DNA of 64,000 nt from Bugula neritina (lineage: Eukaryota; Animalia; Bryozoa): NCBI GenBank assembly GCA_964035545.1, contig OZ037767.1, forward strand, positions 7,146,707 through 7,210,706. The letters run 5' to 3'. Position 1 is the first letter of the stretch. Each line of letters opens with the position of its first letter. The translations under genes and the position numbers were made by a program. Below the pieces are notes generated by a model. The model worked only from the letters and a program-made list of their open reading frames with translations. It searched no databases and had not been told where the DNA came from. Shown here in pieces: positions 1-64,000 of this stretch.

Positions 1-644
1 TTCAACTACAACTTGTTGCATGGTTGTTAGGGTGTAATGCCATTCAAATCCAAATGGGGAACCAGCAAACTTGTTTCCAGGCTTTTGCAATATGCCTGCT
101 TCTCTTATTGTGGTTTTTGCAAAGCAGTTGTAGCCATAATAAATTATGTCACTGCGCACATTGCGTGCACTTATATACATGTTACAATATACCAGTTCTG
201 CATGTGGGCTGTGTTTCCAAGCAAAGTGATTATTGACTTATACAAGCTTGAATACAGCTGCTGTATTTGCTGTTGCATTAGGTTATCTAATAGATAAATC
301 ATTCTAATGATTCACTTGCAGCTTCTTTTAAAATAGTATGTAAGTTTTTTCAATGCCTACACCTCCATAACATGTCTTGTGATTCAACAGGCCTGGAGCT
401 TTTGATTGCAATAAAAATGCTATAAGAAGACAACTCTACTTGAACAAAGTCTTACAATTTAAAATTAATATAATTAGAATTCACAATGATACTATTTCTA
501 TATTATTTTAAGTATATACTTAGATAACTAGTTATTATTTGTTTTGGTAGAATACATTAAATTATATAAAACTTTTCTATCATAAAGACCTGACAGACCA
601 TTGTGTGTATAACAACTTCTTTATAGTCCATCTAGCAGCAATCT
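1..644. repeat. End of a third PON duplication unit extending left of the window
   Basis: 1-644 matches ~7978-8682 and ~15724-16408, the region upstream of each PON gene. Confidence 0.85.
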
Positions 645-1496
645 TTTAAAGTAAATAAAATGCAAATTAAAGTATATTATTATTGTACTTCGTGGTTACC
701 TTATGTTACAACTTCTCTAACAACCATGCAAGCATATACTATACACAGTATATTTAGAACATTTGACATACTGGCTATAGGAAATATGAAATGCTACCTA
801 AAGTTACAGGTAATACCACTTCCAAATGTCTGTTAAATGCTGTACACTTCTTTTTTCCTAAAACTACCACCAAGAATTGAGTGAAATGCTTCTCATGTAA
901 TAAGATAGTTTTGCATGCAAAATTTTGAGCTGCTCCATGATTTACTTTGTATTGTTTTATGTATCTTATATTATATATCATATTTATATATTATATTTAT
1001 TTTAGATACTATTATATATTTATTATATATTATTTTTTCTAGAAATTGACTTATGCTTCTCATCAATATTCACTAAAACTGGATGCGGTTTTAATTGAAA
1101 CTCTAACTGTCTGAAAAGATTTAAAGTATAATATTATTGTGAAACACACCTTATAAGTTATGACACAGTCTACAATTATGCTCAGAAGGCATGTAACATT
1201 GAAAACCATTAAACTTAACAAATACTGTAAACATAGAATACCCGGTGTTATCACATAATTCACACTAATTACCTAGTAAAGAATTACAAAATGGTTATAA
1301 TTATTATACGAAGATTAAAAAAGGTATTGAAGATAAAAAACATATTATACAAATTGAACTATTAGTAACATGATCATATAAAAATATTTTTTATGAATAT
1401 ATAAAATGTATATATTTAGTATTATATATAATTGTATATACTAATATAAGATATCAATGTATACAATTACATTAATTATATTAATAATATAACTCA

Positions 1497-6767
<5,271 letters not shown>

Positions 6768-7179
6768 CTTTGAACTTGGTCTTGAAGCCTGCAGAAAAGT
6801 TGAAGAAATTCAATTGCAGAGATGTAATAATATACAATAACTATACGATCAATTCAAATACTTCAATCAACTACTAATGACGGTAGCGATAGAATATTAG
6901 GAAATTCAAGGGATTAACTTATTAGTTATTACCTTGACTTTAAACAAGTAGAATAAATCATTTGTCAGTAGACCTCAAAATGGGCGGGTCTCAAAAACTG
7001 GAACTGAAATGAAATAAATGGAATCGTACTCATTCAGCGTTAGTAACTTTACCCCTTGTAAAAGTTGAATACATCGCGGTTTTCGATTCACTCCAATCTC
7101 GAAGCATGATTCGAGTTGGCCGATTTGACCTCCAGATGGAGGCGCCTACAAAGGAATTTTAACTTGATTAGCGAACATC

Positions 7180-7911
7180 CACCGGCTTTCCATGTACCGA
7201 TCTATGGAAAAACGTCAAAGATCGATCTCAGTCGTTCTCAGCTGGTCGGTCTGTAGAGCTCGAACTCAGATCGATCTCAAGGCAATAAGACCATGGAAAG
7301 ACGAAAGATCGATCCGAGAAGTAGAAAAATGACTGCTCGCTAAAATGTCGTCTGCTAATAAAAATGATAACTTATTGTTAATTACCAAGCAAAGTGCTTA
7401 ATAATTAAGATAGCCACCTTTTCAAGTGGCAAAACTTTGACTTCCAGTCAAATGATTAAGAAAACTTAATTATGTAAAATTATAGACGGTAGAAGATGCA
7501 AAAAGTGAAAGCATTTAAATTGAATTTAAATGACTAGTATAACGCACTGTCATTAGTTATTTGCTGCGTAATTTTAAGCCTAATAGTCCCGTAAGTTTAT
7601 GAATAAACTGCACAACAGCTATTAATTTTATATAAGCTGTCAAACTAAAATATTAAAATCAATTATCTTAAATTGGCCAAATTACTTCATATTAAAAGCT
7701 TTACGGCGTAGAGTTTATAGCTGACGTTAAATTTTAGACTATGAAAATTTTGTTTTTCAACAGCAGTAGCTTTTATCACTCAGGTAGGTGAAAAAATTAT
7801 ACTATTAGTCTTCACTTAAGAGGAGGCAACTCCCAGAGATTGATCTGACATTTGCATGGAAAAACGATCGATCTGAGCATATTACTCAGATCGGTACATG
7901 GAAAGCCCGTG
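7180..7911. mobile_element. Non-autonomous DNA transposon with CAC...GTG termini (Chapaev/CMC-like MITE)
   Basis: TIRs cac(c/g)ggctttccatgtaccgatct at both ends and subterminal GATCGATCT repeats. Absent from the paralogous site in unit B (gcgaac-ata-acatcacac). Flanks atc/att suggest a 3-bp TSD. Confidence 0.8.
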
Positions 7912-9528
7912 ATTACATCACACGGTCTCGCCAATCGCCAGATAACCAGTATGCTCTTCACCTCTTAACCTCTTCACCTCAACTACAACTTGTTGCATGG
8001 TTGTTAGGGTGTAATGCCATTCAAATCCAAATAGGGAACCAGCAAACTTGTTTCCAGGCTTTTGCAATATGCCTGCTTCTCTTATTGTGGTTTTTGCAAA
8101 GCAGCTGTAGCCTGTAGGCCTTCCTTTTATCATTTATATAGGTATGTCATATGAGTTGTGAATGTAATATAATAGATTATACCATGGCACACGGTGCATG
8201 CACTTAGATACATGTTACAACTTACAATATACCAGTTCTGCATGTGGGCTGTGTCTTCAAGCAAAGTGATTATTGACTTATACAAGCTTGAATACAGCTG
8301 CTGTATTTGCTGTTGCATTAGGTTATCTAATAGATTAACCGTTCTCATGATTCACTTGCAGCTTCTTTTAAAATAGTATGCAAGTTTTTTCAATGCCTAT
8401 ACCTCCGTAACATGTCTGGTGATTCAACAGGCCTGGAGCTTTTCATTGCAATAAAAATGCTATAAGAAGACAACTCTACTTGAACAAAGTCTTACAATTC
8501 AAAATTATTATAGTTAGAATTCACAATGGTACTATTTCTATATTATTTTAAGTATATAACTAGATAATTAGTTATTACTTGTTTTGGTAGAATACATTAA
8601 ATTATAAAACTTTTCTATCATAAAGACCTGACAGACCATTGTGTGTATAACAACTTCTTTATAGTCCATCTAGCAGCAATCTTTTAAAGTAAATAAAATG
8701 CAAATTAAAGTATATTATTATTGTACTTCGTGGTTACCTTATGTTACAACTTCTCTAACAACCATGCAAGCATATACTATACACAGTATATTTAGAACAT
8801 TTGACATACTGGCTATAGGAAATATGAAATGCTACATAAAGTTGAAGATAATACCAAATGTCTGTTAAATGCTGTACACTTTTTTTTTCCTAAAACTACC
8901 ACCAAGAATTGAGTGAAATGCTTCTCATGTAATAAGATAGTTTTGCATGCAAAATTTTGAGCTGCTCCATGATTTACTTTTTATTGTTTTATGTATCTTA
9001 TATTATATATCATATTTATATATTATATTTATTTTAGATACTATTATATATTTATTATATATTATTTTTTCTAGAAATTGACTTATGCTTCTCATCAATA
9101 TTCACTAAAACTGGATGCGGTTTTAATTGAAACTCTAACTGTCTGAAAAGATTTAAAGTATAATATTATTGTGAAACACACCTTATAGGTTATGACACAG
9201 TCTACAATTATGCTCAGAAGGCATGTAACATTGAAAACCATTAAACTTAACAAATACTGTAAACATAGAATACCCAGTGTTATCACATAATTCACACTAA
9301 TTACCTAGTAAAGAATTACAAAATGGTTATAATTATTATACGAAGATTAAAAAAGGTATTGAAGATAAAAAACATATTATACAAATTGAACTATTAGTAA
9401 CATGATCGTATAAAAATATTTTTTATGAATATATAAAATGTATATATTTAGTATTATATATAATTGTATATACTAATATAAGATATCAATGTATACAATT
9501 ACATTAATTATATTAATAACATAACTCA

Positions 9529-12500
9529 TTAAGATCTGCCGGAGAGGTAATTGACATCACAGACCACCATCTTGTCAACAATTGAACCAATCAGAAGCTT
9601 CCTATTAGTATAGATAGCTACAGAAGATGCCTGAATGACTGACATATCATCAACAAATACGGATTCTACTTCAGCCACTCCAGTTGGGTCCTTCACTCTA
9701 ATCACCTAAAAGTGTTTATAATTAGCTAATAATTCAGCATCATATAAAATTTGAGCTTGATGGTTGAAAAACAATTCGACATCATATAAAATGCATAAAG
9801 TTGTATAAACTAGTCAAGGAGCAGCCAATAATTAGTTGAAGATTAAAGCTGCCCATCAAAATGTAAAGCTCTAGACTCTAGAGCCAATGGAAAGCATTAA
9901 ATGTGTACATAAAAAAGTTGATGTTTTTAAGAAATTACGCAGCAAATGATTAAAACAATGGCAGTTTGCAATGAAAATGTTTCACTTCATTCAAATTTAG
10001 TGAAAATTGGTGTGAGCAAACTGTTGATATTCAGCTTCATGCTTTCAGTTTTGGGTTTGGAAAAATCTTTCAAGAGAAAACAACTACCAAGTTATTAGAC
10101 AGACTGGAAACTACATGGGAATACTACACACCTACAACTTTACATGTAAAGAGAGTGTTGCTTCAGCTTGTTCTCATCACCAACTTAGAGTAGAACATGA
10201 AATATCACTAGAGGTGACTGGCTGTACTTACGGTGGAGTGACAGCCATGTCTGTTAGGGTAATCCAAGTGTTCCATTGTCTCTTCTAGAATATTTTGACA
10301 TCCTAGCCATAGATCTCCAAACTCATCAATCTTTATATTATCCAGACTGCCAATAGGTATTGGAATACTCTACCAATAATATAATCATAGACATCAGTAA
10401 CCTAATACTCTATCAATAATATAACCATAGACATGATTTTCTGCTATAAGAGTTATAAAATATGCTACGCAGAGGTCAATGTTTGGAAAAATTATAGCAT
10501 AGACTATCCTACATTGAAATAGATCAGCTTAGGTTGTTGTATCATAAATCAATGTTGCCATGATGCCAATGGGAGAAAGTCCTCATGGTTGACATTACAA
10601 TGCGAATAAATTTTTCATTTGCTGTAACCCCTATGGAAATCCACTTGATATATGAAAACGCAGTGATTGACTAAACAGTCGTTGAATTAATATTTTGAGC
10701 TCAATGTAAGTTCAGTAGGGCTTCATTCAATAACTTTTTCACTACAGCTAAAAAGTGATAAGTTTAAAAACTGCAATAAAAACTTCCTAAAATACGAGGC
10801 TGTTTACCTTGAAATATTGAAGAGTGTTGTCACTTCTCTTAGTAAACACCTTTACAGCTCCTTTTGTGTTAACATAAGCAAATCTAAAAAATAGATAATT
10901 CAAATCATAAGATGAAATAGACATAAATACATACATACATACACGCACGCACGCAGGCACGCACACACACACACACATATATATATATATGTATATAAAT
11001 TGTAAACATGAATAACAGCTACAGACATACTATTAAACCATTATTCCAGTGATAACAATATTCATCCGATAAAAAATTATAATAGTAATTAAGATTGATT
11101 ACATGCATATATAACAATAGTCTAGACAACCTTTATTAATTGTAACAAAAAGTTTTCTGGGAAAACAAAACATGTCTTAATCACTTGCAGCGGAAATAAA
11201 GCATATAGAAAAAAAATGGTTTCTATAAACATTGCATTGGGATGGTATCAAATTTTCTAGTATGAATTATTTTAAATTGAATTGTGTCATAATTTTGATT
11301 TATATAATATATAAATCAAAATTATGATACAATGTAATTTAAAACAATTCATACTATATATATCTGCCTAAAACATATTCCCTATTTTCAAGTCAAACTG
11401 TAAGCAAACAAGTATATCTTCACATAATTGTATCCAACACACACCTGTCATCACCTGTCACACCATTGGGAAGCAGAAGACCATCTGCAGCTACCATATA
11501 CTTGTTGTCATTCACATAAAGTACGTTTGAAGTTTTAAATCCAAACAGAAGGAGCTCTATTGTAGTGGAGAGTCTGTCTCTAAACCTTGCTTGAAACATG
11601 TTGGTAAGATAAAAGCTGTCTTCCCCAGTCAGAGAGACACTGTTGATACTACAAATAAGAAAGTTTAATGTAGATTTAGCTAAAATAGGCTAAATAGTCA
11701 CATCAAAATCTCCATGTAGTAATTATCACAGTGTGATTACAAAGTTTTACTTTCTGTCTTTATTGAGAAGTTGAAAACCACCAATTAAATATTAAAACAA
11801 ACAGAAAATAAACAGAAACAGAGCAACCAATAACTATAATTTTAAGCTCTAAAGTGTTAAGATGCTTAAACATATAAAGAATATAGGTCAGCCGTATACT
11901 TTACAAACATCTCAAGTCACTATGGTTCTCATAAGCATAAATCACATTTAGAAACACAGAAAGTAAATATATTTTGATTAATGTTAAATTGATACCTAAT
12001 ATGTGTTCATAATGATAAAAATAACTTTAGCAGATGTATATTTGCAATGTCAAATTGATATTTAAACATTCTAAACAGTGAGAATCATTTTAGTCACATC
12101 TTTTTTTTAAAACCTTCATGAAGCTGAAAAACATATTTATAACAGATATGATAAATCAGTGAAAGTACTGCTACATGGAAATGACGTATAGAAATTAAAG
12201 AATTCTGTAGCAAATGACGCCATTACATGTACAATATAGTAGAATGTAGATCAAACATTTTTACCCGAACACTTGAAAGTTACCACTAGTTATGGTCTAG
12301 TATTCACCTACATTTCAGATTACAGTGCATGGTTACAGTTCAGCCATAGTAGTGGCTTTAAAATAGAAAAACTAATAGAATAAAGCAACTAGAAGCATAT
12401 TGTAATCCTAGGTGTGACTACTGTTAGCCAATTCAGTCTCTGAAGATGGTTTAATAGCAGCATATGTGATGTAACAAAAAAACTCACGCAAGTTTATAAT

Positions 12501-15260
12501 CACTATCCCTGTGAGAAACCCCTGATGGAAAAGGTTTTTTGTTAAATTGGGCCAATGACTTATTCAGATGGGGCACAGAAGCAATTATGACTGGATGCTC
12601 TTCCTAACATCATCAATGACCTTGTCCGCCCCGACCCATGACCTCATGTTTACTAGGCAAACTATCTAACCCCTAGACCACGGTTGCTCTCTAGCATATG
12701 TGTGGTAACAAAATAACGAAAATGGAAATGATAATCTAAGAACATTTACTTTAATATAACAGAAACTCATACTTTCTCATATATTCATAGTCCTGGTAGA
12801 GCTTTGTAAGGGTTAGAGAACTTTTACCATCATAAAGAAATCTCCCAACAGCCTCCGGCATATGAAAAACTATGAAGACTGAAACAGATTCTAAAATAAA
12901 GAAATTGATCAGCAATCACTAAGAAAAAACTGAAATGTAAATTTTCTATGTTTGAAATACAAATAATACTAAAACAAAGTGCCCAGTAAAATGATTTAAT
13001 AAATCTACTAACTATTCTTGTGCACCCAGTGGCTAAGTCCATGTGGCTCAAAATTCCTGTCTGCAGGCCAACCAACAATATTTAACTTTTCTACAGATTT
13101 AAAACTTTTTTTGGTATCCATCATGTAGATCGCTCCCTTCACTAAATTTGTTGAGTAGTCAAAATTTTTACTGAAACCTTTGAGACCCTAAAATACAAAT
13201 ACAAATGATACCTGTATGCCATGGAACTTTCTACAAACTTGGTATAAATGTTGTCAAAATAGTAATTCCTACCAGACATTTATTTAGCATTAAATTAGTC
13301 ACATATATCTTGGCTATCGGACAAATACAACTTCAGAACAGTAAGCTCAATTATACTGGTTTTATAATAAATTTGTTGCATGCAAAGCTCATAGAGTGAC
13401 AAAGTTTCTGTTGGACCCTCAGCACTATAGAACTGATGCCAACTATTGCTGACTTTCATTGTTTGCTGTTCTTTGCTGCTGCAAAACTTTAATGAAAGCA
13501 TTGCTTACGAAAACAGTTTAAAAAATAAAATATAAATGAAAAGTTGGAAACATTATATCATATTATGCTTCAACACACTTACAGATGTTACCAGTAGTTT
13601 TCCTGATGGTAGTAATGTCATATCTTCTGACCCTGCAGTCGCTACAACCAGTAGAAACTACAGGAATGATATTACGCAAGTAGCGAAACGTTTCCAAAGG
13701 GGTGTGACTAAAATGGGTGGCCACCTGGTGTCGCGGTCCGTGACACCCATTTTAGTCATAAGAGGGGGTTTTGACTTAAATGGGTGTCGCGAAGATTTTT
13801 AGTTTTATTTTCACATTTTGTAGACATTTTTCTTTGTTAATATTTCTCACAGCGTTTTTAATAGTTTGAAGTAGATTTTTCATAAGTTAGCATATCTATG
13901 ATTATAACGATAACAGTAAAATTGAGTGAAAATTAAATTTTTGATGAGGAAAGATAACTCTTGACGAGTTTGATTTTTGTTAAACTTAATTTAATTTAAT
14001 CATTATTTATTCATGTTTTTTGGTTTAAACGATTGTGAAATGCTATTTATTCACCGAAGATATATCTAAAAGCAATTTCAGCAGTCACAAATGTCTAAAA
14101 ATCTGAAAATAAAACGAAAATTGTTCGCGACACCCATTTTAGTCAAAACCTCCCCTTATGACTAAAATGGGTGTCACGGACCGCGACACCGGGTGGCCAC
14201 CCATTTTAGTCACACCCTTTCCAAAGTGTCACATTCACATAAAATATATAAATGCATAAAGTTATTTATGAAGACACATTTTCACGTTCAGGATATTTGC
14301 AATATATTTACATGAGTGCTTGTAAAATCTCTCCATACTTATTAAAATAGAAGAAAGAAATTTTTTGGGATAGAAAAAGCAAGCTTATCTAACAAATAAA
14401 TGAGCTTACTGAATCCTTCAACAACGTGGCACTCCCCAGGATAATGCTTCATGATTTGGTTGCCATAGCCCTTCATTATGTAACTTCAACAAAATGTTAA
14501 TACATACTTACTAAAATTAAAAATAACTGGGCACATAGCTAGAAAAATATTACAGCAAATAAAAAACTTTTTATTTCTGAAAGTTCTTTGTTTTATATTT
14601 TAAAGCTATAAATAATATTAAAGCAAACTCTACAACCATAACAGTAACTTCAGGTATGAGTTAGAGAGAAAAATTAGTGCTAAGGTTTGGTAGAGATATT
14701 TTTATATCAAACATGCTATTTATTTCAGATTTCTAAACAATTGATTCAGTTAAATATCTGATCTGGGTTTAAGTTACATTAACTTCATAACTTGTAAAGA
14801 TATTAATTTCCAACTTGTGCACTAGCACTCTTAAATAGTTAACTAATTACCTACACCAAGACAGTTTTCATGCCTGTAAATGGGATATGATAGTGATATG
14901 ACAAACCTTAGAGTATTAGTATTACATTTACTATCATTATTATTACTAATAGTAATACTAATAGTAATAGTATTCTACTAATACTAATAGTAATAGAAAT
15001 GGTTAAAGTCATAGTCAATCATACTCATAGTGATAGTCATAGTGCAACATCCTGATTTTGATTATCATTATGATTATGATCAACTATAACTATAACCTCA
15101 GCAGTAGCCGGTATGACTGCATAAAGACAACTATTAGTATTACTATCACTGCATTTATAAGTTAAAGTACAAGTTAAACTAAAACTTACACAACCTTTCC
15201 CAAGTGCAAAAGCACAACAGAAGTCAAAGTTGCTATTATAACTTTCACATATATATTCAT
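9529..15260 (-). CDS. PON: Paraoxonase/arylesterase (PON family), copy B, ~363 aa, 9 coding exons
   Basis: Exons 15190-15260, 14410-14483, 13583-13641, 13013-13187, 12773-12890, 11445-11648, 10808-10883, 10232-10369, 9529-9705. Sizes and splice sites match copy A, the ORF is intact, and there are ~10 aa differences. Confidence 0.93.
12475..12691 (-). mobile_element. tRNA-derived SINE, paralogous copy in PON copy B
   Basis: Same element at the same intron position as 4531-4750, so it predates the duplication. Confidence 0.8.
13700..14217. mobile_element. Mutator (MULE)-type MITE in intron 2 of PON copy B
   Basis: ~90 bp TIRs starting GGGTGTGACTAAAATGGG. Perfect 9-bp TSD tttccaaag (13691-13699 and 14218-14226). 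Absent from copy A. Confidence 0.9.
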
Positions 15261-16640
15261 CTTTGAACTTGGTCTTGAAGCCTGCAGAAAAGTTGAAGAA
15301 ATTCAATTGCAGAGATGTAATAATATACAATAACTATACGATCAATTCAAATACTTCAATCAACTACTAATGACGGTAGCGATAGAATATTAGGAAATTC
15401 AAGGGATTAACTTATTAGTTATTACCTTGACTTTGAACAAGTAGAATAAATCATTTGCCAATGAACCTCAAAATGGGCGGGTCTCAAAAACTGAAACTGA
15501 AATGAAATAGATGGAATCGTCCTCATTCAGCGTTAGTAACTTGTAACCCCTCTTGAAAGTTGAATACATCGCGGTTTTCGATTCACTCCGATCTCAAAGC
15601 ATGATTCGATTTGACCTCTAGATGGAGGCGCCTACAAAGGAATTTTAACTTGATTAGCGAACATAACATCACACGGTCTTGCCAATCGCCAGATTTGATT
15701 ATAACCAGTATGCTCTTCACCTCTTCAACTACAACTTGTTGCATGGTTGTTAGGGTACAATGCCATGCAAATCCAAATAGGGAACCAGCAAACTTGCTAT
15801 CAAGCTTTTGCAATATGCCTGTTCTCTTATTGTAGTTTTTGCAAAGCAGCTGTAGCCTGTAGGCCTTCCTTTTATCATTTATATAGGTATGTCATATGAG
15901 TTGTGAATGTAATATAATAGATTATACCATGGCACACGGTGCATGCACTTAGATACATGTTACAACTTACAATATACCAGTTCTGCATGTGGGCTGTGTC
16001 TTCAAGCAAAGTGATTATTGACTTATACAAGCTTGAATACAGCTGCTGTATTTGCTGTTGCATTAGGTTATCTAATAGATAAATCATTCTAATGATTCAC
16101 TTGCAGCTTTTTTTAGAATAGTATGTAAGTTTTTCAATGCCTATACCTCTATAACATGGCTTGAAGCTTTTCATTGCAATAAAAATGCTATAAGAAGACA
16201 ACTCTACTTGAATAAAGTCTGACAATTTAAAATTATTATATTTAGAATTCACAATGATACTATTTCTATATTATTTTAAGTATATAATTAGATAATTAGT
16301 TATTACTTGTTTTGGTAGAATACATTAAATTATAAAAAACCTTTCTATCATAAAGACCTGACAGACCATTATACAACAACTTCTTTATAGTCCATCTAGC
16401 AGCAATCTATTTCAGCAACACAAATATGGCCTTTTTCTCAGAAAAGTTCTACTGTTTTATGCTTGGAGCAAATAAAATTTGATTGATGGTTAAAATTTTG
16501 TTTAGTTTTATCAAGTTGCTACTTATTTAGCATGCAGGTTAGAAATTGTTCGCAACTAATTGTAAGACGGCACTGAATCTTGTTTGTTGCAAACTGTGTG
16601 TATATAACCTTATATATGTAGAGCTACTTGCACATGTACG

Positions 16641-16647
<7 letters not shown>

Positions 16648-16674
<27 letters not shown>

Positions 16675-16796
16675 TGTATGTATGTATGTATGTATGTATG
16701 TATGTATGTATGTATGTATGTATGTATGTATGTATGTATGTATGTATGTATGTATGTATGTATGTACGTATGTACGTATGTACGTATGTATGTATG
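16648..16796. repeat. (GTAT)n microsatellite
   Basis: Directly visible. It generates the YVCM/YIHT pseudo-ORFs. Confidence 0.95.
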
Positions 16797-17021
16797 CAGA
16801 TACCCTGTAAGTACTGTTAACATCTCATCAAAGTACTGAGCTCAAAGGTTATGCAATTGATTTTATTATTATATTAGTTTTTACAGAAGCAACAAAAACC
16901 ATCGATTATTTCTTTGTGATCTACACAATAGTACAACATCTAGGCCTGTATTAATGTATGATCATTGATTCCTGTACTAATTAGTACGTTTGTAATTCAG
17001 TCAATATAAAAAGAAAAGTTA

Positions 17022-18972
17022 TTATTGTTGTCCCTGGCTGTTATTCTTCTCTAGCAATTCAATCTTCTCCTGATTCGATGGGAAGACATCAACTGGCTCA
17101 GGAGACTCAAAGCTCTGAGAAGCCTTCAACTCTTCCATAATTATGACACCAGAGAATCTCACATTGTCTTTATAGGCAGCATTTGCAGACACTCCAAAGA
17201 ACTCCTGTAATTGTATAAAATGTTAAGATCAACTATATATTCTAGTTGCCTTTATATCCTAAACCAATCAACTGACACTTATAAATTATACATGCTGAAT
17301 AGATTTATAGAGTTTACATTATAAGCCATATATACTTGTTTAATCATCTTTTCGTGGTCTAAATACAATAAGTAAAATTTCAAAAAATAATAAAATTTGG
17401 AAAGTGCCCTTGTTTTATTTGTTAAAGTAGTCTGAGATAGAGTTGCCTTACCCTGTTTGCCCAAGAGGCTGGCTCAGGGTTCACGTGATGACGTTGATAG
17501 TAGAAGGCAGCCCCTGCACTATGACCTGCTGTTTGAACGTGTACATAAGGAAGAGATATGTCTCCCACTTTCTTCATATCTGAGGAGTTTATTAGACGTA
17601 GAGAATCATTTCCAAAGCATGTACCATTGTAATGCTGAAATACATATACATAGAAAAAATTCAAGTAGGTCTTCGCTACTAATCATCAAACAATTTGTGA
17701 AACAACTCTCCTACTGGGGGGGGGGGCAGTATTTTACAGCTCAGCTCCCAATTTTTCAGAACTACACTGTCTCCCCTAACACTCTGTCAGTTTTTAAGAT
17801 TCACCAGCCCCTCAAGTTCTTGGGAGGTAGCCTAATACCCCACTACACTCAGGACCAAGCTAGTGATAAAAATGCTGCCCTCATTGGGAATAGAACTGAA
17901 GTTCTCCAACTTACAAGCTAACATTCTACCTGTTAAACTCTAGGGCTATTGGGGTATCTCAACATCACACAATTAACAACTAGGCAAATATTTTGCAGTG
18001 TGACTGTATTTTATTATGCTTCAAGACATTTATCTGAAAACATTCTAATAATGACAAGTAATAATAATGAACTATTATCTTGTTTTATGTAACACATACA
18101 TATAATAATAATATAACTCTTTCCATATAATCAGTCACCTGCTGAATTGTGTCAAATATTCCCTGCATAGACTGGTCTGGTTCATGGCAATCAGCAGCAG
18201 TAGCAGAGTTTGTGAAGATAAAAGCTATGGTATCATTACTGTATGGCAGCTTCATGTTTTCTCCTTTATATCCAGGATAATTCAGCAGAACATCTCTATT
18301 GTAATCACCTATCTATTTATATGGAAATTATAAATGCTGCATGCTAGTAATTCACCTTACTATGCAATATTATAACTGTAGCTTGACTGTCATACGTACA
18401 CATAGATGTCATCTTATAAAGAAGAGTACAAAATGTTGCAAAAAACAATTAGGTTGACTTACATTCTAGTAGCAACACCCATTTAATTGTTTATCCATGT
18501 TAAGAAAATATTTTCGCATCTATATACTATTACATTTTTTTAGTTATAAAATAATAGATCTATATTAACCCGTTGTCATGTCTGCGATATGCAATAAATC
18601 AATCAATAGAGAATGTTTTACATTATCTTCCCAGCACTGGCGATATAGCCCAGAAAAATAATTTGTCTGCAGAAATTCACAATATCATAACATTGCATCA
18701 TATTTTATTTGAGGAAGAATGAATATCAGTGATTAATTAAACCTATATATATTATATTGGTAAGAGATTATTACCTTGAAAGGGAAAGCAGCCATTCCAG
18801 CAGTTGCTGCTGTTTCATTGACATATTGCGACACATTATCTACACTAAAAATAATATGTTTATACAATGATATATTATTATATTATTACAACTTGACGTT
18901 TTATGGCTCACTTAAATATTTAAGATATATAACTTTAGGTAGAAACTCATACCTCAATCCGCCTGCATTCAT
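17022..18972 (-). CDS. MMACHC: Divergent MMACHC/CblC-like protein (~209 aa from the first in-frame Met; true N-terminus uncertain)
   Basis: Exons 18953-18972, 18775-18844, 18139-18312, 17452-17634, 17022-17204. Translation ...GMAAFPFK|IGDYN...MKLPYSNDTIAFIF...PYVHVQTAGHSAGAAFYYQRHHV..WANR|EFFGVS..FSGVII..PEPVDVFP..EKIELLEKNN aligns to human CblC [84 protein letters not shown]. The three phase-0 introns fall at the human positions. Probably a paralog rather than the orthologous enzyme. Confidence 0.8.
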
Positions 18973-20297
18973 GGTATTGTTAGAATTGGAAAAGCTTAGT
19001 AATATTTAGTACTTGCTCACAAAAATTATGCAAGAAAACTGTTGCTAAAAGGAAGTTCACAGCACTTTGGTAATTGATATTGATTTAATAATTGTAGGCA
19101 GTAGGAACTATTAGGAAGAGAAAGAGGATAACCACTACATTGTGTCATATTACAAACTTGCTACATCTGTATAATGACAATATTGGTTTTGAATTTTGAA
19201 ATTGCCCACACACACACGCACGCACAAATAACACACGCACACGCAGACAGACGCGTGCATGTTGCACTACTAGAAAAAGCACAATATTCAAATGTCACAA
19301 AACTTTAGTTAACATAACACGGTTAAAATATTATCAAACACCTAGTTGTTACTAATAGTTTCATGTAACAAATAAAGACTCCTTAGGTAAAATGCTACAC
19401 TAGCTATCTATTATATATGTATATAGCTGTAAAACACAGATTCAAATCTAGTAATTTGCTATTGACTACAATGTTGTGCCACTGTTACATGCAGTACATA
19501 CCCACATCTGTATATCCCAACGCTGTATAGAACTATGTCAAAGACTAAGGATAAATTCTAAAAAATAATATTTTAACAATTAAAGTATAAATGGTGTAAT
19601 TACTGTATATTATCTTAGCTGCATACTTTGAAAAAAAAAAGTAATGAATTTATAGTGATATCAGAATTTTGACAATACCAAAAATAATTAAAAGAAATTG
19701 GCAACAATTGTAAAAAATTATGTGTAATAAATAAACTGAGTCAACCTCCGCATTCGTTTTGTTATTTACAACTGAAATTCATTTGATCTGGCTTTAACCT
19801 AATAGAAAGGCACTAAAAGTTAACAATTTCATGCAAGAATACCATTTCCCACCCAATTTTTCTAAAATGTCTAAAAGTAGGATAAAGAAATTAGATTTGC
19901 TGTTTGCATAATAATATTTTCTTATACTGACAAAAATAATTTTTGAGTAGATAAACCCTTGTTACTCACAGTATCAAAAAGAGAGATTCCTCACTATTAT
20001 ACCATCATTAAATAAAGTACTAGTTCAATCTATACTTAATAAATAAAAATATAAAAAATGCAGGATTGTAAAACAGTAACAACTATGCCCTGTCCTTACT
20101 GTAACTATAATATAAGGGAACTAAATACTCACATTCCACAGAAGAGCAAAGTTAAACATGGTTGTTCAGCAGAGGACACACAGAATACAAATGCTCTACT
20201 AGCTGGCATATGTCAAGGTAATAAATAGGCAAATGTATAAACCATGAAGCTGATTGGATGAATCATGTACAGAAAACATGCCTGCAATCCACTAGAA

Positions 20298-20636
20298 CAG
20301 GGCTGTCCAACAGGCGGCCCCAGGGCCAGATGTGGCCTCCAGCCCACATTTATGTGGCCCTCCAAGGCATAAAGCTACAATTAGTTTTTACATGCATACA
20401 TGAATTAGAGTGAAAAACACTTTTTAAACGTCTTATTTCTATACATGCTACAAAACATGCAGTCTGCAGTAACTATTTGGACCTTATTGTGTAATGTTCT
20501 ATGAGAATTTGGAATAAATAAATTTAAAAAATACTGATGCTGTGGCCCCCAGCTCAAGCTGAAGCTTACAATGTGGCCCTCGCCATGAAATATTCCCTTT
20601 CAGTGGCCCTCGGTCTGAAAAGGTTGGACACCCCTG
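20298..20636. mobile_element. hAT-family MITE
   Basis: Termini CAGGGCTGTCCAAC...GTTGGACACCCCTG, internal GTGGCCC repeats, perfect 8-bp TSD cactagaa. Confidence 0.9.
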
Positions 20637-22704
20637 CACTAGAACTCCAAAGTGGTTGCCCGCAAGATAGTGTAAGGTTTTGACCAATGATGACCAATAT
20701 GCACGTCCTAATATAATTTAGAGGCATGTTTTTAAGATAAACTGAGATAAGAGCTTTTATAATTTCAATGCCAAAAAATCTATATTATTAACAAAGGTCG
20801 CTGATCAAAAGTATAGTTTGAAGTCAACATAACAGTTTTGGCAACCAAACGAAGGAATGACTCAAATCTGCAGTTTATATAACCAAAACAAAAATGACTT
20901 TTTTAAAGCTTGATCTTTGCCTTGAATTGTGGTGCCTTGGTTGTGCAGTCATTACAACATTAGGTCTTGTGTTATCTTCATGACCCTCGATCACACAGCA
21001 TATATAAAAACTAGCAGCATTGTATCAACAGTTTTAGCACTAGCCTATTGCATCTCTCAACATCCGTCTTTGGGAGTTATCCCATTAGCCAAGTATAAAC
21101 TGAGTTACATAACCCACCGACCTTTGAACTTTTGAATGAGCTATCAATCATAATATTTATATCCTTTTTTACCTCAAATGAAATTTTAACTATGTTTAGT
21201 TACGCAGTAAAAACTTCATCCATTTATGCAATTGAACATTAGTGCATAGTAAATAGTTACATAAGCTGCAATGTATGAAGCAATGTTGTATGGTGTAACT
21301 GCTAGAAGTAGTCAAATTAATTAACCTCCAACAGATCATGAGGTTCATGATGTATGCAATGGATTCTAAATGTCTATACAATTACTATGAAAACAGAATG
21401 TAAAAGCTATGGAGCCAGTTTAAATCTGGTGAATATCAAGCTTGAGTTTCCAATAACTATTGGACATTGCTAGGAAATTCTAATACACTGTAACAAACTT
21501 CACAAGCCATTTATAGAAGACTGCCAGACAATAATAATTGTTACTAGGTTACTAATATAATGCAAATGTTTAATGCACTTTGTCAATATGTACCAAAAAG
21601 TAATTTTGAATTACAATACACAAACTAGATGTTAAGAGCATATAGCAAGACATGCGAAATCAACTCCCAAATATGTTTATTAATATATTATTATAAAATT
21701 CAAAGTGAACATTGAAATTAGGGCGAAATCATGCAGACTATAGCAACAGTCTCTAATATATTTTATTCTAAATAATACTATAACATTTTATACTAAGTTA
21801 AACATTAACCACAATCTGAATGCATTCATGCTAATTTATTATAACAAATATTAATTCATATGTACATACTATATTAATAAATAAAAATCATTGCTTCTAC
21901 TACAAGAGAGTTGAACAAATTAAAATAACAGGAGAACCATTTCTCACAGTTTCTAAAATAGTTATAATTATGTTACTACAGAAGTGTCAATGCAGCGTGC
22001 AGTATAAATGCCTCATACAGCACACAATATGGCCTCATACAGTACTATTATTTGTTGTGATATATGTACATCATAGCAAATGCCTTTCCGAATGTTTCCC
22101 AGGAGTCAGTCAGCACCAGGGAGAAGCATCAGCATGAGAAATATGGCACTAGCCATCATCTGTCAGTGGAGTTGTGAGCTAAACGAATAACAACTGAATA
22201 TAATAACATATAGTCTACGTACAAGTAGGACATGCATTAGCAGTACAACAGGAAATCTGAGTTTATATATTTAGTATTATATAAATTAAACTTCATGATA
22301 CCGAGCACATCCTCTAGACTTGCGAAAACTCTTCTGAGGTTTACATTTATTTAGATTTAAGTTACTATAGTCTATACTACGCAAGCGTACAAGTTAGCAT
22401 AGCAGGTAAAGCCTCTATTATACAGTACAGTGCTCCTTTCATCTCACTAACCTACGGGTTCCCGAAACCTTATTTCGTGACATAGTAGAATACTGGATTT
22501 AACTCACGGATTTGTTTAATTTGACCATTTTCCCCTTTACACACATATACATAAGCCACAAAACAGGGACTCAAGCCCTTCTCATAATCTATAGAACTTT
22601 GTGAGAAAATAAACTATGATATACAGAGATAGCACTATACAAGATGATAGATGAGTATATCAGGTAATAAACTCCAAGTGAGTTGTTACAGCCTGCTGCA
22701 ACTT

Positions 22705-25700
22705 CTACCTCCCCCTACAGTATTCTAGTATATAACCAACTTCAGCACCTTTAAGTGGAACTCTTTCTTCATTCTCCACGTTCTCTTTCTGGAAAGCTCT
22801 ACTTGGATCAAACTTTCTTTTACCCTCCAAACGTCCAACTTTCTCCTGTAACTGCAAGATTTGTCTCCTTAGCTTTGAATCATTGCCCCGTAAGTTCATC
22901 ACCTCCTAGATGAGAAGAATTGAAAACTGCAAGATATTATTTATAACTATTCCACAATTCAAAAGGCAGGCTTTGATTGGTGAATCTTAGCCCATGGGCC
23001 GAGGTAGGTGCAGTAATGAAGAAATTGAGAAAAGTCTGTGTTCTAGATTACAAATGTAGCAAAAGAAGTTATGTTCTCGTCAACAATTTTAACCCTTGCC
23101 CGAACCAAAATTTATAAAGAAATTTGAAGAACTTGGGCTATCTCAATTTCTCCGCTACTGCTCCTAAAGGCATAGGCCAGCCTGTTATATCTAATCATAA
23201 CTTTGATGAGGCACCTAAATGGAAATCTACACAGAACTAATTATTGGACATTTTATTATTAAGTTCTAGCTTGTAGACCAGTCTGTTATATCCAACCCTA
23301 ACTATGATTATACCCTACACTACAGGAACTAATTATTGGACATTTATACTGGCAATCACCAGATTGTATGTTGATATGTCTACATATAATTATTTTATAA
23401 ACATGTCCATTTGGGTATCAAAACATGTTACTAAGTTATACAAACAAGACCTGGAGTGACCCAGCTGTTTATGTTGGAATGCAAATTTTACATGTAACTA
23501 GAAGATGTAGCTGTTGAAGACTGCCCAGCAACGTATTTACACTATGCAGAGTATAAAGAACTCATCTATGCTGCAACTCGAGCATAATTGATAGAAATAT
23601 TTAGCTTTCAAAATACTATTTCAATCAATAGTTATTCAATTTCATAAACCAAGAAAAACTCGGGGAAAAATAAAAGACTGATTGAGGAGCTTGTATGATT
23701 GTTGAAAGGAGGGGTGGAAAGGAGGGTGGGGTGGTTATTAGATACATAATAGGAGCAATTCTGATCAGTTGAGGCTAAAGCATCAGCCTCTAATGAGTGT
23801 TGTGCGTAGAGTTACATTTTATATAAGAAAAATTTGTACATTTATGTTTTAAATTTGTTCAAGAGAGCTGAGAAGCTGAAGTTCGAAATCAGGATAGAAA
23901 AACAAATAACTTGGAAACTATATTCAGGGCATTGTTCTAGAAGATGACCTGAAAGAGGGCTGAAGTTCTGGAGGAGAGAGTGGTAGCTGTACTTTACTAC
24001 TGGTGCTGCATTGGCTAGACAATGCAAATAGAATAATTAAAAGAGCTAATATAGTTTGAAACTATCACAGTGTATATGTAATGAAGTTATATGGCAGATG
24101 AGAAATGCCCCATATTTTCACTGTAGTAGTTGGCAAAATAGACATAATATGTTTACAAAGCTGGCATATATTCATTTCAATAATGATGTTGCAATTCTAC
24201 TAAATTAATATAAAACTAACATAAATAGATACAGCAGATAACATCAGACAAACCTATCGCTCTCTACTATTTCCTCTGTAATAATTCATCAACAAGATCA
24301 ATGATGTAACCATGGTAACAGTTATACTGTTGTTTAAAATAGCTATGCATTTTATAAATGAAGTCCTTTCGCCAATTTAATGCACCCTGTATGTGTATTG
24401 CACTCTATGCCAGAATTATTGATTTATTCTTAACTTGCTATTATATAAACCAGCATTATTTAGTAGCAACTTGCCTTTTTAACTCGGATAATGCACTCTG
24501 CAGACTATCTGATACCTAAGTCTTGTAAGTTTCGAATTTGTAGTATGGGAAAACATGTTGTCCAAGTTTCAAATATTGGTAGTTGTGTTCTCGAGGTAGA
24601 GTACAGCAATACACACATAATATTGTAACAGTCCTATCTCACAAAACTCACTACACTAAACTGTATAAACAATCTGAAACTCAAATAACCCATATTGTGA
24701 CTCTTCTCTTTTGTTTCAGCTACATGATTGACCTGTCACCTTTGACCTTATAAACATTCCAGAAAAAAGTCAACATAATTTCCAGGCAGGTCAATGCTAA
24801 TGCCGATTCTGTAAAATTGCATAAACTATTTATTTGGTGCTAGAGCAGTGAACCCAGTTAGATATCAGATTGACAGTTTATAAAACAACCATAGGCCTAC
24901 TATGTACACTGTAACAGGATGTGTATATTAGTGTTATTATTTCAAACAACCAAACATGTGCAACTATATTGTGTTATAATATATTATTATTGTTTCACAG
25001 CTACTAGAATGCATGCTACATATTATTGTTCTAGAGTCGATTATTATTGCAACTATACTGTGCTATATATTATTTCAGTAGGAGGAATTTATTAGGTAGC
25101 TCCAGGTAGTCTCATACCAGACTGATGGCTGGATATCTCACCTTTTTGAGCTGAAAGTTTTCCTCCCCCATCTGGTTGATTCTCCTGATCTTCTGCTTCT
25201 GGTTTTGATGACCGAGCAATGTGGCACATTCTTGCGTCGCCTTCGCTGCTTCAGATGCCCAGTTTTTGCTCTGACCTTCTAACAACCTCTTTTCAAGGTC
25301 AAAAGCATCCAATTGCTCCTAAATTAAAATTTTCCCAACAGTAAAGATTTACTACATTCTATCTTATAAAGCCTATGACTGTATCATACTATATATTACT
25401 ATGTTAGTTGCATTGTGAGAACATAGCATGGTATAAGAATAAGAAAATTTCCCCAAAAGACATCATTTAGTTTTAGACATGAACAAATCTTCCTCCAAAA
25501 ACCATCCAACATACCTTCTGGTGCACATATCTACTTGTTTGACAGACCCAGTAAATTCCAAAATTTTTATGGATGTAAAAAGAAATGTTGGGTCCCAGAT
25601 GATTTTTAACAATAAAGTGAATTGATCTGAATAAATGTTAACATATTCATTATTGGTTTAACAGTTGGGTAGCCTGAGTACCTTGAAAGGAGCTATTTTC

Positions 25701-27164
25701 TTTTCCAATTCATCATACAAGGCCTGGACTTCTTCAGCCTTTTTGCTGGCCATATCTCTCTCTTCTCTAAGACCATCAGTTAGATTAGAGAGTTCGTCAA
25801 CTTTCCTATAATACAAGGACATATTAATAATAGAACAGACATTTAACTGATAATTTTTCTAATTCAAGTAGTGGCAAACTTGACCGTCAATCAATAAGGG
25901 CATCAAGTGTACTTTTGTTAATGACACCCTTCATTTTCTAACAACACAATGAATTACCTGGCACTTTAAAAAAAGATGTTTGACACCTACTCAGAGTTTT
26001 GTCTAGCTGCTGTAGCGAGTTGAGTCTGTAGAGATGTGATTTTGAGTGAATATTCTTCTATCAAAGCTTTCACACTATCTTGTTGATGACTTAGATCGGA
26101 CTCTAAATCCCTATTCTTAGCCTCAGCTTCTTTTACCTCAGTACGAGCATTAGATAGCCGACCTTCAAATGACATCACTTCTTCCTTATGCTTCTTCACT
26201 AAACTGCAAATAAACTGTTAGCATACAGCATAAATAGAGACACACAAAGTGAATTTTGTTTATAGATATTAATAAATATATTTTTGTATTCGAGACATGG
26301 CGAGCATGACCAAACCAGCCAGTGAGTAAGTCAGTGAATAAGTCATTGAGTAAGTCAGTGAGTGAGTGAGTCAGCCAGCCAGTGAGTCAATGAGTGAGTA
26401 AGTCAGTGAGTCAATCAGTGAGTAAGTCAGTGAGTGAGTGAGTGAGTGAGTAAGTGAGTGAGTGAGTAAGTCAGTGAGTCAGTGAGTGAGTGAGTGAGTC
26501 AGTACCTGTTTACGGTTTCATCCATCTCACTCAACTGATGCTTCAAAGTTTTCAGACTGTCCAGCTTTCCGGACATTACGTTATTGAGTTCCAGAAGCTC
26601 TTCAATTCTGGCATCTTTTCTAAAACATGATATCATCTTATTTTAAAAACAACACTTATATAGACAGCTACAAACAGTTTACTAGTCTAACTATATTCAA
26701 CTATGAAATGTTGAGGTTATATGAAGTTATATGAAGTCATCACAGCACATGGTTTACAGAGAATAAAGAAGATCCAACAGAGTATTCTACGCACTGTCTT
26801 ACTACATCTTCCAGTGAAGTAGCCTGCTTCAACTTTTGTGTAACTTCGGCTAATTTACTTTCAGACTCTGAGATTATATTTTGGAGCTCTTCTATTTTAC
26901 AAGAAGCACTTTGATTGGCTGATTGTAACTGCTGATTGTCAGCTCGGGACTGGTGATTGGCTATCTTGAGATTCTTCAACTCGATAGTGAGGTTTGAGAG
27001 AGAGCTGTTGGTGGATGTAACCTGTAAGAGTAGTAGAAGCAGTAGTAGCAGTAGTGGTAGTAGTAGTAGCAGTAGCAAAAGCAGTAGCAGTAGCAGTACT
27101 AGTAGTAGTAGTATTAGTAGTAACAGTAGCAGTATTAGTAGTAGTAATAGTAGTAGTGGTAGTC

Positions 27165-27197
<33 letters not shown>

Positions 27198-28176
27198 CTA
27201 GTATTAGTAGGAGTAGTACTAGTATTAGTGGGAGTAGTGCTAGTAGAAGTAGTACTAGTAGTAGTAGTAGTACTAGTAGTACTACTTCTAGTACTAGTAT
27301 TAGTAGGAGTAGTGCTAGTAGAAGTAGTACTAGTAGTAGTACTAGTAGTAGTAGTAGTACTAGTAGTACTACTCCTCCTAATACTAGTACTACTCCTACT
27401 ACTACTACTACTACTAGTAGTACTTGTACTACTAGTAGTACTAGTAGTAGTAACAGTGAAGGAGTGACTATGATATTTATATTAAAGAAATTACCTGCTG
27501 CTCCAACTCCTTTTGTCTTTCAGCAGAACTATCTCGTAGTTGTTCCCACTTGAAGATATTTTCTTGCAGCTGAGAAATGGCCGTTTTCAGGCAGCTAATG
27601 GTTTCATTTTTGTTCATCGAAGCTGACTATTAAATACATTCAAAGGATGCAGAGAAATATGACAGGAAGCAGTGTGAAGGTGTATGATACAGTCAGAGTT
27701 AGTGCGTTTACACGCAAGTTTGTAGATAAATTAATAATGGAGTATCTGCACAACACAAAGAGCTTTCTAGTTTGTTGTTAGAAATGCCAGTCCCTCACCT
27801 CGGTAGACACTCTTAGCTGTGTTTCTCTCTCCAGTGAAATGGTAAGAGAGTTTATGCTGTCATCTTGTAACTTGATTGTATTTGTCAGCCCGAGAATCTC
27901 AGTCTGTAACTTATCTACAAGCACTCTCTGTATATAATACCTGTACTACACACCTGTATATACCTGTACTACACAACTGTATATACCTGTACTACACACC
28001 TATTACCTGCATGTGAATGTAAAATTTACACACTTGGTGAACTAACAGATATCATTTTGATGCAATATAAAAAATAAGCTGTAAATATAAAGCTTTGAGT
28101 GTTTCACTTATTATTTACTTACAAGGAATGGCTGACAGAAACACTAACATCTACAAAGGCAGGAGACACTGTAACA

Positions 28177-28251
<75 letters not shown>

Positions 28252-31036
28252 ACAATATAATATTGCTTACCTTTACATGCTTCCAGTTGCTTAGTTTTCT
28301 CACGGAGATTGTCTCCACTACTCTTTTCCTCTGCCAGCTCCCTCTCCAGCTTACTCACTGCAGAGTTAGCTTCATTCAGGTTGTGTTTAAGAGAGCTCAG
28401 CTCAGCCTCACATGTACTAACAGTGTCCAGGGAGAGAGTGAGCTCCTCCCCCACCTTTCTATTCTTCTCTGTCATATCAGAGATCTGAGACTGCAGGTGA
28501 GCTGAGTTGGCCAGGTGTTGCTGGCACTGAGATTGGACAGCTGAAAGATGAGTGTTTGTCTCATGTAGCTCGGCCTCCAGCTCGGCTTTCTGTACGTCAA
28601 ACTCTCGCTTTAGCGAGTCAAGTTCATCCTGTGTCAAAAAAGAAGGGAAAGTAAATTTACAGGCAAAACTAAACCACGAAAGATCAGTAAGATATTAGCA
28701 TGCTGCGTTTATTACTAAGATATTAATGCTGTACCATAATAATAATTGTGTTGTTTATTCCTAGTTCTATTTTCATACATATTGGCTAAGAAGTAAGGTA
28801 GATATGATTAATAATGGTAATATAAGCTAGGAGTTATAAAGATATACAAGATAACTCCTAAATCATATAAATTGCACAATACAATACAATTATCTAGTGA
28901 CAGTAGCCTAGTTCCTATACTATAGTGCTGAAAAGACAAAATAGTGGGGGGGGGGGTGTATGGTGAAGATATGGTGGCCCTGACACAGCTTAAACTTAGC
29001 AAGGGTTCTTACTGAGAGAAGTAGCCATATTGTGCTGCATAAACCTGTATATGATATATGTAACATCAGAAGTGGTGTGAAGAAATATGAGCGTATTTTA
29101 GGCAGTTTTTGTAGAGAAAAACTCCTAAAATTCATTTGATGCGCTTTACTTTTATACAATATCATCAAATTACCAAAAAGGATGTCATCATGACTGAAAC
29201 CAGTTAAACAGAGTCTAGACATTTTTGCATCCGACAGAGAAAAGTTTGAGTTATCTCACAAACATAATGCAAGCTTGATTTACTATGATTTTGCACTTTG
29301 CAAGTTTGAGTTTTTGAAATATAAAGATGGTCAAAATTTTTATGTTCAATCTCTTAAAAAATTTTGATGCTAGAATTTAAAAACTTGAGTCTTTTGAAAA
29401 AAAATACTTTTTTAAATTTTTTAGTTATTTTGTTTACCACTAATCAGATTAATGAAGCAACAATTATGTATAACAATTTTATATCAATACATGGCAAGTA
29501 AAATAAAAGTAGGTATTGCATAACACATTAACAGATTCATATAATATTAGTAAAATGTGTATTTGTTAACTTGACACAAAACAAAACCTAACCAACAACT
29601 AAGCTGGTTTCACTACAACAAATGGGTTAGAAGAGTGGAAAGTGGAAACACTCATTTTGATTTTTTCATTCCCTGGGTGAATGCTGAAAAGTTTAGTGCA
29701 CAGTATGAGCTCAATGGTTTTAAATAAATGGAAACTTTGAAATTGAAATGCTTAGATAAGTAAACCTCCAACATATTTAATGCTAAGAGACCTGAAGAGT
29801 TGAAGCCTGAGATCTAAGACTGTGAATTACATCTTGTTGGTTGGCATCTATAGGATTCCTCTCTTCACAAACATCTGTCTGCACAGAGACAGTTTTATTT
29901 CTTGACTTTCTCTTCGTCTAAGCAATGACAAAAATCACGAAAACTTTTATGGTAACAAAGTTCAATAAAACAAGGAAAGGTAATGTTTTTTTTATAAAAT
30001 TTCAACTGAAAACCGTCTTTGAATAATAATTATATGTTTAATTGCAATAAAAAACAAAATCACCAAACTGTTTATAGGTTGTTGAAACATAACAAACAAC
30101 TGTGAGACCAGTTAGTTAACTCACCGGTTTGGGAAGTTTAAATTCAGAAGTCCTGGTAGAAGAACTGCTAGCAGCAGACCCAACGCTTTCATTATCTGTG
30201 AAACACAAACCAGAAAAAACGTGATAAGAAGACTTGGTGGCTGGTATTAGGCATCAGATCACGTGCTGTGTACCATGTATAATGCATGAGATGCAAGGTA
30301 TATGTGCACAACTATTGCTGAAGCCATCTGTTATATTGCTTTAAATGATAGTTAATCCGCACAAGCCATAGATGCAACTTTTATACTTTACAACTTCATT
30401 TCTAAGCTGTGTTGGCCGATGAAATCAACTCTTGCTAAAAACCTACAGGTGGGAGAATCTAATGCATACTTTATCAACTTCTACAAAACTCACGAGTTTA
30501 GATGGAAATATAAACAGAGGGTATAAATCTTATCCTAACATTATGCATGCAGTGAAGGCCTACTGGGAACCAGTGGTCAAGACAGAGTATGTAGTTATAA
30601 TACTACTATTCTTCAAATAGGCTTCAAAATATTCAACCATCATTGCAGTGTGAACAGATCCGCTACCCGAACAGGACAAAGCGGAGATAGGTGAGAACAG
30701 GCGAGAATTGCAGTGTGAACAGGACAACAGAACACTGTATTAATGTTACCCAGCAATTTACACTTCAAAAGTTTAAAGCAAGTTGAGTACCTGAAGAGTC
30801 AGCAAAGCGATGACCCTTAGGGAAAGATGCCAGTGAGGCTTCTTTGGATAGCTTTACATTATATTCACCAGGTCCAGGAGTCAGATCTAAAGAAAATATA
30901 AATTTGGTAAATTTTCTGCTTGTCATGTTCATCTCATGTGATAACTGCATTTGGCACAAGTTAGGAACAAGTGTCAGTTGAAAATATACTTCTACTCACC
31001 TGATTTGTCTTGAAAACGCTTCGACTTGGAAAACAT
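22705..31036 (-). CDS. HMMR: Hyaluronan-mediated motility receptor (RHAMM), coiled-coil spindle protein, ~13 exons
   Basis: Exon 1 (31000-31036) MFSKSKRFQDKS plus exon 2 (30791-30886) DLTPGPGEYNVK..SFPKGHRF resemble the HMMR N-terminus. Coiled-coil exons lie at ~28271-28628, 27799-27927, 27494-27625, 26803-27021, 26506-26619, 25990-26203 and 25682-25805. The C-terminal LLGHQNQKQKI..EENFQLKKEV..KRKFDPSRAFQKEN..PLK (25142-25318, 22705-22905) matches the HMMR basic leucine-zipper region. A small alternative last exon at 22156-22178 is possible. Confidence 0.9.
23008..23165. repeat. Short dispersed repeat with inverted ends (related copy ~42373-42490)
   Basis: gcagtaatgaagaaattgaga...tctcaatttctccgctactgc. 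Similar internal sequence (accaaaatttata..gaagaacttg.gcta) at ~42440-42470. Confidence 0.5.
26318..26502. repeat. Degenerate (GAGT/CAGT)n microsatellite in HMMR intron
   Basis: Directly visible. Confidence 0.9.
27028..27452. repeat. (AGT/ACT)n trinucleotide low-complexity tract in HMMR intron
   Basis: Directly visible. It produces the Ser/Thr- and Val-rich pseudo-ORFs. Confidence 0.92.
28180..28247. repeat. (TA)n microsatellite
   Basis: Directly visible. Confidence 0.95.
30658..30706 (+). mobile_element. Ultra-short retroposed element with 16-bp TSD
   Basis: atccgctacccgaacaggacaaagcggagataggtgagaa..., flanked by attgcagtgtgaacag on both sides. Homologous to 52865-52909 and 52676-52717. 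Confidence 0.75.
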
Positions 31037-34000
31037 GGCAGACTTTTATGATAAAAATAAACAAAGAATCAATGTCCAGGACTGAAACTATAATGTACAA
31101 AATAATTGTAACTTGATAAATTCTTATAAACTCGTTCGACAGCATTTTGATAATGACAGCTATTGTGAGAAAGTACTTGAGGGACTAGAAACATGCAACT
31201 TTTATTGCACTAATGCATATATACCTTAACTATGTTTCAACCAATACTTGGCTAATCATTATGATATAGAAATATTGTAACATACTGGTTGCATTTTAAA
31301 TTATTGTTTTTGAAGAAAACTGTCAATTTTTAAAATTATCATTAATTTAAAGTAACTAATAATAATAACAGTAGTGTAATTAAAGGATGTTCATGCTTAC
31401 TAAACTGTAAATGTTATACTGCTTCACTTGCATTGTTAAACTTATTTTCAGTCGTAAGTTACTATTTCAGTTTTACAATGTTTATAAGTTATTGATTAAT
31501 GAAATAATGTGTATTTTATAGTAAACGATTATTTGATTTGATTTTACTAACTATTGACACAGGTATAAATATGAATATTTGGCTTTTAAATTACTCTCGA
31601 TGATTTATATTGCTATTGCAGGAGCAGCGAAGGCTTACGTGTAATAAAATTATTGAGCAACAATAAATATTAACTTTGCACCACGATCACCGAGTTGGTC
31701 TGCATCATTAACAAGTGAGCTGATATTGTGTGCATGAAATTTATTACAAAACCAGATTACATGGGCACCTAATCCTGAAACTGCACCTAAATGATAGTTT
31801 ATTGCTACATTATGTTATCAATCACCCCTACTTTAACAAGTAATTATTCGGAATTTTCTTTGCTTTTAAAAGTCACAAATCTTGCAAAAAGACATCTAGG
31901 TTAAAAATGTTGATGGGTAAATGTGGCTGTTATTACATACATCTAAAGATGTAAAGGTTTTCAAGTTGACACAGTTATCAAATGTACAGTAAAGCTACAA
32001 AAACTAAGCATACAGTAGCTTTTTATGTTATACATAAATTTGATAAAGGTGGCATGCAATATGTAAAATCATTAGGTTAGAGTTTTATTATTGGCCCACG
32101 CATAATTTAGAACTTATACATTATTTCATGACTACAAAAAATAATCATAATGTCATACTCTATAGTAGTTATGGTATGAGTGAATATAAGCATAATAACA
32201 ATATAAATATAATTTTAAATAGATGTCAATGATATTGGACTAGAGCAATTACTGGTTTATTTTAGTTCATCATTATTAGTATTAGTAATAAAATTCAATA
32301 AATGAATAATACTAAATATAGACCTGTTATTCATATTCATATTGATATTGTCATACTCATTTACTGATTCTGCTGTTGTGATACTGAAATACAATGATTA
32401 TAAGTATAATTATAAGTATAGGTGTAGCAATCATAACAGCAATAACTGATAACAATAAGAAGTATCACTATCAGTTGAATACCAGTACCAGAGACCAGTA
32501 TGAGTAAGTGTAACTCAGTACTTACCAACTGTAACTGTAAGCCAAGGCAGTACTACTAGTACTCCCAGTACCACTACTAGTAGTAGTACTGCGGTTTATA
32601 CTGTAGTTTACAGTGGCCTACTAGTAACTAATACTATTAGTATTAGTAATAGTACTACTACTACTAGTACTAGGCTACTTCCAGTATGAGTATCAGTATG
32701 AGTATGAGTATCATACTTGAAGCTGATGCAGGATTTTCATTTTCATTTTGATCGTTAAATTTAATTTTATTGGCCTTTGGACAGCAATATGTAATCATTA
32801 TAACTCCTGTTACCTGCAAAGATTAAACCGGTTACAGTGAGATTTGATCAGTATAATAATAATAATAATATGAATGTCAAACTCAAACTGAAAGACGAAA
32901 GCGAATGGTCAAACTCCATGCAGCAATAATTGAATAAACATATTGATTTTGAATTTGATATGTTTGTTGGTACTATAATTATAGACAGTGTTTAAATTAG
33001 GTGGTGCACGGTTCCTATGATTACTAAAACTTGAACTGCAGTACTAATAATATTACTATTACCATTAGTATAAGTATTAGTATTAATACTAATACTAATA
33101 CTAATAGTAATTACTATTAGTATTAGTATTAGTATTATTGAAATTGAAATTGAATGTGGCGGTTGCACAAAATAATTAAATACGGATCGCTGTTAGCTAG
33201 CGCCAGTTTCCTTTATCGACACTTTTATCCAATGAACTGGAAACTATCTTTAGTTCAGGGCTTTTATCTTTCAATAAATGTAATAGATATAAAAGTAACA
33301 AAATTATAAAAAATGACTTTGATTCAATAAATGAAACAATAATTATGTTGTGATCTATACAAAAATTGTTCAAAATTGTATGGACACGACAACTCCAATG
33401 CTTGTAACCATAATATTGTAAAACCTTGGAGTTATCTAAACTACACAATCCTAATAGGCTGATAAGTCCTAAAGTTAATGAGAGTTCAATAGATAGTTCA
33501 CAAATCCCACCCATAAACTTACAACTGCCATAGCACTTTGGCTAAAAAATTAACACGTTTTAAATATATTTATATAATGTTTGATTCGTCTTTTATGTTG
33601 ACATAATCATCAGATTTTATCTATAGAAGTTATAAGGTTTCAGGTAACACAAGTTTACAGTGGGTAAAATATCAAAATTACTTCTTCGGGACATATTCGA
33701 AAGCTTTTATATTGCCAAAAAATAACATGTATCCTGTTGTTGTGCGAAGCACAATGTTTGTGTGGGGTTCTAGTAAGCAATATGCATCTAGTCACAAGCA
33801 ATTCACTGATATTTTCGTGTGTAAGACTTTATTATAAAACTATAAAATATGGCGTAGAAATCTCTATAAGTATTAGCACAAGGTTACTTATCATCACGGC
33901 AAGTATACGCTAACTAACTAAAAATAAATTGTCCTGCTTGGCTTCATCCAATAACTGCCAATCACTCTCTGATTGGCAGGGGGGATACGCATGAGGCGTA

Positions 34001-37000
34001 AGCCACGCCCCATTACACTGTATAAATAGCTTATGGTGTAGTGGCTGTAGGAAGTATACCCCCAACCTCCCATGTATTAAATACCTGCAGCAAAAGACAG
34101 ATTTTATATTATAATTATTGTAAAAGTGCCAAGAGACAATAACTCTGTTAGCAATGCCGCAATCCCCTGCAGCACCGCACCACTCATTACGGTTTGGAAC
34201 TTTCACCTGCCAATCAAAGCCAACCCATCAGATATAAACAGCGCCTTCCGGCGCCCAGTCTCAGTTGGAGGATAACTGTCATGTAGACTAGAATAATATT
34301 GTGTAGCTATTCTATATGTGTGTTCTTTTGCAATTGTTGATAACTTTATTTGTATATAATTAGACATAAAACATAGATCTTTCGCAAACGCCATCTACTT
34401 TGGTTTTCCTCTCAAATCTCGTAACAGGTTATGCAGCAGAAATTCGTGTATACAATAATACCCCACTCTCGTAGTGCACAAAAATACAACAGTATTGCCA
34501 AATAATTTGTATAAATGTTATTCACATGAACTAGCCATAGTGCATGGAAATTCAAATGGCTAAAACTGACAAAAACTGATAAGCTAGTTTGCCTAAAGTT
34601 TCCTTACTGTTCCAACACTTGGGAGTTGGAAAATTTAGAAAGTGGTAAGTTTATATAGGTGGTGCTAAACAGTGTTTGCTCGTGGGTTGAGCACTCAATA
34701 GGACAACCTAAACTTCAGTAAATATCTTAATCTGTATCTTTACAACCTTTCCTCCTTATTTCCTATACAATATAGATCTCGTGCACTCATAAGTCGCACA
34801 TGTATGCGCTTTTTCTATACCATCATATTGTTTATACACACTTACACCATACCCCCCCCCCCCATTAATGGGGTCAAATTGACTTAATTTACTATTGTGC
34901 TGTCTCTACACGACATAGGGAACACTACTAATTAGTAATTGTAGTTAAAAAGCGTAGTAGACCTTATGGGCAGGACAATAATACAAATTCTAATTTCAGT
35001 TGTAGAGTTGTCCTACCTATAAACAATTGGTTTTTTATTATTGGGTAAAACTCTGTTGACACACATGTTTGATGAAAACTTACCAAATATATATTTAATT
35101 TTATCAAAATTAAATATATTTAAAATTATACGAATAAACAGACATTTTCACCAATTTAGTACTGACTGAGTTCAAAAGCGAAGATATTGAGGGTCAAGGT
35201 CATTTCAAGTTTTCCGAATATAATATTGGTTCATTGTCATTGTTAGTGAAACTGCCAATGTATAACTAAAAGTGATGTCAACGATAAGCTTGCTTCCAAA
35301 ATTACATAAAATTAAAAGCATGTAATTATAACGATGAACATTTGGCTGCTGAGCAACACTTAGGTGAGGATTTTTTAATGGTTTAAATAATTCGAGAACA
35401 CTCTGACTTGCAGCTGCAGCCAGACTCAGTCGCAGTGTCTGTTTGACGGCCAGCGTAGCACGTCACGTATGCCCTCGCAATCGTGTACTCTCACTGTTTC
35501 ATTACATTTTAGTTTTATTCAAAACTCAAGGCGAATGTTTGCTTAAGTTTAAGTAATTGAAAAATATTTAACATAAAGCTAAAGGCATAACAATAAGTGC
35601 GAAATCGAGTACCTCACTAAGTCTAATAGTAATAACATTGACAATGACTACGGTCACGTCTTTCGACCTCGACATTCAGTTTCACGTTGACCTTGGAAAT
35701 GTGATTGAATTTCAATTTGACTAATGGTAGTACTTATGCTATGCCTATCACTACGGACAGACTATGATTATCAGTTTCATTATGGTAATCACTAAGCCTA
35801 AGGCTTATTATAATAATAATTATCTTTAAGTTTAAGTTTATTACATTCATAATTTTAATGGTGATACTCATACTGAGTGATACATACCGATAGTGATATG
35901 ATCATTGTTGCACTTAATGTCATTGTCTGTTTCCAATGTTAAACTGAAGAGTAAATTAAAATAGTCGAAATCTGTAGGATTAGGATATCAGTATGATTTA
36001 TCGTTTGAGTTATCACTTTTACTTTGAGGTGACACTGATTGATTATCCAAAGTGTACTATACCTATGTATGTCACTGTAGCCAACTCGGTATCGTGTTAC
36101 CCTAGCTAACAATCAGTGAATCATAATTGTTAGGTGTTTAATTAACTGCGAGTGAGTTGTTGAATTCAAGTAGAACCAAAGAAAGTCATAATGATGGCTT
36201 TAATTGAAATTAATCATGAGGTGCATTAATAATTTTTACTGAGATTAAGTTTAACCTAAAGCTGCTCAATTTTTTTATAAATTTGTCTAATCCTGGTAGC
36301 AGGTCTAATTTTAAACACTGATGTTATAACTAAGTATTATTACTAATTCTTGAATCTATTTACAGTGAAACTTATATTTTTATTTTTTTTTGTCGATGTT
36401 TTTGTTATCACTAAAATTTGTTTAGTTATAATAACAGTTAGAAAAATTCTTATTAAAGGAAAAATAATTAAGGTCACAGGCTAAGAATCAATGCTAAATT
36501 TTCAATGAATGTAGTTTGTAAATTATAAAGGTTTTTGCTTTCTAAGATGAGACTGACTATTTGTTTAAATGTATAGATGTAAATAGCTTTTGAATTTAAA
36601 ATTGGATTAACTACATTTACATTATTTTGTTTGGTGTAAAAATTCATTAAAAATAGGATCCCGTCATAATTGATTCAATTTCTTTTAATTACATCTTTTT
36701 GAAAAAATGATACGTTTTTAATTATTTTGCAAATCAACTTTTGCTTTTGAATTTATATTATTTATAAATATATATATTATTTATAAATATTTTATAAAGT
36801 CATAATGTAAATTATATTAAAATTAAAGTTGGATAACTCCATCAAAAAGATTGATTTGTTGAAGTTGTCCTTTCTTCTAACAAATAAGGGGGGGGGGGTT
36901 GCTTGGTTTGGTTTGAGAGGTAACTCCAGCTCCTGTCAATCTGTAGGAGGTAGAGTTAGGACTTTGGGTTAAGGTATTCATTTGGTGGTGCTCCACAGTC

Positions 37001-37452
37001 TAGGAACCTATGCTAGCACTCACAAACATACTCCCAACACATTCTATTGTGCTCCTACACACAAGTTCTCCATTCTTCCTCGATTACTTGTCTCTCCTCC
37101 ACACTCACTTTTATACTTGCCACATTTATACAGGCCACACCTACACTATATGTAAATGCAACTATAATACTTGAATAGAGTTATGCGCTCTTCATATATA
37201 TAATAACAAGAGAAGATAACTATGACTAAATTGAAAGGCCCGCTACAATGCAATCTTATATCACAACCTCAGGTTTTACCCATTTAGTTGGTAGAATTCT
37301 ATAGTTGACTGAAAATTGCAAGAGTACCTATATCTATGCTTAGTTACGCATTCTCTCATGTGAACATGTCCTTATAAGTTCAGAAGTTATAACTAGGCCT
37401 ATCCTTGCTGATTTCACTCATAATTGAATGAAAGTCCTTGGATATAACCTAA

Positions 37453-37880
37453 ATTGGATCATTTTACTTAATTTAGTACACACTGGATATCTGCAGTTTT
37501 TAGCTATTTTTCTCAATTTAACTGCTAATGGACATGGGTTTTTTGGTCAAAACTAGTAAAACACCAATAAATACACCTAAATAATCAAAGTTCTTTTTAA
37601 TTTTGCTTCATTTCCCATGTTTTTTCCTAATTATTCAGCTACTTTTGGTTGCAGACTGTTACGGTTTTTTCGTAACGGTCCGCACTCCTAATAAGCTAAA
37701 TATTTAAGAAAAAACATGGGAAATCAAGCAAAATTAAGAAGAACCTTAATTGTTTCGGTGTATTTATTGGTGCTTTACTAGTTTTGGGCAAAAAGCCATG
37801 TTCATTACCAGCTAAATTGTGAAAAATAGCTAAAAACTGAAGATATCCAGTGTGTACTAAAGTAAGTAAAATGATCCAAT
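37453..37880. mobile_element. Foldback MITE with TAA TSD (PIF/Harbinger Tourist-like)
   Basis: ~190-bp imperfect inverted arms (attggatcattttactta... / ...taagtaaaatgatccaat), a central small hairpin, and TAA on both flanks. Confidence 0.75.
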
Positions 37881-40662
37881 TAACAACATTTTATCAGCAC
37901 TGACATAAATGATTTTGTTGTAATATGCATAAAGGGATCCGCGACTCAAAATAGTGTATGCTACAACTTGAGTTACCAACTGCTATAGCATTGCATTAAA
38001 AATCGTAATTCCAGCTGGTACCAAATTTTACTACTTTCTAAAAAGTAATGAATTTTTTTTGCCATTATGTGTTGCTGAAAGTTAATTGGCATTGGTGGCA
38101 TTTATTTGATAGTTTAAACAATCTAGTAAAATACATAATCTCTAATTTTTCAAAACCGTAATTTTCAAGGTTGTATAGGAGAATGTTGCATCACTATTCG
38201 TTCATGCAAGTTTCGAACCTGTTTAACTTGCAACAGAATCTTCAAGTGTCTGTAATCAGATGCTGGTCCTGGAATTATAATGGTTCATGATAATGATGTT
38301 GTTTATTCATATCATGTTACAACTTGTGTCCTTTTGCCCATGGATAGAGCAAAGTTTGTGCTACCCCTTCAATAAATTCTAGATTTGGCAATATGTTACC
38401 ACGGTCAATGAAAAATCATTTACAACCTTCCACACTCATTAAAATGTGATGGCAGCAAAGTTGTTGAAAGTATAAAATTGTATGTTCTGTAAAAATATAT
38501 TACAAGAGCCCCAAAACTTGGCTATCTAGGCCCTAGAGTCTTGTCAGTGGTAATCACAATTCACTATGCCCATTAACATTCTCATTTTTTGGTTTTTGTC
38601 AATAAATTTATTCTCACAATTTTATTTGTTCCTGAAGTCACTAAGCAGTTTATGTTTATAGTATTAGTTATGATGTTTAGTTGGCCACTGGTCCCTACCC
38701 TGTAGTCCCCAGAAAGAAATTATACATGTAATAGCTGGTGATTTCAGTTTATTTATTTCTATCCATTATCATTTTTCATGTAATTATCATAACTATCAGT
38801 AATTGCGCAAATCTTACAGCTCATATTTAAGCACAAGTCACCTGGCTCTCGATGAACCTATTCACTACAAAATATTCCACAACTGGTACTGTTGCTTGGG
38901 TCTATGGCTACTGGTTTGTTTTGCAAAGCGTAAAGTTCGAAAGTTGATAGTAATTCATATGAAGTGAAATAATTGACTGGCTTTAATGAATTTTTTGACT
39001 ACCTTAGTTGGTTTTTTAGCCTTCAAGTTTCATATGGATGCTGTCAGAATCTTTCACTTTTTTTGTTTTAAAAGAGCACTAGAAGGGTTTTGTATTGGTG
39101 TTGTTTGAACTCTGTATGATTTATACATATGTCTAAGAATAAAGAAATATACCTTTTGTAAATCCTCTGCCTTATTTTTTTGAAAATGCAAATATACGGT
39201 TTTTACTCAAGAATTGTAACACTTTAGAAATCAGAATCCGCACAAGATGGCTTTTAGATATACGTAAGATTACACTAAACCTTTTGAACAAGCTTGCACA
39301 GCTATACATTTAGAATCTAATAATTTACCAAAATATGGACAGAGCCATCTGTGTTCACTGCATGCATTGACAAAAACTACCAGTAATAGAAATGGATTTT
39401 CAGTTATCAGTTACAGGGAATAAGGAACTTTATTTCTCTCAAAAATTTGTATCATCTAGTCAAAGCATATATACCTTGTGTTTAGTTTATTGCAGTCTCT
39501 TTGTTAAAGTAGATGAAACCAGTTTTTGTGACCAGCTTGGTATCTAGTAAGCATCAGCATCATGTTAACTAACTTAGACAACTGCTCAAAATTACAAAAA
39601 CTAGCAGTTGCATGGAAGATGAAAAAAGTTAAGGAAATTGTTACACATTTAGTTAGTATTGGCATATATCAGGAACTGTAATTATTAGTTAACTGCTGTT
39701 AAGTTAGACTAGTTATATTTCCCAGACTCAAAATTATTGGTCGGAGTGTGCTCGGTATAATGTAATTCCTAGATACAATCATTACAGGTTTTATAAAAGC
39801 AGCATATGGCACATTAGGAAGCATTGACTGGTTTTCCTTCTGATTGTAGTAATGAATATGCTATTGCTTAATTAACACTCAAGTTATTAAAAGCCGTATG
39901 CCAGCACTTAAGATGCTGACACTCGAAACAAACTTGTGTGTACAGAAAATGTATAAAATTTGTATTTGTTGATCTCATTCATGCATATTCCAAAACCATT
40001 CCTAACATGTCCATTTAAATGTCAAGTCTTAATATTCATCAACCAAAAATATCAATTTAATGCAAATACCATCAAATACCTGTAAATGGTTTACATCTAT
40101 GGTGATGTGGTTAGCAGGCACAGAGAATTGGTTTATAGCTATACAGCTTTTTTACCATTTCCTGTTTTACTTTATTACTGGGTACTGAAACTAATTTACA
40201 TCATTGCATTATGGGACTAGATGCTCAACGGATGAATTTGTGGTGGCTGTATGCATAAAGGTATGGGTTCATTGATGCAGCTGTTCCCAAACACCAATGA
40301 AAAATTAATTCGAATAAATGTGATATAGTGCATATCTGGTTCGAGTCGCAAGATGGTCTCAGTCATCACTGCGCTGTGGCTACAATGCCACAAATCCGGT
40401 ATTCAAATCTTGAATTGCTGGGTCAACGATATTTACAAAATTAACAATGTTACAATGTTTCTTTACCTTGGCATTATTTACAGTTTGTATTCAGATGATT
40501 TGTATTGTATTGAGATGATTTGCATGAGCGATTTTGATTTATTTGAGTACTAGTTATGCTCTTATGAAATCTAAGAAATGGCCACCTTACCCAAATTTGA
40601 TCGGTTTTGCTATTGGTATAAAGTAGTAATTTCATTTAAACTGCTTATATGTTGTAGAAAGA

Positions 40663-43600
40663 ATGCTCAAACCAGTTGTTGAATATGACCAGAGCTGCAA
40701 CCTGATTGATGGAAATCATGACGCTTGTCTTCCGACTTCTCCATTGCATACCAACAGAGTTTTGAAAACCTTACAAGCAATTTTAAAACCTAACTGTAAA
40801 GTAAAAGTGCACCGGCTAGATTTTGATGGTGCTGCAGTAAAAATTGATCATAAACCACAAATACAAAATACCCATAACTGTGTGATGGATACATTTGAAC
40901 CACATATTGCTTCCTGTTTACCTGCAATAGATAGTGGAAATAAAGATTTGGATTGCAGCATTCAAACTTTACCTGAGTCAGCTCCAAACACAAACACTCT
41001 GCTTAACGACCAAACTAATATCCTGACGATTCCGAAAACAGTCTCTAACAAAGATTCAACAATTCTTGTAAAACAATGCTCTATTCGTCTTGAAAGACTC
41101 AATTTCTCACAGATGGTAGAAACCAAGGCAGAGTCTAACACATCAAGTTCCCAGCTCTCTGAACACCTCTCAGAGGTTTCTGACATAAAGCCAGTACCAG
41201 TGGAGTTGGAATCTCTAGAGCCAGTTGACTTTGGGTCTCCAGAGAAGGTTGAGCTAGGGTCTCCAGAGAAGGTTGAGCTAGGGTCTCCAGAGAAGGTTGA
41301 GCTAGGGTCTCCAGAGAAGGTTGAGCTAGGGTCTCCAGAGAAGGTTGAGCTAGGGTCTCCAGAGAAGGTTGAGCTAGGGTCTCCAGAGAGGGTTGAGTCG
41401 GAAGTTCCAGAGAGGATTGAATCAAAAGCTCCAGAGAGAGTTGAGTTAGACTCTCCAGAAAGGGTTGAATTGGAAGCACCAGAGACAGCATATTCGGGAG
41501 AGTTGCTTACTGATATATTAGATATTATATCCCACATGCCTGACAATGACTTGTTCACCACTGTAGTTCCTGTTGATGTCTCCAACTCATTTGTCGAACA
41601 GTGGAATGATTCTATGGAGCACTCTACTTTGGCCACTGCAGTAGAAAATTCAGTTACCGATGTAACTGCAGATAATTCTAGTCAATCAGTAATGCAAAAT
41701 AATTCGTCCCTTAATTGTTCAATTAATACTAACGAAATAGGCATGGAAAATGCCCTATCTTTCAATGAAACTCAAGACAAGGCAACAAATAATAGTTTAC
41801 CTGTCAAAAGTGTTCTTAGTGGAATTAATGAGGCTACTCAACTTGATAACACTATGGTGCACCAGTCGCCTCCAGCCAGCAGTATTTCCCATGCCTTTAA
41901 CTTTTCAGACTCACCCCATCCTGATGATAGTACTTGTGCAACTCACAGCCTCACAATTGATTCAGTAAGTTAAACTATTTAGCATCAAACTATAATTAGC
42001 ACTTTGAGAATAAATTATTGTCACTGCTGTAAGAAGTTTGCTAAAAGTAGCCTCCAGTTGGGAGTGACTTGAGTGTAGTAGTTAAGGGTCTCCAGTTTAG
42101 AGTTTGAAGTTCTAACCCAAGTCCTCAACTAATAATTCGAGAACCCCAAACTACTGCACCCAGTCATCTCCTTCCCGCCACTTGACTGTTTATAAAAAGT
42201 GGTTCTATAAGCAGCTCTGAGTTGGGGTGAACAAGTGCAGTAGTTTGGGGTTCTCAAGTTTAGAGTTGGGGTTTAGTAGAGCCCTCTACTCCAAACTGGA
42301 GCACCGCAAGCTATTGCACTCATTCATCCTCAACTACCAGCTGATTATAGTACAATTCGTTTATAGAAACATGCTGTAATGGAGAAATTGGAAAAAGCAC
42401 GTGTTGTAGATAAGAAATTTAGAAAAAAGTGCCCTAAACCAAAATTTATAGACAATTGAAGAACTTGCGCTACCCATATTTCTCATTCCACCTATCTATT
42501 CACTATTTACTTTAAATTAACTAGAAATCAAACGCCATAACTGTATGTTGCTGGGAGACTGAAGTTGAAAATTATTTGATTTTAATTTTTTAACCAGCAC
42601 AAACTCAAAGTTTCAAAATGACATTGTTGTTAATTTGCTAACTATCTGAATCATTGATAAAAATCCATAGAGTGTGGGGGAAGTATGGTCGTTAGTTATT
42701 TTATGATACTAATATGGCCGCCACTCAACATGCCCAAATTTAACTAGATGTTTACTTCAGTAGTATTCCGAAACCACAAAGTAAAGCAAAATGAATTAAA
42801 CTTCATGACTATATGTGATTGAGTAAATAATGCCATAATTGTCAACAGTAAGCCTAGGGCCACACTGTGCGTATTTTCGTTGAGAAAACATTCGCACTTG
42901 TCTCTCAGCATTCTGAACGCAAGTGCGAATCGTCTCTGTCGTCGTCACCTAATTGGCTGGTAGTTATTCAGCGAGCTCAATTTCTTTATTTTAGTGCTAC
43001 ATTCCAGTAAATTGCGTTTTATTGAAAGCGAGTGCGATTTAAAAATGAAAGCTTTATTTATCACGCTTCACTGACGCTACAGTGGACACCTTTGCTACTT
43101 GTGGTTTCAATTTTCGCATGCGAAAATACGCACAGTGTGGCCCTAGGCTAACAAATACTTGAGATAGGCCTCACTATGACTAACATCAAACGAGGCTACA
43201 CGCACTGATACAAACTCAATTGTCTAAAAAATTTGAAATATTAGGATGCATCTGTGCAAAAAGTTGTCATGAGAAAACAAATCCTAGCATTGACAGCACT
43301 TCTTCAAAAATTAATGTTTCAAACAAAATGTCTATTATAGTTATAAACTATGAGTGGCAGCTTAATAATAAAAAAGTTTTTGGGGGAACAACTCTTAACA
43401 TTGATGAAACTTTGGCTATCAAAAATTTTGGTTTTAGACAAAATTCCTATAATGTTAGATGACAGTAAGATTAATGTGCGTTACTTTGGTCCACCTGTAC
43501 TCTAAATCGATCCTTTGCTATGTAGGAGAATCAGAATCAGACTGAGCACCCTCAACTGATGCTGAAAGAGCTGAGAGTTATGGTGGAACCTCTGGCCCAG

Positions 43601-46600
43601 GAGGTGCTGCAGGGTCTCCAACCCACTCCTCCAACTCACCAGAAGTTGGCTGAACAGCAGGTCCATCTGTCAGTCTCAAAAGGCAGTCCTTATTCAGAAG
43701 AAACAGGTTAGTCATGTTGATAGTAGCCATCTTGAATTAAACCTTATCATCTCTGCGCTACAGCTAAAAATAACACCCCACATCGTACCAGTTGTTTTAT
43801 CTAGTTAGTAAGTAGGTCATAACAATGGGCCAATATCATTGGCTGTGCTTGTTCTGCTTGAGTGAACATTCATAATGTTTGCATTATCCTACATTAGTGG
43901 GTTTTCTATTACATACTCATAGCTACTGGGATTGTCATAGCGATAATCACGATTGTGACTACAGAGGGAGCACTTGGGCCAGATGAGTGGTGCTAAGGTT
44001 TTCATGTTAACCCTCATCTAATCCAAGTGATTGCTATCTGTCAATTACAACTGTTAACTATTCAGTAGTTAGTAATTAGCTGAGAATCTGATTATATGGT
44101 GATAAGTGACTAAGGATTTTAGTTATCTGTAGTTCCAGAAGTTTTTTTACTAAGCTGGTTTTTAACATTTAAAGCTCCCCCCCTTTCAAACCTACTGCAG
44201 ATATTGTTTTAGTGTTGCAAGTACCTTATAGTTAAAAGAAACTGCAAATCTTTTTGCCTTTATTGGCCAGTTGTGAATTTTTGACCAGCACCCATAACCT
44301 AATTCGATTATCCAAAATTTTTGCCAATTATAGATGGCAGGCAGTTTCTATTTCTATCGCTAACTCTCATTTCAAAACCTTTGCTTATTGGCTAGTTCAG
44401 CCTCAATCACCTTTAATCATTCTGATCACAACAGTGAGCTTCAACAATCTTGACACTCACTTTTGAGTTGATCTGTTTTTCCAAAAGCGCTTTGCACTGT
44501 GCTCTGTAGTCCCTAGTTATCAACTGGGAGAATGTGAATAACGTAATGAAAGGTGACATTGGTAATAGTATGTAGTAAATCCATGCCAGCCAAGTTGGTA
44601 TATATGCATACCATTACCATCTGTATACAATGCAGCAATGCCAGCGTGCCCTATAAAAGTTCAAAAGTCAAGAACTACCCAGCCTACTAGCACTACTGAA
44701 TGGTTGATTCCAATACGTGATTTTGGTTATCCATCAACAGCTTAACTAGACTAACTTGGAGATTGATTTGTTTTTCACTACAGCACCAGAAACTCGATAT
44801 CCCACCAGTTGGTGCCATTATGACCTGCTTGTACCAACAGGAATGAAAAATAACATCGGTGACAGAATTAGAGCAATCAATACACATGTTGCTAAAAATT
44901 GACAATTTTAGTTACATTTCCTATTTTTAGTTAAAAAGTGTTGGCTTAGATTTTCAGTTTTTTAGGCAATTGTAACTACGGATTATTGTGGGTATTTGTA
45001 TGCACTTACAAACTAAAATGTGGAAAAAAATGCACTAACATAGTGCATTTTAGTGCTAAACTTCACAAATTTTCTGTAACTACTATCAACAGTTTAATGT
45101 CATGAATCTTACCTATGAAAAGGTTTGGGTGAACCTCAAAACTGCTGATTGGCCAATTACAGCGTTATTCTGCATAAGATGTGATAGTTTAGCAATAAAT
45201 GTAAAAACAAGATATATCCCCTCGATGCAAATTTTGCTACTGTTTATCCCAGGGCTGTCCAACAGGCGGCCCTAGGGCCGGATGTGGCCACCAGCCTACA
45301 TTTATGTGGCCCTCGAAGGCATAAAGCTAAAATAATTTTTCACTGTTTACATGAATTAAAGTGAAAAGCCACCTTTTAAATGCCTTATTTATACAAATAG
45401 CACAAAAAATGCAGCTGGCAGTAACTATTGAGACTTAATTGTGTAATGATTCATAAAGTTTTGGAATAAAGTAGTTTGAAAAATACTGATGCTGTGGCCC
45501 CCAGCACAAGCTGAAGCTTACAATGTGGCCTTCACCATAAAATATTTCATTTCTGTGGCCCTCGGTTTAAAAAGGTTGGACACCCCTGGTTTATCCCATT
45601 TATGCGATTTTAATTGCAAAGCTGAGGTGTATCATGTAAAATGTAGATAGTATAAAACCTTTGCCCCCACTAGAATTAGAACCCTGTACCATTAAACCAC
45701 AGAGGGGACCATTACACCACAGGGACTACTGGGTAATTTCAATGCTACAGATAGGATATATGATGTAGCATGAACATCAGGCACATTATCTCTCCTACAA
45801 GCTGCTGCCACTTATACTTTTTAATAAAGAATTGGTGTAAGTGTACAAGTACCTGCATCATAAAACTCAGCTGTATAATAATAAAAGTTGAAAAAATATT
45901 AGCAAACATACTGGTACTAAAATATCCTAAAACGTGGTTGTCCGACAGGTGGCCCCCCAGCCTGCATCTATGTGGCCCTCAAAAGCATAACGAATGAAAT
46001 TATTCTGCACACTACATTAATTGGAGTAGAAAGATAACCTCTTAAATGGTTTTTCTACATACACAAATACACAACCTGCAGTAATTATTGGGACCTCATT
46101 GTACAATGATCTAAGAATTTAGAAAAATGCTGATACTGTGGCCCCCAGCTCAAGTTGAATTTTACAAAGTGGCTCTCCCTTTGAAAAGGTTGTACACACC
46201 TGCTCTAAATCAACAACATTCTCATCACCAACCAAGGGATTGCAACTGTGCTCTAGCAATCTAGCGCTGCACCAATGCAGATCAAGGTTATAAACGATCA
46301 ACTAGGCTAACCTAAATCCACAAACTTCTTTTTTTGGAACTGAATTTCATTTCATATAGTGACATACTAGTTTTAGCAGTACTAGTTTTTAGTTTTCCTA
46401 CCTGTGCCATTATTACATGTGCCATTTTTACCTGTTCCATTTTTACCAAAAATCAGTTTTAGCAAATGATCAAGTCTGGAGCTATGAATGCTATAATGTT
46501 AGAAAGTTTGTACTGCGCTAGATAGCCTTTCCATGCCTAGATATAGCTTTTCTATTACTACCCTTCACAGTTTTATGAAGCAAAGCACAGGGCAACAAAT

Positions 46601-49600
46601 GCACAGAGCACTCATACATTTTGAACTGATTCACTGTGTTCAAGCTGACACTCACGGCATCCTTTAAAAGAGACAGTCACCGATTGAAAAGTGTCCCAGA
46701 GTTCACTTTCTTAGTGTCTGCTCCTTGTCTTACTTTCTACACAAATTTCACTCAATAGTTTAAAGTATACAATACTGTACATTTATAATTATAATAATTG
46801 TATTTAATTTTAATTCTAAGTCAATTTAGGAATCAATAAAATTGTAAGTATTTATAATTGAAATTGAAGAACTTTCTTGCATATTGATATTCATTATCAA
46901 TGGTTGTACTGGAATGATTATAAACCCTGTATTGCACACTCATAATTATTCAGTACAATTAGAATAGTAAGTAAGCTATAAAAATTACCCGCTAAACAGT
47001 AGCTAGTCACTAACTACTAAGGAACTTTCAACTAGTAACTAGTGATACTGATTAGAATAATCTAATAATTTAATAGTAACGTTATCTATTTCATCAAAGG
47101 CTGAACTAAACAGCCAGCTAATGTAGCTGATTCACAATTCCATAAATTTTTTGCAAGAATTATAAATGACAAGTTGATCCAACCACTGTAATAGATAATA
47201 ATCATAATGGAAGTCAACTTGAGTAGTGATCAGTTTGATAACATAGCAAAAGCTAAATGATTGAGAATAGCTAGAGTAGCAACTTTAATTATTACAGACA
47301 CTTTTCATCCCATGCACTGGCAACTAAATTACTAGTAACTCACTCAGAGGTTATCCATACATTCAGAAAAACTATAGTTAAAGCATTTAAAATTTTACAT
47401 TGAACTTGGAGGCTAGTTAGTAATTATCATTATGATTATGTTATGTAAGATCATTTCAGTTTTATGCAATCATCAATGTCTAGAATGTAGAAGTATACAA
47501 TTAGTCTTCTTCTATCCTTAACTTGATACTCCGCTGACAAATTCAAGAAAATTTCCTCACCTGCACTGCAGTTTCTATAGCTAGGGCTTTTACCTCATAT
47601 TTCCAACTATTAACTAGAGCTTAGAGTTTAGACAGCCTAATAAATTAGCATAAAGCATGCTACTCATTTTGTAGCAAAAGTAGTCTTGCATTTGATTGGT
47701 CAATGCTACCAATCACAGCTTTTAGGCTATATTGGCAAGGTGGGTTCAGTTATTCAATCTCTGCTAAGTCGTTTAGTTTGGATTAGCTGTATCCATCTTA
47801 CTGATCAACCATTTGAGACTATAAGTCAACTCTGTGATTGACTTATACCTGCTGACAACTGCGTATTTTCTGAGAACCAGCAGACTCTCCTTAGAAAGGA
47901 CTAAATGGTAACTGGACTAACATGACATCACCATGGACATCACGTTTGGCTGATCTTGAGTGTTACATATTGTGGCAAGCTTGCAAAGACTGCAAAAACA
48001 TGCAGTGATTTCTCATGTACAGATCTCAGTTATACTGCAGCTGGTTACAGACATGGGAGCAGATCAAAGTTTTATCTTAGTTCAGTTTAATCTCGTGCCA
48101 AGCAATCCATCGACAAATGACCAAGATCAGAGCCAAGCAGCTCGATTATAGGTAAAGATGGCACAATCGGAAAAGTAGGTAAAATGGCACACTAATGTTA
48201 AATTTTCCCAAACCTTAATCCTTGAACATTAACCCCAAACTTAAGCCCCTATACCCCTCATTCCAAACTGCCAACCCAAACCCTAATATTGAAGATGTGC
48301 CATTTCTACCTAATTGGGCATTTGTGCCATTATTACCTGTGCCATTATTGCCTGCGCTATTTTTAGCTCTGCCATTTTTTAGTGCCATTTTTACCAACGA
48401 GGAGCAGCTCATACCAAAAGGCTAAAAAAATTTGTTACAAAAAAAACAATGTGTTGGTCAAATTGGTGAAAAGAATTTTTACTAGTACTTTTGTTGGATC
48501 ATCAAAATTACCATTACCAGGTGCCAAAAGGGTAGAATGTTCTACTGATTTATTGTAAACATATACAAAAAAAACAATAAACTTTCAAAGTAAAAAGTTT
48601 GTAGTTGTACAGCATGTGAACGGATAATTTTTTTTCAAAACTTATCGTTGAGGTAGAAATGTAGACAGGTTGCCTAAATTTATGTAGCCACACATGCTCA
48701 CACAATGAGAAGGCAACTACAATAAATTCTTTTTGCCTGAACTAGCTTCTTTGGAACTGAGATTCAGGCTGTAAAAATTTCAATGACTCAATAGCAAAAT
48801 TTTATCTATGGGGTTAATTTTTTACTCCAGTGACTTTTTACTGCTTAAGCAAAAAGTTTATAGCTTTCATGACATTTTCCAGTTGTTCTATTTATTGATT
48901 CTGCTTACAAAAAGTTAGTAAACCAGCAATTTTTGATGGAAATATGAAGCATCGCAGGTGGCACAAGTTAAAAATAATTACACTGCAGTCAAAAATCAAA
49001 AGCTGTAGTAATCCTTCAAAGTAGTTCAAATTTATGAAATTTGGGTTATCTCGGTGCCCAAACATGAATTTTGATAATGAAGAACCTATGAGGGCCAGTC
49101 AAAGCTTTGTAAAGCATCATCTGTGAATTTAGTTTGAATTTAATTAATACGTAGTTTCCCCGTGAATCTTTGCCATCTTTTTTTAACCATTGCATAATTT
49201 TCCGTTAGCATGACCCTATCACTGATATTCAACCTTTTGTCTCAAATGCTCCTCCAATACTCTTTCAATCTCCTTCAATGCACCAAACATGTAAAGGTCG
49301 TTCTGAATCAATTTAAACAAGTTTTATCAGTAACCGTTACCTTGAGAAAAATTATTCGGCTTTCTGAGCTTATCGAATTATCACTGGAAGTCCTCAGGCA
49401 GTGTGCTTTGTGGTTATGCATAAAGGTTTCAGTCAACCAGCAGCAGCTGTGTTTTAAAAATCTTCAACTTTCATGCTCAATTTTGTGTACCAGGATGGAC
49501 AAAAGTCAAATTCACTTATTCTTACCTTTAAATCATCATATCTGATGAATGGAATTTGACATATCCTGTAAATCGTCTGGGATTGAAATTGAGCTGCTAA

Positions 49601-52600
49601 CCTTATGGTGCTGGCTAGTCTTCAATTTGCTTTTAAACCAACAAATTGCCACATGTTGACCAGCGAAGTAATAAATAGTAGTTTGGTTGAGAAATTAAAG
49701 GCACGAAACCTAAATCTAACACATTGACACATCGTAGGCTAACTATTTTCACGTTTCCTATTTGTGGCAATAAATATTTTGGGGTTTGGAAAACTGGCTG
49801 AAAACCTTAAGGTCTGAGCACATTTGGCAAGAACATCCATTCTTCAAAGCTAGCTTAACTTGGATATGATCATAACAAAACCCATTTAAAAATTAATTTT
49901 TGAATCTTCAAGAAGTTTCTCATTAGCCTGTTTAGTGGCTATTCCAGTAATCTTTTTTTAGTTTTTGGAAAACTTACCACAATATACACCAAAGTGATTT
50001 ATTTGTTTTTGTTTCAGATATGTTATCCTCTACAGATGTTGTTCCTCTAAAGACCAATCTTACAGAGGAGCAGCCACTTTTACATTTTTCAAATGAACAG
50101 AGAGAGTATGGAGAAATCCAATCTGATTTTAGTTGGTCTGTCCAAACAAGTCATAAGTTTTCGTCTTCACCCGATTCTTTAGAAAATATGAGCGATGTAA
50201 AACAGGAAAAGGACATAAATCAGAGTACAACCGAAGAGGACACAGCGTCTAATTTTAAAAGTATCTTGTCAGAAAACAGATCCATCAAAATTATGGTGCC
50301 TAAACCAAATTCGCAAAAATGCAGTACATCAATGCGATATTGCAAGGAAGTGGATAAGTCTCAAAAGAAAGATGCTTCAGAGTTAGAGTATTGTTCTAGT
50401 CATTCAAATAACCTGGATAAGTGCCAGGATTTTATCACAACAGATTCGGAATTTGCTAAACAGCAACTAGCCAATGAGAGTCACCAAGTAGCCAATGAAA
50501 ATCACCAAGTAGCCAATCAGATTCACCAACCAGCCAATGAGAATCACCAAGTAGCCAATCAGATTCACCAAGTGGCCAGTAAAAAAGACAGAAAGAAGGT
50601 TCCAAATACCCTTTATAACAAAAGAAAATATGTCAGGAGTAAGTTCAGTTGTGCAGTCTGTTGTAATGGTGTCGGCATATTGTGGGGGTGTCAGCATATT
50701 GTGATGGTGTCAACATATTGTGATGATGTCAGGATACTGTGATGGTGTCAACACATTGTGATGGTGTCAGCATATTGTGGGAGTGTCAGCCTATTGTGGG
50801 GGTGTCAACATATTGTGATGGTGTCAGCATACTGTGATGGTGATAAGAAAGTGATAAGAAACATCTAGCTATCATCCACTAACATCTATTATTACTAACT
50901 ACTGGATGAAGAATAACCTGGTGTTAGATTGTCTCTAGTAATCTTTGGGCTATCTATACACCTATCTTGTTTTAATCATTTGAAAATTTGCATTTTTTCA
51001 AAAATTTTAATTAACAATTTGTTTTCGGCCTGCTGCAAATTTGCATTGCTCTTCAAAGCTTTTTACCAATTAGCCGGAATGGGTTGGTCCTGTATACTCA
51101 TGGACCTTGGCCACCTCAGTAATTGTAGCCAGTAACAGAACCTTTTATCCTGTTTTATTTGCTCTAACCTACAGTAGCTCTCCAAACTTTTAATGAATAA
51201 AATATGCAGCATTTCAACATTCATCTTCATTTATTAAATTTCGCATGAAACCAACCTAATTCACCATTGAAGAAAAAAAATTTTCGAATTGAAGATGGTC
51301 ACTTTTGTATCATTTGGTATGCTGTTTCCTATATCTTGATACTGTGTAGAGGGGGGGGGGCAATGCCCAATCTTGCAAAAAATTTATTGACAAAATGGCA
51401 GTTCTTTATTTACTTCATACAAGTTTACCTGAGAATATTCAAACTTGGCTTTGACTGAAATGGTGTTTTCGCTTGCGATTATAGGAAAACACAAATATTT
51501 TGTCTTGTTTGAAATGAGAGACAAACTTCAATTAGTTTTAATTGTCTAAAGTTAAATGAAGGCCTTCTTATGCTGTTGCACTGATGTGAAAAAATGATAC
51601 TTTTGATTTAATGAAGTTAATAGTTGGTTTAGGGTTCAAACTGTGATGCCCTTCCTGACATCACTAATGACCTAGACTCAGACCCAAAGCTTGTGTTATA
51701 CTGGGCTGTAACCATTAGCCTAGGTCCTAGGGCAATAGCTATTAGCTACTAGTAATTAAATCTTAATTCTTACTTTCTAAGAAAATATTTATAACTTTCT
51801 GTCCCTCATTACTGCGTTTCTATTGCTTTTAATTGGATTTTTCTGAACAGTTGCATCGAATAAAACCACAACCAAAAGTTAATGCAAACCGCAACCACAA
51901 ATCCTTCCACATCCATACAATCCATTTGAAGCAATGGAAATGCAGTGGATGTAGGTCACATCAGAAATCTTCATATTCTATGCTCTACTGTAAAGGCCCC
52001 TGTTGCTTGTAAAGCTGTACCCTTGTGCGCTATTGTATATTGCAACTACTCTTTCTCTCATCTTAATGGTTGGTACTTTCTTCCTGTCTCTCTCATAGAC
52101 TGTGGACCTGTAGACTTGAAGCAGCAACTGATGGGGACCTCCCATAGCCGCACCCATTTAAGTAGAATGCAGCAAGTTGATGGGTCTCCTGGCTCCTCCA
52201 GTGCAGAGAGTGATACAGAAACAACTAAACTCTCAAAACCTTGCAATACTACCACTACTAATACTACAACTCCTAGTGATTTTGGATTGTTTGATTGTGA
52301 AACTGATGATGATTGGATAGATTTTCGAAAAAGTGCTGTAAAGTCAATAGGTAGGGGCTAATCATGTACAGATGTGTTTTGTTTGGACTAACATAGGTGG
52401 CCTCTCTTTACTAACCTAATCTTAATAAGCTCATGTGGGTTTATAGCCGCCATCCCTTGGTTTTTTAAACCTGGTAGGTTGTTCCCGCAGCAGATTTAGA
52501 TTGGGACGGGAAAAATCGGCCTAATACGGCCCCACGCTAAGCAAGCTAAGAAGCAATTGTTCGTAACATCACCAATGGCCTTTACATGGATTCGAACCAC

Positions 52601-55600
52601 TGGTTTCATGATTACTAAGCCAGTGCTCTAACCACTAGAGCACTGCTGCTTCTTATGCTGGTATTAAAACCTTACTTTCCTCACTTATCTCTGCTCTGTC
52701 CTGTTTGGGTAACGGGAACAGATTCTTGCTTCAAACTGTGTTTAATGGTTGACACTTTTGATTTATATTAATTAAAAATATGTATATATGTTTTAAATAT
52801 TCATTCAAACATTTGTTTTTATACAAATTGCAGTAGGCCCCTATGTTCATAGTACCTCAGTTATTTTTATTTCTCACCTATCTCCGCTTTGTCCTGTTCA
52901 GGTAGCGGGATAGTACCTCAGTTATGGCGGTTATTTATTTTTAATTTGTAATCTATCAGTCTTGACTTGGCAGTTTTTTCTCTACCAAGATTTGAGAACT
53001 ATGCCCAAGAGTTTTTTTCTTGTTGAAGTTGCATGTAGCTACCTCACGTAATGATTATTGTTAGATGTATTGCAGATTTTCCAGAATTATTTTTTTAAAA
53101 CTGTTTTTATATTCAACTGCAACAAGAACAACTTGAAAATTAGAACTTAGTCTGTTGATACATTTTTTTCTTTGACCTACATTTTTTCCGCCTTCACGTT
53201 ATTATCACTAAGTTCATGCATGTATGATAAATTTATTGATAATTTTAAATTCAATATTTTTTAACTTATCCACTTGTATAATATAATCTGAGATACAGGC
53301 AAAATATTTGCGTGTGTTTGCGATGCTTTAGAGACCAAAACACGTTTGAAGCAATCAAATCACCAACCCAATGGTGCACAACTCCCTGCTACAACATTCA
53401 CTGCGCCTATTGGCAAGAAAGATGCTTATAGAAACAAGCCACTAAAGTTGATTGCACCAATGCCAACTTCATCAAAGGTCATGTTTGAGGTCACTGAGCA
53501 GAAAAGTAGCCTAAAGGAAAAGTTAATAAAGCTGTTGCGTAAGTTCAAAGTTTATTCACCAAATGAGCAGAAAAATTATGTTTATGAACATTTTGTGGAA
53601 AATAAGCATTAAATGTGGTAGTAGGACACTTTATGTGAGGGGGGGGGGGGTAAGCCTCTAGTAAATACAAAGTTTGGGCAATAGATTAGGCTATAATCTT
53701 TATAAATCTCTCTTTTAGCTGATTGTTCATAAGCAATGTGTTAAATTAAGAGCAAATTGATGTCTATTATAAATACGTTTTTTTTTCTACTGCTAGCAAA
53801 ACAATACAATATAGGTCAACCTGCCACGGCATCTTTTGCTAAACCTGCTCTCCCAACTCCCACACCTTCCAGTGAAATATTCGGTAGTAAAAAGGCGCAA
53901 AAAGGACGTAAAAAGACACAGAAAAAGATGTCTGACAGATCTCACGGAGTTCAACAAGTGGGCTTGAAAAACACAGCTAAGTCTTCATCAACTGGTAAAT
54001 AAAATTCAGGTTTTACTAGAGAGAATATGGTTACTTCAATTTGTATAAAATTATTTATTAAATATACAGAAACATCTTACTAAGTTTAAATTCTTGAAAA
54101 TTGAACATTGGGGGTATTAAATTTACTTTTTAGATAGTTTAATATTGTTTTATTTCACACAACATTTTCCCTTCACATCTACAAGATGTTCATTGGTGAT
54201 TTTTGATGAAAATGTTTTATTTAAGGTTCATTTGCAGTTTCTATTGTTCTAGAGAAAAAGAAGTACACGAAAAAGTTAGATATCAACCCAAGTGCTGTAA
54301 CCTTGATATGTAAACCTTCCACCAGTGAGAGTCATGGGGGCAACACGTCACTCCTGAAGGGAGCCAAAAAAGTGAAAAGTCATTCTGCCCTGAACCAAAA
54401 GTCAAATATATCCCAGAATTCCCGTAAATCTAATTCAAAGCATATCGATGCAAAATTTCACTCCTTGATAGGTAAGTAGCCTAAACATTCTATTAGAAAA
54501 TTTAGACTTGTCTTATGATACGTCACTGTATATTCTAATAACGCATTTGTATGTAAGTATAGTGTTTATTGTATTGGTTTTGAAAATTGGTTGTTTAATT
54601 AGGAAATAAAATTCATAACCTATGTGGACCTACTTTTGGCTGCGGGGTAGTCAGGTCTTGTACCTTTTGAGTGTTTATGACATGCTGGTAAGAATTTTGA
54701 CCTGGAGAAAAAATTTACTAATACAAATATTTTCTTGGAGCATTATAAAAATTATAATAAAAGTAATGTGTCATAACTAAATATAACTATAAAGCTAGCA
54801 CTCCAAATCTTTTTATTTTGCTGATATCAGGCATGTCATCACACGTTTACATTGTATTTATATGGTAGAAATTCTATAGTAGGTTGAAGCATGCATTTAA
54901 AGTCTAAACGACCATAAAATAAAACTTATTGTGTGGTTGTGAGAGTTAAAGCAATAAGTAGTTAAGTGATTTCAACCCTTCCTTGAAGTCAGCAAATTAT
55001 TCGTTCAGAAACCATTTGGTTATTAATACTCCTATTTGCTAAAATTGTGTCCAAAAACAATACATTCAGTAAACTGTAGTATAACTTTAAACTAATGTTT
55101 AATTTTTTATAGATACATTAGATACATTAGAAAACAATATACATAAGCATTTCCCCAGGAAACAATAACAAGAGTGCACAAAAAAAGATGTGTTGAAATA
55201 AAAGAGCAACACACAACTGTTTTTTTTTTCACAAGCACATTGGTGGCTAATTAACCCAAATATGAGAGAAGCAAATGTGGCAATATTTAACATGGCCATG
55301 TGATAAGTCTGTGTTGGTCAAGTCTTGATTTTTCTTTTTTGTTCGTTTTTCAACAACAATGAAATTACCTTTTGTGTGTACTAAAGAAACAGATTTAGTG
55401 TATTCCATTACGATACATTTATTTGCAGCATCTCTGTGTTACAACCCCATGGACCCTACCGGGAATGCAAGCTCTGTGAACCTCTGCAGTAGAAGGGAAA
55501 GCACTTTTGCAGATGCAGACCGCAAAGAAATCATTAGTCGTCTGCTGAGTGATTTGACGAATAGCATCCACTGCTCACACAACCACAAGACTTGCTCTTC

Positions 55601-58600
55601 GTACTACTGCTCTTCAACTATTCGCAAATACAGGTTCCCTTTTCAGACCGGAAAACTAGCAGGTAAATATCTGCTCAGTTTAGTTCACAAGACATCTCGC
55701 AGGCACTAAGGTGGTGTCTCTCATCTGTTGCAATGTAATGATGCTAACGTATTGTGACTTTCTTGCAGGGTTTCCTACTGACAACATGAAAGATGACGAG
55801 ACCCAAATATGTTCAGAGCTTCTTTTGGATATTCGAAATTTAAAGAAAAATCAGACACTGCACCAGAAAGTTAAACACAGCCGACGTGGTAAGTAAATAA
55901 TGATAACAAGGTACATGTAGAGGATATGGCTGAATATCTGTTCCAGTGTGATGGGGGTCAATCACTGTTTTTGTTCTCTGAACAAGACTCATAGCAGTGC
56001 AAATCGTTGTGTGAAGACAACTCCTTAGTACTTAGTCTCTGATAATACTTGCTCGATACCTGGCTATGATCACCTGTACAGTGACATCTTCACATGTGGT
56101 TTGACTTCTCTCCAGGTGTTAAAAGTCAGCCGACAGCTCATGTGCTTAAAAAGCAAACGCTGAAACCTTCCGGGAGATTTAAACTTTCACTAAGAAAACA
56201 ATCGGGTAAGTAACTTTATAACTATTTACTTTTCTTACAATTCAATCAAAATATTGTCTAAGTTTAGACTAAGTTTTGTTGAATGATAGTTTTCAATATT
56301 GTTGAATTTCTTTTAGCTGCTGCTGCAGTTGCTGCCAGTGATCAGAGTGAGGTGGTTCGTGGTTTGTTGTCACAAATGGTCAGTCGAGTTGTGTGCAACC
56401 AAAACCATAGATCATGTGCTACCATAAGTGGGTGTGATCGGCCTAACAACAATGTCTACCTCAATGCTGCCGAGAGGCTTCCTCTACACTCAGGTGTGTA
56501 TTACTGCAGTGTAATTGTGTATAATACACTCACCTTACTACCATCTCTCTACACGCAGGTGTGTATTACTACAGTGTAACTGTGTATAATGCACACACCT
56601 TACTACCTATCTTCCTTCACTTAGCACACACTATATCCTAATTTTAGCATAGAAATAGTTAGTATAAATTTTTTGAAACGTTTTGTTTATTAAAAAAACT
56701 TGAAACCTAAATGGTAAGTCCTATGAATTAGTAGCATATCATCATGAAAAACTCAAAAGTAAAGAAATCATTGTTTTTATTCCAAGATGCAGTCGTGTAA
56801 CCTTAGCAGCTTAAGGTGCAAAAAATATCACTTTTGCTGTTTTTCAATTTCGTCACATTGTCTGAAGTATACCATCTGATTGGGTCTGCGTGGAAAGCAT
56901 CTGAAAGGGTGGTGTGTGATGTTAAATAACAGTATGTCTATATATATAGGTATATATAGTTTACATAACTGTAATATTTCAGCTCACCTAAAAGCTGGAC
57001 CGGCATTGAGCATAGACAGTGATGATGTGACGGTGGTGACAAGTGACCTACTAACTGAGATAGCCAATAGGGTGTCTTGTAAAATAGACCACACTACCTG
57101 CACAGGAGTGAGTTGTCACGCCTACTCCAATGTATACAGACAGACGTTCAGTAAGAAACCCAAACCTAGTCGGAAGAAGTTGGTAAAAGCTAAAGGTAAG
57201 TTTATGTTGCTGGTTTAATATATTTTGTCAGACAAAGTTTATATCTTGTAAATTTCAGAAAAAAGTTTGATTTATTTAATACCAAAAGTTTTTATATTGG
57301 GTTTTGAATTAAAATAATTCCACTATATAATACTCTAATACCACTGTATAATACTCTAATACCGTTATATAGTACTATAATACTACTATATAACACTAAA
57401 ATACCCTTATATGGCACTATAATAGCCGTTACCTTATGAGTTTTTGTTCTGTAGGACTGTTGAGAATTATTGTTATATTTCAGTGGCAGTCCTCAAATCT
57501 CAAAGTCTGAAACGGTTGAGGCATAAAAAAGGAAAAGCCTACAGAAACGTGAAGGTTTGAATAATTTAGCCAGAATATAGCTTTTTAAAAGGTAGCCATT
57601 TTCTATGTGGCCAATCGGAACTTTTAGCTTTGATAACAAAACGTTTGAATTAATATCGGCAAATTGAGGAAAATTCAAATGATTTGTTTTTCATTTGTTT
57701 AACAGGTTTCTAAAGCAAAGAATTCAGCCAAAAAAGCCTCAGTGCCAGAAAGATGGAGTGATAAAGATGAGGAGTTGTCAGCAACTGAAAATAGTGCGAG
57801 TGAGTGGGAGGCAACTCCGACACCTGCTCGGAAACAAAGTAGAAGGAAATCTGCTCTCGCCTCTACATCATCAGCAAAAGAGGAAGTGACAGGTGCTGTT
57901 TGGGTCTACTGAGACCTGCATACTCTACTTTCTCCTCATACCAGAGAAGTGGTGGTATTATGGTTAAACTACCAATTTAGAAATGTCTTTGTCGTCTCTG
58001 TGCCAGCTCCAAGAAATATGCTGATAGCTGTCTGTGTATGGGTGTGTTTGTGTGGTGTGCCAGGAGATACATTGTGGGCTGAAAGGGTGGTTTATATTGC
58101 CAAAACATTCAATTCTTGAAAGTAAGCATGTGTATAGCAGCGCAGCATTATTAAAGATGTGTGGTTTCAAGAAATAAGCTTGCATGGTATTTTGCCTTGT
58201 AGATTACATTTAACAATGTAAACATGCAATTTATGAGTATTGATTTAATTGGATTGACCTGTATAGACTTTTCAGAAGTTGCATTCTCTCGTTCATTGAC
58301 ACTGGCTACGCCATTTACTTACTCGACAGTAGAGAGACGAATTCCTCTAAACCCGCAATAAATTTTCTCTTCATAATTTATGATGACTCAAGTATCTAGT
58401 AAAACACAACTTCAGTCTTTTCTCAGCTCAGACTATTATATTATATTGTAGAGAGTGGAGAGATGTCTGGCGGGGAAGATGAAGACTCCCCCCAACCTAC
58501 AGATAGTAAAGGTGAGACATTGGTCTACACTACTTAGCCTAACACTGTTTCGGAAGGTCTTTATTCTCATCTGCTATAAAGCAATTACTTTCTGTGTAAT

Positions 58601-61600
58601 ACTGGCAACACACACATTTTCTCATGTGAAATATAACTCTGCTATATATATTATTATATATATAACTGTGCTATATATAGACATGACAGCGATTTAACCT
58701 CTTACCGCACCACAACATAAGTTCACTTTGCAAAGAATAATTAAATAATGAGTTTATACTAGAGGTTCAAACCTCACTGTGGGAGAATTATGTTATATAC
58801 TCTATTCATGCAGTTTACACTACACAGCATGTTATAAAGCAGCTTACACTACACAATATTTTACTGCATGTTATGGAGTTGTCTTCTATAATTCCTGCGT
58901 CTGTATCTGGTAGGTGTGACGGTACTACCGGATCTGGCCGTGGATATTGTGTTGGCTCACACCTCCAGTGACGAGGAGGACATCACTGAACCAGACAGTG
59001 CCGGGGAAATTCATCCTGGCAGACGCAAAACTCTGCGCAGGTACCCGTCATTTTATTATCTGCTAATTTCTATCATTTAGTAATGTTTATGTGTTGAGTG
59101 TTTGTTGAAGCTGGTTGTGTGGTTATAACTCATAATAGTAATTGTTTTTGTTCTCACTCATAGCCCCAGGTCTCTACACGGACTACCATTAAAATACAAC
59201 TCTACCTCAGCCTGCTTTTAGCTCATTTGTTTATTTTAACATCAACTGTGTAGCAGTAAAATTGTTTCAACCATTGCCTTTTCATGTACTTTCGTTTTTA
59301 TCAGACAGCATATTAAATAATGAATATAGATTATTAATTACCTCTGTTTATACCAGACTCTGCACTTTTCTTTATTTATATTTGCATACTTACCTTTATT
59401 TATATCGGATATTATATTTACCTCTGTTTTATCTTATAAAGGAAGAAGAAGGTGACCAAGTCAAAGGAGGAGAGAGATAAGGAGAGGGAGGTGATGATAG
59501 CCAGACGCCGATCTAAACTGAAGTACATGGGAACTCCTCGCAGTCTGGTTCTCGCCCAACTCATCCAGGAAGAGGCACAGAAACAGTGTGCTGAGATATT
59601 GCTTCCAAAAAATGTAAGTCCTTTACCTGCATGATTGTTTATGATTTTGTGCTAGGTCAATTGGAAAGACGATTTTGCATTTGATTTCACCATTAAAGGA
59701 CACTGTAATTAGTTTAGCCCTCATGACCTTAAAGCATTCTGTGTAGAAAGTCAGTGCCTCGGCGGCATTAAAGCGACGTGAAATGCTTAACACGTTATTT
59801 AGAAAGTTATTTGAATATGCCAGTTAGCTAAACATCAATATTCGGTATTGATATATTATCTTTTATAGAGCATTTAACAGATGTTTGTTCTTGTTGATTT
59901 TCTCTAGCATAAGCCAATTCTATAACCCAGATTTATTTTTAATAAGCAAGTTTACACTGTTATTAGTTGACTCAATAATTCAAAATTCATATATTCTGCA
60001 TAATTGAAAGTAATAAAATAGGATGTCAGTTTCAAAGGAGTAAACGTAGACATTTCTGTCAGGAGTTTACAACTCTTACTGATTACAGTTACCTGTGTAC
60101 GAGCCAGAGCCACAGACCACCCGACCTTTTCTGTTTCCACTAGACCTTAGGCTAACCCCGTCTGACATCTCAGACATCGTCCACCAGATCTTCTCTCCTC
60201 ACAGTCTACCTGCAGGCCTTGACCCCCAGACTCTCGTCTCTGAAATGTGTGACGTGCAGAGTTCTGCTGCCATGCCTGATGCGTGAGTATTTTATACTAC
60301 CTGTCCTTTAGACTATGTAGTCTATGTACCTGTAGTCTGTAGTCTATACTCTGTACTCTATACTCTGTAGTCTATACTCTGTAGTCTGTAGTCTATACTC
60401 TGTAGTCTATACTCTGTAGTCTAAACTCTGTAGTCTATACTATGTAGTCTATACTCTGCAGTCTATACTCTGTAGTCTATACTCTGCAGTCTATACTCTG
60501 TAGTCTATACTCTGTAGTCTATACTTTGTAGTCTATACTCTGTAGTCTATACTCTGTAGTCTATACTCTGTAGTCTATACTCTGTAGTCTATACTCTGTA
60601 GTCTATACTCTGTAGTCTATACTGTATAGTCTATACTCTGTAGTCTATACTCTGTAGTCTATACTCTGTAGTCTATACTCTGTAGTCTATACTCTGTAGT
60701 CTATACTCTGTAGTCTATACTCTGTAGTCTATACTCTGTAGTCTATACTGTATAGTCTATACTCTGTAGTCTATACTTTGTAGTATATACTCTGTAATCT
60801 ATACTGTGTAGTCTATACTCTGTAGTCTATACTCTGTAGTCTATACTCTGTAGTCTATACTCTGTAGTCTATACTCTGTAGTCTATACTGTGTAGTCTAT
60901 ACTCTGTAGTCTATACTCTGTAGTCTATAGTCTATACTCTGTAGTCTATACTCTGTAGTCTATACTGTGTAGTCTATACTCTGTAGTCTATACTCTGTAG
61001 TCTATACTCTGTAGTCTATACTCTGCAGTCTATACTCTGTAGTCTATACTCTGCAGTCTATACTCTGTAGTCTATACTGTGTAGTCTATACTGTGTAGTC
61101 TATACTCTGTAGTCTATACTCTGTAGTCTATACTCTGTAGTCTATACTCTGTAGTCTATACTGTGTAGTCTATACTCTGTAGTCTATACTCTGTAGTCTA
61201 TACTCTGTAGTCTATAGTCTATACTCTGTAGTCTATACTCTGTAGTCTATACTATGTAGTCTATACTCTGCAGTCTATACTCTGTAGTCTATACTCTGCA
61301 GTCTATACTCTGTAGTCTATACTCTGTAGTCTATACTTTGTAGTCTATACTCTGTAGTCTATACTCTGTAGTCTATACTCTGTAGTCTATACTCTGTAGT
61401 CTATACTCTGTAGTCTATACTCTGGACTCTATAGTCTATACTCTGTAATCTATACTCTGTAGTCTATACTCTGTACCTGTAGTCTATCTTTGTAATCTTT
61501 ACCTGCAACTGGTTGAAGAATTATGTTATGCATAGCCATAAAACAGCGTCTTCAGTACTCGTTTCGATTGTGTGGGTTTATTGTCATGATTTAAATTAAA

Positions 61601-64000
61601 TTCAGAGCTTGTAATTGATATTAAAGAAGAAAGTTGTTTTAGTTTGCCCGTGTCATCCTTTTCAACAGTTTCTATTATGTTTCCTTTACTCATTTTTATT
61701 GTAGAACTGTAAGCCTGATTGGTTACTGTTGAGGACATTTTTTGTACAATTTTAAATGATAGTTATATATAATTTTTTCATTTCTCTTTCATAATAGCTA
61801 TATATAATTTCTGGTTTCTCTTTGCAGTCAACTCCTGTACCAGCTGTGTATGTACATAACTACCTTGACAACCGACTCATCTCATTTACACAGACTTCTG
61901 CTCACAATATCCAAGTACAGTCACTCTGCTGACCTGCGCTGTCCCCTCCCTGCCTGTAGCAGTGGAGTGTTTGACAACTGGGGGCAGGTTGGCACCCACC
62001 TGCTCCTTCATCTCCCACCTGTTTATGAGCAGCTCATGTCTCAAGCTTTCAGGTTAGTATAGTTCATTACTTTGGCATCTGTGCTTGACTTGCTGTGAAT
62101 ATGTATAGTGTTACCAGAAAGTGGCAGTGTTACCAGAAAGTAATTGTGTTACCAGAAAGTAATAGTGTTGCCAGAAAATGATAGTGTTATCAGAAAGTGC
62201 TAGTGCTACAAGAAAGTGTTAGTGTTACCAGAAAGTAATAGTGTTACCAGAAAGTGGTCCCTTTATTTGTCTCTATGCAAACTCACGTTAAGAATTGTTT
62301 GAATGAAAATAACTAATGATTACTTTAACATCACTTTGATTTTTCTAATTTGAGTTTATCTTGTGTTATGTGTTACTTTATTCTAACAAAGTTATATAAT
62401 ATAATATATTGTGTGTTACTTAATACTCATAGAGATATATAATATAATATAATATGTAATGTAATATACCTGAGTTCTCATCACAGGTGTCTGATCTGCT
62501 GCAAGGGGTTCCCCACATCCTACCACCACAAGCACCACCATCTCACAACTCACACCGATGAGTCATACACACCAGCAGTGCTCGTAGGCTTCAGCAGCAA
62601 CGAGCTGCGGCAGCTGTGGGGCACCCAGGAGTACGCCAAAATGGTATTAGCTGATTGGTCAGTTAACATGACAGCTCCTATGAGAGGTATGCAAGTTCTT
62701 AATTTGTTCACTGGTGGTGGTGCGTGTGTAGCCATGTGGAAAGTTGGTCACATGCAAAGGTTAACCAGATCAGCACAATAAATGTATACTAGTACATATA
62801 ATATGAACACTGTAGATTAGCTTACACATGATCTAATATAATATGTCGCTGGAGTTGTCTACACATGTACAAAATGTGTTTTACATGTAATCGTGTATGT
62901 AATGGTGAATAAATTACTTATTCTCAACATGGAAATTGTAATATTTATTGGTTAGTTAGCTTTTTATATGAACTTTTTGATCACTTTGTGTCCATATTTT
63001 CCCTTGTATCCACAGAAGTATTGTTGATATTGTAGAGGCCGTAGCAGACTACAGTCACTTCTGTACTGATGAAGTCACTCTGTCTACTCCAATCCCTCCA
63101 TCATCTCCTCTTCCTACTGCTGTATGCTGTCTGGAGACTGAAGGCAGCTGCCAAACCACTGCTGACCCGACTCAGTTGAATGCAGAGTCAGCGAGTGTAG
63201 AAAAGACAACTCCCTCGATGTACTCCAACAGTGTAATATCTAACATCCATATGGATGAGGGAGTAGAGCAGAGTATATTCTACGCCGGACCAGATCTGCC
63301 AGCTGTGCAAGGTGATTGCTATACACTACCATTAAAAATCTGATGCAAGTTTATAGTCACTATCCCTGTGAGAACCTCTGATGGAAAGTGGGCTAAGGAC
63401 TTATTCATATGTGGCACAGAAGCAATTATGACTGGAGGCTTTTCCTAACATCACCAATGGTCTTTCCTGGGGTTCAAACCCATAACTTAGCCAAACACTA
63501 TAACCGCTAGACCACGGCTGCTCTCTACAATATACTCCCATTGACCATAGGCTAGCAAATTTATCACTGTGAGTTAGTCTGCACTTGTTTTATTAATAGA
63601 AGTGTACAAAAATTACGGCTGGCGGTGGTTTCTCTTTCACTAATGAACAGACAACTTCTCTATTATAAAACCAATTATTCTACCCCGTGGTTTACTGTTC
63701 CATTAAGCTACGTTATGCACGAGCCTATATTATTTTGCAATGAATTTCTATCATATTGTTGAAACTTTTGAAATTTGTTTCTAATTAACAATGTACATCT
63801 TTTTGACTCTATAAATAAACTAGTCATTTTATTTAGATCCTACGCCGTGTCAGCATGACTCAGATGGTGAAGATAAGAAGACATGTTTGGAGGAAGCTGC
63901 CGACACCATGCCTGTGCAACTCCTTGCTGCTGTGAAAGGGAAGAGTGTCTCTGTCCCCTTTGCCTACATATGCTGGTACTGTGGCCGGCCCTTTGTGGGT
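40663..64000 (+). CDS. Large multi-exon zinc-finger protein: disordered N-terminus, three CHCC-type modules, basic/acidic tracts, >=3 C2H2 fingers; runs off the window end
   Basis: Phase-compatible GT-AG exons: 40658-41964, 43527-43707, 50018-~50638, 52099-52350, 53331-53538, 53797-53994, 54253-54471, 55429-55662, 55769-55888, 56116-56205, 56317-56493, 56983-57195, 57484-57554, 57706-57892, 58452-58511, 58914-59040, 59442-59613, 60089-60282, 61828-62052, 62488-62686, 63036-63311, 63837-end (some boundaries +/- a few nt). C2H2 motifs: CPLPAC..F.....THLLLH, FRCLICCKGF.....HHHLTTH, YICWYCGRPF. The start codon and upstream exons are uncertain. Confidence 0.8.
41233..41485 (+). repeat. Coding 24-bp tandem repeat (GSPEKVEL x6 plus degenerate copies)
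   Basis: gggtctccagagaaggttgagcta repeated in frame inside the 1.3-kb exon. Confidence 0.95.
42050..42345. repeat. Degenerate inverted repeat (old foldback element)
   Basis: gagaaccccaaactactgcac pairs with gtgcagtagtttggggttctc, and ctccagtttagagt pairs with actccaaactggag. Confidence 0.6.
42852..43148. mobile_element. PIF/Harbinger-type MITE
   Basis: Perfect 28-bp TIR gcctagggccacactgtgcgtattttcg, TAA TSD on both sides. Confidence 0.85.
45250..45588. mobile_element. hAT-family MITE (same family as 20298-20636)
   Basis: Same TIRs and body, perfect 8-bp TSD gtttatcc. Confidence 0.9.
45933..46202. mobile_element. Degenerate older copy of the same hAT MITE
   Basis: Diverged ends (gtggttgtccgacaggtggccc...aaaggttgtacacacctg) and a recognisable internal body. 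Confidence 0.7.
48151..48395. mobile_element. Small non-autonomous element with GGTAAAAATGGCAC subterminal inverted repeats and AACCCT-like core
   Basis: ggtaaagatggcac/ggtaaaatggcac at left and repeated gtgccatt..tacc at right. A fragment of the right end also occurs at ~46400-46448. Confidence 0.6.
50468..50578 (+). repeat. Coding 21-bp tandem repeat (ANENHQV/ANQIHQP x5)
   Basis: Directly visible in the DNA and in the translation. Confidence 0.9.
50660..50842. repeat. ~20-bp intronic minisatellite (tgtgatggtgtcagcatat)
   Basis: About 9 degenerate units. Confidence 0.85.
52438..52651 (-). mobile_element. tRNA-derived SINE, related subfamily
   Basis: Minus-strand head with A box tgctctagtgg and B box ggttcgaatcc. 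Shares ggccattggtgatgtta..aattgcttct with the 4531 family. Confidence 0.7.
52865..52909 (-). mobile_element. Ultra-short retroposed element with 16-bp TSD
   Basis: Reverse complement cccgctacctgaacaggacaaagcggagataggtgagaaataaaa, flanked by atagtacctcagttat on both sides. Confidence 0.75.
60312..61490. repeat. 14-bp minisatellite (TAGTCTATACTCTG)n, ~80 units, intronic
   Basis: Directly visible head-to-tail units with no spacers. Confidence 0.97.
62107..62256. repeat. 19-bp minisatellite (agtgttaccagaaagtaat)
   Basis: About 8 degenerate units. Confidence 0.88.
63334..63525 (-). mobile_element. tRNA-derived SINE (same family as 4531-4750)
   Basis: Colinear: gcaagtttatagtcactatccctgtgaga...cacagaagcaattatgactgg...ctagaccacggctgctctc. 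Confidence 0.8.

Follow-up and report, generated by a model that had tools for sequence, protein, structure and literature searches.

Introduction

MMACHC (CblC) has been treated as a single-copy cytosolic enzyme that is "not part of any gene family" (PMC9464900). The residues with which it binds glutathione have been named, R161 is needed for productive coupling, Q131 forms a hydrogen bond with cobalamin, and the variant G147D abolishes binding (PMC9464900). The four-helix cap (aa 185-234) and the protrusions Pr1 (69-77) and Pr2 (104-116) are part of the human cobalamin pocket, and in MMADHC the absent or different cap and protrusions are thought to explain the lack of cobalamin binding (PMC4705923). 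Among characterised active CblC proteins the shortest has 266 residues, and human truncations that remain active drop only the last 47 (PMC11910325). In invertebrates the uptake and movement of B12 outside the cell are poorly known, and in the literature we found no paper on a secreted or truncated MMACHC paralog, nor on the handling of B12 by bryozoans.

Here we describe a gene on the minus strand of the window, by which we mean the whole stretch of 64,000 nucleotides of bryozoan DNA that was analysed. The gene is the single member, in this bryozoan genome, of an MMACHC paralog family specific to the lineage, and these truncated MMACHC paralogs are an undescribed bryozoan family. The explanation that we tentatively put first is that the lineage-specific paralog would be a non-enzymatic binder, most likely of a corrinoid, that would be secretory in the relatives, the copy in the window being open and leaderless.

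Results and discussion

Gene model of the locus

The locus lies in AT-rich animal DNA with 34% G+C. Five exons on the minus strand, all joined at GT..AG introns, span 17022-18972 and give an open frame of 630 nt, corresponding to 209 codons and a TAA. The first coding piece of this model (18953-18972) starts at ATG 18972, encodes MNAGGL plus 2 nt and ends at the donor gtatga. This piece corresponds by homology to the 3' portion of exon 2, the leader exon, in the relative from Watersipora and in a further genomic copy, L010, and the phase-2 donor has been kept (AG+T in the window, AA+T in Watersipora and AG+T in L010). Exon B (18775-18844) encodes (S)VDNVSQYVNETAATAGMAAFPFK with two sequons, and its end is the intron position at which canonical exon 1 ends (...YTFK). 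Exon C (18139-18312) has 58 codons with an NYPGxKG insertion and is without the canonical PxMF...DPxDxC segment. Exon D (17452-17634; 61 codons) contains the cobalamin-contact block QTAGHSAGAAFYYQ at 17494-17535 as well as three sequons. In the last exon (17022-17204; 60 codons and the TAA at 17022-17024) the degenerate strand NAAYKDNVRFSG (17148-17183) stands in place of the H-P-x-F-G-G-W-F-A-x-R-G strand, and is followed by one cap helix, EKIELLEKNN, after which the protein ends with EKNNSQGQQ.

The window exons were searched and aligned singly, and the exon-wise pieces were pooled only for the sequon and codon-difference counts. Pfam MMACHC (PF16690; gathering cut-off 27 bits) matched the last two exons separately with 29.3 and 28.9 bits. 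A whole-genome profile search detected no cap-like exon (profile positions 185-216) near the gene. The protein has two cysteines and seven N-x-S/T sequons, as compared to a mean of 1.9 expected from residue shuffling (P(>=7) about 0.001). The canonical MMACHC copy of the same genome has none, and since the relatives have only one or two, the excess of sequons is private to the window copy.

Most of these features had already been pointed out in a first-pass annotation of the window, which read the locus as an intact ORF of the MMACHC family with the B12-contact block kept, the GG motif and R161 lost, a deletion around PAMFDRALKP, a stop ahead of the WRDW/YRD segment, seven sequons and a possible Cys pair. 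Each of them was found again in our model, with all eight splice dinucleotides intact. The annotation had also placed one more sequon, NNT, upstream in frame; it exists, in the stretch ILLSFSNSNNT (18973..19008, minus strand), but this stretch is only 11 codons long and is preceded by an in-frame TAA (19006-19008).

An (ATGT)n microsatellite of about 41 copies occupies 16634-16796 of the window, approximately 230 nt downstream of the stop codon. Within the intron between exons C and D, 17700-17960 includes a run of G and a segment for which a single further match, at 67% identity, occurs in the genome (C6:13436948-13437116); this may be an old repeat.

A canonical MMACHC in the same genome

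A profile search of the 216-Mb assembly located a canonical MMACHC on another contig (G000:C5:2840055-2841510), with scores of 115.5, 53.9 and 50.0 bits over three exons. This gene has four exons and shows YGGWFAFRS, an HWKDNRFRD cap, the R161 equivalent and a normal C-terminus. Compared exon by exon, the window copy is 25-35% identical to it. No third MMACHC copy was detected in the assembly, either in the profile search or in a search with an orthologue as query. The window and canonical copies share three introns, which agree in alignment position and in phase, in line with the three intron positions that the first-pass annotation had recognised as those of MMACHC; we take them to be the positions of human MMACHC too. 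Because the introns are shared in position and phase, the window copy is an old DNA-level duplicate and not a retrocopy.

A processed pseudogene was ruled out by the retained introns, and the canonical copy on the other contig ruled out that the window gene is the only MMACHC of the genome. With four GT..AG introns and 209 open codons, the coding exons show neither the intron loss nor the stops or frameshifts of a pseudogene, and the sole defect is in what is presumed to be the leader. At a distance of about 0.7 kb on the upstream side of the canonical MMACHC and head to head with it, G000:C5 also carries on the minus strand (L002 303-581) an exon with a Rossmann-type GAGGIGCE motif (...KLFVVGAGGIGCELLKNLVLVGF...), which resembles the N-terminus of a ubiquitin-like activating enzyme subunit.

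A bryozoan family of truncated paralogs

When exon D alone was searched against 1.84 billion representatives, two strong matches were obtained, P0002 and P0001. The former (227 aa) is 54% identical to exon D, and the latter, an exon read-through from a genomic contig, is 66% identical. A word-index search with P0002 led to XP_067941454.1 (P0009, 228 aa) from Watersipora subatra, a cheilostome bryozoan, which is labelled by NCBI as "cyanocobalamin reductase / alkylcobalamin dealkylase-like". Both P0002 and P0009 carry PF16690. With a family profile, its own members P0002 and P0009 scored 436-486 bits and the next match, a canonical MMACHC, 97 bits, which sets the family sharply apart. Additional genomic copies were retrieved by contig look-ups and one metagenome scan; L010 has all exons, whereas L011/L012, L013-L017 and L022-L026 are partial. 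In a quick maximum-likelihood tree, which does not resolve where they attach, the paralogs grouped together as a single clade that a very long branch separates from all of the 47 canonical sequences. In the flanks that were compared, no synteny was detected with the Watersipora and L010 loci.

The relatives are only 42-52% identical to one another, yet they have the same truncation and have lost the same residues. Exon lengths are conserved across the family, with 58 codons in exon C of all four complete members, and so are the NYPGxKG insertion, G-L-(D/K) in place of GGW, and G/A/S at the R161 position. The stop falls at the same position in the window, Watersipora, P0002 and L010, the complete members ending in ...ERLRVLNEYNHIFG, ...ERIRLLNEYNSFGRK, ...ERIHLLNEYNTFGY and, in the window, ...EKIELLEKNNSQGQQ, each directly before the stop codon. 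Between members pN was 0.32-0.41 and pS 0.75-0.87; synonymous sites are saturated, so neither a dN/dS ratio nor a branch test is given. A pN this far below pS nevertheless shows long-term purifying selection on the family. The first-pass annotation had proposed a paralog with lost catalytic residues and targeted losses, and the recurrence of the truncation and of the substitutions in the relatives, together with the low pN, supports this at the level of the family, as it does losses that are targeted and ancient.

The reading frame of P0002 is uninterrupted in three independent contigs (L007-L009), and in a relative of 80-90% identity the genomic contigs have introns where the family has them. 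P0002 is therefore derived from spliced mRNA, which shows expression of the family in one species or more.

In Watersipora subatra (OY755164.1; L006 12051-14450 and 17471-19871) the orthologue has two nearly identical tandem copies of its last three exons. The NCBI isoforms X1 and X2, which differ at three amino acids, have their 5' exons in common and continue into one or the other block. Two family types were also found within the same metagenome assemblies (ENA ERZ1740054, ERZ1740059, ERZ1740068 and others), represented by L013-L017 and L022-L026. One type is P0002-like, and the other is the P0007 type (...VHVQTAGHASGNAFYYQKPQVVDPPSTWDGK, then SINNEFRLGTVF), which has N at the H151 position, as in the window. 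These may be two subfamilies in one host, or the assemblies may come from mixed hosts.

Residues lost and kept

Human numbering was anchored on the variants in PMC9464900 and on a HMMER alignment to PDB chains. All the glutathione residues are lost in the family: R161 is substituted (S in the window, G/A in the relatives), R206, Y215 and R230 lie beyond the stop, and the D77/D80 segment is replaced, with the DPxDxC segment absent. Of the four helices of the cap (human aa 185-234) the family keeps the first alone, and the model of P0009 has a single helix after the core (H213-227). Because the family proteins end near human residue 200 and are without the arginine triad, it is very unlikely that they dealkylate cobalamin, and the database label given above probably misstates the activity of the family.

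In contrast to these losses, the nitroreductase-like core and the cobalamin-contact block have been retained. Thirteen columns do not vary among the 50 canonical and paralog sequences compared, and they are concentrated in the cobalamin-contact block; they are the Y of GDYN, the Q, T, A, H, G, A, Y, Y and Y of the central block, and the equivalents of G147, H151 and G155. Although overall identity is only approximately 30%, the family shows hardly any change in the Q-T-A-x-H..G-x-A-Y-Y-Y-Q block and in the G147/H151/G155 equivalents. In the window, the block Q118-T-A-A-H122...Y129-Y130-Q131 is present in the exon D motif given above, and G147 in FFGVS. The strand H151-P-x-F-G155-G156-W157 reads H-x-x-F-G-L-(D/K)-T in the relatives and N-A-A-Y-K-D-N-V in the window.

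The fold was assessed on the Watersipora orthologue P0009, for which the AlphaFold model had a pLDDT of 91.9, with helix 2-19 at lower confidence. In Foldseek the top 20 PDB matches of this model were all MMACHC/CblC (E down to 7e-15, TM 0.58-0.68), so the MMACHC fold named in the first-pass annotation was recovered in the orthologue.

Leader sequences in the relatives

At the N-terminus P0002 has MFPSILLLADLVLSVSLSIITAG followed by RC, and P0009 has MYALYLIADLLLTFVFSVFISPG followed by CN. The Kyte-Doolittle maxima over 11 residues within the first 30 residues were 2.67 for P0002 and 2.84 for P0009, as compared to at most 1.2 in four canonical N-termini, and in the P0009 model the leader forms a separate helix, the one predicted at lower confidence. 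Both proteins contain two cysteines and no more, each at a conserved position, and one of the two immediately follows the leader. Such leader and cysteine features are marks of a putative signal peptide or signal anchor; an anchor is also possible because the leaders contain an acidic residue, an aspartate, and have no basic n-region, with no basic residue at all. Since two full-length relatives have a hydrophobic leader that canonical MMACHCs lack, a secretory route is plausible for the family, and judged from these N-termini the relatives of the window copy likely take it. The Watersipora leader is split over two exons, the first encoding MYALYLIA and the second being a 50-nt exon, DLLLTFVFSVFISPGC, with a phase-0 acceptor and a phase-2 donor. 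L010 has a 53-nt equivalent of this second leader exon.

The window copy is the odd member

The N-terminal region of the window copy was found to differ from that of its relatives. At 53 nt before the donor, the distance seen in L010, the window reads gtactaa followed by ATATTACTAAGC; the acceptor dinucleotide is AA (19006-19007) and not AG, and the TAA is in frame. The counterpart of the leader residues is polar (ILLSFSNSNNTMNAGGL; hydropathy maximum 0.12), and the post-leader cysteine of the relatives is a leucine. A candidate first exon, MFNFALLWN with the donor gtgagt in phase 0, lies at 20133..20159 on the minus strand and is similar to MFPSILLLA in P0002 and to MYALYLIA in Watersipora. 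Scanning 4 kb for an ATG followed by hydrophobic codons and GT turns up about ten such candidates by chance. The candidate cannot be joined in frame to a canonical AG acceptor without meeting a stop, and each of the five AG sites identified by eye upstream of the ATG runs into a stop when joined to a phase-0 first exon. ATG 18972 is thus the only start that gives an open frame. The N-terminus from this ATG is not hydrophobic, and the window product, if started there, is probably not secreted. Secretion had been suggested for this protein in the first-pass annotation; the hydrophobic leaders of the two relatives speak for that idea, whereas the polar counterpart, the AA acceptor and the in-frame TAA speak against it for the window copy. 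The sole join that keeps the frame, a weak donor CT/gtggaa with the acceptor ctaag/C, was considered unlikely.

A partial duplicate of window 18289-20127 was detected approximately 58 kb away on the same contig and strand (L027 7256-9115, equal to G000:C3:7104255-7106114). It covers the 5' part of the gene as far as nucleotide 24 of exon C, with intron 1, the first coding piece and exon B included, and its identity to the window is two-tiered, being 95-97% over 19099 to 18289 and 80-88% over 20127 to 19100. Exon B has three differences from the window, all of them synonymous, and the homology ends within a few bases of the donor of the candidate first exon. Just upstream of that candidate exon, inverted GC-rich arms (...ggctgtccaacaggcggccccagggcc... 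/ ...ggccctcggtctgaaaaggttggacacccctgc...) enclose an AT-rich core at 20260-20700 of the window, which looks like a small inverted-repeat transposon.

These data bear on the possibility that the window gene is a recently disabled or decaying copy, with a leader exon that can no longer be spliced in frame, a last exon that is drifting, and a frame that is open for lack of time. Decay of this kind would account for the AA acceptor with its TAA, the stops behind all five AG sites and the lost cysteine. It would also fit the last exon, which is 31-39% identical to the relatives while the relatives share 49-54% there, and which holds 13 of the 18 departures of the window copy from family-invariant residues, including the H151 and G155 equivalents. 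In a collection of 5.8 billion no protein of 125-397 aa matched the window copy. However, the 209 codons have no stop or frameshift, the splice dinucleotides are intact, ATG 18972 is in a good context with an A at -3, and exons B-D are as close to the relatives as the relatives are to each other. Overall, the window copy keeps 74% of the positions that are invariant in the other three members, as compared to 78-86% when each of the others is set against the remaining three. The duplicate L027 has the same AA/TAA state in its 95-97% identical proximal part, so this state is neither an assembly slip nor a very recent change; it is older than the divergence of the two copies, and the gene has stayed open since, which is weak evidence against decay at 2-3% change per lineage. 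Taken together, we regard a decaying copy as rather unlikely. The evidence on the window copy points both ways, the 209 intact codons and three normally conserved exons favouring a working leaderless version, and the broken leader and the divergent last exon favouring a gene on its way out.

Proposed function of the family

In the reading that we put first, the family would no longer dealkylate or decyanate cobalamin, would enter the secretory pathway in the relatives, and would bind a ligand, most likely a corrinoid, through the core surface that it has kept, without acting as an enzyme. Such non-enzymatic corrinoid binding is our best guess, because the cobalamin-contact block is the most conserved part of a fast-evolving protein. 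However, the family is without most of the cap and has altered protrusions Pr1 and Pr2, and these changes to the pocket argue against a simple retention of cobalamin binding. In the window copy, three of the 13 universally invariant residues are also replaced (Y to F, H to N and G to K).

The same changes suit another possibility, that the family is functional and binds no corrinoid, the nitroreductase-like fold having been reused, as in MMADHC, for protein-protein contact or for another small ligand. MMADHC provides the precedent of a protein with no cap, different protrusions and no cobalamin binding (PMC4705923), and the new conserved NYPGxKG loop and the very long branch in the tree point in the same direction. 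MMADHC, on the other hand, is poorly conserved relative to MMACHC, whereas the bryozoan family has kept the contact block and the G147, H151 and G155 equivalents, and retention of the block at so low an overall identity is hard to explain without the same binding surface. We consider a non-corrinoid role the less likely reading, but a serious rival. Finally, an enzyme that works in the ER lumen or outside the cell without cap or glutathione, such as a flavin-dependent decyanase or reductase, could be imagined from the retained core, given that decyanation with FMN/FAD has been attributed to the N-terminal flavodoxin-nitroreductase module (PMC9464900), but it is highly improbable with G/A/S in place of R161 (PMC9464900), an end well short of any active truncation (PMC11910325), and a supply of NAD(P)H and flavin outside the cell that would be doubtful.

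Non-enzymatic corrinoid binding could be taken one step further. Bryozoans may have turned an MMACHC duplicate into a secreted or luminal corrinoid carrier or scavenger by removing the lid and the glutathione pocket and adding a signal peptide, an idea that we regard as speculative and doubtful. If it were true, a B12-binding protein outside the cell would have arisen in bryozoans independently of the vertebrate transcobalamin family and in convergence with it, and one possible use would be uptake from food or from bacterial associates. A conserved and expressed family that has kept the cobalamin-contact block and shed the chemistry, and that has a secretory-type leader in the relatives, could inform which parts of the CblC fold suffice for corrinoid binding.

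Comparison with known systems

The closest described system is human MMACHC/CblC (PDB 3SC0, 3SOM, 5UOS), which belongs to the same Pfam family (PF16690) and, as judged by Foldseek for the Watersipora orthologue, has the same fold. The cobalamin-contact block and the G147 equivalent are common to both. The bryozoan family differs in that it has no GGW, has G/A/S for R161, has the DPxDxC/Pr1 segment replaced and the NYPGxKG loop inserted, and stops after the first of four cap helices, so that R206, Y215 and R230 are absent. The relatives also have an N-terminal hydrophobic leader, in contrast to the cytosolic MMACHC (PMC9464900).

A shortened C-terminus is shared with the truncated MMACHC isoforms, namely those of mouse, the human 1-235 constructs and bovine t-bCblC. 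These lose only the disordered tail of approximately 40-47 residues and remain active, with the cap entire (PMC9464900, PMC11910325, PMC4133868), whereas in the bryozoan family the cut falls inside the cap. MMADHC/CblD is a nitroreductase-fold relative of MMACHC with no four-helix cap and no enzymatic activity, and is a precedent for repurposing of the fold (PMC4705923). It is remote in sequence and intracellular, while the bryozoan family is a clear PF16690 member with the cobalamin-contact block. With the P0009 model as query in Foldseek, CblD came far below MMACHC (E 0.03). The vertebrate secreted carriers intrinsic factor, transcobalamin and haptocorrin are unrelated in fold and ancestry to MMACHC-type proteins, and the bryozoan family resembles them only in its proposed role, the extracellular binding of a corrinoid.
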